IMG/VR virus record: IMGVR_UViG_2593339225_000003 | Coordinates: 48,887 to 112,886 of that record | Source of the DNA: a virus | Taxonomy: Duplodnaviria > Caudoviricetes | Direction: 5' to 3' (one strand) | Length of the DNA: 64,000 nucleotides | Part shown: one piece after another, positions 1 through 64,000 of the stretch | Position numbering within the stretch: the first letter of the stretch is position 1 | How the letters are laid out: the number at the start of each line of letters is the position of its first letter | Program-made: the position numbers and the translations under genes | The notes under the pieces: model-generated | What the model was told of the DNA's origin: nothing | The model's input: only the letters and a program-made list of their open reading frames with translations | Database searches by the model: none

Positions 1-948
1 TTCCCGCCATTTTTCAGCGTTATCTCCATCGAGCAATCGTGAATACATTCTTGATATTTCACAACTCAACATTGAATCAATAAAAATAGGCGTACAGAAA
101 TTCTTCTGTGCGCCATAAATTTCGTATAATGTTGTAAGTAATTCTTGTGTGCGGCTAAAACTGAAACAGGGGAGAAGTACCGTACCTTTGCGCTCGATAA
201 CTGTATTTATCGCGGACTCAAGCAATTTGATGTCATATGAGCGTTTCTTTTTGGTTTGCCGTTTAGCCAATCCGTAGGTACTCTCTAAAAGACAAACATC
301 TATGTGCCGGCTCGGAATTTCAGTATTCGTAACATAATGATTTTTGGATTTTAATGCTCCGATGTCTGACGTATATAAAACTCTTTTCGTTGAATTTTTG
401 TCGCGGAGTGTTAGTAACAACTGAGCCGCGCCAAGACAATGAGAATTTCTTAACCATTGAAAACTTACATTGTCGTTCAAAACATAATCTTTGTTATATT
501 CGTTATATACCTCAACCAATTCCAATGCTTTGTAAACATCTTCTTCTTCGTATAGAGGCTTATAATCTCGCTTGTATTTTCGAGATAAAATCCGTGCTTC
601 TTCTTTAAGTATTGCACAGGAGTTTAATAACATTGGTTTTAGCAATTCCGCAGTTTCTTTTGTGGCTATAATTTTACCACGAAAACCCTCGCGGACTAAT
701 CTACCTATGCAACCTGAGTGGTCGATATGAATATGATTTAGGAAAACAAAATCAATTTCTGAGGGTTTGAACTGATATTTCGCGGAATTTGCTCGATATG
801 ATTCTATGTAATCGTTAGATTGAAATAATCCACATTCAAGCAAGCATTGGGTATGTCCGAATTTAATAAGATACTGAGAACCCGTTACATCCTCGGATGC
901 CTTTCCCGTGAAGAATATGCCATTTGATTTTAGTTTCTTTTTAGCCAT
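1..948 (-). CDS. Metallo-beta-lactamase fold hydrolase, beta-CASP RNase-like (runs off the window edge)
   Basis: Not in the ORF track. Manual translation from ATG at 948 behind AAGGAG gives MAKKKLKSNGIFFTG..VTGSQYL..NHIHIDHSG (HxHxDH)..SHCLGAA..YTSD..LESTYG..PCFSFSRTQE. Confidence 0.85.
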   Translation of the reverse strand, partial: MAKKKLKSNGIFFTGKASEDVTGSQYLIKFGHTQCLLECGLFQSNDYIESYRANSAKYQFKPSEIDFVFLNHIHIDHSGCIGRLVREGFRGKIIATKETAELLKPMLLNSCAILKEEARILSRKYKRDYKPLYEEEDVYKALELVEVYNEYNKDYVLNDNVSFQWLRNSHCLGAAQLLLTLRDKNSTKRVLYTSDIGALKSKNHYVTNTEIPSRHIDVCLLESTYGLAKRQTKKKRSYDIKLLESAINTVIERKGTVLLPCFSFSRTQELLTTLYEIYGAQKNFCTPIFIDSMLSCEISRMYSRLLDGDNAEKWRE

Positions 949-957
949 ATACGCTCC

Positions 958-1143
958 TTATGTGAGTTTTTTGGCTATGTCTACATATTTGTCCTCTAAG
1001 TATCTTCTGTGGCGGGTACGATAAAATCCTACGATGTCGCCGTTTTGTTTAACATAACCTCTTGTTGAATTGCGGATAACACCTTTTTCAATTAGTGCTT
1101 CCATTTCCTTTTTTGTTATTTCTTTCAATTTTGGTGTAACCAC
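958..1143 (-). CDS. Small basic hypothetical protein
   Basis: 61-aa ORF co-oriented and abutting the MBL gene RBS. Confidence 0.55.
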   Translation of the reverse strand: MVTPKLKEITKKEMEALIEKGVIRNSTRGYVKQNGDIVGFYRTRHRRYLEDKYVDIAKKLT

Positions 1144-1171
1144 CTTTTGTAAATTTAGCTTTCGCTATGTT

Positions 1172-1245
1172 TGGAGCTGAAACCGAGAGTCGGACTCGGA
1201 TTAGTAGGTTACAAATCTACGGTACTACCATTATACTATTTCAGC
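1172..1245 (-). tRNA. tRNA-Thr(UGU)
   Basis: GCTGAAA/TTTCAGC acceptor stem, anticodon loop TTTGTAA, encoded CCA. Confidence 0.8.
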
Positions 1246-1263
1246 ATATTACCCTTGCGGGTA

Positions 1264-2068
1264 TTAAGCGGCATTTCGATAATATGATGAATGTCGCGGG
1301 ATATTATATTTATCGCACCATTTACGAACCGCATTGTCTGTTACTCCATATATTTTACCGACACTTACAAAAGAATTTTTTGATAGTAAATCAATTAATT
1401 CTTTCTTACTTGGTATATATTGAATTAATTGTTTGTTATAACAATCAGGACATAATAGTGTTTTGCATTTTCCACTTAATTTTTTACCACACTGCAAACA
1501 CGCATAATCTCTTTTTACTCTAATAGAAACATCTTTATTTTCTTCTTGCCTTTGTGCAAAAGATTTTTTATTGTTTTTTATTGCAGTTTGCCTAATCGGG
1601 TATTGTTTATTGTCATCTTTCCAAGTATTTCCAACATTTATTTGAGAGATTGTATTAAAATGCAGTGAATACTTTTTTGCAATTTCATTTTCAGTTAAAA
1701 TGTTTTCTTCTAAATCAACAATTATTTTATTAACAGTATCTTGATTTAATTTTTTATAGTATAGCATATCGCCTCCAGCAGTGAGATTATAACCATTTGG
1801 ATATTTGGTGTTATATTTAGCAATATAATATATTTCTTTTTCTTTTAATTCTTCTTTTTTATATCCTTCGATAACCTCAAAATTAAAATTGTTAAATCCA
1901 AAATAGTTAAGCATATGATGAAAGTAAGAATTTTCTGTTGATTTACCAGTATCTCTTTTGACATCACTCTTATTTTTTATGTTGATTATATCTTCTTTTT
2001 ATATTTGTACTTTGTCCAATATAAGATTCACCTGTTATTTTGTTCGTAAATTTGTATATTCCTATCAT
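1264..2068 (-). pseudogene. GIY-YIG homing endonuclease with a frameshift in an A-run near 1970
   Basis: MIGIYKFTNKITGESYIGQS..RR (GIY-YIG) ends in TAA. Removing one A joins it to ORF 1264..1914 (YNLTAGG, Zn ribbon, HTH-like tail). Confidence 0.75.
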
Positions 2069-2288
2069 AATAAAACTTCCTTTCTGCAAAAAGATATAAA
2101 AAAACAAAGTTAGTAATTGTTGTTGCAGCAACAAAAAGAGAGCGACTCTCTGTCCTAACTTTGTATTTTGACAAATGTATTCGATTGTGAACAAAAAACT
2201 TTCGATTTCTAAAAACAATAGAAACAAACGATGTTTAATAAAATATCAAATCAGTATAACTCTACCAACTGAGCTACACGAGAATATA

Positions 2289-2364
2289 TGGCGGCTCTAT
2301 GGGGACTCGAACCCTAAACTCCGCCGTGACAGGGCGGTGCTTTAACCAGTTAAACTATAAAGCC
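2289..2364 (-). tRNA. tRNA-Asp(GUC)
   Basis: CCGCC-CTGTCAC-GGCGG anticodon arm, GGTTCGAGTCC T arm, CCA end. Confidence 0.9.
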
Positions 2365-2367
2365 ATA

Positions 2368-2455
2368 TGGTGGGCAGGAAAGGATTTGAACCTTTGAATC
2401 GTTGCCGAAACAGTTTTACAGACTGCTTGCTTTGACCAGACTTGCATACCTACCC
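2368..2455 (-). tRNA. tRNA-Tyr(GUA)
   Basis: GCAGT-CTGTAAA-ACTGT arm, long variable arm, CCA end. Confidence 0.9.
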
Positions 2456-2458
2456 ATA

Positions 2459-2534
2459 TGGTAGCGGATGCCGGAGTTGAACCGTGCGCCACTCGATTGA
2501 AAGCCGAGTATCTTGACCGCTTGACTAATCCGCC
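2459..2534 (-). tRNA. tRNA-Glu(UUC)
   Basis: CTCGG-CTTTCAA-TCGAG arm, CCA end. Confidence 0.85.
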
Positions 2535-2568
2535 ATTTGATTGAACTATTATGCAAAATATGTAAATC

Positions 2569-2681
2569 GCGGGAATTGCACAATCAATTACATCTACTCA
2601 TACAACGATTAAATTGTAAAAGCAGATAGTTAGTCTTTTTTATAATGTAGATAATGTAGAAGGATGATTGTGTTTAGCCGC
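2569..2681 (-). ncRNA. Remote copy of the CGGCTA/TCCTTCT structured RNA unit
   Basis: Reverse complement reads GCGGCTAAACACAATCATCCTTCT...TGATTGTGCAATTCCCGC, the same scaffold as the units at 39.9-43.1 kb. Confidence 0.8.
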
Positions 2682-2897
2682 GTTGTTTTAAGATGCGCCG
2701 ACGCAGCTTTTGCCGCGCCAACGCCAATTCTGAAAGAGAAAGATAAAGAAATGAGAGTATAAGTGGGTTATCCCCCACTCATATAAATAAAAGGATTCGT
2801 TTGTGTAAATTGCACAAAATACCCTGTAAACCCTCTAAAATAGGGCGTTTTTGTTGTGAAAAATGCACAAATTTCTTTGATTTCTCTCATATTTGCG

Positions 2898-4106
2898 CTA
2901 TGAACAAATTTTATGCCTATACCGATATTTACGCTCTTTGTCGATTCTTTTTCTTTCATTGCGATGGCAAGTTTCACAACGAATTTGACGTGAGTGCGCC
3001 GATATAACATATTCTTTGCCACAATCAATACATTTTTGAATTTTGTATCTCTGCAATTTATAGGTTGAACAATAATCGCAATACTTTCTCGTTCTGTTCT
3101 TATTGTTCATAATAAATGAACCACACTTTTCGCACTTTGATACATTTTGATTACCCACATATTCTTCTAAGAGTAAATATATATTTTCATCTATCGTAAA
3201 AGAAGAAATTGTTTTATAAACATCGCAAGCACTTTCGTTAGCACAATAAGGAATACGGTAACGATTCCCATAAATCTCTATGTAACCATCATCCTCTAAT
3301 TGCTTTATTAAATTCTGTCGTTCTTGCTTTTTAACTGATACCTTACCTAATTTACATATTGCAGAATTATTAAATTCAATGTAGTCGCAATTATTGTTTG
3401 ACTTTAGTTTATAATAAATTAATGTTCCAAATGCAATCTTTTTTATTTTTTTATTCTTTATCCCGCAAATATAATTTAGCTCCGACTCGTACAAAGTAAA
3501 CTTTGTATTACCTATAAAATCAACGATTTGAGATTCTGATAAACCATATATTTGGTCAATTAATTCTTGCATAAAAATATTTCTTCTGACATTATTTGTT
3601 AAAAATTTTTCTTTTGCCTTTTTGCTTATTTCAATCAAAATATCTTTAGCTATTGATTTAGAAAATCCATTTAACCGTAAATACATACAATAATACTTCA
3701 ACTTGAAAAGTGTCCGACCTTGCGCCTTAACAAAATCTCTATTAATTTCTGAAATATATTTTTTAGGATTATATATTTCTGGGTGCTTTTTGAAGTTGCC
3801 AGGAGCAACAGCAGAACCAACGGCAATTCCTTCTCCGCCAGTTGCGAGATTATAATACATATCATCATCAATGGCGTTGCGCTTTTTAATTTCTTCTATT
3901 TCCAAATTAAACGCTTCTTCCTCTGAATCACAATGATGCAATATTTCTCTGCGAAAACTATTTCTGCCATATTTTGATATTGCTTTAGCAATTAGCACTC
4001 CACTACCTAAATAATTGTCATCTTCGATACTTTTATCGGTTGAATGTTTTCCAATATATTTCTTGCCATTCACTAAATTGGTAGTTAAATATACATAATG
4101 GTTCAT
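2898..4106 (-). CDS. GIY-YIG nuclease domain fused to a paralogue of the adjacent Zn-ribbon protein
   Basis: N-terminal YVYLTTNLVNGKKYIGKH..YLGSG..YYNLATGG. C-terminal ~270 aa align by eye with ORF 4103..4975. Confidence 0.8.
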   Translation of the reverse strand: MNHYVYLTTNLVNGKKYIGKHSTDKSIEDDNYLGSGVLIAKAISKYGRNSFRREILHHCDSEEEAFNLEIEEIKKRNAIDDDMYYNLATGGEGIAVGSAVAPGNFKKHPEIYNPKKYISEINRDFVKAQGRTLFKLKYYCMYLRLNGFSKSIAKDILIEISKKAKEKFLTNNVRRNIFMQELIDQIYGLSESQIVDFIGNTKFTLYESELNYICGIKNKKIKKIAFGTLIYYKLKSNNNCDYIEFNNSAICKLGKVSVKKQERQNLIKQLEDDGYIEIYGNRYRIPYCANESACDVYKTISSFTIDENIYLLLEEYVGNQNVSKCEKCGSFIMNNKNRTRKYCDYCSTYKLQRYKIQKCIDCGKEYVISAHSRQIRCETCHRNERKRIDKERKYRYRHKICS

Positions 4107-4975
4107 TTCTTTTGTTTTTCCCTTTGATTTCTTCTATATTCACGGTAATACTTCCTTTTATACTCCAAATTACAAGTATCACATCTACAAGTACAGTTAT
4201 CTTTGGAATTTACCTCAAACTCTTTGCCGCAATCAATACATTTAATGATTTTTACGAGCATTGGATTATATGATTTACAATTATTACAATATTTTTTATT
4301 ACCATATTTATTCCCGCGAGTTAAAATCCCGCACTCAGCACATCGAATAAAATTGCCGCCCTTGTATTTCAAATACTCATATCCAAGTTCACGGAAGTCA
4401 GATACCAATAGCTTCTGTTCGCCCTCATTGTCGATGAATGTCACTCTCACACTGTTGTTTGCGTTTCGCAGCGGCAATTCAAGAAAACCATTATCGGTTA
4501 ATTCACCGATACATAATTCACGGTCAAATCGTTTAGAGGAAACCCGCGCCATTTTGAAAATATCCTTTGTGCTTTCATTTACCCAGCCGTCACTATTCGG
4601 GTTTCTTAACTGCCCAAGTTTGGCAAGACATAAGATTGTAAACATAACCCGCTCTTTTTCAGGATTATCAAGCGTAGCTATTTTTTCAAGCTCAGATTCC
4701 GTGATACTAACTCCCGCGAGTTCAAGTAACTCATACCTGTTTACATTCCTAACAATTTTATCTATGGTTTCCTCCCAAGTGAGTTTATCGTTTTGATAGC
4801 CAAAATAATTTTTCTGCATAAACTCATTTAGCAGTTTATTGATTTTGCTTTTCTTATATCCCAAACAGTGATAATAATACTTCGCAATCATAGATAATGT
4901 GAAAAACGGTTTTTCGCCGACATCGCCACTTTCAAGGTGTTCGATAGCATAATCTTTCTCATTTAATACAATCAT
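4103..4975 (-). CDS. Conserved phage protein with C-terminal CxxC Zn ribbons, next to the phage RNA polymerase
   Basis: 290-aa ORF with four CxxC pairs, translationally coupled to its neighbours. Confidence 0.8.
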   Translation of the reverse strand: MIVLNEKDYAIEHLESGDVGEKPFFTLSMIAKYYYHCLGYKKSKINKLLNEFMQKNYFGYQNDKLTWEETIDKIVRNVNRYELLELAGVSITESELEKIATLDNPEKERVMFTILCLAKLGQLRNPNSDGWVNESTKDIFKMARVSSKRFDRELCIGELTDNGFLELPLRNANNSVRVTFIDNEGEQKLLVSDFRELGYEYLKYKGGNFIRCAECGILTRGNKYGNKKYCNNCKSYNPMLVKIIKCIDCGKEFEVNSKDNCTCRCDTCNLEYKRKYYREYRRNQREKQKK

Positions 4976-5220
4976 TCTTCGTCACCTCCTTGTAAATGGC
5001 TTTCTTTTTCATTTAGAGGGGGCGTAGAGGCACATTTTTTTGTAAAACTACCCTCGGTAATGAAATTATATTCCTCAGTACCTTTTCTCGGTTTATGCCC
5101 ACTTTTATAGGGGTATAAAGGGCAAGTCTTAATATCGCACAGTTTTACCTCTGTTGGACTATCACAACAACAGTCAAGACACTTGGCGCGGATTGCCCTC
5201 ATCGGGGTCAATTTTCCCAT
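4972..5220 (-). CDS. Small Cys-rich hypothetical protein
   Basis: 82 aa, AIRAKCLDCC..CPLYPY, GGAGG RBS. Confidence 0.65.
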   Translation of the reverse strand: MGKLTPMRAIRAKCLDCCCDSPTEVKLCDIKTCPLYPYKSGHKPRKGTEEYNFITEGSFTKKCASTPPLNEKESHLQGGDEE

Positions 5221-8008
5221 AATCCACCTCCAATTCTTTCATTGTAAACTGCCGACCACAATATTCAAACTCACCCTCGCCGGAAACCACTTGCGGGAAG
5301 TGAATTACATTATCATTTCTCTGTAACAGATTTTTGATAATAACATCGCCGCATACATCCCAAGCAAACTTCTTTGAATTTTCACTTTGATAGCATAAAT
5401 CCAAAACGATATTACACATTTCTTCTTCACTCGGACAAATCTCAAAGCATTGCTTTCTGAAATGATTTATCATAATCATATAGTCCGCGAACTCCTGCTC
5501 TGAGGAAACCTTGCGCTCGGTTAGATTTTTCATATGGTTTTTGGTTTTGGCTTTATAATCATTAAAAATCTTTGAGATTCCTACATAGTCTGATTTGCTA
5601 TATTCAGTTTTACTTTTCAAAATCGTATAATCAAACGGCTTTTGAGTTATTTTAATCATATATTCGCTGATATTAGATAAGCAATCTCTAAACGAATCCT
5701 CAAAAAACCAACAGATACGATTTATTGTCGAGTCGCCGCAATCAACAGGGGAGAGTTTGTCGTAGAATTTTATGAAGTCCGACATCTCAGGCGATTGCGC
5801 GGGATAGTTACGAATATCGTCTACGCACTTTATTCCATACTTACCATATTTGCGGATTGCTGAGTTATTATTGTTCTTAACGTATTTGTTGTATTCCGAT
5901 TTGAGCTTGGGATAAACATAGCACATAAAGTAGGGTTTCTTTGTCGCGGCAATTCGCTCGTTGATTGTTTTCCAATCAATAACCTCTTGTGTATCATTTT
6001 CTTTTATTTTTAAGCTGCGCATTGAATACCAATACTCTGGCATAGACTTTGCAATAATTCCTTTGCATTTATCAATACAACACTGCTGAAAATGCTGCCC
6101 ACATCTAATCCTGTATGTCAACATTTCGTATTCAACAGAATCTTTTGGAAATCTATCACGTACAACCGTCATTGCTGTAACGTGGTTTGTAACTTCGCCT
6201 ATTTCATCACTAAACGCAAGTTTGTTGGCAGCAATAATATCTTCCTCTGAGGCAATAACCTTTTCTGCTCGTTTTTGTAAACAAATAATTGTAGGAAGAT
6301 TATCGGTATTATCCAAAAGAACTCTATTATCCGTACAGAAGAAACTATCTCCGTCAAAATCGCACCCATTTTCCGCCTCTGCCGTAGAATCCCAATCATT
6401 GATAATGCAAGCCGTCTGAATATATCTAAACCAATAAGCAACAATATCTGATTTTACAAGTTTTAATTTCCTTATGTTGGAACTTTGACTCATTGGAGCG
6501 CGAAAACAAGCGATTTCCTCCGCTCCTTTATCAATCCAATATTTGTGATAAACTTCTCCTGCCTTTAGTAATCCTGTAATCTCCAAACCAAAGATAGATT
6601 GCAATAAGGCATAAGGGTCTCCGCTAACCATAGCGAAATTTGCATTAATGCGAATTGCTCCGCGTTCGCCCATTTCAATCCGCTTGCGAATCATACTGTA
6701 TATCTTTCTACGGATGAATGGGTCGTTAATCATATCTGATTCAATCATTAACGCTTTAACATAACTCTCAGTATCTTTTGTGAAACAATTATCCTCAGTT
6801 AAACTAAATCCCGCGAGAAATGCTAAACTCTTTCTGTAATCCAAACCAATAACAGACTTTATTTCATCAACCGTCGGCTGACACAACTCTTTGATTTCCT
6901 CATCTGTGAATTGATAGGATTGCAAAAACTGATAGTTTGTATCTCTTACGTTTTCAAGCTCTTGAGGCGTGGTTTTAGTTACTGCAAACTCATAATTGTT
7001 TTTTTGACAATTCTCAAAGTAATCTTCCCAACTGTCATATGAATCCCACAACTTTAACATAGATTCCGTAAGGATAACATCTGCTTCGCGGACATCGCGC
7101 TTTTGCCCCCAAACATCTATGATTTCGTATGTGCCGGCAATTTTTTCCGCAAACTCCACAAAATCCATAGTATAAAGCATCCCTTTAGTCCAAGCGTATC
7201 TAACAGTCATACCCGACAGGGTATCTTCACACCCTGTCAGGTAGCCGTTTACTTCGCGGGAGTATGAGGGAGACATTAACCCAAACCCATCCGAGCCGTT
7301 GTGTTCAATTTCATAATCTTTCTCAAACGTCAGTTTTGGTTCTCCGTCACCGCTATCATCAATCACATAAACATCCTCTTTGAATTTCGTTATGCAATCC
7401 TTAACCACAATGAAACCTTTTGGCATTGGCAGCGGAATTGAGCCAGAACAGATAAGGGCTTGATATGCTTCGAGCTTGGCGGGAACAAGCTTCATATCCA
7501 TTTTCCTGCCGTTATCTAATTTGCTTTTTATCTTGTCGTATAGAAGTTCATTGACATAGACAATAGTTGAGTTTTTGATACCGCCATTTGTGCCGAGCAA
7601 GCGGCGGTATTTTACTGTATGATTGTTTTCGTATGTAATTGAAAATCCTTGATTGGCGCGGTCGTAATCCTTTTTGGAGTTCATAACCACACAAACATAA
7701 TCTTGTTGGAATTGAAGATGATATAGAGTGTTATAGTAATTGCCAATCAATCGTTTGTTTTCAATGCTTTTGGGTTTCTTCTTGATATTGCGGATTCTTC
7801 TTTGTAAGTTATAGATTTTCTCACTTACGTTTTCCGCGCCGTTGATTTCATCTATAAATCTCAGACATTGACTATCGTTCAGAGCCACAATAACGCTTGG
7901 ACATTCTTTCCACGCGGTTTCAAGCGGGAGGTTAAGTTTCCACTTGTTCCGCTTCAACATTTTGCTCTCTATTTTGTATATGAGCTTATGTGGGCTTTTT
8001 TGCTCCAC
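5174..8008 (-). CDS. YonO-like single-subunit phage RNA polymerase (double-psi beta-barrel family)
   Basis: 944 aa with the catalytic DFDGD motif, SDGFG and FRAP motifs. Size and context resemble SPbeta YonO. Confidence 0.85.
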   Translation of the reverse strand: MEQKSPHKLIYKIESKMLKRNKWKLNLPLETAWKECPSVIVALNDSQCLRFIDEINGAENVSEKIYNLQRRIRNIKKKPKSIENKRLIGNYYNTLYHLQFQQDYVCVVMNSKKDYDRANQGFSITYENNHTVKYRRLLGTNGGIKNSTIVYVNELLYDKIKSKLDNGRKMDMKLVPAKLEAYQALICSGSIPLPMPKGFIVVKDCITKFKEDVYVIDDSGDGEPKLTFEKDYEIEHNGSDGFGLMSPSYSREVNGYLTGCEDTLSGMTVRYAWTKGMLYTMDFVEFAEKIAGTYEIIDVWGQKRDVREADVILTESMLKLWDSYDSWEDYFENCQKNNYEFAVTKTTPQELENVRDTNYQFLQSYQFTDEEIKELCQPTVDEIKSVIGLDYRKSLAFLAGFSLTEDNCFTKDTESYVKALMIESDMINDPFIRRKIYSMIRKRIEMGERGAIRINANFAMVSGDPYALLQSIFGLEITGLLKAGEVYHKYWIDKGAEEIACFRAPMSQSSNIRKLKLVKSDIVAYWFRYIQTACIINDWDSTAEAENGCDFDGDSFFCTDNRVLLDNTDNLPTIICLQKRAEKVIASEEDIIAANKLAFSDEIGEVTNHVTAMTVVRDRFPKDSVEYEMLTYRIRCGQHFQQCCIDKCKGIIAKSMPEYWYSMRSLKIKENDTQEVIDWKTINERIAATKKPYFMCYVYPKLKSEYNKYVKNNNNSAIRKYGKYGIKCVDDIRNYPAQSPEMSDFIKFYDKLSPVDCGDSTINRICWFFEDSFRDCLSNISEYMIKITQKPFDYTILKSKTEYSKSDYVGISKIFNDYKAKTKNHMKNLTERKVSSEQEFADYMIMINHFRKQCFEICPSEEEMCNIVLDLCYQSENSKKFAWDVCGDVIIKNLLQRNDNVIHFPQVVSGEGEFEYCGRQFTMKELEVDYGKIDPDEGNPRQVS

Positions 8009-8490
8009 TCACATACCTCCCTCGCGGAGTTTAATTCCGTTCCGTCTTGTTTGTAACATTTGATTAATAGATAACCCTGCCGTTCGCCTTGAGGCAAAGT
8101 CTTGGTTAATTCAATATCATAAAATCCATCGCCGGGAGAAACGTTGCCCAACTTCCAAACAAGCTCGTCCTCGGCATACAAGTTCATTTGAAAGTAGCAG
8201 TTGTTTTCTCGCGGGTTATAAAGATTAACCTTCTGTTCTTTTTGGTTGGCAATAAAAATCATTTCTTTTATGCCGGGAACAGCGATGGCAGGTTTATTAT
8301 CAACTGTTGGTTTTGATACTTCTTGCTCTCCGTTCCAAGTAACAGCGGCATCATCAGGATTTAGATTTTGCGCCGGCTGTTCGTTCCCGCATTTAGAAAA
8401 CAATAGGATAACTAAAACCAAACAGGCGATTAGTAAGATAACCACAATGGGTATAAGTTTGTTCTTTTTCTTAATATCAATATTAAACAT
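7969..8490 (-). CDS. Membrane-anchored hypothetical protein
   Basis: N-terminal basic residues plus a hydrophobic helix, 173 aa. Confidence 0.65.
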   Translation of the reverse strand: MFNIDIKKKNKLIPIVVILLIACLVLVILLFSKCGNEQPAQNLNPDDAAVTWNGEQEVSKPTVDNKPAIAVPGIKEMIFIANQKEQKVNLYNPRENNCYFQMNLYAEDELVWKLGNVSPGDGFYDIELTKTLPQGERQGYLLIKCYKQDGTELNSAREVCEWSKKAHISSYTK

Positions 8491-8499
8491 TTGTGCTAT

Positions 8500-8820
8500 T
8501 TATTTTAGAGATATGCGGAAACAGCGTTCAGACTGTAACCATTGAACCTCTAACCTTTCTTTCTCATATTTTAGTAAATCCGCTATTTGATATATGTAAT
8601 AACAGTAATCAACCTCTCCGCGCCGGATGTTCCTCAAAATGTTATTGATAAAGCTGCAATAATTCTGATACTGAGTTTTACCGTGATATGAACCATAAGA
8701 GGGAGTATCGGGGATTACCCTCATTCTGTCCTCTTGCGCGGGAATGACTGTTCGTTTAAGGTTTTCAAAATCAGATAGCCATTCTTCGTTCGTGTATTCT
8801 TTGGGCGGTCTATCGTTCAA
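8500..8820 (-). CDS. Hypothetical protein, first gene of the leftward operon
   Basis: AGGAGG RBS upstream, downstream of the leftward promoter. Confidence 0.7.
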   Translation of the reverse strand: MNDRPPKEYTNEEWLSDFENLKRTVIPAQEDRMRVIPDTPSYGSYHGKTQYQNYCSFINNILRNIRRGEVDYCYYIYQIADLLKYEKERLEVQWLQSERCFRISLK

Positions 8821-8893
8821 TCATAAGCACCTCCTTTCTTTGTTTGTAAATGTAGTCCCACCTCGCGGCGGTTTATTTATTCAATCCATAGCT

Positions 8894-8922
8894 ATTGTAA
8901 CACTTTACAAAAGTTTTGTCAA
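8894..8922 (-). promoter_or_regulatory. Leftward sigma-A promoter for the RNAP operon
   Basis: TTGACA-17-TACAAT on the minus strand, preceded by TAAATAGCAAAAAACATA. Confidence 0.75.
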
Positions 8923-9019
8923 TATGTTTTTTGCTATTTACATTAATTTTTTTTATTTTTTTGTAGAAGCCACAGAGGGAAGTCTGCGAACTCCGCCGGA
9001 TTTTTGCATTATAAAGTAA

Positions 9020-9222
<203 letters not shown>

Positions 9223-9859
9223 TCCCTACCTGACGGTAGGGTATATTTTTAACCAACATTCGGATTATTTTTTGCATAAATTCGGAATAGTTTATCACGC
9301 AAATTTCGCGGGTTATCTGTTAAAACATAATCCGAAAAACCATATCAGCTAAATTCTGCGGGATAAGAAACCGTCTAAAATAGAGGGATTGTGATTACTG
9401 TTCTGATGTGGTTTTTATAGGTGGTTTTCGATAATCGAATTTTTTGGGCAGTAAACCCTCTATTTTCGCGGAGTAGCTATTAAGGAATGACTGTTTCGGT
9501 ATGTATTGCAAAACGTCTATTTATGGTGACTTGTAATGAAAAATTTGATTTTTCGGTAAACCTCTATTTTTGAGGGATAGGATGGGGTTTGGTTAGTAGA
9601 AGAAATGTGGATAGAATGGGACACATAACACTCCTGACGGTAACGCTTTATCGCTTTACTATGTTAAAGCCCCCCTCTATTTTTGGGCTATTCCGGCGGT
9701 ATCTTCATATTTGTGCATTTTATGAAGTTGATTTTTGACTATAAAACATTTATTTTATTGTGATATTATTCTATTTTAGCAATATACAATTTGTAATTCT
9801 GATTATATAACATTTTGTATAGTTTTAGATTTTTCGGGAAGGTGTAAAGTAAATTACTT

Positions 9860-10105
9860 TACATTGTTAAATTTTTAACAATCTTTTACAATATTTTATA
9901 TTTGTTTACAATCTTTTACCGCTTTTTACATTGACAAAACTTTAACAATCTTTACCATCTCAATACATTGACAAAAAATTAACAATCTTTTGCATAACAT
10001 TGTTATTAATTTAACAATCTTTTTAGCAGCAATAATATTTTAACATATTAAAGCGTTAAATCATAACCCGCGCGTTATATTGTTAATATTTTAACAATCT
10101 TTAGC
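9860..10105 (+). repeat. Cluster of TTAACAATCTTT-like repeats
   Basis: About six copies, several preceded by ACATTGTTAA or ACATTGACAAAA. Confidence 0.65.
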
Positions 10106-10447
10106 ATATAAATATATTTTAGCACTATACCATATTAAAATATTTATATCTAACCCGGCAGCCGTCCAGGAACTTATATCTGACTCCCGCGCTAAATATC
10201 CATATTATTCTAATATGCTTTTATTTTATTTGTATTGCGTTTTATTATTTGATTATATATTTATATTACTAATATATATTTAATATAAATACGCTTTGAT
10301 GCTTGCACAAATAGAGCTATTTATATTTAGTTATACCGGCGCAATTATACCGATATAATAGAGTTGTGCATATTATACAATTACATTATACTTGCATTGT
10401 GCAATGTGACAAATCAATAATTTTTCAAAAAAATTTCAAAAAAAGTA

Positions 10448-10569
10448 TTGACATAGTATTAATAGTATGTTATATTATAGGTACAGTAAATCACACAAAA
10501 CATCTACACAAAAAATTATTAAAAAACTTTCAAAAAACTATTGACATACTATTAATAGTATGTTATAAT
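10448..10569 (+). promoter_or_regulatory. Tandem sigma-A promoters with a palindromic spacer
   Basis: TTGACA-17-TATATT (10448) and TTGACA-17-TATAAT (10541). Perfect palindrome ACATACTATTAATAGTATGT at 10544-10563. Confidence 0.85.
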
Positions 10570-10602
10570 TAAATCAAGATAAGAGAAGGGAGACAAACAA
10601 AA

Positions 10603-10920
10603 ATGATTAAAACATTATTTACAATAGGCTTATATGATAAAGATACAGAAACACAAATCATAAAAGCCGGCGATGCTAAAAAGATTATAGCAAATACATT
10701 ATTAAACCAGTATAATATTTTTGCATTTACAATGATGGATGCCGAAGGCGTTTACAAGATGGGCAGCACGGGCAATATTATTTTTGAGCCGTCCATCCGC
10801 GTAGAAATTGCAAGCGATGCCGATATTCCCGCCGCGCAAATTTGCGAGACGCTCAAAGAATTATTAAATCAAGAAACAATAATGACGGAGCGGGAGGAGG
10901 TCAATATTTCTTTCATCTAA
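10603..10920 (+). CDS. Early hypothetical protein
   Basis: First ORF after the tandem promoters, GGAG RBS. Confidence 0.75.
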   Translation: MIKTLFTIGLYDKDTETQIIKAGDAKKIIANTLLNQYNIFAFTMMDAEGVYKMGSTGNIIFEPSIRVEIASDADIPAAQICETLKELLNQETIMTEREEVNISFI

Positions 10921-11209
10921 AAGTAAATAGCACAAAACATATAAACAAATAACGCCGGCGCGATGCCGGTACTCCCGCAAAAATAGCAAGCCTTGACGCG
11001 GCGCGGGAGCTTATACAAACTAATTGCTATTAAATTATAGGAGGCTATTATGCAGGAATTAACAAGAAATTATTTTGATGCTTTAATTAGTATAGGGTAC
11101 AAATATATTGTTACCCGTGACGGATGTTATTATTCAGAAATTCACGCCGGCAACGATGCCGAGGCAATAGAAAAATTTAATAATAGAGAATACTAAGGAG
11201 GTTATTACT

Positions 11210-11611
11210 ATGTTAAATATTGATACTTTAAGAAATAAAGTTGAAACAAGGCAAGCCCGCAGCGCGTGGAGTCGCGGAGTTCGTGAGTATGCGCTTGAGC
11301 TTGTGGACGAATACGAGGAAGCCCGCAACTATAACGAACGCGATGCCCGCGATACTGCCGAGCTTAAAAAGTGGATGCTCAACGGCGCGAGCGACTGGGA
11401 ACAATATTCTTGGGGAGGTTGCAGCCTGATTTATAACGGGGATATCGCAGAAAGACTCTGCACGCCGTCGGAGCTGAAAAAGACAAGAAACGGCGAACGC
11501 CGCCCGAACGCTCGGGAGGAATGGTTAGACACGCAAGCCCGCGCATTATATCAAGCCGCCGCCCGTGTGTGCTACGCCTTCCGCGAGATGATGGAAGAAA
11601 CAACAAAATAA
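11210..11611 (+). CDS. Phage hypothetical protein (LNGAxDWxQYSWGG)
   Basis: AGGAGG RBS, 133 aa. Confidence 0.75.
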   Translation: MLNIDTLRNKVETRQARSAWSRGVREYALELVDEYEEARNYNERDARDTAELKKWMLNGASDWEQYSWGGCSLIYNGDIAERLCTPSELKKTRNGERRPNAREEWLDTQARALYQAAARVCYAFREMMEETTK

Positions 11612-11729
11612 ATATATACAAATGCAGAGCATACCGCGCGGGAGCGTGAGGAGGTGACAGACTCCCGCCGGTATAATGCAGCCAGGCGGAGCGTTGCAAG
11701 CCGCTGCCAAATTTCAAGGAGGTATTACT

Positions 11730-12299
11730 ATGAAAAAATATACAATCTGGTGTGATGTCGTTTTTATGACATCGGAAGAAGTGGAAAACTATGCGCGAGA
11801 TATCCGCGAGATTTGCGCGGAAATGGACGAGGAAACGCCGGAAGGCTATGCAATGGACGAACGCATCGCGGAAGATAATGCAATGCGCCTTGACGACGAG
11901 CGCGAAAATCTGGAAGGCATCGACCTGCCGGAGTCCATCCTCTGCGTTGCCGACATCGGAAGATGGAACGGGCGCGTCTGTGGTTATCGCGAATTTGATG
12001 ACCTTGAAAGCTGCCTTTATTCAAACGTGGGCGAAATTTCATATTGTGAATGGTATGTTGACCAGTACGGAAATTTACGCGGAACAGAAGCCCATCACGA
12101 CGGCACAAACGCCTATTTATACAGAATGTGGAAGCCCGGACTCTCTGACGGACAGAAGGAAAAATTGCTTTATAAAATCTACTGCGGAAAAGCAACAACG
12201 GCAGATATTAACCGCTATACGGTCAGACTCGGCGACTATATAGGCGCGGTTTACGGTTGGAAATTCCGCGGGACTGCTCCGGCGTGTGTAAGAGTATAA
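11730..12299 (+). CDS. Acidic phage hypothetical protein
   Basis: AGGAGG RBS before MKKYTIW at 11730. Confidence 0.75.
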   Translation: MKKYTIWCDVVFMTSEEVENYARDIREICAEMDEETPEGYAMDERIAEDNAMRLDDERENLEGIDLPESILCVADIGRWNGRVCGYREFDDLESCLYSNVGEISYCEWYVDQYGNLRGTEAHHDGTNAYLYRMWKPGLSDGQKEKLLYKIYCGKATTADINRYTVRLGDYIGAVYGWKFRGTAPACVRV

Positions 12300-12327
12300 C
12301 ACGGAAAAATTGACAAGGAGGAAATAA

Positions 12328-15300
12328 ATGGAAACTTTAAGAGTTTACGGAATGAAGAACGGCGCGGAGTCCTTATTATTCGCAAATCTTGCCGAACATC
12401 CAAACTGCATTGAAAATGCGAAAAGAACGGCAACGAAGAACGGCTACAAAATCAGCCGCGCGGTACGGATTGGCACACATCGTAATTGCTTTACTGATGA
12501 GGATGTCACGGAAAAATTCTTGACAGCCTAAAATAAATAGCACAAAACATAAACAAAAGAAATGAGGTATTTGAAATGGTTGGAAAAATTATTATCATTG
12601 CCGTCGGAATCGCTTATATCGTTTTTAACTGCATTGTCAGCAAGCGGATGTCGGCAAAGGAAATGGCGGGAAAGTTTATTGCCGGTCAGAATGTTGTCGG
12701 AAGAATCGCAACAAACATCTTTTATTCTCCGGCGTGGCTGCTAAAGGGTATCAAGTTTTTAGCGGTCAATCTCATTAAATAATTACATAGCTGTGCTATC
12801 GGCTTGACGGGCAAATTAAAACACAATTAAAGCGATTATATATTGACCGTTTTAATTATGGTTTAACGGAAAAATTCAAAGGAGTGAACGAAATGGCAAA
12901 GGGAATTAAATGTACAGTAATTTGCAATACAAAGTGGGGTTATTGTATGACTCCGCGCGAATGTAAGAGCATCAGAGAAGCCGTCCGATACGCGAAAGAC
13001 CTGGGAATGGCTTATAGAGTATTTGTTGACGGAAAAGTTGTAAAATCAGGATGGTAAACAAGGAGGAATCACTATGTCATTAGCAGAACTTAAAAGACAG
13101 GCGCGAGCCGGCAAAATCAAATTTGAATTAACCGAACGCTTCGGCAAAACCGGTGATGAAATCCCTGATTTTTGTCGCGGAATCCGCGAGGTTGCAAGGG
13201 TCAATACAGTTGCAATTATTCTTGTGACCGCCGACGGAAAAGAAAGCGAGTTGAGGTTTAACGGCGCAAAGCTGGTTGAATATGATGGAAAATCTCTGAC
13301 TATCTATGCCGCCGGAGAACGCGACGTAACACCGGAGGAACAGTCCGTACTTGACGGCGCACAGAAAATCCGTGACAGACATATGAAAGTAAATCCGTAT
13401 GGTAACGGCGGATTTTGGGAGTGCAAACATTATTTTGCAAACAGCTCTTGTCCGTGGATGGCAGGATATGAAACGGTGCGCGGCAAACGCTATAACTATA
13501 ACGGAAAAGTCGTTGACAATTCCGTAAGGGGTAGAGCTATTCTGCGCTATACAATCCATCAGGTTTAAGGAGGAAAATATGGCAAACAGAATCCCGCGAC
13601 ATATCACAGAAATGGACGTTGAATTTTTGACAGCAACATCCGCCGGAAATCCCGGTACAAAAATGAAAGCGAAAAAAGATGAATACGGCTGGCACGGCAC
13701 AGATAAAAATGGAAAAAGTTGGTCATTATTTCCGTCACATCTCCGTTGCTCTGAGCTTTGCAGATTATCGAATATGAAATAATCAAGGAGGAAAATATGC
13801 TCGAACCCAGACAAAGAACGGCACTGGACGGCAAGGTTTGGTGGTGTGTGTTCGATACAGAGAAACAAAAGTATTCAACGCTTTTGTGTTTCGGAAAATA
13901 CAAGAAAAAGCGCGATGCGGCATATGCAATTCAGAGAGCCGCAGAATAAGGAGAGGTGAGATTATGCCGCTGATTATTATTATCGGAATCCTCGCGGTTT
14001 GCGGAGCGGCGGGAGCTGCCGGCGCAGACCGACACAAACACTACACGCACAAAGACACGGAAAATATGCTAATCGAGATGACCGGCAAAAGCAAAAGAGA
14101 GTGCCGCAAAATCTTAAAACGATACGGCAGAAAATAAGACAAGGAGGGCAAAATGGATAGATGTATTCTAAAGAATAAGGACGTTGAGGCACTGTTCGCG
14201 TGGCGCGACAGGAATAAAGACCTTGTAAGGCGCGGCGCAAATCCGATGAAAGGCATCGAGGTCATTTTGCCCGACGTAAAATCAAGGGTCAAATATCTAC
14301 GAACGGAAAATATATTAAACATCCATTATGTTGTGGCTAATGAATCATTCAATTATAAAATTGAAATCATTACAGGCAAATGGAAAATCGCAAAGCAGCC
14401 CGCCAAAGGTTTCGGCGCACAACAAACATTCATCGAGGATATTGTCGGAATGTATTTTGCGCTTATGGCTCTAATAGTCTATGGCGACGATGTGCAATAT
14501 ACAGAGCAGGAACTTGATATTATTGATAGCATCACAACGGAAAAATCGAAAGCAAAGCCCGCGCAAAAGCAAACACACATCAAGCGCGACAATGTGATTT
14601 ATCTTTTCAACAAAGAGCCTTCGGGCAAACTGAGCGTAAAGCGGAAAGGCGAGAGACGTTCTCCGCGCGGTCAATTCAATGTGCGCGGACATTTCAGACA
14701 CTTAAAGGGCGGTAAGGTCATTTGGATTGCCGAGTATAAAAAAGGAACAGGCACAAAGAAAAACAAAATATACAAGCTGTAAAGGAGCAGACAATGAAAA
14801 AATTAAAGCAGATTATAGACGGAGCATATAATGAGGGCAAAATCCCGCGAGGTTTGTCTCTGACGGATTTTCGCCTGTTAGAGAGTATCTATATTAACCT
14901 AACGGAAAAACGCTCATACGAGTTCATACAGGCGACTATACTGCCAATTCTTGACCGCTGCAAAATCAAATATAAGGTGCGCGGCATCGGTTGGATTGTC
15001 GGCGCATAACCCGCAAAATTTTTTCAAAAAACTATTGACATAATATTCATAGTATGTTATAATGGTTAGCGTAATGAGGGAGCGGAAATCCCCCTTGTAT
15101 TTCAAAATCTAAAGTAAATAACACAAAACATTGCGGAGGTTGATTATGCTTTTAGAGTTCAAAACAAAGAGAAACACATACGGACATCGTAACTATCTGA
15201 GGATAGATACAGAGAAAAAAGAGTATTCAACGTTCTGCCGCCGGATTGTAGTTGACGGCGCGGAAATCAAGGCTACCGATATGAAGTCAATTTTAGCACA

Positions 15301-15887
15301 GGCAAAGGCGGACGGCTACACAGAGAACGATAATTATTAAAGAATAATACGACCTTAAAACGGGAGGTGGCAAAATGATTTGGAGCAGAAAAATTGAAGA
15401 TATGATTTACCATATCTATTATATGCACGATTGCCAAAATCAAACAAAACAAATGGAAAAATTGAAATCAATCTGTATGAATGAAATCAATTCACATCCA
15501 GAATTAAAGCAAGCATTAACCGACGACAAAGCCATAGAATATTTCATTATTCAGATGGCGTTAGAAAACATAGCGTAAATAAAACAAGAATTTGATTGAC
15601 ATTAAGAGGTGATTATAATGACATCCCGCATTTTCGTAAGAAGATTAAACACAAAACACATATACATTTCTGAGCCGTTCAACATTGGCACAGAGGAAAA
15701 TCGGGTTATTGTTTGCCCGATTGATAACGAAATCAAATATATAAAGACAGATGGCGGATATATCGTAAGTGGAGAGGGTTATATTGTTGATAACGACAAC
15801 GATAAAATCTCTGCAACGAAGAAACGCCTCGGAACATTCAAAGACGTAACATATACGGAAAGCAGAACTGAGGACGAATTATTTTAA
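12328..15887 (+). other. Run of small early genes (e.g. 12328-12531, 12576-12782, 13074-13568, 13579-13782, 14153-14782, 14794-15009, 15375-15578, 15609-15887)
   Basis: Tightly packed plus-strand ORFs, most with GGAG/GGAGG RBS. No recognisable catalytic motifs. Promoter TTGACA-17-TATAAT at 15035. Confidence 0.65.
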
Positions 15888-15900
15888 GGAGGTAAACAAA

Positions 15901-16380
15901 ATGAAATTTAAGGAGTTTCAGGACAGGATTATGGCAGTTTATGCCGCGAAATTTCCTAAGAGTTTATGCACCTGCACGCTTATTAAAGGTTTCGGAAAAT
16001 ACATCATCATTGATTGTTACCTCGGTGCAGGTGATGACGAGTTCCCACACAGAATCGCGGAGAACGATGCAATTTACACAAAGTTGACAATCGACCTTCC
16101 GACGAGAAACTGGACGGAAGAAAACGAACTGCCGGACACGATGACCCTTGAGGCTATCAGAAATTCAATCAAGCACAAGCCGCCGCAGGATGAGTCATAT
16201 CTTTATTGCAAGTACACAAAGGTTTCTTTCCGCAAGACAACAGGCGATGCCGAGAAGATAATCAAGGCGTTCACAAGGTTTGTTGACAGGCTTCACAATG
16301 AAATCTCCGAGCAGTATGCAAACGACAATCTGCTGCCGGACGATATGGAACTTTTTGCAAGAAAGTATGAGAGGTGCTAA
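15901..16380 (+). CDS. Hypothetical protein
   Basis: AGGAGG RBS, 159 aa. Confidence 0.7.
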   Translation: MKFKEFQDRIMAVYAAKFPKSLCTCTLIKGFGKYIIIDCYLGAGDDEFPHRIAENDAIYTKLTIDLPTRNWTEENELPDTMTLEAIRNSIKHKPPQDESYLYCKYTKVSFRKTTGDAEKIIKAFTRFVDRLHNEISEQYANDNLLPDDMELFARKYERC

Positions 16381-16754
16381 TATGTTAGTTTCTGTATATG
16401 ACATCTGCTGCATCGTTGAACGAGAGGACAAGCAGATAATAAGATTAACCAGAGAGGACACGGGGCGCAAGTGTTTTGTCGGAGCAGCGACAGAAGTTAA
16501 GAAATCAAAATACTCTGACTATCGCGTGAGCAAAATCCGCGCGGATGGCGACAAACTCTGCATTAAGATTTACAAATTGTAAATAGCACAAAACATTCTA
16601 AAACGCCGAGAATCAAATGCAAGCGCATTTGTACTCGCATAAATAGCTTTATTTTTGCGAGAATTTGCCTGTATCGCATTTTCTCGGCAAGGAATATAAA
16701 CATACTACCAACGGAAAAAATCGCGGCACGAGCCAAAATAAAGGAGTTTAGACT

Positions 16755-17255
16755 ATGAAAAAGATTATTGCTATCACATTGATTATCATTATGGTTGTTT
16801 CTCTTGCAGCTTGCGGACAGGCAGAAACAACAGGAGCAACCGCAAAGAAAACAAACCTGACATTCACATTCAACGGCGCGGAACATACGGTATTGCCTTA
16901 TTATCCCATCGAGGATAATTATGTAATGCAGATGGCAGACAAAGGATATAAAAAGTTTGATATTTACGATACAAAAACATTAACGGCGGAAATGCTAACC
17001 AACCGCACAAATCTTCAAAGGGCTATTGTCGAGCGTGTAATCGGAATTGTAACCAACAAGGAACGCAAAGGCGACGGCAGGATTCTCAACACGGATAGCG
17101 AGCAGTACAATTATATCAGTTATAACGGATGTGATTTAGAGTACACGACCGGCACAATAATCGTTACATATTTGATGTACAATCCAAACACAAACTACGA
17201 GGACGATATTATTGAGCGATACGATTATATCCTTGATAAAAAATTCGAGGATTAG
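16755..17255 (+). CDS. Lipoprotein
   Basis: MKK plus hydrophobic core plus LAAC lipobox. Confidence 0.75.
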   Translation: MKKIIAITLIIIMVVSLAACGQAETTGATAKKTNLTFTFNGAEHTVLPYYPIEDNYVMQMADKGYKKFDIYDTKTLTAEMLTNRTNLQRAIVERVIGIVTNKERKGDGRILNTDSEQYNYISYNGCDLEYTTGTIIVTYLMYNPNTNYEDDIIERYDYILDKKFED

Positions 17256-17686
17256 TATTGACATAATATGAACAGTATATTATAATAACCATAGACGGAA
17301 AAATTGAGGTGATTATATGGCTTTACTTGCAGTCGTTTTAATTTTAATTGCTTGGGCGGTAATTGCTATTAGGGATGCTACTAAACCCACATTACCGCCG
17401 ATAGATAACATTCAGGAGCATTGCAAAACAATTCAGCAGTTGCCGGACAAAAAGGCGCGGCAGAAATATCTTAAAAATTTATCCAAAAGAAAGTGAGGCA
17501 CACTATGACATATATTGCTAAATTCTGGCGTAGTAATCCACAATTAAAAAATGGCGGGTATGAAACCACAAGAGAAATTGAGGCTACAAATGCTCAACAG
17601 GCACGAGCAAAAGCGCGGAAAATCAGTAACCAATGTTTGTATGGTTCTATGGATTTATTAAGTATATCCCGCGCGGAGGATTAAAT

Positions 17687-17926
17687 ATGGCGCAAAAACT
17701 ATCAGACGAAGCGAGACAGCATAAAAACAAATACAATGCCGAGTATGTAAAGCAAACCAAAGGTGCAGCACAACGCAAATGGAACGAGGAAAACAAAGAA
17801 AGGAAAAAACAAAAATCTTTCTTTCTATGGTTGCCGCAAGACAAGGATATTCTTGACCATTTGGATGCTGTTGATAATGTTTCCGGCTATATAAAAGATT
17901 TGATTCGCGCAGATATTAATAGATAA
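17687..17926 (+). CDS. Putative ribbon-helix-helix DNA-binding protein
   Basis: C-terminal DKDILDHLDAVDNVSGYIKDLIRADI resembles RHH helices. GGAGG RBS. Confidence 0.55.
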   Translation: MAQKLSDEARQHKNKYNAEYVKQTKGAAQRKWNEENKERKKQKSFFLWLPQDKDILDHLDAVDNVSGYIKDLIRADINR

Positions 17927-18029
17927 CCAAAATAGGGAACATTGATGTTGTGTGTTCAGCATAAATGTTCCCTAAACCATAGAAGGAAAATATCACGGCT
18001 TGCCGCGCAAGACGGGATTATAGTATTTA

Positions 18030-18716
<687 letters not shown>

Positions 18717-19240
18717 AGAGGATATTGGTGCGGCTTGCAGCCTTAATTTGTCTTGTTGGTTTACAGCATTGCCGGATTTTTCGCAACCAACAATCCAAAT
18801 ATCCTTCTTATGGTTAAATACCTTTTCTTTTTGCGAGATTTGACTTCTCCTGCACTTTTATCACTAAGTAATATCAATTCATTGCTAACATTAAAAATGC
18901 AATACAGACGATTCTGACGGATTTTAGAGATATATTAAATTTACGACTATATATCCCGCCATTTTCTCTTATGGTTTTATTTGCGTTCTGACGGACTTTT
19001 TATTCACTAATGTAATTTCATTCCTTTATTATAAAAACGCGATACAGAGCGATTCTCGCAATAACAGAGCTATTTCCTGTGGTTTCTTCATATCTAATGT
19101 AAATCACACAAAAAATTTTTCAAAAAGGTATTGACATACTATGAACATTATGTTATACTGGTTATTGTAATCAAGGTTTGGTTACAGAAATATAAAGGAG
19201 TGTATGTTATGAGAGATTTAACAGAGTACGTTGCAAGGCT

Positions 19241-19699
19241 ATGGATATGTTGGATTCCATCGGCATTAAATATGGAAACATTATTGATTGCACTGTGAAC
19301 ACACGAGCACAAAAGCGTTGGGGTCAATGTAGAAAAGTTCCCGGCGGTTATACAATCAATATCAATGCTGTCCTTCTTGACGAGCAAAACAGCGAGGACG
19401 GTCTGATGAATACAATCTTGCACGAGCTGGCGCATAGCGTAGACGGATGTATGAACCACGGCGCAAATTGGAAAGCTGTTGCAAGCCGCATTTATTCAGC
19501 CTATGGTTATGAAATTAAAAGGACTGACAGCGCGGAGGATAAGGGAGTTATTGAATCCACAAGACAGATAGAATATAAGTATCAGTTCCGCTGTGAGAAA
19601 TGCGGTAAAGTAATCGGCAGGGCAAGAGCGAGTAGGTTTACGCGCAATCCCGAAAGGTTTATCCATACCGGCTGCGGCGGACATTTTCAAAAAATCTAA
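19241..19699 (+). CDS. SprT-like zinc metalloprotease
   Basis: WGQC, TILHELAH (HExxH), HG..WK, C-terminal CxxC. Confidence 0.8.
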   Translation: MDMLDSIGIKYGNIIDCTVNTRAQKRWGQCRKVPGGYTININAVLLDEQNSEDGLMNTILHELAHSVDGCMNHGANWKAVASRIYSAYGYEIKRTDSAEDKGVIESTRQIEYKYQFRCEKCGKVIGRARASRFTRNPERFIHTGCGGHFQKI

Positions 19700-19830
19700 A
19701 ATAAATCTCACAAAACATATTGACAAGTTATAAAACTTGTGGTAGAATAGGTAACAGTAAAGGGCGGACATCCGCTCATAAATAAATCGGGTAAAATAAA
19801 TATCACAAAACATTTTAGGAGGTTATCGCT

Positions 19831-20784
19831 ATGACAGGATTAGAAAGAGCATATGACAACATTAATAAATTAGTTGAGTTTTGCAATTCAAAAGAAACAA
19901 ACACAACCTTCGGTGAGAACGGCAAGATTATCCACCTCATCAAAGATACCGTCGGCAAGGCAACATACATCTATGGTGAGTATGGTTTCGACAAGGATTT
20001 CTTTGTTCATTTGGATAAGAAATTTGAGGTGGTTGCCATCGCTGCGGATAATGTGGTTTATATCGTTGACACTTATATGTTCAGCGACTATGAAATTACG
20101 AGGTCTGGCAAAGAATTACCAGATGGCGTGAGATGGCTTGGCGACTATTACAATGAACTCAATGAAAAACTCACAAACGAGTTCTTCCCGCGCTATTATG
20201 AAAACCTTGTTCCGACAGGCGTGGACAGCTATGAGGATTCAAGGCTTGAAGAACTTGCAAGGATTGAACTTCTCGGAAACGGCGAACCGCACAAAGGTCA
20301 GCTTGACAGGGATTCCAAAGTAACTGAATACGACATTGCGAAGCTCCTTGCCGGGTTTGAAAACGAACAGGAAATTTTCGCAGAATGTGTGAACAGAAGC
20401 GCAGGAATTTACAACAGCAGAAAGTCCCGCGAAGTTGCGACAGCAAGATATATCGCAGAACACGACGTTGTTAAGGATTACGAACTGAGAATTGCCGAGG
20501 CAATCAGGAACACCGAAGCGAAGAACGTTGTTGTGTGGTTTGAAAAGCACAACAAGCAGTCATCGGCAAAGATTTCTCCGCAGAACATTCAGAGAGTGTT
20601 AATCCGCAAGTTTGATTACTTCTCTACTTATGTATTTATGAACGGCGAAGAAGCAAAGAGAATGTTCTTTGAAATCGGCGCGACAGACAGAGGATGGGGA
20701 GAAAACCAGAACAGGCTGACAACAAAGGATATTGTCAAGATTATGTATCGCGGCAAAGCAATCTATCAGAGGGAGGAAGCATAA
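19831..20784 (+). CDS. Hypothetical protein
   Basis: 317 aa, AGGAGG RBS, downstream of the promoter at 19720. Confidence 0.75.
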   Translation: MTGLERAYDNINKLVEFCNSKETNTTFGENGKIIHLIKDTVGKATYIYGEYGFDKDFFVHLDKKFEVVAIAADNVVYIVDTYMFSDYEITRSGKELPDGVRWLGDYYNELNEKLTNEFFPRYYENLVPTGVDSYEDSRLEELARIELLGNGEPHKGQLDRDSKVTEYDIAKLLAGFENEQEIFAECVNRSAGIYNSRKSREVATARYIAEHDVVKDYELRIAEAIRNTEAKNVVVWFEKHNKQSSAKISPQNIQRVLIRKFDYFSTYVFMNGEEAKRMFFEIGATDRGWGENQNRLTTKDIVKIMYRGKAIYQREEA

Positions 20785-22674
20785 TGGTAAACATTACTGA
20801 ATATCAAAAATGTTCCTGCGGAGCAATCACGTTATATACGAATAACGGCGATGCTTATTCTTGCAAGCAGAAAAATCTCCGCAAGTTCTTCCCGAACATC
20901 GACCTCCGCAAAATCGAGAGGTTGCCGGAAAGTTACTGTTGCAATCATTGCGTAAACCATTTCGGACTTGACCTCTGCGGTTGCGGCTCTGGCGAAGAAT
21001 TTGGAAAATGCGATGAGGGCTATCCCGAATGTAAACAGCCTATGCAGGTCGTTGGAAAATATACCCGCGTTTGCGCTGCTGATGCTTGGATATGAGGTGT
21101 GAAATGAACGACATTGTAAGTTTACAGGAAATTCTGCGGATAGAGCAATCAATATCTGAATTGCTCAAATCCGCGCGGGATGACATCATAAAAGAGACTG
21201 AAACCACGGAAATCGAGGGCGTAAAAAAGATAAATGATTTCTGTTGTGTGGTTAAATTATCCAAACTCAGAAACAATATTTGGTCAGCGGAATATTATCT
21301 GCCGCACGTTCAGGCATCATATGTCAAAACGGCACTTGCAAGTGTTAAAACTGCCGCAGCGTTCGTGGAAAAAGTCGCGGATATGGTAGAGAATAGGCGC
21401 GTGAAAATCGGAAAGAATGTGTACTATCTGAACGACACGACAGTTGGTATTCTTATGCGACACTATAAGGGCTTAACGGAGGAATTGTAATGTCAGAGAT
21501 TACATCCGGCAGATATGTTTCAACGGAATATTACGAAGATTTCAGCACTGGAAAAGCATATACAACATCACAGGGAACGCCGCTTTTGAAATATCAAGTA
21601 GTCATTGATGTTAAGGTAACGGAAAAATCGTATATCTTTAATTTGGTTGACTTCATCGAAAATCACGGATATGCGCCGCAGATTGCCGATATGTTCAGAG
21701 ATAACAAGCGCGTTGCTATTAGGCGCGATAAGCCGAGCAAACACGCTATTCATACTTGGTCGGGCAATTCATTTACGTTATATCCTTATCGGGTTGGCGT
21801 TCCCTATGTTTTCAACAAGGAGGAATAACTATGGTCTATAACTGTTTTGGATATTTTGAACTCTGCGATAAATTGTTTTTGGGCGTTCCATTGACGAATG
21901 ACCATATGAACGAAGCAACGAAACAAATTTGTTCGTATATCCTTAAAACCGGCGGAGCAAAAAATATGCTAAAGCTCGGCGTTGGAATCCACACAAGAAG
22001 GCTTAGTGAATCGGATAAAATCATAAGACAGCGGTTAGTCTATACGAAGGGTAGTCGCGCGGGTCAGGAGTTAGAAATACACGAAATAAAAAAACTGGGA
22101 CACTTCCTGCGCGATGGAAATTATGCCGACTATTACAAGAGAGAAGATATGAAGTAGATTGGAAGTGATAACCTTGCCATTTAATAAAAGCGACGAATAC
22201 ATTTCTGTGATTTGTCAGGATTGCGGAAAATCTTTTATGATTGACAAAAGCTATACAAATGTAATTAAGCGTTGCCCGATATGCCAAAGTAGGGCAAACA
22301 AAAATCAAAACAGAACTTGCGGATGCTGCGGACGGAAATTCCCGATGGATAGGCTGAAATATGTTTCAAAAGAAAAATCTCGCACATCGTATCTTTGTTA
22401 TGAATGTTTTGGCGACTTTACAAAAAGCGACCATCGTTTGATTAAGTGGGCAGTTGAAAACATAATAAAGAAATACTGTAAACAGAGCGGAAAATCTTTT
22501 GAAAACGACATTGAAGGATATATAACTCTTTCAAGCGGAACGAAGGAAATCGAATCCGTCGAATACATTGATTATTTCTTTTGTCAAATGTTGGTGTATC
22601 AAGGGAAAAATGCGGTCAGGCAATTCGTGGAAAATTATACATACAATCCGGCGCAAAAGAAGCAGCCGGTCTAA
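20784..22674 (+). other. Five small hypothetical genes, two Cys-rich (20784-21095, ~21104-21490, 21490-21828, ~21831-22157, 22159-22674)
   Basis: Coupled stop/start junctions. CxxC clusters in the first and last ORFs. Confidence 0.6.
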
Positions 22675-22683
22675 GGAGAAATT

Positions 22684-23850
22684 ATGAAATTCAAACTCTC
22701 AGCTAAAGACTTCAAAAACATTATCGAGCGCGTAGCCGTTGTTGCTGCGAAGAAATCACCTCTGCCCATACTTGAATGTGTGCAGATTATTGCTAACGAT
22801 GACACTGTTATGTTCCGAACGACAGACCTTGAGGCGTATGTAACCATCACGGCGAACACTGAGGTAATCGAGAATGGAACTGCTATTGTCGAACTCAGCA
22901 GCATTAAGAAACTGTACACAGTCAGCGGCGATGTTACATTCGAGCGGGACGGCATAAAATTCAGCGCATCCAACGGAAAGAAAAAGAATGAGATACCTTG
23001 TTATCCCGAATCTCAGAATGAACTTATGCCCGAGTTTCCGAATAATCCTCCGCGCGAATCCGCGATTATGACCGTGCCGGACAAAGCAGACTTCATTAAG
23101 GTTTTGGAAAATCTCGCGCCTTGCTTGAGTCCTGACCCCGCAAGAGTTATTTACACGGGATATAACATCAACAGCGGCAAGTATGGAATTATCGCAATAG
23201 ACGGTTATCACGCATTGAGTTTCTTAAACCCGTGGTGCGAACAGGGAAGGACATTCGACACTGTAATTCCCGGCTATACATACAAAATGTTGAAGAAAGT
23301 TTCCAATATCAAAGCAGAAACAAATTCGTTGGAACTTTACTATGAGGACGGCGGCAAATATATCTTTTATGTTGGCTACGATTATGTCCTCGCAACGAAG
23401 GTTATTGATGGAAACTTCTGCGTTTTTGCGCGGATTGTCGATGGCGACGGCAGTTATAAACACTCATTCAGCTTCAGCGCGGACTCTGCGGGATTGTGTG
23501 CTATTGCAAAGGAATATGCTGCGGTTTCAAAGGATAAAACGCATATTCATTGTATTGAGCTTAACGGAAAACTTGCGACGACCACGAGGACGTTTGATTT
23601 CCGAACGGCAGGTTGTGTGGATATTTTGGGCGGGAATTTGCCCGAAGGATTCCATATTCTGTTGGATTCCAAATATCTGTATGATATTATGAAAACTTTC
23701 AATGGCACAGATATTACCATTGAGTGCGGAACAGAGATTACTCCGTGGAAATTTTACAACGACAATTATGTTGGATTGGTCGCGCCGGGCAGGATGGAAG
23801 GCGACGTAAAAGATGATGCAGAATCGTATGTGAGGAACGCTTTTGCATAA
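22684..23850 (+). CDS. dnaN: DNA polymerase III beta sliding clamp homologue
   Basis: 388 aa, KSPLPILECV, TTDLE, AIDGY (cf. ATDGHR), LDSKYLYDIMK. Confidence 0.75.
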   Translation: MKFKLSAKDFKNIIERVAVVAAKKSPLPILECVQIIANDDTVMFRTTDLEAYVTITANTEVIENGTAIVELSSIKKLYTVSGDVTFERDGIKFSASNGKKKNEIPCYPESQNELMPEFPNNPPRESAIMTVPDKADFIKVLENLAPCLSPDPARVIYTGYNINSGKYGIIAIDGYHALSFLNPWCEQGRTFDTVIPGYTYKMLKKVSNIKAETNSLELYYEDGGKYIFYVGYDYVLATKVIDGNFCVFARIVDGDGSYKHSFSFSADSAGLCAIAKEYAAVSKDKTHIHCIELNGKLATTTRTFDFRTAGCVDILGGNLPEGFHILLDSKYLYDIMKTFNGTDITIECGTEITPWKFYNDNYVGLVAPGRMEGDVKDDAESYVRNAFA

Positions 23851-23977
23851 ATGGCTTTCTTTTCGATTTAAGCGTGTCCTACGCGCGGTTTTTGCGGAGA
23901 AAAAAAGTTAGGAATGATATTATATTCCTAAATAGTTTGTCCGTTTTTAGTGGGTTTTATGGGGGGGGGAAAACTAA

Positions 23978-24442
23978 ATGAAAACATACATCCATTATGG
24001 CTCAAAACAATTCGACAAAGAGCGTTTTACACCAATTCAAAATTGTTATCCGCGAAATAAGCCTATTGGCGGGTTATGGGCTTCCGAAGTTGGTGCTCGA
24101 TACAGTTGGAAACGATGGTGTGAAGGTGAGAATTACCGTACCGACCATTACAGAGCGGATAATTATTTCAAATTCACGATTGCAGAAAATGCAAAAATCC
24201 TTACTCTACTATGTGCAGATGATGTAAAAGCTATGCCAATGCTCGGCAAAGCTGGAATCGTTGATTATAAACCTGATTTTGAAGAAATAATGTCTTTGGG
24301 TTATGACGCTATTGATTATCGTCTGAGCGATGAAGTTGGAGCATTTGCATTTGATAGCCTGTATTGGTGTCTGTACGGCTGGGATTGTGATAGCATTTTG
24401 ATACTAAACAAAGATATTGTTATACCAATTACGGAGGAATAA
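23978..24442 (+). CDS. Phage hypothetical protein (KPxGGLWAS / YGWDCDS)
   Basis: 154-aa ORF with conserved-looking motifs. Confidence 0.65.
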   Translation: MKTYIHYGSKQFDKERFTPIQNCYPRNKPIGGLWASEVGARYSWKRWCEGENYRTDHYRADNYFKFTIAENAKILTLLCADDVKAMPMLGKAGIVDYKPDFEEIMSLGYDAIDYRLSDEVGAFAFDSLYWCLYGWDCDSILILNKDIVIPITEE

Positions 24443-24876
24443 ACTATGGAAAATTTTATAGGAATAGCTACTTGTTTCCTCTTTGGTGGAATAATTACAG
24501 GGGCATATATTATATTCCGCTTATTGATTGAATTAATACTTGATAAAATCAGTTTTTTGGAATCAAAATGGCTATTAATCACATTGATTGTGATGTTTGG
24601 GTTATTTTTGCTTGTACTTTTAACAATACTATGTGGTGTAATAATCACTTTTGTATTTAATGCAGGAGGATAAAATGAAAGATTCAAGAAAGAAATCACA
24701 TAGACACGATAAAGCTGTAAAGGCTGCGTATAACCTTCTTGTGAGTTATCGGAAACTTATGGAAGAAAAAGGTTAAGACGAATACGCGGCTGAAATTGAA
24801 TCGGCATATAAAGATTTATGGTGTGAATGTTTGAATGAAAAAGCACCGTGGTAATGCAAAGAAACGAGGTATATAA

Positions 24877-25713
24877 ATGACTAACACTCTTTATGATTAT
24901 GACCCGACCAAAGCCGAGCGGAAGGCTCTTGGCTACGATTGGGCGGAAAAAGCAAGACGGCAGTTTGAATTAGATAAAATCAACCGTGAGTTGAAAATAG
25001 GAATGGTAGTGTTCTTTATTAGCGGTTCAATAGGTAAACGGAGAGTTGATTTTGGAACTATTGACTTTCATTATCCCGGCGCGGTCAGCCTTGCACTATA
25101 TGACGTTCCGCGTAAAAGAGCCATAGACGGCGTTCCTATTGACCAAATGCAATTTCCTACGCCATTCAAGAAATTACCGAAGAACTGGACGTATGACACG
25201 GAATTATATAAGGTGACATATTTGCCTTACCCGCCCGAAGTCGCGGAAGAAGCTAAACATCTTTCTCCGCGCAAAGCCGAGGATGTTAGGCGAGCTATTG
25301 ACATCGGATTTATCGTTAATCGTCGCGACGTGGATTATAGTAATATCGAAACCAACTTTTCTAAAGGTGACGGATGGCAGATTGTCAAGAGAAGTACGCC
25401 GTTTTCTACGCCATTGCTAAATACATATAAGGCAACGTATGAGATTTACCAAACATACGAAGAAGCCGAGGAAGTAATCAAAGCAGAGGAGCGACAGTTA
25501 CAAATCGAGTCCGAGATGTCGGATGAGGAATGGTCTATCTATCAGATTGACAGAACCTTGTCGAAAATCTCTATGTCGGAAACGGATAGGGAACAGTACA
25601 GAAAATTTCTTTTGTCTTTGGATAACATTGAGGATGTCGTTGTCCGACTGAGCGACGGTACGATTCAGTGGAAATATGACCGAAACAAAAGATGGAATAA
25701 CATCGAGGTATAA
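24877..25713 (+). CDS. Hypothetical protein
   Basis: 278 aa, GAGG RBS. Confidence 0.7.
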   Translation: MTNTLYDYDPTKAERKALGYDWAEKARRQFELDKINRELKIGMVVFFISGSIGKRRVDFGTIDFHYPGAVSLALYDVPRKRAIDGVPIDQMQFPTPFKKLPKNWTYDTELYKVTYLPYPPEVAEEAKHLSPRKAEDVRRAIDIGFIVNRRDVDYSNIETNFSKGDGWQIVKRSTPFSTPLLNTYKATYEIYQTYEEAEEVIKAEERQLQIESEMSDEEWSIYQIDRTLSKISMSETDREQYRKFLLSLDNIEDVVVRLSDGTIQWKYDRNKRWNNIEV

Positions 25714-25937
25714 CTAAAATAAATAGCAAAAAACTTTTATATTTCTATTGACATTCGCGGAAAACCGTGATATAATAATAAAGACCATTAAGAGTGCGTA
25801 AGGGAACAAGCCCAATGACCGTACACCAACCTACCGAGTGGCAAGGTGGTAATGCTTGTCTGTATCGCTACAATGATATAGAACCAATGGGAATCTTTTA
25901 CACCTCTAATGAGATAAATTAGAGAGGATTTGAAACA

Positions 25938-26258
25938 ATGACAAACAACAGAACAATCAAAGAATTAAGCAAAAAGAATGGCAGAGTATATGTATTTCTT
26001 GCCAATGTAGAGGTCGGCGAGCAGTTCCTTCAGCAAGCCGAAGATGAGGGTTTTAACTTCGCGGACGGCGCAAAACCCACGGAACGCTGCTATGCTGAGA
26101 TTATGGCGGTCAACGGAAACAAGACAATCAACTTTGTCGGCGCGAACGGCAGGATTGCTTTCGGCAGCGGAGCGAAGAAGATTGGCGACCAGAAGTTAAT
26201 CCGCGTGGACTATGAGAAGTATCTAACCGGCGCGGAAAACTATGAATACAAGCAGTAA
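25938..26258 (+). CDS. Hypothetical protein
   Basis: First ORF after the promoter at 25748. Confidence 0.65.
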   Translation: MTNNRTIKELSKKNGRVYVFLANVEVGEQFLQQAEDEGFNFADGAKPTERCYAEIMAVNGNKTINFVGANGRIAFGSGAKKIGDQKLIRVDYEKYLTGAENYEYKQ

Positions 26259-26430
26259 TATCAAGGTCAAGCAATGCCGAAGATTCAGCGTAGAGGAATA
26301 ATATTCTTTATCGAGAAAAATATCCGTGGTGCTTGGGTTATCTATGGATTGGAAGGAATTAAGCAATACTATGGATATACCAAAGAACAGGCACGGCAAA
26401 AATATCTTGATGAAGCGCGAACAATAATAA

Positions 26431-26778
26431 ATGAGAAATGAGGTTATTATGACAAAACTGAGAGTGTGGTGGATTCCGCAAGTTCCAATGGAAGCCTTTT
26501 ACATTCCTGTCGAATCGCCCGAAGAAGGTCAAAAGGTAATGAATATCCTTGCGACCTATGACTGTTTCCGGTATAACCACAATGTTAAGCCGGATTATGC
26601 CAACACGGGCGGCTTGGAATACTTCAATGAAGAAAGCGGCGAGTGGGAAGATTGGTACTTTGAGGACGAAAATTCCTACTATGACAACCTTGATGAATAC
26701 ATTGAGGAACAGTCCGACCGCGCGGCTGAAATTGAAGCTCAGAACAAGGCTTTACTCGAACAGGTGTATTTCGATTAA
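26431..26778 (+). CDS. P22 gp17-like (superinfection exclusion gp17 family) protein
   Basis: KLRVWWIPQVPM..PDYANTGGLE..WEDW recalls the gp17 family. Confidence 0.65.
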   Translation: MRNEVIMTKLRVWWIPQVPMEAFYIPVESPEEGQKVMNILATYDCFRYNHNVKPDYANTGGLEYFNEESGEWEDWYFEDENSYYDNLDEYIEEQSDRAAEIEAQNKALLEQVYFD

Positions 26779-27006
26779 GAGGTGTTATGAATGTTAAACG
26801 TTGAAAGACGGACAGACAAAAAATTTTTTAACTGCAATAATTGCGGAGCAACGAATTATGAATCGGAATGGAATGATACTGTTGATTATTTAACGCATAT
26901 TTCCACCGAAAACGGCAGCGGTTCATTTATTTGTATTAGGCTTTGTGATAAATGTCTTAAAGAGTTGAAAAATAAACTCAACGATATTCAAACGGACTAA
27001 GAGTTG

Positions 27007-27162
27007 TTTGCGGTGGCGGAATAGGTAGACGCTATAACGAGAGGTAGAGACAGACAGTGGTTCGATTCCACCCTTTGCAACTTGTAGGCGTAGTAGCCAT
27101 AGCAAAGAGGCTCGTGTTGGTAATAATCGGTCTTATGTGAGGTGCAAATCCTCACCCGCAAA
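27007..27162 (+). ncRNA. tRNA-like RNA with a large insert replacing the anticodon arm
   Basis: TTTGCGG/CCGCAAA acceptor, Leu-type D arm GGCGGAATAGGTAGACGC, terminal arm TGAGG-TGCAAAT-CCTCA, internal GTGGTTCGATTCCAC. Confidence 0.6.
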
Positions 27163-27317
27163 TGACTGCAAATAAAATATGTTTTTTATCGACGGAATAA
27201 CCACAATATATAGTGGTATAAGAAAAACCAAACACAATATATAGTATGTGGGCGGGACGTGTAATCTCGTCCGCAAATAAACGCAAGTAAAATAAATAGC
27301 ACAAATGATTGTGAGAT

Positions 27318-27875
27318 ATGTTTGTATATAGATATTATAATATAATGACAGACCAATTTGAATATGTTGGCGTGAATTTTGGGAATACGATAAACGAATT
27401 GATGAGGCGTGTATATAACCATAATTACCAAGATGATTGGTGTAAAAATGGATTTTATCGCATTGATTATATCGAGGTGATAAATAAAAGCGAAGCATAT
27501 GCTTTAGAAAGCCATTTGATTTCATTATATGAAACATTTCTCCGTCAAAATAAGGATAAATCTAATTATGGTATAAATAGTTTATTGCCAAAACATTTTG
27601 AATGGATTATATTGCGCTATGTGCGTGATGGCAAAGTAGTTGTTGTGCCTGAACTTAAAATTCGACAAAGACAATGCAAAAGTAATGTTAAAAGGGTTTT
27701 AGAATGGCTTGATAAAAAGTCTATTGGCGAAACATTTTATATTAAAGAGATGTTAGCCGATTTAGAGTTGAGCCAGCAGCAGTTAAAAACTATAAAGCGT
27801 GGTAATTTATACATTAAAAATCTTCTTGCGAAAATGAGAATAAATCAGCGAAAAGGATTATATCAAAAAATCTAA
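27318..27875 (+). CDS. Degenerate GIY-YIG-like protein
   Basis: FVYRY..EYVG..RRVYNH..EAYALESHLI. Confidence 0.55.
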   Translation: MFVYRYYNIMTDQFEYVGVNFGNTINELMRRVYNHNYQDDWCKNGFYRIDYIEVINKSEAYALESHLISLYETFLRQNKDKSNYGINSLLPKHFEWIILRYVRDGKVVVVPELKIRQRQCKSNVKRVLEWLDKKSIGETFYIKEMLADLELSQQQLKTIKRGNLYIKNLLAKMRINQRKGLYQKI

Positions 27876-27958
27876 AATAAATAGCAAAAAACTTTCATAT
27901 TTCTATTGACAAATGAAAGAATCGGAGGTATAATGTAAATAGTAAAAAACATTTAGGA

Positions 27959-28918
27959 GTGATTATAATGTTGAACGCTAATACACTTACAATTACATCT
28001 CCATTTCTTTTCCCGAATCAGGAATTTTATATGGAAGCTCCGGCGGAACAGCCGAAACTCAAAAAGGACGGAACGCCCAAGCGCGTAAAGTGCAACAAGC
28101 AGCGCGGCAAAAAGTCTGAGGTTTATCCCATTCAGGTCAGCGACATCCGCAGATTTATGGATTGGTTTGCAGACCACGGCAAGTGGGAGTGCTACCTTGC
28201 TTTTGTCATCGGTATCAATATGGCACGTCGCGCAGGTGATACGCTTGCACTGAGATGGGAGCATTTCTTTAATGCAAACGGTACATTCCGCGCGGATTTG
28301 CTTGAAATCGTAGAGGACAAGACAGATAAACTTGCTAACCCGCACATCAACTCGGCAGTAAGAAAAGCAATCAATCTGTATGTCGAGAAAACGGGCGTGA
28401 ATCCTGCGGATAACGGTTATCAGAACTACGTATTTGTTCAAACGAGCGGAAACTACAAAGGTAGAGTTATTTCTTATAATGCTTATCGCCTTTGCTTGAA
28501 GAAAGCTGCGGACGAACTCGGTGTTGAGTATAACGTCGGAACGCACAGTACACGAAAGACTTTCGGTATGGTTTCTCGTATGCTCCACGCGGGCGATTAT
28601 GACTCGATGGAACTTCTGCAAACTATCTACAACCATTCCGACACAAAAACCACAAAGAGCTACATTGGATTAACCAAGAAGAAGGTTGACCAGTATTTCG
28701 ACGATATGGGCGAGTTCTTTGATGATTATGTGACGGGTGAAAAGACATTCACAGAAGTCGCGGAAGCTCCTGTTGTGAGTATTGACGTAAACGACCTGCG
28801 AGATGTTATCAAGATGGCTTATAAGGCTGGCGCGGATAATGCCGGAACGACAGACCCCGCCGTTCACCTTGAGGCTATGAATAATCTTCTCGCTATGATT
28901 GACGGATTGCAGAAATGA
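27959..28918 (+). CDS. Tyrosine recombinase/integrase
   Basis: ARRAGD (R), EDKTDK (K), HSTRKT (HxxR), YNHS, SYIG (Y). Promoter at 27906. Confidence 0.9.
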   Translation: MIIMLNANTLTITSPFLFPNQEFYMEAPAEQPKLKKDGTPKRVKCNKQRGKKSEVYPIQVSDIRRFMDWFADHGKWECYLAFVIGINMARRAGDTLALRWEHFFNANGTFRADLLEIVEDKTDKLANPHINSAVRKAINLYVEKTGVNPADNGYQNYVFVQTSGNYKGRVISYNAYRLCLKKAADELGVEYNVGTHSTRKTFGMVSRMLHAGDYDSMELLQTIYNHSDTKTTKSYIGLTKKKVDQYFDDMGEFFDDYVTGEKTFTEVAEAPVVSIDVNDLRDVIKMAYKAGADNAGTTDPAVHLEAMNNLLAMIDGLQK

Positions 28919-28930
28919 GGTATATTTTGT

Positions 28931-29756
28931 ATGTATAATAATTTTTTACTTGATGGCTGTATTTATAGCGAAAACGAAAAATACTCTTTGAATACTCCAT
29001 TTAAGTGGAAGGACGAAAGAATTAGCGTTGAGTTTGATTTAATTAGAGAGGGTAACAATGTTTCGTTAAAAGCGATAATCCCTGCGAATAAATACTCTGA
29101 ATTTCAGTCTATGAAAGGCACTATTCGTTGTATTCAAAGGGTATCTGGGAAAGAATTTATTATCACATTTTTGCCGGAAGATATAATTCGCATTATCAGT
29201 GATGATTATGAGGTTGTCAATGTTGCATATCAAAGCAAATGTGAAAAATATCTTATGGATAGAGAAAAGAAATGGCTTGCAAAAGAGGAAGAAGAACGCA
29301 AGCAAAAAGAAGCAGAAGAAGCTGAGCGTATGAGTCATTTTTGGTATCGGTTATTCCATCGCAAAAGTGAGGTGAGATAATGAAAGCATCAATCGCTCTG
29401 ATTGTCCTTGCACTTGTTTTAAGTGTGGCTGCAACTGTGTTGTGTTTATATGTTGGGATTGCAACAGACAGACCTTTCCAAATCGTTTTAGGCGGGTTAA
29501 ACGCAACGCTTGTGCTGTTTAATACGGCAAATCTAATATCGGTTATACGGAGGAATAAATGACTGCAATCGCAGGAATCCCGAAAACGGAAACAATATGG
29601 GTGACATACACCTCTGAAAAAGGCGAGGTTTACCATATCACGGCGAAAACCAACAACAGAGATTATTACTACCTTTATAAAATAGTTGATGGCAAAGCAC
29701 AGAAACTCGGACGAGCAAGAACACCTACGGAACTTGAAGAAAAATTTTTGAAATAA
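28931..29756 (+). other. Three small hypothetical genes (28931-29380, 29380-29562 membrane, 29559-29756)
   Basis: Coupled ORFs with RBS. Confidence 0.6.
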
Positions 29757-29931
29757 ATCTCACAAAACATATTGACAAAGTTGTTACCTTGTGTTACAAT
29801 AGTGTTACAAGATAACCCGACGGGTGGAAGGAGTGTTAATGCTTTTCAACTGACAACTGAATAATTCACATAGAGGCACTAAATCCAGCCTACGCGGGTT
29901 ACATATTCTTACACAAGGTAGGTGCGGATTT

Positions 29932-30312
29932 ATGTTAAAGATTAATGAAAAGATTCGCCCTCGATTTGGTGAAGTGTGGATGTGCCATCTCACAGACAAG
30001 GGCGGAAGCGTACAGAGTGGTTATAGACCTGTGTTCATTCTGTCTAACAATCAGAATAATACATATAGCTCCACGCTAAATGTTATTCCTATTACATCCA
30101 AGATGAATAAGAGGAAACTGCCAGTTCACGTTGAACTTTGGAATTACGCAATATTCGGATTAAAAACTCCAAGCACAATGATGGTCGAACAGACGACAAC
30201 GGTTTCCATTGAAAGTCTTGAAAGAAAAATCGGAGCAATTAGCGACCACGCAATCTTGGCGAGCATCGGCAGGGCGATTATCGTTCAGTTCCCGATTTTC
30301 GCGGGTTGTTAA
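29932..30312 (+). CDS. MazF/PemK-family protein
   Basis: GEVW..GSVQSGYRPVFILSN..N..VIPITS..LPVHV..EQ. Confidence 0.85.
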   Translation: MLKINEKIRPRFGEVWMCHLTDKGGSVQSGYRPVFILSNNQNNTYSSTLNVIPITSKMNKRKLPVHVELWNYAIFGLKTPSTMMVEQTTTVSIESLERKIGAISDHAILASIGRAIIVQFPIFAGC

Positions 30313-30391
30313 AAACAATAGCAAAAAAGATTGACATTTATAATCGGCTTTGCTATAATGTATGTGTAATAATCTGTTTGAGGTGTGAATT

Positions 30392-31387
30392 ATGGGTAAA
30401 GTGTCAACAGAAAAGTTATTAGACCGTTTCTTTGGAAGCCCCGAAGGTGCGAAATACGCAAGTAAACGAAAACTAATTAGAGAAGAACAATTATATGAGT
30501 ATGAAATGGAAATCGGCAAAGAAATTGTCGATATGGATGCTGATGAGATAATTGGCTTCTTGTCTAATATGAAAACACGCAGGAACAGCGCGGAAACGAA
30601 CACAGTAATGAACAATTACTCGTTAGACCAAGTGTTAGTCATATACCGCAAAGTTTTTGATTACTACATTGAAGAATTTGAAGTTATAAAAAATCCATTC
30701 CGCAATCCCAAACTGCGCGGCACAGAGTTGTATAATCGGCTCTATGAAAACAAGGAACGCTTTTCTTGGGAAATGGTTGAGGATATTATATGCAAACTTC
30801 ACTCAGGCGACAATCAAGCCCGCGCGGATTATATCGAATTGATTATGTTGCTCTACTATAACGGATTTGAGAACGCAACTGAAATCGTGGAAATGCAGGA
30901 ACAAGATGTAAACCACAAGATGAAGGCTGTTCTCCTGCCGGGCAAGACAATTCATTTGTCGGACAGATGTTATAATTTGCTTACAAAGTTTAATTCAATG
31001 ACCGAATTAGAGGGTTGGCGGAACTTTGTGTTGGCAAGCTGGCACGGAAGTTATTTCAAGTTCATTGTTAGAGCAAGCAAGGCGGATGAGATTGATGAAC
31101 GACCGCTGAAGGTTATGCGTGAGAATATCAATGTTTATCTATGCAAGTATGTAAACAATGAGTATAACACGCATATCAATTATAGCAACCTTTATTTGCT
31201 TGGATTCTATGATTATTTGGTCGGCAAATTTGGCGAGGGCAGAGTTAATGAAATGCTCTTGTCTAATTATGATAGCGAAGCCGTTCAGCAGTTGCAGCAA
31301 GCCGCGCGTGAGTATGGTTTCAAATATGAAAACGTATCTCATTTGAAAAGGCGGCTGAGAATGTTTGTTAAACCAGAAGAAGAATAA
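30392..31387 (+). CDS. Tyrosine-recombinase-fold protein without an intact catalytic set, MrpR/YopR-like repressor candidate
   Basis: 331 aa, SAM-like N-terminus, LIMLLYYNG, no HxxR. Own promoter at 30331. Confidence 0.55.
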   Translation: MGKVSTEKLLDRFFGSPEGAKYASKRKLIREEQLYEYEMEIGKEIVDMDADEIIGFLSNMKTRRNSAETNTVMNNYSLDQVLVIYRKVFDYYIEEFEVIKNPFRNPKLRGTELYNRLYENKERFSWEMVEDIICKLHSGDNQARADYIELIMLLYYNGFENATEIVEMQEQDVNHKMKAVLLPGKTIHLSDRCYNLLTKFNSMTELEGWRNFVLASWHGSYFKFIVRASKADEIDERPLKVMRENINVYLCKYVNNEYNTHINYSNLYLLGFYDYLVGKFGEGRVNEMLLSNYDSEAVQQLQQAAREYGFKYENVSHLKRRLRMFVKPEEE

Positions 31388-31389
31388 AA

Positions 31390-31415
31390 GTTGGGCTGTC
31401 GAAAGGCAGCCTAAC
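31390..31415 (+). terminator. Stem-loop after the MrpR-like gene
   Basis: GTTGGGCTGTC-GAAA-GGCAGCCTAAC. No U-tract on the plus strand. Confidence 0.5.
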
Positions 31416-31457
31416 ACAAACAAATTAAAATAAATATCACAAAACATTTAATACGAG

Positions 31458-32099
31458 GTGCAGAAGTTGGGATATTATGTATTGACAAATGGAGAAGGAA
31501 GTTACATCACGCTTGATAAGAGCGGGAATAAGTATATACCAATAAGAAGCTCAAACGCGGCACATAAGTTTCCTGACTTGAAACGCGCAATGAATGTTCT
31601 CAATAACTCAATTACAACGTCAATCCGCAGCCATTATATGCCCGAGTACCACAAGACAGAGGAAATCGTTGAAAAGATTGAAACGGAGCGGCAAAGCGAA
31701 ATTTGCTTTCGTGAAATTGAAAACAACGAAATCGCGGATTGGCAAAAGCGGATTATGCAGTTGCTTGACCTGTTCGGCGGGACGGATAATCGCACAAGTG
31801 AACTCTCCGAAAAACTGAGCGACGTGGACAAAAAGATTGTAGATGTTGAGCATTATATAGAGTTTGGTAAGTTCAATGCTTATCAAGGTTGGATATGTTT
31901 CAAGATGTTGCAGAATCTCCTTCAGCAACGCCGGCAATACAAGAACGAAATGCAGGTTTTGCAAAAGATAAAGAGCTGCCCAATATCCAAAGAAGCAATC
32001 AAGGCACTTTCGGACAGCGTGGCGGAGGCACAGAATAAAGTGTATAAGCCGCGCAAATTCACAGAGTTATTTTCGGGGTGGTCGGAACGAAGAAATTAA
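31458..32099 (+). CDS. Coiled-coil phage protein (DVEHYIEFGKFNAYQG)
   Basis: 213 aa, GTG start. Confidence 0.7.
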   Translation: MQKLGYYVLTNGEGSYITLDKSGNKYIPIRSSNAAHKFPDLKRAMNVLNNSITTSIRSHYMPEYHKTEEIVEKIETERQSEICFREIENNEIADWQKRIMQLLDLFGGTDNRTSELSEKLSDVDKKIVDVEHYIEFGKFNAYQGWICFKMLQNLLQQRRQYKNEMQVLQKIKSCPISKEAIKALSDSVAEAQNKVYKPRKFTELFSGWSERRN

Positions 32100-32223
32100 A
32101 ACTATGGCTTTATTATAACAAGCCGCGAATCCAAATATATCCACATATGTTGTACATAAGATGGCGGGATTACGAATGGATTATTCCGCGAAACAATAAT
32201 TACTATCGTTAAGGAGAATTATA

Positions 32224-32505
32224 ATGTATGTACCAAAGCCTGTCGATACGGCAGATGTTACACTAAGTCCTGACATTGTTGAGTTGGGCGAGAAAATTAC
32301 AGAGAGCGTCCACGATGTATGGACGGAAGGTCGGGTTAAAGAGGGATGGACATATGGCGAAACGAGAAATGATGAACTAAAGCAACATCCTTGTCTTGTT
32401 CCATATGGAGATTTGTCCGATTCCGAAAAGGAATACGACCGCAATACCGCGATGGAAACACTCAAACTCATTATGAAGTTGGGCTACAAAATCGAAAAGG
32501 TATAA
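32224..32505 (+). CDS. RyR-domain protein
   Basis: HDVW..GWTYG..HPCLVPYGDL..EKEYDR. Confidence 0.85.
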   Translation: MYVPKPVDTADVTLSPDIVELGEKITESVHDVWTEGRVKEGWTYGETRNDELKQHPCLVPYGDLSDSEKEYDRNTAMETLKLIMKLGYKIEKV

Positions 32506-32527
32506 TAATACATAAGGAGAACAGAGA

Positions 32528-33074
32528 ATGAAAAAAATTACTTGTTGTTGTAGATTTTCAGAATGACTTTATTGACGGTGCGCTCGGAACTTCCGAAGCT
32601 GTGGAAATCGTGCCAAACGTGGTAAACAAAATCAACGATTGGGATGGCGACATCGCTTTTACTGCCGACACTCACGGCGAAAATTACCTTGAAGCCAACG
32701 AGGGCAAGCATTTGCCGGTCGTACATTGCGTACAGAATACGGACGGTTGGGAACTTCGCGCGGAGGTTGCAAAGGCTGTCAAAGAAAAGATGGATGCAAA
32801 GGTATTTCAGGGCGTTTCATTCCTAAAAGATACTTTCGGTTCGCTTGACCTTATGAACTACATTAGCGCAATCGGTTATGAGTATGTTGAGTTTATCGGA
32901 CTATGCACGGACATTTGCGTTGCAAGTAACGCGATTATGGCGAAGGCTTTTCTGCTCGAAGCCCAGATTGTCGTTGACCCGTCTTGCTGCGCGGGCGTAA
33001 CTCCCGAAACCCACGATGCGGCACTTACCACAATGAAGATGCGTCAGATTGATATTTTGGAGGTAGCAAAATGA
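32528..33074 (+). pseudogene. Nicotinamidase/isochorismatase-family cysteine hydrolase, frameshift in the 5' A-run
   Basis: LLVVVDFQNDF is out of frame with the ATG at 32528. DTH, HC and GLCTDICV motifs present. Confidence 0.75.
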
Positions 33075-33640
33075 TTAGGATTAAGGGCGACGAAATCACT
33101 TTGTCGAGATTTCCCGACGGAACTCTGCGCCTGATACCAAATCTTCCCAATATTTCGTTAGAAGAATCATCATAAGCGTATGCTCTCATTGCTTGGAACT
33201 ACGAGAGCGATGAGGAAATGGCGGCAATCCTATTCTTGACTAAGCACCTTAAAAATCTTGGATATAATGTCAGTTTGGATATGCCGTATATCCCAAATGC
33301 TCGGCAGGATAGAGTAAAAGGAGAAAATGACGTATTCACACTCAAATATTTCGCGGAGTTCATCAACTCTCTTGATTTCGATAGAGTATTTGTGTTAGAC
33401 CCTCGTTCTAATGTTAGCGCGGCACTGATTGATAAAATCATCGTAGAATCTCCCGAATATTATTGTGATAAGGCAATACAGAAAATATATTATGAAATTG
33501 AGTTTAGTCCGCTGATGGCTTTTTATCCCGATGAGGGCGCAACGAAACGATACTCCGAGAGCTACGGCTTGGAATGTGCATACGCCGCGAAAAATCGCGA
33601 CTAGCAGACTGGCAAAATCCTCGGATTATCGGTTTCTCAT
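33071..33640 (+). pseudogene. Ribose-phosphate pyrophosphokinase-like, disrupted and truncated
   Basis: FPDG, MPYIPNARQDR, YPDEGA, KNRD*QTGKI, with internal stops and no C-terminal PRPP-binding domain. Confidence 0.75.
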
Positions 33641-33797
33641 ATGCTGTTCTGAATAAGTATATCCGCACAGGAGTATGTGCAGACAGTATTATAAGAGAGC
33701 GAATTGTCGCTATGCACGAAAAGAATATATTTAAGCTGTTACCAATGCCGACATTTCCTTATAATGGGAAAATAACGGTTTATGTGGAGTAATTAAT

Positions 33798-34451
33798 ATG
33801 AAATTTCTTAACAGAATTTTAAAAAAAGAGGTATATAATATGAAATTTAATGTAATCAACAATTCGTCCAACGTCAATGTTGAGGTTAAAGATAATTTGG
33901 ACGGTTCTGTTGCAATTATCGTAGATGTTAAGCCAAATGGCAAACCGCTTTCAGAGTATAAGCCTGGTGAAACCGCAACTATTGGCGAACGTGAATACAT
34001 CGTCCTCGGTCACGCAAACGAAACAACTGCGCTTGTTACAAAGGATATTGCGAAAACAATGGAGTTTGGTACTTCCGGCGACTATCGCAAGAGTTATGTG
34101 CGTGATTATTGCAACGGCGAATTTTATAGGGGACTTGTAAAAGCTGTGGGAGCAGACAATATCATTCCCCATACGGTCAATCTTATGTGTGATGATGGTT
34201 CAAATAAGGGCATTGTATGTAAGGATAATGTATCAATTCTTACTATGGCTAATTATCGCCGCTATCGTGAGCAGCTTCCCGCGATTGGCAAGACGTTCTG
34301 GACAGCAACAGACGTAACTGTTCTCGATAAGGATTACGCTCGCAGCGTTTGCTGCGTCCGTTCCAGCGGTGTTCCGAGCTGGTGTGGCTGTGGCTGGACT
34401 TGCGGTGTGCGCCCGTTTTGTATCTTGAAATCTTCTGTCTTGGTATCTTGA
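33798..34451 (+). CDS. DGR target protein (small, CLec-fold-like C-terminus ending GVRPF)
   Basis: 3' end carries the VR. Start may be 33840. Confidence 0.85.
   Translation: MKFLNRILKKEVYNMKFNVINNSSNVNVEVKDNLDGSVAIIVDVKPNGKPLSEYKPGETATIGEREYIVLGHANETTALVTKDIAKTMEFGTSGDYRKSYVRDYCNGEFYRGLVKAVGADNIIPHTVNLMCDDGSNKGIVCKDNVSILTMANYRRYREQLPAIGKTFWTATDVTVLDKDYARSVCCVRSSGVPSWCGCGWTCGVRPFCILKSSVLVS
34338..34417 (+). repeat. DGR variable repeat (VR)
   Basis: 80-nt match to the TR with 10 mismatches, all at TR adenines. Confidence 0.95.
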
Positions 34452-34467
34452 CATCTTGAACTCTTAA

Positions 34468-34830
34468 ATGGACGAATCACAATTTGAGATAGGAAATAAG
34501 GCGGAAAAGTTGTATTTTGCGGTGTTTGATGCTACAACCAACCGCCATCATTATCCTGTTAGATTTCGCAGGTTGTCGGACAAGTTGCAAGAATACGCTC
34601 TTGATATATATAGTAATTTAATTGATGCTAATTCATTCAAGGCGGATACTCTGCAACACCGAACAACAAAATATGATTTACAAACTAAAGCAATTACGAC
34701 TTGTAACAAATTTTTAAGTTTAACAAGATATAGTTTGCACGCAAAACTAATAAGTTTTGCAATAAGCGAGGAATGGACACGATTAGCACACGATGTTAAA
34801 TTTATGTCGCTCGCTTGGAGAAAAACATAA
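34468..34830 (+). CDS. avd: DGR accessory protein Avd (four-helix bundle)
   Basis: 120-aa helical ORF between VR and TR, YP..R..L, C-terminal AW. Confidence 0.8.
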   Translation: MDESQFEIGNKAEKLYFAVFDATTNRHHYPVRFRRLSDKLQEYALDIYSNLIDANSFKADTLQHRTTKYDLQTKAITTCNKFLSLTRYSLHAKLISFAISEEWTRLAHDVKFMSLAWRKT

Positions 34831-34857
34831 ATTAATACATATAGGTTATGCGCTGTT

Positions 34858-34937
34858 GCTCGCAACGTTTGCTACGTCAATTCCAACGGTGTTCCGAACT
34901 GGAATGACTGTGGCTGGACTTACGGTGTGCGCCCGTT
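34858..34937 (+). repeat. DGR template repeat (TR)
   Basis: AAC/AAT/TAC-rich copy of the VR upstream of the RT. Confidence 0.95.
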
Positions 34938-35054
34938 CTGGTGGATTAGTGAGGACTATAAATCGCAACAACAGCGATTACAAGGAGTACGCCACATCAT
35001 CAAAAGAGCGCATAACCTTTCTCACGGAGGTTGGGATAAATACAAAAGATTATT

Positions 35055-36476
35055 ATGGATGATTTTCAAACACTTACTGATTTTGGGAATCTCTATAATT
35101 CTTACCTTGTTTCGTTAAAAGGCAAAGGTAAGATAAAGAGTGCGGCGAGATTTAATATTATGGCACTCGAAAACCTTTATGTAATGAAGCAACGTCTTTT
35201 AAACCATACATATCGAATTTCGCCGTATTCAGAGTTTGTAGTTAAAGAACCAAAAGAAAGAATTATAAAATCTGGTTCATTTCGCGATAAGGTATTACAA
35301 CATTGTTTATGCGATTATGTGTTGATACCAAAACTTAATAATGAATTTATACTTGATAATTATGCCGGACAGATTGGCAAAGGTACTTTGTTTGGTTTGG
35401 ATAGATTATCGAAGCATCTATTAGATTTCTATTCCGAACGCGGTTGTAATGGTTATATTTTAAAATGTGATATAACTAAATTCTTTTATTCAATTAACCA
35501 TAATGTAATGAAGAAATTGATTAAAGAATTATTTACTGATGAGGATATTCAATGGATTTGTAATTCATTTATTGACAGTGTGGATGGTGATGGTCTACCT
35601 CTCGGAAATCAAAGTAGTCAAGTTTTCGCACTTATATATCTTAACGGTCTTGACCATTACATAACCAAGGAATTAGGTTGCAAGTATTATGGTCGATATA
35701 TGGACGATTTTTATTTACTTTCTGATGATAGAGAATATCTCAAAGAATGTTTGGCTAAAATTAAAAAATATTTGGCTAATCTCAAATTAACATTGAATAA
35801 CAAAACCGAGATTGTTTCAATGAGTAAGGGAATACGATTTCTCGGATTTCATACATATCTTACCGAGGAGGGCAAGATTATCCGCAAACTTAACAGTGAT
35901 AACAAAAGACATATTAAAAAGCGTTTGAGAAAATATGCAAAGTTAGTTTTTGATGGCAGAATGGAGAGAAAACGCTTTAATGAGATATATCAATCGTGGC
36001 GAAATCACGCTTCTCACGGTAATTGTTTTAAACTGATTTATGAAATGGATTTATTTATGGATGAATTAATGAATGAGCAGAAAACAGAATTAAGAATAAT
36101 TATTGCCGGAAGTAGAGATTTCAATGATTACGAATTTCTAAAGAAACAACTGTCTAAATTTATCAAAGACCACCAGAATAGGAGATTTACTATTGTTAGT
36201 GGTGCAGCCCGTGGAGCAGACCAACTCGGAGAGAAATACGCAAGAGAGAAATGTATTCAATTAAAGCGTTTTCCTGCGGACTGGAATAACCTTGGACGGA
36301 GTGCAGGATATATTCGCAATACTCAAATGCTGGATTATATCAAGCAAAATGATTGTGAGGGATATGTATTGGCATTTTGGGATGGTCAGAGCAAGGGAAC
36401 ACGGCATATGATTAAAACCGCCAAAAAAGCGGGAGTGACCGTTGAAATAAAATTTTTCAAAAAAAAATTAATGTAA
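35055..36476 (+). CDS. DGR reverse transcriptase fused to a C-terminal SLOG-family domain
   Basis: KCDITKFF, GLPLGNQSSQ, RYMDDF, FLGF, followed in frame by IIIAGSRDF..SGAARGAD..PADW..RN..FWDGQSKGT. Confidence 0.9.
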   Translation: MDDFQTLTDFGNLYNSYLVSLKGKGKIKSAARFNIMALENLYVMKQRLLNHTYRISPYSEFVVKEPKERIIKSGSFRDKVLQHCLCDYVLIPKLNNEFILDNYAGQIGKGTLFGLDRLSKHLLDFYSERGCNGYILKCDITKFFYSINHNVMKKLIKELFTDEDIQWICNSFIDSVDGDGLPLGNQSSQVFALIYLNGLDHYITKELGCKYYGRYMDDFYLLSDDREYLKECLAKIKKYLANLKLTLNNKTEIVSMSKGIRFLGFHTYLTEEGKIIRKLNSDNKRHIKKRLRKYAKLVFDGRMERKRFNEIYQSWRNHASHGNCFKLIYEMDLFMDELMNEQKTELRIIIAGSRDFNDYEFLKKQLSKFIKDHQNRRFTIVSGAARGADQLGEKYAREKCIQLKRFPADWNNLGRSAGYIRNTQMLDYIKQNDCEGYVLAFWDGQSKGTRHMIKTAKKAGVTVEIKFFKKKLM

Positions 36477-36491
36477 ATAGCAAAAAACATA

Positions 36492-36520
36492 TTGACAAAA
36501 TTTTAGAGTTGTGGTATAAT
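36492..36520 (+). promoter_or_regulatory. Sigma-A promoter of the tRNA/ncRNA island
   Basis: TTGACA-17-TATAAT with extended TG. Confidence 0.85.
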
Positions 36521-36595
36521 TCTAAATGTAGTCAAGAGAAGCCGATGTGGGTCGGCAATTCTTAAAATCTTTAATGTAAATAGCACAAAAAATAT

Positions 36596-36905
36596 AAATC
36601 GAGTAGTGAGTATAGAGCCATATGAAGTGCGCCGCGACGTACAACCGTTAGCTGAATCCGTACAAATTCGCTATCGGGCGGCAGAGATTAGGAGCCTTGT
36701 GTAGTTTGGTTTAGCATCGCGCGATAGTTAGCGCGGAAAGCAGGTTCGATTCCTGCTGGTTCTGGCTGAAAAGAAAATCTCTTAAAAGCACAGATTATGA
36801 AAAAGTAGTGACAGGAAAATGAGAATAGAAGAAAACCGTTGATGATACTACGCGCGGGTTGAATCAACCTCTACTCCCATAGGTGAGAGTCCTATGGCTC
36901 GATTT
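36596..36905 (+). ncRNA. Candidate ~310-nt structured RNA with tRNA-like parts
   Basis: AAATCGAG/CTCGATTT closing stem, 3' CATAGG-TGAGAGT-CCTATG arm, internal GCAGGTTCGATTCCTGC. Confidence 0.55.
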
Positions 36906-36909
36906 TCAA

Positions 36910-36983
36910 TGGGCTATGGTGTAGCGGTAACACAGCGGACTTTGACTCTGCCATCTCTGGTTCAAATCCAGATAGCCCAGCCA
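36910..36983 (+). tRNA. tRNA-Gln(UUG)
   Basis: GCGGA-CTTTGAC-TCTGC arm, CCA end. Confidence 0.9.
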
Positions 36984-37334
36984 GAGGTCGAACTGCCTTT
37001 AGCCAAAAGAGTTTGTTTTCATACTTTTGTTTATCGGAAGTAAGGTTTGCGCGTTTTACTTAATAAGAGCGTGGAGTACGGTTTCAATTTAAGCCGAGGG
37101 AAGTTTATTCATTCTGACCTATGGAAAGCGAATGGGTAAGGCAGGATTCGTGCCTTGTATATCGGAGATTACAAGTAATCATATTCCGGGTTGGCTGCGA
37201 GATATTGATTACACAGATTAGGATGACAACCTACTTTCAACCGCAAAAGATAACAATAGTCAATAAATTTAATGGCTCGCGGCTCGCAAAGAGCGACCAC
37301 ATATTATGACTTTGGCGGAAGTCGCGGGTTATAT

Positions 37335-37430
37335 GGCGCGGTAATCCTAATTGGTAAGGAGTTGTCCTGCTAAGACAATAGTAGCCGGGTTTATCTCGGT
37401 GTGTGAGTTCAAGTCTCACCCGCGCCGCCA
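37335..37430 (+). tRNA. tRNA-Ser(GCU)
   Basis: TTGTC-CTGCTAA-GACAA arm, long variable arm, GCCA end. Confidence 0.9.
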
Positions 37431-37598
37431 ATGGTTCTCGTTGACCCAGAATAACGAGCGATGCCCAATGAGAAGCGGGCGTGAAGTCTGTCAGTCAGAC
37501 AATGCTGAGATAGCGGCTGCGTGTTAAAATGCTTGGATTTTGCGGTTTTTCGCAGAGGATTTCGCGTGAAGAAATGGAGTAAGAAAAACCGTATATAT

Positions 37599-37998
37599 GG
37601 GGCTGAAATAGATTCGACAGGGCGCAGAAAACATATAACTTCGCAGGAATGTAACATCCTTAAAGTACATCTTAAAAATAAACGACACTACTGTTGTTAC
37701 GCTTCATCCCGCGCTTTTAGCAGTTCTCGGTCAGAGAGCCGTAGCGTGAGATTCCGATAAGCACCTGCTATTCGGTCTAACTTATCGGACGGAAATAGAA
37801 TAGCAAACAACGGTTTCTTGCCTCCGTAAAAGGTAAGTGTTGGAGTGGGTGTAATTCCTTACATCTCCATTCGTTTCCCGCGAATTAAAACAATGTTGTG
37901 GTTTGCAGATTGCCACGGAGCAAAATCGGCTATTGCGTGAAAAGAGTTAGTGTGGGTATGTGTTTTGGACACGGGTTCGATTCCCGTCAGTTCCACCA
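37599..37998 (+). ncRNA. ssrA: tmRNA
   Basis: 5' GGGGCTGAAATAGATTCGAC, 3' GGGTTCGATTCCCGTCAGTTCCACCA. Likely tag (A)DTTVVTLHPALLAVLGQRAVA*. Confidence 0.9.
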
Positions 37999-38004
37999 GT
38001 TATA

Positions 38005-38442
38005 GGGTTAGGCAATTTGTTAGTGTGCTTTCCTAATTTGGCATATTACTGTAATGCCAAAGGGAAATGAGGGTTTTGCCAATGCCGGATAGAAAGAGGT
38101 TGATTCCGGCTATGTTTCTAAAGGATGCGGTGCGGAATAGCAGGACTGATATAAGTGATGGAGAAGAAATTCAGAGAAGTTGCTATATGTCGAGGATAAG
38201 TAGTCCATCCTGTTCCTTTTGAAACGAGAATCGACTAAGGGCATCAGGGACTCCCCCGATTGCACGTATTTCGTGCATTACGAAGGCAATAAAGTTAGTA
38301 ATAACGTGAGCAACTATGGTGAGGGAAGGGAGTCGCTGGACAGTGGGAAAGTCCAGGTTTTGAAGAAAGATGAACCAAATCCACATCTATAAAAAGGATT
38401 GGTGGTAGTGGAATCTTTGTATTCACCCGATGAACCTAACTC
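38005..38442 (+). ncRNA. Candidate ~440-nt structured RNA
   Basis: GGGTTAGG/CCTAACTC closing stem, several strong internal hairpins, no sense-strand ORF. Confidence 0.5.
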
Positions 38443-38515
38443 ACATCGTTAAAAAGAGTTGGTGGTGGGTGTGTTGTTTTTACGACTCCGGACAGCCCGG
38501 AAAGACGGGCAATTT

Positions 38516-38590
38516 GCAGATATGATGTAGCTGGTAGCATATCAGCCTTCCAAGCTGAATGGGCGAGTTCAAATCTCGTTATCTGCTCCA
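38516..38590 (+). tRNA. tRNA-Gly(UCC)
   Basis: TCAGC-CTTCCAA-GCTGA arm, TCCA end. Confidence 0.9.
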
Positions 38591-38767
38591 ATGCTGATTG
38601 AGCTGGTGAAAGACCTCCCCAACTATAAGGGGTGAACTGTTCGGCTCGTATAATTAGCAGCATAGTTGGTAGCACTACGGTCAAGAAGCTATCCGCGATT
38701 GGTGGTTGACGTAGGGATTTGACAACCAATAACCATCTGACACCTCGGAAAGACGAGGCATATATGT

Positions 38768-38843
38768 GGCGGGTTAGTCAAGAGGTTAAGATACGCGGCT
38801 TTCAATCGCGTGACGCTGGGTTCAATTCCCGCACCCGCTACCA
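38768..38843 (+). tRNA. tRNA-Glu(UUC), second copy
   Basis: CGCGG-CTTTCAA-TCGCG arm, CCA end. Confidence 0.85.
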
Positions 38844-38932
38844 TAAGTTCATTTTGAACTTCTTCTCATTAGATAGTTTATTCTTGGATTCGGAATAAAT
38901 TCATCTTGGCGGCTCGGAAAGACGAGCAACCT

Positions 38933-39006
38933 GCGGATATGATGTAATGGTAGCATATCAGATTCCCAATCTGATTGTGAGGGTTCAAATCCCTTTATTC
39001 GCTCCA
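38933..39006 (+). tRNA. tRNA-Gly(CCC)
   Basis: TCAGA-TTCCCAA-TCTGA arm, TCCA end. Confidence 0.85.
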
Positions 39007-39024
39007 TATAGGTTGGTGCTGAAA

Positions 39025-39387
39025 ATGATTGAAATAATAATTACATTTGTTGTTCCTATATTACTGAATTTAATAATCATTATTAGTGCAATAATCCAAA
39101 ATGAAAAAGAGAAACAATGTCACGAACACTTACTTCATAGTATTCCACATACTCCTGTTATGGATAAAACTGTGAATGGCGATAGCGATATAAATGAGTT
39201 GTTAGAAACTTGTCTCAAATTGGGTTGTAACGGATTTACTATGAATGAAATGAGAGAGATGCTTAATATAGAGAAAGTTACAAATGATAATATTAGCAAG
39301 CCAAAACATTATCCAACAAATTGTGTGAACTGTGGCGCAGTATTACACGGAAATCAATGCGAATATTGCGGAACGGAATACAATTAA
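39025..39387 (+). CDS. Small membrane-anchored Zn-ribbon protein
   Basis: N-terminal TM segment, C-terminal CVNCG..CEYCG. The longer ORF start overlaps a tRNA. Confidence 0.6.
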   Translation: MIEIIITFVVPILLNLIIIISAIIQNEKEKQCHEHLLHSIPHTPVMDKTVNGDSDINELLETCLKLGCNGFTMNEMREMLNIEKVTNDNISKPKHYPTNCVNCGAVLHGNQCEYCGTEYN

Positions 39388-39391
39388 ATAT

Positions 39392-39466
39392 GTGGTTGTT
39401 GGTGTAACGGTAGCACGGTAGCTTGTGACGCTATTAGCGTAGGTTCGACCCCTACACTTCCACCCA
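39392..39466 (+). tRNA. tRNA-His(GUG) with a mismatched acceptor stem
   Basis: GTAGC-TTGTGAC-GCTAT arm, G-1:C73, two U-U mismatches in the acceptor. Confidence 0.7.
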
Positions 39467-39468
39467 TA

Positions 39469-39543
39469 TGGCGAGATAGTTTAATGGGTAAAGAACACCA
39501 CCGGAAGGGTGGAGGCGCAAGTTCGACACTTGCCTCGCCAACA
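39469..39543 (+). tRNA. tRNA-like gene with a non-canonical anticodon loop
   Basis: Good acceptor, D and T arms, but CCACC-GGAAG-GGTGG (5-nt loop). Confidence 0.5.
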
Positions 39544-39636
39544 TAAAATTTGTGTGGTGCGTTGCCGAAAAATCGGAGGAAAGCACGATGACCGCGTGGA
39601 AAGTCGCGTTGACACTTTGGAAAGACAAAGGTATAC

Positions 39637-39711
39637 GCCGATGTAGCTCAGTCAGGTAGAGCAGCGGACGGATAATCCGCGGTGTCGGTGGTTCGATTCC
39701 ACCCATCGGTT
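39637..39711 (+). tRNA. tRNA-Ile(GAU)-like with G33, no encoded CCA
   Basis: GCGGA-CGGATAA-TCCGC arm, canonical D and T arms. Confidence 0.6.
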
Positions 39712-39849
39712 GGGCTTTAGAAGGTCATACGCCCAACTCACAAGACCTCTCACAGTGATTCGCGACATTGTGGATGCGAAACAAGTGTAATACAACTTGG
39801 TTGAGTGCCAAAAAGTGTTGGGCACCTCGGAAAGACGAGGAGTATACTT

Positions 39850-39925
39850 GTGCGTATAGCAAAATTGGTAATGCACTTGACTTTTAATCAAGAGATTGTC
39901 AGTTCGAGCCTGACTACGCACACCA
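39850..39925 (+). tRNA. tRNA-Lys(UUU)
   Basis: CTTGA-CTTTTAA-TCAAG arm, CCA end. Confidence 0.9.
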
Positions 39926-39927
39926 TA

Positions 39928-40096
39928 GACGGCTATTTGTAATCTTCCTTCTATCATTGGACTGTAAATCCGATACCACTCATAGATTGCAAAATTCCCG
40001 TTACCTTTTTAGCGGCTATGTAGAAACTTCCTTCTTCCGTCTCACATACAGAGGTGGATTTCGACCATATGAAATTATAGTTTTTGCAATTCCCGC
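39928..40096 (+). ncRNA. Two CGGCTA/TCCTTCT structured RNA units (39928-40002, 40012-40096)
   Basis: Conserved scaffold with covarying stems TTTGTAATCT/AGATTGCAAA and TGTAGAAACT/AGTTTTTGCA. Confidence 0.8.
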
Positions 40097-40127
40097 GAAA
40101 TTAAAAAACAAAAAAGGAGAAAAAGAA

Positions 40128-42362
40128 ATGAATGTATTAAATGAAATTTTGTTGAGAAGAAAAAATCAGCTCATTCTCGAAAATGTAAACCCGGATTATG
40201 GACAGACCGACAGTGAAAAGGCAATGGTCGGCGCAATCCTCAAAAATGTTCAGTCACTTGGATTTACGTTTGCCCGCGATGTGCTTGAAATTCTGTTTCA
40301 CTATAACCGCGCGGAGTTAGAGTCATTCTATCGTGACCTCATTCCCGAGTTGAAGAAACTTGTCGGCGCAGACGTTCAGTACAATCCTATGTACCCGAAC
40401 TTCCCGCAGCAGGTAATGGAAGCAAGCGATGCGGAACTGTTCATTAACGCCATTATTCATTATTGGTCGTTTGGAACGCTTCTCCCGCAGTACGAGAAGC
40501 AGGAAAGACTGCCTTTAATTGATGACAATAAAATGACGGTTTTATCGACAGGAAATTGCAAGAACGTAGGCGAAATCTTGCAAAATTTGCTTAAATCTCC
40601 TACAAATCTGTCTGAAAATGACAGAAATGACATAGCAACTTGCATAAAAAATATGCCAAATTATGCAGAATTTTTGCCGGACGAGATTCCGCTCAAAGAA
40701 AACGTTGCTTTCTTGGGAAAACTCATTATTGAGCAAACTCCGATTAAAACCAGCCGAAATATCGAAAAATATTTCAAAACTGCGACAGATGTTCTTCGTT
40801 TGGTCACTGCATTGTCTGACGGCGACATCAGCCTTGCGACAAAGACTCAGTACAGAAACCTTCGTCGAGCAGAACGCAGGATTATAATGAACTTACTTGC
40901 AAATTGCGGAAATATCTTGGAGGATTTGTACTGCTATAAGTATGAGTGGTTGTACATTGGCAAAATGCTCCACGTTGGCGAGTATTGGTATATGAAGAAG
41001 TACAACAACGTCAGAGGTGCTTTCTATACCTTCCGCAACGAGAAGAAGCCTATGTTTATGGCTGGCAAGGTTCAGGCAGCTATTCTCAAAAACGATATGC
41101 TTGAGGCGGCAAATATGCTGAAATCAAGACCCGGCGATTTTGCAAGACAGCTTGACAAGTTGCTCAGAGATAGCGATGAAAAGCACATTGCATATATCAC
41201 GGCTGCGTTTGCGGAAGTCGCGGAGAAAGTTTCAACTCCTGTTCTGTTGCAGGTCAGAGAACACTTTATCGAGCGCAAGGGCGAGAAAATGCCTATAAGA
41301 GTGTTCTTCCCGAAGGGCAATGTTGCAAAAGCTATGGTTATCCCGAATGACCTGCCGGCAATTTCTGTCACCGCTTGTCAGCAAATTGTTGATACTTGCA
41401 ACAAGGCTTTGGTCGCGCAGTTCAAGACGAAAGAGCCTATGGGTAAGGTTTATATCAATCCCGATTTCAAGAACTATCTCGTGCCGTTCAGCCAGAGAAG
41501 CGCAAGTTCCGCGAATAAAATCGTTGTGCGCGGAAGTAAGTTGCCCATCAATCCAAAGGCAAAAGCTGTTCGCGGATTTATTTGGTGGACAAATATGGGT
41601 AGCAATGATATGTACGATGGCAGAGTTGACATTGACCTTTCAGCGGCAATCTATGATGAGAATTGGAACTACGTTGAACACGTTTCCTATACTAATCTCC
41701 GCTCTAAGAAGTACAACGCTTGTCATTCCGGCGACATCACGAACGGCGGGTCTGTAAACGGCGACGGCGTGGCTGAGTTCCTTGATGTGGATATTGATTC
41801 CGTTGCAAGAAATGCAGGAAGATATATCGTCTATCAGGTTTACAGTTTCACAAGGCAGAAGTTCTCTGAAATGCCCAACTGCCGATTCGGTTGGATGGAG
41901 CGTGAGGACGTTGATAGTGGTGAAATCTTTGAACCAAAGACGGTTGAGATGAAGATTGACCTCACTTCCGAGAGTGACGTTGCAATTCCCGTTATCTTCG
42001 ACTGCGTGGAGCGCAAATTCATTTGGTGTGATATGAACCTCCGCATTGCACAGACGAGATTGGGCGGCAATAACCTTGAAAGCAATCTCAAAGGTACAAC
42101 TGCTACTTGCTATGCGCTCACTCATTTCAACAAGCCCAATCTGTATGAGTTGGTTTACCTCAATGCTTTTGCAAGAGGTGAGATAACCACCGACAGAAAC
42201 GCGGCGGATATTATCTTCGACAATGATAAGACGATTCCTTATGAGGTTGTCGAAACCGTTGACGAGGTTACGGGATTACCTTCTCGCACACTCCGCGACA
42301 AAACGGAAGTTCCGATTATAGACAGCTATAACTTCGATTTTCTTGTCGGAGAGCTGTTATAA
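40128..42362 (+). CDS. 744-aa protein with a large helical N-terminal region (possibly TROVE/ROT-like) and a C-terminal TerD-like domain
   Basis: AGGAG RBS before MNVLNE. TerD-type DIDLSA..HSGDIT..EFLDVD..VYSF motifs. Confidence 0.8.
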   Translation: MNVLNEILLRRKNQLILENVNPDYGQTDSEKAMVGAILKNVQSLGFTFARDVLEILFHYNRAELESFYRDLIPELKKLVGADVQYNPMYPNFPQQVMEASDAELFINAIIHYWSFGTLLPQYEKQERLPLIDDNKMTVLSTGNCKNVGEILQNLLKSPTNLSENDRNDIATCIKNMPNYAEFLPDEIPLKENVAFLGKLIIEQTPIKTSRNIEKYFKTATDVLRLVTALSDGDISLATKTQYRNLRRAERRIIMNLLANCGNILEDLYCYKYEWLYIGKMLHVGEYWYMKKYNNVRGAFYTFRNEKKPMFMAGKVQAAILKNDMLEAANMLKSRPGDFARQLDKLLRDSDEKHIAYITAAFAEVAEKVSTPVLLQVREHFIERKGEKMPIRVFFPKGNVAKAMVIPNDLPAISVTACQQIVDTCNKALVAQFKTKEPMGKVYINPDFKNYLVPFSQRSASSANKIVVRGSKLPINPKAKAVRGFIWWTNMGSNDMYDGRVDIDLSAAIYDENWNYVEHVSYTNLRSKKYNACHSGDITNGGSVNGDGVAEFLDVDIDSVARNAGRYIVYQVYSFTRQKFSEMPNCRFGWMEREDVDSGEIFEPKTVEMKIDLTSESDVAIPVIFDCVERKFIWCDMNLRIAQTRLGGNNLESNLKGTTATCYALTHFNKPNLYELVYLNAFARGEITTDRNAADIIFDNDKTIPYEVVETVDEVTGLPSRTLRDKTEVPIIDSYNFDFLVGELL

Positions 42363-42371
42363 TACAATTTG

Positions 42372-43123
42372 GCGGCTAAGAGATTCCATCCTTCTAATGA
42401 TAGGTTCAACTCCTGTTGTAAGTGTGGTTTACAATGTAGGAAACTCAATTTCCGCAATTACACTCATTTTTGCGGCTAAGTGCAATCATCCTTCTATTTT
42501 TACATAATGAAGAAAATAATGCTAACCGTCGTGGTTAGCCCCAAAATTTGATTGCACAATTCCCGCGCTTTAATTCACATCCTGCGGCTAAATCATAACA
42601 TCCTTCTAAAAAAAGAACTTGCGCTTTAGGCGCGACTAAATACATAAGATTTTGTTACGATAATTTCCGCAAAAAAATTAATGTAAATAGCAAAAAACAT
42701 ATTGACAGAAATATCATTCTATGATATAATCTTAAATGTAAGTTAAACAAACTATTGTGGCTAACAAAATTCATCCTTCTACCCGTATGGGAACAAAATT
42801 GGTAGTTTGTCTATTGAATTTTGAATTTCCACTTTTACATAGTTTAATCGGCTAAGAAACATCATCCTTCTAAAAAGTGTTAATCTGTTTGTCGTGGGTT
42901 CGAGTCCCACCACGCTACGAATGTAGGGTGTAGCTCAGTTGGTAGAGCAACAGCGAAAAGTCGATGTTTCAATTTCCGAACAATAATTGAATTTGGGCGG
43001 CTAACGAGTATCATCCTTCTTACAGCTCCAAACTGCAATCGCGGGTTCGATTCCCGCTCATCCAACCTTTGGGTGGTGGTCAAGTGGTAAGACAGCAGTT
43101 ATGTACGATATTCAAATTCCCGC
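42372..43123 (+). ncRNA. Six CGGCTA/TCCTTCT structured RNA units (42372-42455, 42472-42566, 42584-42670, 42757-42832, 42848-42979, 42997-43123)
   Basis: Same scaffold, each with a different self-complementary stem. Internal promoter TTGACA-17-TATAAT at 42702. The last two units contain permuted tRNA domains. Confidence 0.85.
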
Positions 43124-43148
43124 AAAATAAATAGCACAAAACATAAAT

Positions 43149-43234
43149 GCGGATATGGCGGAATAGGTAGACGCGCGTGATTTAGGTTCACGTGTCCCTG
43201 TGGCGTGTGGGTTCAAGTCCCTCTATCCGCACCA
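43149..43234 (+). tRNA. tRNA-Leu(UAG)
   Basis: CGTGA-TTTAGGT-TCACG arm, long variable arm, CCA. Confidence 0.9.
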
Positions 43235-43251
43235 AAATTAAGGAGAACCAT

Positions 43252-43542
43252 ATGAAAAAGATTTTGAGCATTATGTTCACGGTAATTGCAATAACTGGTA
43301 TAATTTTCACTTTCGCAAGAGCCACAGCGATTGTCGAAAGAGGAAGTCAAGCATTTGGCGGCGAAATGCTCATTCTTTTAATTCCTGTTATCGCGTGGAT
43401 TGTTTATTGCAATGTTAATACTACAAAGCAGGAGTTTAAGGATTACAAGTTGACAGATGAAGCCGAGGGCGCGGGTTATATTGCAAATCCTGATTTCGGT
43501 GGGTCAATTCAAATCACAGACATTAACGAAATTTCGATATGA
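43252..43542 (+). CDS. Small two-TM membrane protein
   Basis: AGGAG RBS, two hydrophobic helices around AFGGE. Confidence 0.65.
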   Translation: MKKILSIMFTVIAITGIIFTFARATAIVERGSQAFGGEMLILLIPVIAWIVYCNVNTTKQEFKDYKLTDEAEGAGYIANPDFGGSIQITDINEISI

Positions 43543-43603
43543 TAATCACCTCCTTTAAAGGCAAAGCGGAAAGACGTTTGACAGCCGGATAGACGGCAAA
43601 AAT

Positions 43604-43690
43604 GCGGGTGTGGTGGAATTGGTAGACACATCGGGTTTAAGCCCCGATGGGCGTTTGCCCGTGCAAGTTCGAGTCTTGTCACCCGCACCA
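43604..43690 (+). tRNA. tRNA-Leu(UAA)
   Basis: TCGGG-TTTAAGC-CCCGA arm, CCA. Confidence 0.9.
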
Positions 43691-43693
43691 TAT

Positions 43694-43770
43694 GCTCCGA
43701 TAGCTCAATAGGTTAGAGCGTTCGCCTTATAAGCGATTGACGATTGGTTCAATCCCATCTCGGAGTACCA
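43694..43770 (+). tRNA. tRNA-Ile(UAU)
   Basis: TCGC-CTTATAA-GCGA arm, ACCA end. Confidence 0.75.
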
Positions 43771-43806
43771 CAAACATAGTCAAAATCATTTAAGGAGAAG
43801 TTTGCG

Positions 43807-45273
43807 TTGAGTACAGATAAGAAATACTATAAAATTTCACAATATACAATGAAATGCCGACTTTATCCGAATAAAACGGTTGCTAAAGGTTTTGATAAGG
43901 CAATTCAAGCTATTCATTGTTATCATAATTGCCTTTTATACGATATTTTTAATGGAAACATTGAATCTACTGCAAAGCCATATAAGCCAAAAAAGGAATC
44001 AAAGCCTGAGAAAAAGAAAAATGAAAGCGATTTTGATTATCGGCAACGTCTTTACTCTTATGAACAAAAGCAAAAGTACAAAGAGGGCGATATAATTCAT
44101 TTCCCGAATTTGAATTACGCATTTTCCGCAGAGTATAAGAACAAGTTAATCGAAGAACATCCCGTAATCGCTAATGCTCCGGCTTCTGCAATCACAGCAA
44201 AGATTGGTCTTATGTCCGATGTTAAGAAATCGCTCGGCAAACTTCCAATCGAATTTCAGAAACCAAAGTATTATAGCAAGAAAAAGCCAAGACAGAGTTT
44301 TTCTTATCAAGATGTATTAGGTAAATTAGTTGAAACCGATAATAAAAATGTATTGTTTATTAAACTGCCAGAGAAATTTGGCGGCACACGCTCAAATCCT
44401 GCAAAGTGTAAAATTCGCGGTTGGAATAAAAAAATTCGTTTTGATAGATACGGGGAAATAAATTTTATAGATTATTTCAAATCCAATCCAAACAAAAGGA
44501 TTACTATTAAAATCGAAAAGGATAATTGTGGTGATTATTGGATTGTTTTTTCACTGACCAATGTTTATAAGTCAATGGCAAATCCACAAAATACATTTGG
44601 TGGTATTGATGTTGGAATAAAAGATATTGCTATTCTTTCTGATAATACAAAATTTGAAAATCGAAAATTTAAGGATGAAGAAAAACAGCATATTAAATTT
44701 TTGAATAGGCGATTGAGCAGAAGGCAAGGTTGGTCTAACGAAGAATTTAGAGATGGCTATAAGCAGAACAAAGATATGATTGTATCAAAAACATATCAGA
44801 GAACACAGCTTAAACTTTCTAAATTACACAGAAAAATCGCTCGTAAGAGGGAGAACTATAATCATAATATAACCACAAAGATTATAAATACATATTCGTT
44901 CATTGGTATTGAAACTCTGAATGTAACTGGTATGTTTAGAAACAGACATTTATCAAATGCTTTGTCGGATGCCGCTATGGGAGAAATTTTGTCAATGCTT
45001 AAATATAAAGCAGAATGGTATGACAGAATCATTCAACCCATCAGTCAATGGTCGCCATCAAGTAAACGGTGTAGTTGCTGCGGATATATTAGACCAAAGT
45101 TGGGCTTACATATCAGAGAGTGGCAATGTCCAAAATGCGGAACGTTTCACGATAGAGATGTAAATGCCGCAATAAATATTCTTTACTATGCTTTGTTAAT
45201 TTATTACGGCGAAGAAAAAGGCAAAGAAATTTTTGAAAAATTGAATAATAATTTTCAATTATTATGTGCATAG
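43807..45273 (+). CDS. Compact type V (Cas12f/TnpB-like) RNA-guided nuclease
   Basis: 488 aa, RLYP N-terminus, RuvC-I GIDVG, RuvC-II GIETL, SSKRCSCC..CPKC Zn finger, RuvC-III DRDVNAA. Adjacent to a CRISPR array. Confidence 0.85.
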   Translation: MSTDKKYYKISQYTMKCRLYPNKTVAKGFDKAIQAIHCYHNCLLYDIFNGNIESTAKPYKPKKESKPEKKKNESDFDYRQRLYSYEQKQKYKEGDIIHFPNLNYAFSAEYKNKLIEEHPVIANAPASAITAKIGLMSDVKKSLGKLPIEFQKPKYYSKKKPRQSFSYQDVLGKLVETDNKNVLFIKLPEKFGGTRSNPAKCKIRGWNKKIRFDRYGEINFIDYFKSNPNKRITIKIEKDNCGDYWIVFSLTNVYKSMANPQNTFGGIDVGIKDIAILSDNTKFENRKFKDEEKQHIKFLNRRLSRRQGWSNEEFRDGYKQNKDMIVSKTYQRTQLKLSKLHRKIARKRENYNHNITTKIINTYSFIGIETLNVTGMFRNRHLSNALSDAAMGEILSMLKYKAEWYDRIIQPISQWSPSSKRCSCCGYIRPKLGLHIREWQCPKCGTFHDRDVNAAINILYYALLIYYGEEKGKEIFEKLNNNFQLLCA

Positions 45274-45419
45274 CACTGATAATAAAAGGGTTGCAGGCAC
45301 AACGCCGCCCTGTGCGAGCCACAAGTAACCATAAATTATGTGGGAGGTTCGCACCAAGTAGGCATAAGAAATCGGTAGTATATGCTGTAAAATCGGCAAT
45401 ACAAAGTAGATATTGCTTA

Positions 45420-45452
45420 TGCAATCACTATATATGCGCGAATTGAAATATC
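45420..45452 (+). ncRNA. Putative anti-repeat (tracrRNA segment)
   Basis: GCAATCACTATATATGCGCGAATTG is imperfectly complementary to the repeat. Confidence 0.45.
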
Positions 45453-45469
45453 AAACACAATATGTTGCG

Positions 45470-45920
45470 GTTATAACTCACGGGTATATATGAATTGTGA
45501 GGCTTAACCGCGAAGAACTATTCCAACTCAAATGGTTATAACTCACGGATATATGAATTGTGAGTCAAAAGGCTATCAAGTATTTACTCAAACGTCTTGT
45601 TATAACTCACGGGTATATATGAATTGTGAGCTTTCTTGACACCAATAATTTTGTCGGTTATAAGTTATAACTCACGTGTATATACGAATTGTGAGCACAA
45701 ATGGCAATCGTGATAATGCTGTTTCAAGGGTTATAACTCACGCATATGTATGAATTGTGAACCCATTCTACTGTATATATGAATTGTGAGTAAGAAAGTC
45801 AGAGCAACTGCAAGCAAGGTTTGGTTGTAACTTGCGTATATGTGTGAATTGTGAACTTTCAGAAAATCCTATTACGATAGGTTGACAAACTGCAACTCAC
45901 GTGTGTATATGAATTGTGAG
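45470..45920 (+). CRISPR. CRISPR array, repeat GTTATAACTCACGGGTATATATGAATTGTGAG
   Basis: Repeats at 45470, 45535, 45599, 45664, 45730, partial 45773, 45824 and 45889. Unique 33-34 nt spacers. Repeats degenerate distally. Confidence 0.92.
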
Positions 45921-46020
45921 TACCGATACGTTAAATCAAGATATCACAAATAGCAGGACATTGAATAGTGTTTAGGCATTGAGTAGGAATTATCCCGTTG
46001 GAGCGGTATTGATGACATTT

Positions 46021-46105
46021 GCGAGCGTGACGGAACGGGTAGACGTTGCAGATTCAAAATCTGTTGCCGAAAGGCGTGTGGGTTCGAGTCCCACCGCTCG
46101 TACCA
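46021..46105 (+). tRNA. tRNA-Leu(CAA)
   Basis: GCAGA-TTCAAAA-TCTGT arm, variable arm, CCA. Confidence 0.9.
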
Positions 46106-46262
46106 GCCGTTGTTGTTCGTTGTTCGCAGCGGCGGCGTTGTTGTTGTTGGCAGAGAACGCGGAAAACTCTGTACAAAAAATATCCGACAAAGGGCAGGGA
46201 GCAGAGCCTATGGCGCGGTGATAACTCTATTCCGCGCACTACAAAAGAAAAGGGCGATTTTT

Positions 46263-46532
46263 ATGACCACTTACGAAACAAGGCGAGAATCCAACAAGAA
46301 AGTTGACCGGCAAAAGCGATACAATCAAATCCTGCACATTCTAAAAGGTCGCACGATGACCGCGAAGGAAGTAGCAGTTGAGATGAACAGGCGCGGATTA
46401 ACGCCGACATCGGAACGAAATTTTGCGGCTCCGCGATTAACAGAGCTTGTGAATGATGGCTTGGTTGAAGTAGTTGGTAAAACTGTTTGCGAATATACTT
46501 CCAAGAAAGTGGCTCAGTATAGATTAATTTAG
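46263..46532 (+). CDS. Small winged-HTH-like protein
   Basis: MTAKEVA..APRLTELV..GLVEVVG. Confidence 0.65.
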   Translation: MTTYETRRESNKKVDRQKRYNQILHILKGRTMTAKEVAVEMNRRGLTPTSERNFAAPRLTELVNDGLVEVVGKTVCEYTSKKVAQYRLI

Positions 46533-46589
46533 TCCTTTATTATTCATTCATATGAGTTTCGGACGTTCTCACCAAAAACGTCTACACAT

Positions 46590-46667
46590 ACGGGCATAAC
46601 TCAGTTTGATTAGAGTACCTGCTTTGGGAGCAGGGGGTCGCAGGTTTGAGTCCTGTCGCCCGTACCA
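46590..46667 (+). tRNA. tRNA-Pro(UGG)
   Basis: CCTGC-TTTGGGA-GCAGG arm, CCA. Confidence 0.8.
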
Positions 46668-46687
46668 AAATTAAAAGAGGGATTGAA

Positions 46688-47497
46688 ATGAGTAAAAAAT
46701 ACAGTGAGTTCGACAAACGTATGAAAAAGTATGAATATGTCACGCGAACATATTTGACAACACGAACTCCCGCAATCATTAGGATAGATGGCAAAAGTTT
46801 TCATATATTCACCAGAGGGTTTAAGAAACCATTTGATGATGTCCTTTCCAACGCTATGCAAGCAACAATGAAATATCTTTGTGAAAACATTCAAGGTTGC
46901 GTTCTTGGATATACTCAATCAGATGAAATCACATTGGTTTTAGTTGATTATAAGGGTATTGATACTTGTGCTTGGTTTGATTACAACATTCAGAAATGTG
47001 CGAGTGTTGCCGCAAGTATGGCTACATTGGTATTTAAGCAGTTTTTTGATTATCAAAATAATTGTTGGTATGAAAAATCAGATAAGGGTAATTCATTTAC
47101 GAGTTCGGATATAGATATTTATAATCGACATTGCGAAGCACTTTATAATAAAGGTGCAATGTTTGATGCCCGCATTTTCAATATTCCAAAAGAGGAAGTG
47201 TGCAACAACATCTTATGGCAACAACAGGATGCGATACGCAACTCCATCCAAATGGTCGGTCACGCAAATTTCTCCGACAAGCAAATGCACAGCAAAAACA
47301 CAACCGAAATCAAAGAAATGCTTTTGAGTGAAAAGGGCATTAACTGGAATGATTTGCCGACAAAATTTCAGCGCGGGAGTTGTTGTATTAAAACCGTGAA
47401 CGAGCAGACCGGCAGAAGTGAATGGAGAATCGACAATGAAATCCCGATTTTCAAAGGCGAGGGTCGTAACTATATCGAGGGCTTGATTTATGTCTGA
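46688..47497 (+). CDS. tRNA(His) guanylyltransferase Thg1-like protein
   Basis: RIDGKSFH, YTQSDEITL, FDAR, DAIRNSI. Confidence 0.9.
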   Translation: MSKKYSEFDKRMKKYEYVTRTYLTTRTPAIIRIDGKSFHIFTRGFKKPFDDVLSNAMQATMKYLCENIQGCVLGYTQSDEITLVLVDYKGIDTCAWFDYNIQKCASVAASMATLVFKQFFDYQNNCWYEKSDKGNSFTSSDIDIYNRHCEALYNKGAMFDARIFNIPKEEVCNNILWQQQDAIRNSIQMVGHANFSDKQMHSKNTTEIKEMLLSEKGINWNDLPTKFQRGSCCIKTVNEQTGRSEWRIDNEIPIFKGEGRNYIEGLIYV

Positions 47498-47789
47498 GGT
47501 CGAAAAGTTCATTGAGCGTTTCCGCACGAAAGAAACAATCGAAGTTTTCACTCGCGGGTGTTGCTATTGGTTTGCGTATATCCTCTGTGGCAGATTTCCG
47601 CAAGCAGAACTTATGTACGACCTAACTGAAAACCATTTTATGGTTGAGATTGATGGTCGGTTATATGACATCACGGGAGATGTAACGGGTGAATATACGC
47701 CGATTCCGTGGGATTTCTATGACGATATTGTTCATAAAAGGAGGATTGAGCGAGATTGTGTGCTTTTCGCAAATTTGAAAGATACATAA
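47490..47789 (+). CDS. Hypothetical protein (GCCYWFA / LYDITG)
   Basis: Coupled to the Thg1-like gene. Confidence 0.65.
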   Translation: MSEVEKFIERFRTKETIEVFTRGCCYWFAYILCGRFPQAELMYDLTENHFMVEIDGRLYDITGDVTGEYTPIPWDFYDDIVHKRRIERDCVLFANLKDT

Positions 47790-47794
47790 AAACA

Positions 47795-48562
47795 ATGGGT
47801 TTGTCCGATAAAATACTACCAAAAGAATTGCGTAAAAGCACTTTGCTTGGATATTGGGCACCGCCCGAAGAAGAAAAAGAAATGACAGCAGAAGAAGTAA
47901 CAAAATATGCGCGCAGCGAAATTAGAGCGTATCTTAATCCAAATCCTGGATTTGTGCGTGTTGTGGATGGCAAAATTCCAAATGATGCGCTTCTCACATA
48001 TTACAATCAACACAAAGAGGAATTTAACACAATGATTAAGGAGAATGAAGAAATGAGTTATGCTTTAACAGTAACGGGAAACAGAATGATTAAAGAGGAC
48101 GGTGAGGTAAAATTTGCTTATATCGTCTCTCCCGGGCTATTTGATATTGTCACGGATGCGGTTATTCCCGAAATCGAGGACGTTCAATCTATCAACAACA
48201 AGGTTGTAATCGTCAAGTTTGCCGACGGCACTTCCGAAAAGGCGGTTCTAAGCGAGAACGACACCTTCTCTCTCGAACAGGGTGTGTCAATCTGCATTAC
48301 AAAGAAGATTTTGAACAAGGTGCTAAAGGGCGCGAGCGGCACTTCCGCGTACAACAAGCTCGTTGATTATGGCTTAAAGGTCTACGACAAGAAGCAGAAA
48401 GAAATCAAAGAAGCAATCGCGGCGAAAAAGGCTGAGAAAGATGCCGAACAAAGGAAGATTGACAGAATCCGCAAAAAGAGAGCAAAGCACAAGGCAAAGC
48501 TGAGAGAGGAACAGATTGAGATTCAGGCAGAAGCGTACCGCCGCGCGATGAAGTCAGAGTAA
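47795..48562 (+). CDS. Phage hypothetical protein with a C-terminal coiled coil (start uncertain)
   Basis: VKFADGT..DTFSLEQG motif, followed by a terminator-like hairpin at 48567-48597. Confidence 0.65.
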   Translation: MGLSDKILPKELRKSTLLGYWAPPEEEKEMTAEEVTKYARSEIRAYLNPNPGFVRVVDGKIPNDALLTYYNQHKEEFNTMIKENEEMSYALTVTGNRMIKEDGEVKFAYIVSPGLFDIVTDAVIPEIEDVQSINNKVVIVKFADGTSEKAVLSENDTFSLEQGVSICITKKILNKVLKGASGTSAYNKLVDYGLKVYDKKQKEIKEAIAAKKAEKDAEQRKIDRIRKKRAKHKAKLREEQIEIQAEAYRRAMKSE

Positions 48563-48630
48563 ATTTGAGGGAGCGCGGATAGCACTCCCTTATTTTATTG
48601 AATATTTACGAATAAAGAGAGAGATTAAGT

Positions 48631-49398
48631 TTGAATAATATAGGAATAAAGCGAATGAATAATGTTGGGCAAATGATGGAAATTATTGATTATCAAGATT
48701 GTCATAATGTTTTTGTGAAATTTGATGATGGAACGATTGTAAAATGCAGTATGAATAGTTTCCGGGCTGGTGGAGTAAAAAATCCTAATAGCATTTCTGT
48801 TTGCGGAGTAGGAATTGTCGGGAATAAATATCCTATTCGTGAAAATAAACAACTTTGTAAAGAATATTTAGTTTGGTCAAAAATGTTGGAAAGATGCTAT
48901 AAGAATAATAGAAGCAATAAAAATAAATCATACATTGGATGTTCTGTTTGCAAAGAATGGTTGTATTATCCGAATTTTTACGAATGGTTACATAGTCAAT
49001 CAAATTATGAAAAGTGGAAAACAGAAAAATATACGATTGACAAAGATATTATACAAAAGGGAAATAAAATATATGAACCTTCAAAATGTTGTTTAGTGCC
49101 ATATTATATAAATCTGTTGCTTACCAATCACAAAAGCGCGAGAGGCGAATATCCAGTTGGTGTAATTTATAATAAAAGAGATGATTGTTTCGATGTGATA
49201 GTTAATGATGGCATATTGACTGATAAGAAAAAAATTCATTTATATGGATTTCAAAATCCAACTATTGCATTTTATAAATATAAAGAATTAAAAGAAAAAA
49301 TAATCAAAGAAAGAGCAAAACAAGAATTTGAACTCAAAAATATAACGGAAGATTGTTATAACGCATTATTAAGATATAAGATAGAAATAACAGATTGA
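48631..49398 (+). CDS. Homing-endonuclease-like protein (HNH-type, DKDI motif)
   Basis: W..ML.RCY, VCKEW..Y.NF, IDKDI, CCLVP..IN, AP2-like tail. Confidence 0.7.
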   Translation: MNNIGIKRMNNVGQMMEIIDYQDCHNVFVKFDDGTIVKCSMNSFRAGGVKNPNSISVCGVGIVGNKYPIRENKQLCKEYLVWSKMLERCYKNNRSNKNKSYIGCSVCKEWLYYPNFYEWLHSQSNYEKWKTEKYTIDKDIIQKGNKIYEPSKCCLVPYYINLLLTNHKSARGEYPVGVIYNKRDDCFDVIVNDGILTDKKKIHLYGFQNPTIAFYKYKELKEKIIKERAKQEFELKNITEDCYNALLRYKIEITD

Positions 49399-49414
49399 AT
49401 GGGGGTGTGGTACA

Positions 49415-50182
49415 ATTTTATACATCAGCGGCGATACCCACGCTGAGTTTAATCGTTTTAGCACAAAGCGATTTTCCGCACAAAAGGAAATGACAAGAGA
49501 TGATTACGTTATCATTTGTGGTGATTTCGCGGGAGTTTGGGATTACAAGTTATCCTCGCCGGAAGAAAGTTACTGGCTCGATTGGTTAAACAACAAACCA
49601 TTCACAACATTATTTGTTGACGGAAACCATAGTAACCATACGAGATTAAAAGAATTTCCGCGCGTAAAATTCCACGGCGGGATGGCGCATAAAATCAGGG
49701 ATAACGTCTATCATTTAATGCGTGGTTACGTTTTTGAGATTAACGGTAAAAAGATATTCACGTTTGGCGGCGCAAAAAGCCACGACATTCAAGACGGTAT
49801 TCTTTATCAAAAAGATTATGCAAGCCTGAGAGATTTAGTTGACGATTATAACAGACGAACCAAAATGGGTGAGATGTTAAGGATTGACGAAATTTCTTGG
49901 TGGAAAGACGAATTGCCGACAAGTGCTGAAATGAAGCGCGGAATAAAGAATCTCGAAAAGGTGAACTGGACAGTTGATTATGTTATCACGCATTGCCCGC
50001 CGAGGGAAGTTTGCAAATGGTTTGGATATTACGATTCCGATAAATTGATTGATTACTTTGACGAATTGTTAGAGCGCGGGTTGAAGTTTAAGGAATTTTG
50101 GAGCGGGCATTTGCACAAAAATGAGTATAATATTTTTGGAAAATATAATGTTATTTTTGAAGATATAAAAAGGATTATATGA
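49415..50182 (+). CDS. Calcineurin-like metallophosphoesterase
   Basis: ISGDTH lies in frame upstream of the listed ATG (49490). CGDF, DGNH, THC and GHLH motifs. Start codon uncertain. Confidence 0.85.
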   Translation: MLYISGDTHAEFNRFSTKRFSAQKEMTRDDYVIICGDFAGVWDYKLSSPEESYWLDWLNNKPFTTLFVDGNHSNHTRLKEFPRVKFHGGMAHKIRDNVYHLMRGYVFEINGKKIFTFGGAKSHDIQDGILYQKDYASLRDLVDDYNRRTKMGEMLRIDEISWWKDELPTSAEMKRGIKNLEKVNWTVDYVITHCPPREVCKWFGYYDSDKLIDYFDELLERGLKFKEFWSGHLHKNEYNIFGKYNVIFEDIKRII

Positions 50183-50938
50183 ATAGTAAAAGAAAGATTT
50201 ATCGAATAGGTGAAAAGAATATTAATAAACAGGGATTGCAAATGGTTATTATCAATTATCGAGATAGACATAATATTGATGTAAAATTTGATAATGGATA
50301 TATAGTTAATGAAACTACTTATATGGAGTTTTGCAATGGTTCTATATTAAATCCATTATTCCCAAGCTATTTGAATAAGGGATTTCTGGGCATCGGTGAA
50401 TATAAAACAAGAGAAAATGGCATTAAGACATCTGCATATGTAAAATGGGGTTCAATGCTTACAAGATGCTATTCGAGTAAATATAAAGAAATTACTTATC
50501 AAGATTGTTTTGTTTGCGATGAATGGATGAATTATCAAAATTTTGCCAAATGGCATTATGAGAATTATTACCTTTTAGAAAATGAAAGAGTTGAATTAGA
50601 TAAAGATATATTAGAAAGGGATAATAAAGAATATTGCCCACAAAAATGTATGTATGTTCCTCATAAAATTAATTCTATTATTTGCAATAGGAGTAATAAT
50701 AGGGGGTAAATACGCAATAGGTGTTTCGCAAACACCTAATGGAAAATTTATTTCAAATTGCAATATAAATGGGAAAACAAAATATCTTGGTTTATTTACA
50801 ACTGAATTAGAAGCATTTTTGGCTTATAAAAAGGCTAAAGAATCCGAAATATGTCGCCTTGCTGAAACATATAGAGGTAAAATACCAGATAAAGTCATAG
50901 AAACAATACAACAATATAAGGTAAGGATAAAGGACTAA
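50179..50938 (+). pseudogene. Second HNH-type endonuclease, frameshifted in a G-run near 50705
   Basis: Paralogous to 48631..49398. The AP2-like tail (YLGLFTTELEAF) is in another frame. Confidence 0.7.
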
Positions 50939-50943
50939 AGTTT

Positions 50944-51891
50944 ATGTTGCATACATTAAATAAGGCTTGGACGAAAATTTTAGCGCGGCGTACCGATAAA
51001 CACATTATGTTTGTTTATTCTACTCAGCAAGAACAGGATATGCTCATAGATACATTCACCGAGGTTGAAAAAGAAATCGGAGATTTGTGTTGTATGTGGG
51101 TAACAAATGAGAACGAGATAAAGAAAATGATGAATGATGGTATTGATATTGCAATGCAGGACGACATTCTGATTTCTCACGACATTCACGATGTTATGCT
51201 GAAGGATTACCTCGCGCGGCATTGCAAAAGGAAGTGCTGCTAATGTTTATGCGAGAAGAATGTAGGTATTATGCTCCTTGCGGGTTATGTACATATTATG
51301 ACAAGCCGTGCAGTAAGATGCGGAACAAAAACTAAATACGTAGGTTCAAGCGCACTTACTCCGACAGATAATCCTCCGCACGAAAAGATAATACCATTTA
51401 AGAAAGAAAGGGAATAAATATGGGTTCAAAAGATTTTATTTTTAAGGTTAAGGAGCTTGTTGCGGAATATGCTAATGAGCATTTGGACAAGTCCGATAAC
51501 AAACAGATTACAGTAGATGATGTCTTTATTGTTTGGTTTTGTAAAACCTTGCAGAACAATAAGGCACTCGCAAGCACCACGCTTTTCGACGGTATGTACT
51601 ACGAGATTACATACAATGGCGACAAGAACGAAATCTACTTCGATGCGTATAAGAAGTGGGAAAACAAGTGTATCAAGTTAGGTGAATGATATGGCAAATC
51701 TTAATTTTGGTATCGGTTGCAGTTTAGAGATAACCGAAGATACGGCGGAACTTGCATTAAAGGCTGTTAATCTTTACTGCAATAAAAACGATTTGATGAT
51801 TGAAGAATCAACATACGAAGATAGAAGCGGCACAAAAATGAAGTTTGTTCCAAGACCTTATGATTTTTATGAAAAGAGGAATAAGAAATGA
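50944..51891 (+). other. Small hypothetical genes (50944-51243, 51420-51689, 51682-51891)
   Basis: 51420-51689 carries VWFCKTLQN.KAL..YFDAYKKWEN, a conserved-looking small phage family. Confidence 0.6.
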
Positions 51892-52808
51892 TTTGTTTTT
51901 ATCACGCCGATAATGACGGCAAATGCGCGGGATTTTGGGTAAACAAATGTGGACTTACAGATAAGTACGGTAAAAATTTCTTTAAGATTGATTATGGCAT
52001 TGATTTCCCGTTTGATATAATTCATAAAGATGAAAGAGTTTACATTGTGGATTATTCTATCCCGCCCGAGCAGATGGACAAACTTCTCGAAATCACGCCC
52101 AACGTCGTTTTTATTGACCACCACAAGTCAGCGATTGAAATGTACAAGGATTATGATAAAGAGATTGCCGGTCTGAGATATGACGGAATCGCGGGATGTA
52201 TGCTCACTTATATCTATCTCAATGAAATGACAAATTCAAATGGCGAGATTATCCGCGATTTTAAGCCAATGTTAGATAAAAATGCTCCGTGGTTTACAAA
52301 GTTTATCGCAGATTATGATGTATGGAAATTTGAATACGGAGATAACACAAATTTTTTTGAAAAAGGATTTTCACTTTTCCCACACGAGCCGGAAGATGAT
52401 ATTTGGAAAACTCTTTTAACAGAAGATTCTTTGTTCAAGATTAAATATCGCGGTTCAGTTGACGAATGGAATTTGCCAAAAAATATTCAAACAATAATTG
52501 ATAATGGTAAGACTATCACGGCATACCGTTATAACTATATGCAAGACTATTGTGAGAAGAAAGGTTTTGAAACTGACGCGCTTGGCTACAAGGCATTTGC
52601 TGTCAATATGGCTTTAATGGGAACAGACGATTTTGTTATCCCAAATGTTAATGACTATGAGTTGTTGGTTTCGTTCTCCTATGACGGCAAGGCTTGGAAT
52701 TACTCATTACGTTCGGAGAAGGTTGATTGCGCAGAGCTTGCGGGTAAATTTGGTGGCGGAGGTCATAAAGGAGCTGCCGGATTTAGCACGGAATCGCTGA
52801 TTTTTTAA
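51888..52808 (+). CDS. DHH/DHHA1-family phosphoesterase
   Basis: HADNDG, IVDYS, IDHH, GGGGHKGAAGF. Confidence 0.9.
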   Translation: MICFYHADNDGKCAGFWVNKCGLTDKYGKNFFKIDYGIDFPFDIIHKDERVYIVDYSIPPEQMDKLLEITPNVVFIDHHKSAIEMYKDYDKEIAGLRYDGIAGCMLTYIYLNEMTNSNGEIIRDFKPMLDKNAPWFTKFIADYDVWKFEYGDNTNFFEKGFSLFPHEPEDDIWKTLLTEDSLFKIKYRGSVDEWNLPKNIQTIIDNGKTITAYRYNYMQDYCEKKGFETDALGYKAFAVNMALMGTDDFVIPNVNDYELLVSFSYDGKAWNYSLRSEKVDCAELAGKFGGGGHKGAAGFSTESLIF

Positions 52809-52987
52809 GGAGAAAATAAAATGGGAGTTTTATTGATAATTTTTGGTATAATTTTGTTATTTTTCTTCATAATTACCCTATTTTCGTGCTTAAAAATGGC
52901 AAAAAATTGTTGACGAAAGAATGTATGAGCAAATAAAAGCCGAAGAAATGAAAGATAAGGCGGAGGATTGAGAAAGGAGCGCGATTT

Positions 52988-53731
52988 TTGAAGTTAGCTC
53001 TAATAAAAGGAATTATAATAGCAGTTATGTTCTTGGCGATTGCGAGTGCATCCATCGTGGCGGTAAACACTCCACATCCAGAAGTGGTTACACCCGATGA
53101 AGCCTCGACACCCGACCAAGCAACAATAGATGAAGTAACAACAACGGCGACGGTTCATATGACGACCGCAAAAGCGATTGAAACGACCGTCGCGGGAACT
53201 ACAAAACCAACAGAACCAAAACCAATAGAGGCGCAAACTACTGAGCCGATTGTAACAGAGCCGCAAGAGGAAGAACCAAAAAACGCAGATTCGCAGGATA
53301 ATGAGGTAGAAGAAGTCGCGGAAACCGAGCCAAAAGAAGTAGAATATCTTTTGGATATTGACAATCCCGACCCAAACTACACTCCACAATCCTTCAGTTT
53401 ATCGGATTCCGAGCGATACCAAATTGCTTGTGTTGTTATGGGTGAGTTTGGCGGCGGCGGATTTACAGGTTGCGCTTTGATTGCACAATCCATAAGAGAT
53501 GCTATGGCTGAGTATGGCTATTCCGCAAGCTCCGTCACTTCAAGTATGGGTTATTACGGATATAACGGCGACCCAAATTCAAGCAGTTACGAAGCTGTTG
53601 ACTGGATATTCGACGGAAATGCGGCGGTGCAGCATAGAATATTATATATGAATAATTCTCCCGGCGGTTGGCACGGAACACAGCAATACATATTAGATTA
53701 TCAAGGCGTTTGGTTCTTTGATAAATGGTGA
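52988..53731 (+). CDS. Secreted protein with a Thr/Pro/Glu linker and a SleB-like cell-wall hydrolase domain
   Basis: Signal peptide, VVMGE..ALIAQSIRD, C-terminal WFF. Confidence 0.6.
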   Translation: MKLALIKGIIIAVMFLAIASASIVAVNTPHPEVVTPDEASTPDQATIDEVTTTATVHMTTAKAIETTVAGTTKPTEPKPIEAQTTEPIVTEPQEEEPKNADSQDNEVEEVAETEPKEVEYLLDIDNPDPNYTPQSFSLSDSERYQIACVVMGEFGGGGFTGCALIAQSIRDAMAEYGYSASSVTSSMGYYGYNGDPNSSSYEAVDWIFDGNAAVQHRILYMNNSPGGWHGTQQYILDYQGVWFFDKW

Positions 53732-53735
53732 CACG

Positions 53736-54469
53736 ATGAAAAAGAAAAGAAATATTCCTGTTAAGATACTGAGAGGAAAAGAAGCAAGAGAGTTCTTCAA
53801 AAAGATTCCTCTTGACAGTGAGAAGCCGAAAGAGCCAAAGAATTTTCGTTTTCAGTTGTCGGACGAGCAACAAAAGAAGTATGATAGATGGCGGAAGCGG
53901 CATAAATGTTCTTTCCGCAAGAACGGTATTAGATACGTCGGAGCTGCCGGCGGCGCAGATACATTTCACATCACAGGCACAGGACTCGGATATATCGTAA
54001 GTGTTGAATGTTCGTGCGGAAGTATATGTGATTTAACGGAGGGGTTCTAATGTGGTTATTGCTAAAAATGTTATCTCAAAAAGAGAAAGAAGCAGAAAAG
54101 GAAGAAATTATAGTTTCAGATAATGATGTCTTAACTGAATTAAAGGATATACAAAAACAAATAATCGAAGTGAAGTCTGCGCTCGATATTATAGAATCAA
54201 GAAAGTTCCCAATGATTCGAGAATGGTGTAATTCCTTTTTTGGTGCGCTCCCATATCCACCATCGCCATATCGTTATGAGGCTTATACTGAGATGATAAT
54301 GGAGCGTATGGCAAATGAACTTACAAAAGGAAATTTTGATTTTGATGAGTTTTGCAAGGAAGTTTCGTGGTTGCTAAAAACAGGAGAAAGCAAACAGGCA
54401 TTAAATCAGCAATTAGAAGAATTGAGAAAAAGAGAGAAAAGAATAAAAGATAAATTGGGAATAACGTAA
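53736..54469 (+). other. Two hypothetical genes (~53736-54050, 54050-54469)
   Basis: Coupled TAATG junction. Confidence 0.55.
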
Positions 54470-54489
54470 AAATAAGGTGGTGATGTAAA

Positions 54490-55107
54490 ATGAGCCAGAA
54501 TTTTTATATTTCTGACTTACATTAGCATTTTGGTCACGCAAACATAATCCATTTTGACGGTCGCCCATTCAAAGACACGCTTGAAATGGAACAAACGCTA
54601 ATCAAGAATTGGAATGAGAAAGTAACCAAAGAAGATGTCGTTTACATACTCGGCGATTTTTGTTGGAGCAAGGAAAAGAGTGAATGGCTCAAAATCCTCG
54701 ACCAACTGAATGGCAGTAAATATTTGATTCGCGGTAATCACGATTTGAAGAACCCGCCGGCAGCAGTCAAAAACAAATTCTGCCAAATCACAGACTACAA
54801 AGAAATAACAGACAACGGCAAACGTATCATTATGAGCCATTACCCGATTTTGTTCTATCGGTCAAGTTATAACGAGGGTGTTTGGCATTTTTGCGGGCAT
54901 ACGCATAATCGCACAGCCGAGGAAGATTTAAGGCAAAATTATGTTTGTGATATAATTGGTGAACGTAAACTGGCAAAATTGGCGGGTCGAGATTATCAGC
55001 ATTTGAACAGAGGTCATATTATCAATGTTGGTTGTATGATGGATTATATGAACTACACTCCGCGAACTGCGGACGAGCTTATTGAGTGGTGGAGAAAACA
55101 CTATTGA
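54490..55107 (+). pseudogene. Calcineurin-like phosphoesterase with an in-frame TAG at 54523
   Basis: MSQNFYISDLH*HFGHAN..LGDF..GNHD..SHYP..GHTH. Confidence 0.75.
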
Positions 55108-55512
55108 TTGATACAGAAATAAAACTATATGCCGTTCGCGATAAAAAGTCCGGCAAATTCGTAAATAACATAACTAATCCAAAACATAAATTTTGGGAAA
55201 AGAAAGGTAGTTGCGAAACCGCACTAAAAACCTATGCTATTCGTTACGAATATTTAATAACTGAGGGAAGTTATAGAGGTAAATTATCTCATCCCGACGA
55301 TTTGGAAATTGTTGAGTTATTCTGCTATGAAAAGCCAGAAGCGTTAAAAATCGCGGAATCGCTTCTCCCGCCGATTGAGGAAATGAGAGATTTCACACCA
55401 GAAGAAAGTGCGGCATATAATAAACACATTGAAGAAATCAGCACCCCAATTATCGGAGCTGACGGTAAGCCAGTAAATTTGATGGATATGTTGAAGTAAC
55501 TGAGGTTATAAA

Positions 55513-56223
55513 ATGAGTAATTCAGATATTAAACCGGTTGACATTACGGTAAAATTACATAAGGATTTGCACGGCAACGAAGAAATCTGCCCTACCTGCA
55601 ATGGTGTTGGGCTTGTTATTGCCAACAATAGTTATGGTTTAGAAGATAGTACAAACAATAATCATTTGCCAACGTTCCCATACAAACATCAATCTTTAAG
55701 ATTTTGCTCGGACTGTTATAATGGCGTGGTTCATCGGTGCGAATATTGCGGCGAAATTATTCCAAGACATCGGACAAAATGTAATTGCGAAAAACAAAGA
55801 GAAATTGATTTCATCGAATTGCAAAACAAAGAAAATGAAAAATTGATGAAGGCATTTGAAGCTCCGCAGGAAGTGTTAGAAAAATCGTCGCTTTTCTATT
55901 CCGAGGACTACGGATATGACGATGGTTACTTTTCCGATTGGGAAGATTTCTTTGAGTGTTGGTATGAAAATCATAGTGTAGATGACCCGCGACCAGAATA
56001 TGTATGGGCAACAGAACCATATAAAATGTCGATTAGCGCGGATAGCATTATCGAAAGGGCAACAGAAGATTTATATGAGGATGCTATAAGCGATATTTCA
56101 GATGAAAAGTTTGATGAGTTGCAGGAGTTCTTGAATAATTGGTGTGAAAATTCGGGAGTGAAAACAACATATTATCAATCAAAATACAAGGTGAAAATAC
56201 CGTGGGAAGAAGATGAACATTAA
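55513..56223 (+). CDS. Zn-finger (CxxCxGxG) acidic protein
   Basis: CPTCNGVG, CSDC, CEYC. Confidence 0.65.
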   Translation: MSNSDIKPVDITVKLHKDLHGNEEICPTCNGVGLVIANNSYGLEDSTNNNHLPTFPYKHQSLRFCSDCYNGVVHRCEYCGEIIPRHRTKCNCEKQREIDFIELQNKENEKLMKAFEAPQEVLEKSSLFYSEDYGYDDGYFSDWEDFFECWYENHSVDDPRPEYVWATEPYKMSISADSIIERATEDLYEDAISDISDEKFDELQEFLNNWCENSGVKTTYYQSKYKVKIPWEEDEH

Positions 56224-56225
56224 CA

Positions 56226-56717
56226 ATGAGGGTTTATAATATAAATAATATTTCAATAGGTATTCTCAGCCGATTTCAGGCTTCTGAATACTGTCAAATC
56301 AAGCATAAAACCGATTCTGTGATTATCTCAATCTCCACGCCAAACGTAGATTATACTGGCTATCCTATTGAAGCAGACGACGAAAATAGAGTTATTGCTA
56401 TTCTTTCGATTGAATTTATGGATGCTGACAATCCCGGCGATTACGACGTTTATGGCTCTATAACAACCATTGACGACCTTATGACCGACGAGGATGCCAA
56501 AAAGATTGTTGCGTTCGTTGAGCAATACAAGGATAAGCGTATTTTGGTGCATTGCGATGCCGGCATTTCTCGTTCTTCCGCAGTTGTAGCGGCAATCCTC
56601 AAACACTATACAGGAAATGACGATATGATTTTCGACAGCCGTTGGTATAATCCGAACAGATGGGTTTACCGCAAAGTGCTTGAGGCGTTTGAAATTGACA
56701 ATGGAGAGGTAGATTGA
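56226..56717 (+). CDS. Cys-based (PTP/dual-specificity-like) phosphatase
   Basis: VHCDAGISRS (HCx5R). Confidence 0.85.
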   Translation: MRVYNINNISIGILSRFQASEYCQIKHKTDSVIISISTPNVDYTGYPIEADDENRVIAILSIEFMDADNPGDYDVYGSITTIDDLMTDEDAKKIVAFVEQYKDKRILVHCDAGISRSSAVVAAILKHYTGNDDMIFDSRWYNPNRWVYRKVLEAFEIDNGEVD

Positions 56718-56718
56718 T

Positions 56719-57285
56719 ATGGCAAAAATAACTTTTACTTTAGATTTAGATTACATTGATGAATTTGAAAATTTAGACGATGATTTGCGAGATGAGATTA
56801 CTGATACGGTAGTAAACAAGATAATATCTAAAATTGATAATTCGATTGAAGATGAAGCCAAAAAGAAATTAGAAGAAAAACTTTGCAAGGTCGATGAAAC
56901 TATTTCGAAAAGGTTTAATCAAATAATTGTGAACTTTTTTTCTACGCCGAAAACCATTACGGACGCTTATGGCGATGTTGTTGAAAAAAATGTAACAATA
57001 AACGAAAAACTAAAAGCTCGTTGTGATTCATTCCTAACGGAAAAGGTGGATTCAAGCGGAAATGTTACAAAGGGAAGCTCATATCGTCCTACAAAGCCAA
57101 GATATGAATATGTACTTAATCAAATTGTTGATAGCAGTCTAAAATATGAAATTGATAATATAGCAATCAAAATACGAGACGAAGCAAAAAAGATGATTGA
57201 AACCGAAGTGAAATCGCGGATTGGTGAAAAACTGGCTGATTTAATAGATATTAATGCCGTTATAAATAAAGCGATAGGAAATTAA
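56719..57285 (+). CDS. Hypothetical protein
   Basis: 188 aa, GAGG RBS. Confidence 0.65.
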   Translation: MAKITFTLDLDYIDEFENLDDDLRDEITDTVVNKIISKIDNSIEDEAKKKLEEKLCKVDETISKRFNQIIVNFFSTPKTITDAYGDVVEKNVTINEKLKARCDSFLTEKVDSSGNVTKGSSYRPTKPRYEYVLNQIVDSSLKYEIDNIAIKIRDEAKKMIETEVKSRIGEKLADLIDINAVINKAIGN

Positions 57286-57295
57286 GGAGCAAAAA

Positions 57296-58528
57296 ATGAA
57301 TAACAAATGGATTAGGGTTGCGATTCCCGCGCTTTTGATACATTGCTCCGTCGGCACGGTCTATTGTTGGTCAACGTTCAAACAATCCATAGCTGAACAG
57401 ATTGGTATGTCGCCTTTTGCTGTCGGCTGGGCGTTCTCGTTGGCTATCTTTTTCCTCGGAATGTCGGCGGCTTTTGTCGGCAAATTCGTGGAACGTGACA
57501 TACATAAGTCATCATTGATTGCTTGCATCTGTTTTACAACGGGAATGATTGGCACAGGATTGTCAATTCAGTTTTTGACAGGCTGGGCGGCAATGATAGG
57601 AATATATTTATGCTACGGCGTAATAATGGGTATCGGACTCGGTATCGGTTACCTAACTCCCGTGAAAACTCTTATGTTGTGGTTTTCCGAGAATAAAGGA
57701 CTTGCAACAGGAATTTCAATTATGGGATTTGGACTCGCAAAAGCCATTGCAACGCCTATTATGGAGTGGTTGCAGGGCAGTTTTGGAATAGCACCAATGT
57801 TTATAATACTTGGCGTGGCATATTTCTGCTTGATGTTCCTCGGACACATATTACTTAAAAAGCCCGAAGTCTGGGTTGAACCACAGACAAACGAGGGATT
57901 CAACGCCCTCACTATATTTAAGAATAAGCAATTTATCGGCATTTGGTTAATGTTCTTCTTGAATATCCATTGCGGGTTAATGATTATTTCTTATGAAAAG
58001 CAGATTTTGAGCGTTACATTCGCAACTGCGGCAAGTTTGGCACTGATTTTGAGTATCGTTCCTTCGTTTACCGCAGGATTTAATGCTCTCGGGCGGATTG
58101 GCTATTCAACACTATCCGATAGACTTAAGGAACGCAATTCAATTTACATTATCATTTTCACAAGCTGTATAGTAATTTCTTCTATGGTCGTGCTATTCCA
58201 CGCGGTCGAAGGAGCAACAAATATCGCACTTGGAATAATGGTAATCGCTTTTCTATTTATTATCAACGCAGGATATGGCGGCGGTTTTTCGACCTTACCA
58301 GCACTTCTGTCAGAAAGATTTGGAATGAAGAAGATAAGCCAAATCCACGGACTTGCTTTGTCTGCTTGGGCTATCGCGGGATTAACTGGCAATAACACCT
58401 CGGAACTGATTTTGAATAGCACGGGAAGTTATACGAGCGTTGTTCTGATTGGCGTGATATTATATACGGTTGCGCTGGTGATTTGTGTATCTTTAGTCGG
58501 CAAGAAAAGAGGTAATACTATTGTTTGA
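57296..58528 (+). CDS. MFS transporter, oxalate:formate antiporter (OFA) family
   Basis: About 12 TM segments, GTVYCWS, GIGYLTPVKTLMLWF..KGLATG, YGGGFS. Confidence 0.85.
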   Translation: MNNKWIRVAIPALLIHCSVGTVYCWSTFKQSIAEQIGMSPFAVGWAFSLAIFFLGMSAAFVGKFVERDIHKSSLIACICFTTGMIGTGLSIQFLTGWAAMIGIYLCYGVIMGIGLGIGYLTPVKTLMLWFSENKGLATGISIMGFGLAKAIATPIMEWLQGSFGIAPMFIILGVAYFCLMFLGHILLKKPEVWVEPQTNEGFNALTIFKNKQFIGIWLMFFLNIHCGLMIISYEKQILSVTFATAASLALILSIVPSFTAGFNALGRIGYSTLSDRLKERNSIYIIIFTSCIVISSMVVLFHAVEGATNIALGIMVIAFLFIINAGYGGGFSTLPALLSERFGMKKISQIHGLALSAWAIAGLTGNNTSELILNSTGSYTSVVLIGVILYTVALVICVSLVGKKRGNTIV

Positions 58529-60593
58529 TGTCGCGGAAATGAAAGAACTTGTTGAAAAGTTAAACAAGTACCGAGATGCTTATTACAATCAAAATACGAG
58601 TTTAATTACCGACAGGGAATACGACAGTTTATATGATAAACTCTGTCAAATGGAAGTGGAGAGCGGGTTGATTTTGTCAAACTCGCCCACTCAATCCGTT
58701 GGATATACCGTATCAAGCAAATTAGAAAAGGTTAAGCATAACCATCCGTTGCTTTCTCTTGATAAAACCACGAAAATAAACGAATTTGCTGATTATTTCA
58801 AAAGCAGAGATTGTCTGCTTATGGCTAAATTAGACGGGTTGACTTGCTCTATTACCTATAAAAATGGTAAGTTATTCCGCGCGGAAACTCGCGGTGATGG
58901 CGAAATCGGAGAAGATATTACCGTCAATGCAAGAGTATTCTCAAATCTTCCTCTAACAATTCCCTATAATGGTGAATTAGTCATTGATGGGGAATGTATT
59001 ATTTCTCAGGAGGATTTTGAACGAATTAACAATCCTCTTATTAAAAAAGCAGAGGTAGAGGGTAAAGCGAAAGGTCTGCAAGGTAAAGATTTGGCGGATT
59101 ATGTACACAAAAATTCGTTCGCCAACCCGCGAAATCTCGTGAGTGGCACTGTTCGGCAACTCGATAACAAAATAGTCAAAAGCAGAAATGTCAAGTTTTT
59201 GGCGTGGAAGTTATATTCAATAGGGAAAGACAAGAAAATAGACTCGCATTATCGCAGATTGATTGCCTTGAATAATCTTGGATTTGATATTGTGCCTTGT
59301 GATTATTTTGATACAATGGTAAACCAAATCAATGACGAGAGTTGTCAATTAGGAATTGAAGTAATCAAGGATAAATGTAAGTCTATGAGCATACCTATTG
59401 ATGGTATGGTTGGAATGTTTGACGATATTAAATATGGTGAATCGCTCGGAATGACGGGTCATCATCCGCGCCATTCTCTTGCTTTTAAGTTCTATCAAGA
59501 AGAAAACGAAACCACGTTAAAGGATATTGAATGGGCTACGAGCCGCACGGGGCAAGTTAATCCTGTTGCTGTGTTTGAGCCGGTCGAAATTGACGGTACA
59601 ACTGTTTCGCGGGCAACGCTGAACAATGTGAGTTGCATAAAGGAATTTGAGCTTGGTATAGGCGATACAATTACGGTCATTAAGAGTAATCAGATTATTC
59701 CTATGGTTACTCAAAACCTTTCAAGAAGTAATACATATAAAATTCCCGAAGTTTGCCCTTCGTGCGGACATCCAACTGTTATCAAAAATGATAACGGCAG
59801 AGAAATGCTTTATTGCACAAATCGGCAATGTAAAGCTGTGCTGCACGATTCAATAGCGAATTTCGCAAGCAGAAACGCTATGAATATCGTCGGTATCTCA
59901 GACGAAAGATTGCGGGTTTTGATTGACGAAGGATTTATCGAGGATTATGCCGACCTATATGATTTGAAATACCGCAAGGATGAGCTTACCAAACTGTCTG
60001 GCTTTGGCGAGGATAGCGTGAATAATATGCTCCAAGCCATAGAAAATAGCAAAGATTGCGAGATGGCAAATGTTATTGTTGCGATTGGTATTCCGAATAT
60101 CGGCAAATCCACGGCAAAGATTATCGCAGAGGAATGTGCGCGAAATTTCAATCCTATCATAGATAGAAACGCTATTAGCACTCTGATATGGTTAGCAACC
60201 GGTGAATACGATTGGAGCGAGTTGCCATCAATCGGCGAACTGACGAGCAATGCAATTAATGACTATGTATTTGCTAACGCGGGTTTAATAATGAGGTTGA
60301 ATAATAATCTAAATGTCAAAATGCCGGCACTGAGCAAAACAAATCAAGATGATTGGCGGAGTGGCAAAACATTTTGTATCACAGGTAAGTTAGAGCATTT
60401 TGATAACCGCGCGGCTTTGGTTTATAATATTGAATCCGCTGGCGGCAAGGTTGTTTCGTCTGTGACTAAAAAGACAGATTATTTGATTACGAATGATAAG
60501 ACCTCCGGCAGTTCTAAAAACAAGGCTGCGGCAAAATACGGAACGAAAATCATCACCGAAGCAGAGTATTGTTTGGGAGATAAAAATTTTTAA
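58521..60593 (+). CDS. ligA: NAD-dependent DNA ligase
   Basis: KLDG, TRGDG, NPRN, DG..AFKF, RTG, Zn finger, HhH and BRCT regions. Confidence 0.95.
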   Translation: MFDVAEMKELVEKLNKYRDAYYNQNTSLITDREYDSLYDKLCQMEVESGLILSNSPTQSVGYTVSSKLEKVKHNHPLLSLDKTTKINEFADYFKSRDCLLMAKLDGLTCSITYKNGKLFRAETRGDGEIGEDITVNARVFSNLPLTIPYNGELVIDGECIISQEDFERINNPLIKKAEVEGKAKGLQGKDLADYVHKNSFANPRNLVSGTVRQLDNKIVKSRNVKFLAWKLYSIGKDKKIDSHYRRLIALNNLGFDIVPCDYFDTMVNQINDESCQLGIEVIKDKCKSMSIPIDGMVGMFDDIKYGESLGMTGHHPRHSLAFKFYQEENETTLKDIEWATSRTGQVNPVAVFEPVEIDGTTVSRATLNNVSCIKEFELGIGDTITVIKSNQIIPMVTQNLSRSNTYKIPEVCPSCGHPTVIKNDNGREMLYCTNRQCKAVLHDSIANFASRNAMNIVGISDERLRVLIDEGFIEDYADLYDLKYRKDELTKLSGFGEDSVNNMLQAIENSKDCEMANVIVAIGIPNIGKSTAKIIAEECARNFNPIIDRNAISTLIWLATGEYDWSELPSIGELTSNAINDYVFANAGLIMRLNNNLNVKMPALSKTNQDDWRSGKTFCITGKLEHFDNRAALVYNIESAGGKVVSSVTKKTDYLITNDKTSGSSKNKAAAKYGTKIITEAEYCLGDKNF

Positions 60594-60672
60594 TGTAAAT
60601 AGCAAAAAACATATTGACAAATTTTTTGAGAAGTGCTATAATAGCCTTGTAAACGAAAAGAGGTGAAAAGAA

Positions 60673-60945
60673 ATGAGAGTAAGAATTGAATTAACCAACA
60701 TTGATGATGTAAAGAAGTTCCACGAAGCAGTTTGTAAAGTTAAGGAAGATGTAAGAGTTAAGGGTAAGGATGAGAATGGTATGCCGTGGGAAATGTCGGC
60801 AAAATCTTTGCTTTGTTCCTTGATTCTTTCGCAGAGGGCGCAGGAGGGCAGAGAGCACACCGCGCACGATGTTGACTGGAACACCATTTGGTGCGAATGT
60901 GAGACCGATATTTATTCGCTTATTCAGGATTTTGTCGTTCTCTAA
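60673..60945 (+). CDS. HPr-like small protein
   Basis: DVKKF..SAKSLL (cf. HPr Ser46 region). Own promoter at 60614. Confidence 0.55.
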   Translation: MRVRIELTNIDDVKKFHEAVCKVKEDVRVKGKDENGMPWEMSAKSLLCSLILSQRAQEGREHTAHDVDWNTIWCECETDIYSLIQDFVVL

Positions 60946-61099
60946 AGTAAATAGCACAAAAAATATTCACAGTAAATAAAATATTGTTTTTATTGCACAT
61001 ATATGTCTTAAATTACCTATCTTTCTAACTTTTCTTTTGATTTATTGCTTAATCCGAAATATTAATCATACGCAACCCCTCAAAAATAGAGGGGTTACT

Positions 61100-63250
61100 A
61101 TGCTAAAAACGTCTATAAAAACAATAATTCAACGACACACGGATATGAACTTACGAACTTTTGCGAATTTGATAAATACGCAGCGACAAGTTATTGTGCA
61201 ATCCACGGAGCAGATGAAAGTCTTAACCTCGGAGATATAACAAAGGTCGATGAAACCAAAATCAAACCTTTCACAATGATTTGTGGCGGAAGCCCGTGTC
61301 AGGATTTCAGCGTTGCGGGCAATCAAGCAGGAAGCAAATGGAAGTGCAAGGATTGTGAACACGAATATAATCCTTTGACCGTGCATTATTCTGAGCGGCA
61401 CAAATGTCCTAATTGCGGAAGCGAAAACCTTGATAAGACACGCAGTTCACTCTTAGTTGAATGGTTGCGTGTCATTCGCGCAAATAAGCCTAAATGGGGC
61501 ATTTATGAAAACGTCAAAAATATTGTCGGTAAAAAGTTCAAAGATACATTTCAAATGTTTATTGATGAACTTAATGAATACGGTTATAACACCTATTATC
61601 AGGTTCTCAATGCTAAAGATTATGGTATTCCTCAGAACCGCGAAAGAGTATATTTGATTATCATTCAAAAAGATTTGGATAATGGCAAGTTCAAATTTCC
61701 CGAAGGATTTGACAATGGACTTCGCCTCAAGGATATGCTCGAAGATGAGGTTGATCAAAAATACTATATTAACACCCAAAAAGCACAGGAGCTAATTAAT
61801 GATTTAGTTAGCAGCGGTAAATTAGATAAGAGTTATTCTAATGCTGTACGCGCCGGGGGGGAGAGGAAGTATAGACCGACACCAATGGGATGCGATTCAA
61901 GTGTAAAATCAATGGGATTTATTGATAATGGCACAGGAAAACACCAATCCAATATGGTTTATAGTAAAAACGGTCTAAGTCGATGTATTGACGCTACTGA
62001 TTATAAACATTCGCAAAGGATAATATCGAATGATAAAAGAAAATCAAAAGAATCTATCATTTAGTTCAAAGAATACCGACAAACCACTTTTAGTCTGTGG
62101 TTTTGGAGAAATAAATTTTGGAAAACAATATCGGCAAGGCAACAGAGTTTATGATTCCGAACATATTGCTATGGCGTTAAATTCATCTCCTGTCGGTAAT
62201 ACTGGCGGATATACATATTTATATTTGGTGAGAGTAAATGATAAACAAAGATAACACCGTCCTCTTGGGCAATGTTTATGGTAAACAGTTCGGTACGGGA
62301 TATGCCGGTAATGTATGGGATAAAGAATACTATTGCCCGACAATTCGTACTTGTCAGGGGGGAGGAAATCAACCAATGGTTATCGTGAAGGAAGAAAAAG
62401 ATGAGAAAAGATAGTGGAATCGAGGTTATTGGTTCGCTTAATCCGCAAAAAGAGGTACAGGATAGGGTTCGCGTTCTCTCGTTCGGTGGAGTTGCCAATC
62501 TTTAAGAGCGACAGATTACAAAGAGCCGCCAAAAGTTTTGGTGTTGGTTCAGGAGAAATCAAATGAGAATACCGATATGTTTGTTGACTCCGAATAATTT
62601 CGCTCATAAAGCAGGAGATGGCACAAAAACCAGAAAAAGAGAGATTAGATTTATTCATCCCGCGCTTCAAGCAAATTGTGGAGCAACACAGGCAACGTAT
62701 CTATTAGAGCGTTGGGTACAAGAAATAAATAAAGAAATTATCCAAATAAAGGACAATTAGTATATGGATTTAAGACATACAGAACTCCCTTGCTTTTATG
62801 ACGACCGCGACATCGGCTGGGGGGGAGAAAACGACAGATTTTTGTCCTACACAAAGAGCAAGTAGGAGTGGAATAAAAATGATAAATAATTCTTCCGATG
62901 GTTTCAGAATCAGAAAATTAACCCCAAAAGAATGTTTTAGACTAATGGGATTTTCTGATGAGGCTTTTGAAAGAGCAAGAAAAGCACTGAACGATAAGTT
63001 TTACAAAGGCAATGATAGGTCAAGTTCTCAGCTTTATAAACAAGCAGGAAATTCAATAGTTACCGATGTATTGTTTTACATATTTTATGAACTATATCAA
63101 GCAATGCCTTATCTATTCGATGATTTGAAAGTGAGCAGTTATTTCTCTGGGATAGGAGCTTTTGAAATTGCACTCGATAGATTGTTTGATGTGGTTCAGA
63201 ACGGCGATAGTGCTGTTATTCCCGCGAAATCCGGGGGAGAGAAACAATAA
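61100..63250 (+). pseudogene. C5 cytosine DNA methyltransferase, fragmented, motif I at the C-terminus
   Basis: FCEFDK, GGSPCQDFS, ENVK, PQNRER, then broken variable segments, RKLTPKECFRLMGF, QAGNSI and finally YFSGIGAFE. Confidence 0.8.
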
Positions 63251-63371
63251 TTTATGATGACTATAATAGCAGAGTAAGAGATGACCAGAACACAATAGGT
63301 ACTCTAACCACAAACATTGGTAGTAGTGGTTTAAGAGCAGCATATAAAATCATTGAAAATGAGGAAAAACA

Positions 63372-63845
63372 ATGTATTCAGAATACGGAAAAGTAGTCGT
63401 AGGTTATCAAGGCGTTGGCAAATCAACTCTTGCATTTCACAATAATCGTGTGATTGACCTCGAAAGCAGCAACTTCTTTGTGGATGGCGAACGTCCCGCG
63501 AATTGGCACATCATCTACTGCAATATTGCACGAGCATTGTGCAAGCAAGGATATATCGTTTGCATTTCATCTCACAAGGAAGTCAGAAAGGAACTTGCGC
63601 GACATCCGGCGAGCAAACAAGTAATCGTATATCCAACTCGCGCTCTAAAAGATGCTTGGATTGCTAAACTTCGTTATCGTTTTGACGAAACACAATCTAT
63701 GAAGGATTTTAAGGCATTAAAGAACGCCGAAGATTGCTTTGATAAGAATATCGTAGATTTAGAAAATCAAGAGGGTTTTGAAAGAATCGGGTTTTCTACT
63801 ATGGATTATGACCTTGCCGACCTTTTGGAATTAAATAGGAGATAA
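63372..63845 (+). CDS. P-loop NTPase/kinase-like protein
   Basis: GYQGVGKST Walker A. Confidence 0.75.
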   Translation: MYSEYGKVVVGYQGVGKSTLAFHNNRVIDLESSNFFVDGERPANWHIIYCNIARALCKQGYIVCISSHKEVRKELARHPASKQVIVYPTRALKDAWIAKLRYRFDETQSMKDFKALKNAEDCFDKNIVDLENQEGFERIGFSTMDYDLADLLELNRR

Positions 63846-64000
63846 AAATGAGTTGTAAGCACAAAATGAAATCAGTTTTAGGCAAAGAATACACACGTTG
63901 TCGTAGAGACAACTCTGTTCATAGAAAGCCGTGCAAATGCCCGAAATATGAGCCGACCTTACGAGAAAGAATTAAGAGGTTCTTTAGTGGTCGTAAATAG

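Follow-up and report, generated by a model that had tools for sequence, protein, structure and literature searches.

A family of small structured RNAs beside a gene for a helical, TerD-like protein in phages and bacteria: a putative Ro-independent, Y-RNA-like particle

The window analysed here, a 64,000-nucleotide stretch of a Caudoviricetes genome (positions 48,887 to 112,886 of IMG/VR record IMGVR_UViG_2593339225_000003), carries inside a tRNA gene array a plus-strand gene for a 744-aa protein, P0001 (40128..42362), that is flanked by small repeated units. A preliminary description had proposed an array of eight such units around this gene, and all eight are indeed present where it placed them, two upstream and six downstream, between 39929 and 43123; its upper length of 132 nt stands as well, whereas the lower one of 75 nt does not, the units measuring 73-132 nt. 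A ninth copy, W9, is found on the minus strand at 2569..2681, 37 kb from the array and on the 5' side of a group of tRNA-Glu, Tyr and Asp genes on that strand. All nine units follow the architecture NNGGCUA-stem-UCCUUCU-cargo-stem'-AUUYCCNN, and the motif GGCTA-N7-11-TCCTTCT occurs nine times in the window versus 0.02 times expected, a count reached by 0 of 100 shuffles.

What differs from unit to unit is the cargo carried by the shared handle. Upstream of the gene, W1 (39929..40001, plus strand as are all units of the array; 56.5 bits with the covariance model) carries one hairpin in which a 6-bp stem closes the 7-nt loop CUGUAAA, and W2 (40012..40096; 52.2 bits) carries two hairpins. Downstream, W3 (42372..42455; 63.9 bits) combines a T-loop-like hairpin (UUCAACU) with a second hairpin, W4 (42472..42566; 58.8 bits) a 7-bp hairpin GCUAACC/GGUUAGC with a following CCCA, and W5 (42584..42670; 57.4 bits) displays a hairpin with the 7-nt loop CUUUAGG. 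These assignments, like that of W9 (57.1 bits), also rest on minimum free energy (MFE) folds. W6 (42757..42832; 64.6 bits) has the terminal helix GUGG/CCAC, and W7 (42848..42979; 61.8 bits) and W8 (42997..43123) each place a circularly permuted tRNA-like body on the handle.

The surroundings offer some hints on expression. A plus-strand tRNA-Lys(UUU) gene called by ARAGORN (39850..39925) ends 3 nt before W1, and in loci L002, L003, L006, L007, L025 and L027 the first units likewise come directly after a tRNA-Lys(ttt). Between W5 and W6 lies a plus-strand sigma-70 consensus promoter (42702..42730; TTGACA, 17 nt, TG-TATAAT) that matches at 12/12 positions, the only such site in 36500-47000, and its location 27 nt upstream of W6 suggests that W6-W8 have their own candidate promoter. 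No plus-strand terminator-like site separates W6-W8 from the downstream tRNA-Leu(UAG) (43149..43234, plus strand), which probably shares their transcript. The gene of a Thg1-like tRNA repair enzyme follows 3.5 kb downstream, and a TnpB-like gene lies near the module.

The inner stem had been described as different in every unit and yet always paired, from which selection on RNA structure was proposed. All eight quoted stems do pair, with one mismatch each in units 3 and 5 and with G-U pairs in units 1, 2 and 8, and when folded by MFE without constraints, 9/9 units form both the terminal helix and the variable stem. Among 22 units from the window and related phages, 89.9% of cells are paired versus 61.4% in shuffles, and double-sided changes number 87 versus 26.9, a level reached in 0/500 shuffles; when the register is slid, pairing drops to 36-52%. 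The same holds for 116 further, independent units from 56 other loci, with 95.9% paired versus 60.8% shuffled, 547 versus 157 double-sided changes (0/500 shuffles), and at most 55.7% pairing in slid registers, although this alignment was fitted to the model and is thereby biased towards structure, its register being fixed by invariant anchors. G-U and U-G pairs are frequent in this set (UG 47 and UG 36 at two of the pairs, for instance), a pattern that suits an RNA transcribed in the direction of the gene and not a structure formed by DNA. Covariation so far above both the shuffled and the slid controls bears out the proposed selection: the units are a structured RNA family. Near the 5' end they read GGCUAU in 98/116 and GGCUAA in 8/116 cases. 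The preliminary description had suggested a comparison with Rfam, and in these searches no known family covers the handle; a literature search likewise found no paper on the RNA-protein system.

The RNA family is closely linked to the gene. The exact motif flanks homologues of the 744-aa gene in 11/11 viral contigs, always on the gene's strand. With the covariance model, the window and these 11 viral loci yield 90 matches, 89 of them on the gene's strand and the sole minus-strand match being the distant W9; the viral loci alone contribute 81, every one on the gene's strand. The family occurs in bacterial chromosomes as well as in phages: the model finds a unit in 77/80 genome loci, Paenibacillus, Priestia and Niallia among them, with 154 matches that are all on the gene's strand and nearly all adjoin the gene, and a regular expression adds two more loci. 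Linkage to this protein family in other genomes, on which the preliminary description had staked its proposal beforehand, is thus found in viral and genome loci alike. In L091 (Bacillus toyonensis) the gene is present and neither the covariance model nor the regular expression detects a unit, which counts against a particle made of both partners. The window's own 2.54-Mb genome has only nine matches, all inside the window, and among 40 related genomes the RNA is found in 0/40 and the gene in 0/40.

These data also speak to the idea that the units are repeats that arose by chance or elements that act at the level of DNA, for instance REP-like palindromes or recombination sites. Such elements would be in keeping with the recurring inverted repeats that lie among tRNA genes in non-coding DNA, and with the TnpB-like gene close by. 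The motif count, the covariation and the strict orientation in viral and genome loci oppose them, as do the frequent G-U pairs, which on the other strand are A-C mismatches, and we regard this already disfavoured explanation as having a negligible chance of being right.

The position of the units relative to the gene varies. They lie downstream in Niallia, Heyndrickxia and Lachnospiraceae and upstream in Paenibacillus, where they occupy the 5' leader on the gene's strand; the Niallia units sit between the stop codon and a terminator-like hairpin, again on the same strand, and L059 has two tandem hairpins directly upstream of the start codon. The bacterial units, hairpins of 55-68 nt, are always in the leader or trailer of the gene and on its strand. 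One could read them as cis-acting mRNA elements of the gene, be it autoregulatory, for stability or processing, or as a ligand-sensing leader, instead of independent small RNAs. Constant same-strand adjacency would fit UTR elements equally, a tandem hairpin pair as in L059 is typical of leaders, and UCCUUCU could pair with Shine-Dalgarno-like AGGAGGA or other purine-rich ribosome-binding sites. On the other hand, units occur on either side of the gene, W6-W8 are preceded by a consensus promoter of their own, W9 heads a tRNA cluster 37 kb away, tRNA genes are interspersed with the phage arrays, which themselves contain tRNA bodies, and interchangeable cargo would be needless in a leader. We therefore consider a purely cis-acting role unlikely.

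More distant homologues extend the picture. Proteins with 25-33% identity in phages XacN1, WXIN and Weasels2 are flanked by variant handles of the same architecture in which the conserved letters are altered, namely GGCCA...UCCUUCU...CUUUCC in XacN1, CAGGCUC...CYUUCA...UUUCCCUG in WXIN and AGGMUYAAR...UACUUCY...GCUCRCCU in Weasels2, and MFE folds recover the architecture. That variant handles accompany distant homologues suggests, at the level of sequence, that RNA and protein co-diverge. No conserved neighbour gene is found beside the module, and the genes around it in the bacterial loci are unrelated; RNA and protein therefore make up the whole module.

The structure model of P0001 is confident (pLDDT 92.1) and shows a novel alpha-helical repeat domain (residues 1 to ~440), a TerD-like beta-sandwich (~470-640) and a small alpha/beta domain (650-744). 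The TerD domain named in the preliminary description is borne out by fold: Foldseek matches this region to 3ibz, 2kxt, 2qz7 and 2qng with E 3.7e-6 to 6.2e-5, probability 1.00 and target TM 0.67-0.73. Pfam TerD has no match in P0001 at E<=1, and the profile comparison with 2kxt gives E 0.069, with the DxDxS (DiDlS) and SGD motifs aligned. Among 64 sequences D501, D503, H533, S534, G535 and D536 are invariant and S505 is nearly so (90% or more), and many arginine and lysine residues of the family are invariant or near-invariant. Relatives are labelled 'TerD family protein' in their source records, and the family comprises about 2,900 clusters at 50% identity. In contrast to TerD proteins, which are single-domain proteins of about 190 aa encoded in ter operons, P0001 holds its TerD-like domain in the middle of 744 residues, and no ter genes were found near it or in the bacterial loci. 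It is also homologous to NCBIfam NF041916 (MXAN_6230/SCO0854 family RING domain-containing protein; E 1.2e-115) over three segments covering model positions 2-755, and at 387.6 bits, below the 600-bit cut-off, it is a relative and not an equivalog; no paper mentioning the locus names MXAN_6230/SCO0854 was found in a literature search.

The suggestion that the protein is TROVE-like finds no support in Pfam, Foldseek or hhalign. An hmmscan at E<=1 yields only a spurious M11L match and no TROVE (PF05731), a domain that the tool does detect, at 54.7 bits, in a genuine Ro60 taken from a bacterium of the same phylum. The comparison of a predicted structure with Ro60, which the preliminary description had put forward, gave no Ro60 among the Foldseek PDB matches listed for either the full model or residues 1-460; a structure search of BFVD returned only members of the protein's own family, and in place of a vWA domain the C-terminal part is TerD-like. 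By hhalign, the 64-sequence profile reaches a probability of 0.2% (E 0.28) against three bacterial Ro60, a shallow profile that leaves room for very remote kinship. Some features of P0001 weigh against a role in an RNA-protein particle. No recognised RNA-binding domain was found, the N-terminal model (residues 1-460) has 0 matches in the PDB at E<=1e-3, and TerD domains are described, in the available part of one source, as binding metal or nucleotide derivatives and not RNA (PMC7159879).

Several small structured RNAs arrayed next to a single protein gene and sharing its strand also recall a type III toxin-antitoxin system or another defence or anti-defence pair, in which the RNA repeats would neutralise the protein or be processed by it. 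The patchy, mobile distribution of the gene, absent from all 40 relatives and set among unrelated neighbours in bacterial loci, would agree with this. In ToxIN-like type III systems, near-identical tandem RNA repeats lie upstream of an endoribonuclease toxin. The present units, unlike those, vary in stem and cargo and occupy both sides of the gene; P0001 matches no PADLOC model, and neither Pfam nor Foldseek detects a nuclease or ligase domain in it. We judge this explanation highly improbable.

That the cargo is interchangeable, as first proposed, is supported by a phage with a 96%-identical protein, in which handles and spacers are nearly the same while cargo is either replaced or altered in a compensated way. 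In L001 the orthologue of W1 differs by a single base in the loop (CUGCAAA), that of W2 has its cargo replaced, that of W6 combines the same stem with another cargo bearing a CUUUUAA loop, and compared with W8 there are compensatory changes in the closed acceptor stem. Several of the cargos mimic tRNA. The body of W7 runs in the order anticodon-stem equivalent, variable loop, T arm, closed acceptor stem and D arm, and T and D arms are identified in both W7 and W8. At the Rfam gathering threshold the units have no match; W7 reaches 44.3 bits (E 7.6e-8) against YrlA (RF02553), W8 19.2 bits and the third unit of Weasels2 26.4 bits, all below the gathering score of 69, which for W7 is a point against a Y-RNA-like reading. 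W7 aligns with the tRNA-like core of the YrlA model, with the Rsr-binding stem columns deleted. Of 20 long units in the window and viral loci, 19 have a T arm, which is located 44-56 nt from the unit start and ahead of the D-arm region. Hairpins with a Y-U-NNN-R-N loop number 41 versus 3.1 expected (maximum 12 in 200 shuffles) and divide into 16 T loops and 25 anticodon-like loops, the latter not being independent events because orthologous units from related phages are counted. The anticodon-like loop CUUUUAA occurs nine times on five different stems, and the W1 loop CUGUAAA has the shape of a tRNA-Tyr anticodon loop. Units 7 and 8 thus carry permuted tRNA bodies of the YrlA type, and the other cargos are enriched in anticodon-loop mimics.

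The long units could conceivably be tRNA genes or tRNA precursors in circularly permuted form, with the handle as a processing or ligation signal and the protein as a maturation factor. The arm order, the embedding in tRNA arrays and the Thg1-like gene downstream would fit, and M. smegmatis YrlA, which according to the available text of PMC4201824 is cut by RNase P and receives CCA, offers a precedent. Against this, most units have no tRNA body (a T loop is absent from 103/116, and the bacterial units are short hairpins), the handle occupies the anticodon-loop position, no nuclease or ligase domain is detectable in the protein and ARAGORN calls no tRNA within the units, so that we find this reading quite improbable.

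The closest known parallel is the Ro60 (Rsr)/Y RNA particle. Here as there, several small RNAs are encoded beside the protein gene, and pairing between the 5' and 3' ends gives a conserved, interrupted helix that is topped by a variable module; in Y RNAs this helix is the protein handle, as given in the available parts of PMC4201824 and PMC12135203. Each phage has at least one RNA whose tRNA-like domain comprises a T arm, a closed acceptor-like stem and a D arm, and which, as in the Y RNAs of these sources, attaches this domain to the handle at the position of the anticodon stem. The differences are equally clear. P0001 is not a TROVE plus vWA protein, the units adjoin this non-TROVE protein and not a Ro60 orthologue as YrlA does, no TROVE/Ro60 gene was found in the 2.54-Mb genome (100% complete), arrays reach nine RNAs and cargos include anticodon-loop mimics. 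The handle has GGCUA(U/A), UCCUUCU and UUUCC and lacks GNCGAA/CGAA; the Ro-binding motif near the YrlA 5' end is given as GNCGAAN0-1G in the available text of PMC4201824, and although GGCUAA differs from GNCGAA at one position, this is a resemblance only.

The best reading, in our analysis, is a putative Ro-independent, Y-RNA-like particle that resembles Ro60/Y RNA in layout and not in ancestry, formed by the new RNA family with the adjacent helical and TerD-like protein; we give it a probability of roughly 0.6. The ends of each RNA close into a 4-bp helix NNGG/CCNN, followed by a conserved internal loop with CUA opposite (A/C)UUU, a stem of 7-10 bp whose sequence is free apart from the invariant C-G pair that closes it, and single-stranded UCCUUCU. 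We infer that these invariant parts are the binding site of the 744-aa protein, while the remaining apical loop is a free slot for cargo. In bacterial chromosomes the slot is short, and one or two such hairpins would share a transcript with the gene. The module of large phages lies within a tRNA array and has expanded to as many as nine RNAs, as in the window; these would be processed into discrete molecules, and their slots display tRNA parts: anticodon-loop-permuted whole bodies as in YrlA, T arms and anticodon stem-loops. By analogy with Ro60/Y RNA, the RNA may gate or tether the protein, and the phage tRNA mimics may recruit or soak up tRNA-binding enzymes.

Anticodon nucleases target tRNAs such as Lys(UUU) and Tyr(GUA). 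The displayed loops match anticodon loops of this kind, and the module, like the phage-encoded tRNAs described as counter-defence against anticodon nucleases in the available parts of PMC10264068, PMC11464382 and PMC11555353, lies in a phage tRNA array, whereas the units themselves are not tRNAs and consist of stem-loops or permuted bodies attached to a protein handle. A wider and more speculative reading, which we hold only tentatively, sees here a second, Ro60-independent Y-RNA-type lineage: an undescribed family of RNA-binding proteins with helical and TerD-like domains would work together with a universal RNA handle, and the pair would be widespread both among Firmicutes and among the large phages of this phylum, of Actinobacteria and of Proteobacteria. 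In phages it would form a programmable display array with rapid arms-race turnover of cargo, each RNA showing a different tRNA part (Lys, Pro, Cys, Tyr and other anticodon loops, T arms or whole bodies) as decoy or tether for tRNA enzymes or for host defences that target tRNA.

Because cultivable bacteria (Priestia megaterium, Paenibacillus, Niallia) and isolated phages (Weasels2, LpeD, WXIN, XacN1) carry the system, the proposed particle is directly testable. If it exists, it would unite a new RNA family with a new RNA-binding protein family, and the Y-RNA design of a protein handle plus a tRNA mimic would have arisen, or persist, without Ro60, which would be relevant to the still open function of tRNA-like Y RNAs. 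The handle would provide a natural, portable scaffold for the display of RNA modules, and the arrays of anticodon-loop and tRNA-body mimics in phages suggest a new move in the conflict between phage and host over tRNA.

The eight units of the array lie on both sides of the gene 40128-42362(+), which encodes the 744-aa protein P0001, as the preliminary description had it: W1 (39929-40001) and W2 (40012-40096) precede this ORF, and W3 (42372-42455), W4 (42472-42566), W5 (42584-42670), W6 (42757-42832), W7 (42848-42979) and W8 (42997-43123) follow it. Each is a putative small-RNA gene with a conserved handle, a variable stem, the motif UCCUUCU and a variable apical insert, the cargo, and takes the common form NNGGCUA, stem, UCCUUCU, cargo, stem', AUUYCCNN. 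A ninth copy, W9 (2569-2681(-)), is located 5' of a minus-strand tRNA-Glu, Tyr, Asp cluster; a SegE-like GIY-YIG homing endonuclease gene (2898-4106(-)) adjoins both cluster and unit. The 64-kb window contains nine matches to GGCTA-N7-11-TCCTTCT where 0.02 are expected, and none of 100 shuffles reached nine. By unconstrained minimum free energy (MFE) folding, 9/9 units adopt both the 4-bp terminal helix and the variable stem.

Covariation argues that this fold is under selection as RNA. A first alignment took in 22 units, drawn from related phages as well as the window; both helices were paired in 89.9% of its cells compared to 61.4% in column shuffles, with 87 double-sided changes versus 26.9, a count matched by 0/500 shuffles; slid registers gave only 36-52% pairing. 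A covariance model, R1, was built from the same 22 units. The independent test set comprises 116 units from 56 genome loci, none of them used in building R1. Here, in an alignment that was fitted to R1 and hence is biased toward structure, although its register is fixed by invariant anchors, 95.9% of cells were paired versus 60.8% after shuffling, and 547 double-sided changes stood against 157 (matched by 0/500 shuffles; slid registers at most 55.7%). The handle consensus reads NNGGCUAU, variable stem, C-U, UCCUUCU(A), loop, A-G, variable stem, R(A/C)UUUCCNN. The units could in principle be DNA repeats, a reading that suits their recurrence in an array; however, G-U pairs are common in the 116 independent units and the orientation is strict, which together point to RNA rather than DNA structure. 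Neither a gathering-threshold scan nor E-value scans of Rfam 15 placed a known family on the handle.

The preliminary description had also proposed, as a test, whether RNA and protein gene travel together in other genomes, and they do. The exact motif was found in 11/11 viral loci encoding P0001 homologues at 52-96% identity, and of 90 R1 matches in the window and these 11 loci, 89 flank the gene on its strand, the exception being W9. A scan of species-representative genomes yielded 448 protein relatives, of which the best 80 loci were kept; 77 of these 80 carry R1 matches, 154 in total (E<=0.01), all on the strand of the gene and nearly all within a few hundred bases of it. Two loci missed by R1 (L034 and L060) each gave a unit by regular expression. 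Only L091 (Bacillus toyonensis CP170571.1) has the gene and no unit within 3 kb by either model or regular expression, the sole such case among the best 80. Cultured carriers in this set include Paenibacillus, Priestia megaterium, Niallia, Heyndrickxia and Neobacillus, and gut Clostridia MAGs are also represented.

The window itself (C75:143375-207374 of a 2.54-Mb assembly in 81 contigs) is phage-like, with PHROG matches to DNA ligase, sliding clamp, integrase and methyltransferase, and it is most closely related to IMG/VR viral contigs of 55-161 kb. All nine R1 matches of the 2.54-Mb genome fall inside it, and gene and RNA were both absent from the 40 related genomes searched (0/40 carriers; 24 share the genus and 16 the order). 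The window holds 18 tRNA genes and one tmRNA; the tmRNA gene (37599-37998(+), Rfam 76.9 bits) lies within the phage-like tRNA array, and in the related record MT835874 a tmRNA likewise adjoins the units. A SAM riboswitch (RF00162, 45.3 bits vs a gathering score of 44.4) was seen at 25785-25890(+) in a phage-like region.

No gene recurs as a neighbour of the module when the window is compared with two viral and two bacterial loci. Three nearby genes deserve mention in their own right. A 473-aa protein (35055-36476(+)), encoded 3.4 kb upstream of the module and just ahead of the tRNA/tmRNA array, combines a reverse transcriptase (RVT_1, E 7.5e-18) and a YAcAr/SLOG domain (E 4e-16) in one fusion, and its best PADLOC matches are the RT and DRT classes. 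A TnpB/Cas12f-like gene (43807-45273(+); OrfB_IS605 and a Cas12f1-like TNB domain) interrupts the tRNA array a short way downstream of the module. Beside tRNA-Pro, 46646-47497(+) encodes a Thg1-like tRNA-His guanylyltransferase or 3'-5' polymerase (Pfam Thg1, E 2.8e-28), a tRNA repair-type enzyme. As module partners all three were set aside, being unseen in the other loci examined. The paired RNA and protein gene might also, with low probability, be read as a type III toxin-antitoxin-like pair. A search for known defence systems gave no PADLOC match for the module.

More distant homologues occur in isolated phages, where all are annotated as hypothetical. Visual inspection and MFE folding were used to recognise their variant handles. 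Xanthomonas phage XacN1 (26% identity) has three units upstream of the gene, with GGCCA, stem, UCCUUCU ... CUUUCC and a best R1 match of E 2e-5. Mycobacterium phage WXIN (25% identity) has five upstream units of the form CAGGCUC, stem, CYUUCA ... UUUCCCUG, and Rhodococcus phage Weasels2 (33% identity) has four downstream units of the form AGGMUYAAR, stem, UACUUCY ... GCUCRCCU, the third of which holds a permuted tRNA body (Rfam YrlA, 26.4 bits). Across these phages the layout persists and the letters of the conserved motifs shift with the protein, which is how a co-evolving protein-RNA interface would look.

What kind of protein accompanies these RNAs? P0001 has no Pfam match at E<=1 save one spurious hit. 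It matches PHROG 33734, to which PHROG assigns no function, and scores 387.6 bits, below the cut-off of 600, against NCBIfam NF041916 ('MXAN_6230/SCO0854 family RING domain-containing protein'). P0001 belongs to a large family, with 2,859 clusters at 50% identity (E<=1e-3), and some sources name its members 'TerD family protein'. In an AlphaFold2 model from 64 sequences (pLDDT 92.1, pTM 0.89), the helical repeat domain reaches to about residue 440, a beta-sandwich spans roughly residues 470-640, and a small alpha/beta part ends the chain. At E<=1e-3 the only PDB structures that Foldseek retrieved were TerD (3ibz, 2kxt, 2qz7, 2qng), and a profile search aligned the DxDxS and SGD motifs to TerD 2kxt (E 0.069). 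The TerD half of the preliminary assignment is thus supported by the model at the level of predicted fold.

The proposed likeness to TROVE proteins fared differently. The N-terminal 460 residues modelled alone (pLDDT 91.4) found no PDB match at E<=1e-3, the best Foldseek rows being designed circular repeat proteins and generic solenoids with TM <=0.22, and a BFVD structure search returned only members of P0001's own family. Pfam and PDB sequence searches gave no sign of Ro60 kinship, and no Ro60 stood among the matches listed by Foldseek against the PDB with either model; the protein atlas offers only unnamed or TerD-named viral clusters with scores <=0.88. Aligned by hhalign with three bacterial Ro60 proteins of the same phylum (confirmed TROVE plus vWA_Ro60), the P0001 family reached a probability of 0.2%, and the 2.54-Mb genome has no TROVE gene; on these grounds 'TROVE-like' is unsupported. 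Deinococcus radiodurans, the classic Rsr/Y RNA organism, was among the control genomes; its match to NF041916 falls below the cut-off, and the species may carry Ro60 as well as a P0001 relative.

The cargos resemble parts of tRNA. W7 aligns to the tRNA-like core of Rfam YrlA (44.3 bits vs a gathering score of 69, E 7.6e-8) and W8 does so at 19.2 bits. The 5' half of W7 runs handle, linker, CUGUU, UGUC, T arm GUGGG-UUCGAGU-CCCAC, CACGCUA and loop; the 3' half continues with UAGGGUG, UA, D arm GCUC-AGUUGGUA-GAGC, A, ACAG, linker and handle. Judged by sequence, this cargo is a whole tRNA body whose opening lies at the anticodon loop and whose acceptor end is closed, the same design as PMC4201824 describes for YrlA. 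That paper also warns of a 'dimeric tRNA' artefact; ARAGORN called no tRNA at W7 or W8, and the artefact therefore does not apply. Long units might alternatively, with low probability, be permuted tRNA precursors. A 5-bp T arm lies 44-56 nt from the unit start in 19/20 long units of the window and viral loci.

Mimicry would extend to smaller modules. Among 5-bp stems with 7-nt loops in the cargos of 179 units, 41 hairpins have the loop form Y-U-NNN-R-N; 200 shuffles averaged 3.1 and never exceeded 12. The 41 are not independent counts, since related phages supply orthologous units. Sixteen are T loops and 25 are anticodon-like: CUUUUAA (Lys UUU) accounts for nine of these, carried on five distinct stems, UUUGGGA (Pro) for four and CUGCAAA (Cys) for three; CUGUAAA (Tyr) is the loop of W1, and the others occur once each. 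T-loop cargos occur in 13/116 independent units, only in gut MAG or phage-like loci, and bacterial chromosomal units are minimal hairpins of 55-68 nt. The W4 cargo hairpin was scored terminator-like on the opposite strand (42521-42539(-)); read on the plus strand, its 7-bp helix precedes CCCA, which recalls an acceptor minihelix with N-CCA.

That the cargo is interchangeable, as first proposed, is borne out by L001, a viral locus whose protein is 96% identical to P0001. Spacers and handles are almost identical and the cargos are unlike: those of W2 and W6 are replaced, the orthologue of W7 lacks the T arm and has a re-paired stem, and the closed acceptor stem of W8 shows compensatory changes. 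W1 and its L001 counterpart, unit 1, differ in 73 nt only at 39968, the middle of the anticodon-like triplet (GUA vs GCA). This suggests that the displayed cargo evolves fast.

Units and tRNA genes are intermixed along a single strand, and seven loci have a tRNA-Lys(UUU) gene immediately ahead of their first unit. A candidate sigma-70 promoter at 42702-42730, 27 nt before W6, is the only 12/12 consensus match in 10.5 kb, and no plus-strand terminator-like site was seen before tRNA-Leu at 43149. Niallia taxi carries two units between the stop codon and a hairpin with a following T run; in Paenibacillus, units lie within the gene leader. From this placement the RNAs are predicted to be made with the gene or with the tRNAs. 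Leader and pre-terminator positions are also where cis-acting UTR elements would be found, a rival view of the units; its riboswitch or 5'-leader version is weakened by the units downstream of the gene.

We favour, at roughly 60%, a ribonucleoprotein particle. P0001 would contact UCCUUCU, the C-G pair that closes the stem, and the terminal helix together with the pyrimidine-rich internal loop, and the apical slot would be left free for modules, which in phages mimic tRNA parts. According to PMC4201824 and PMC12135203, Y RNA acts on Ro60 as a gate or as a tether to other factors; the proposed particle would work in a like manner while standing outside that family. Our searches found no paper on SCO0854 or MXAN_6230, on UCCUUCU/TCCTTCT or on TerD with RNA, and none relevant to Y RNA with TerD; PMC7824862 contains both terms in unrelated sections. 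Two 2026 genome-language-model preprints do not mention tellurite, Y RNA, Ro60, tRNA-like, TROVE or YrlA. No paper on the handle was found either, and an earlier mention is possible, for example in the supplementary tables of Chen et al. 2014 (phages, RNAs). Protein and handle both appear new, within a particle design of the Y RNA type. Since recent work (PMC10264068, PMC11464382, PMC11555353) shows that tRNAs of phages can counter defences which cleave tRNA, the arrays might serve the phages as decoys or tethers for tRNA-binding enzymes.
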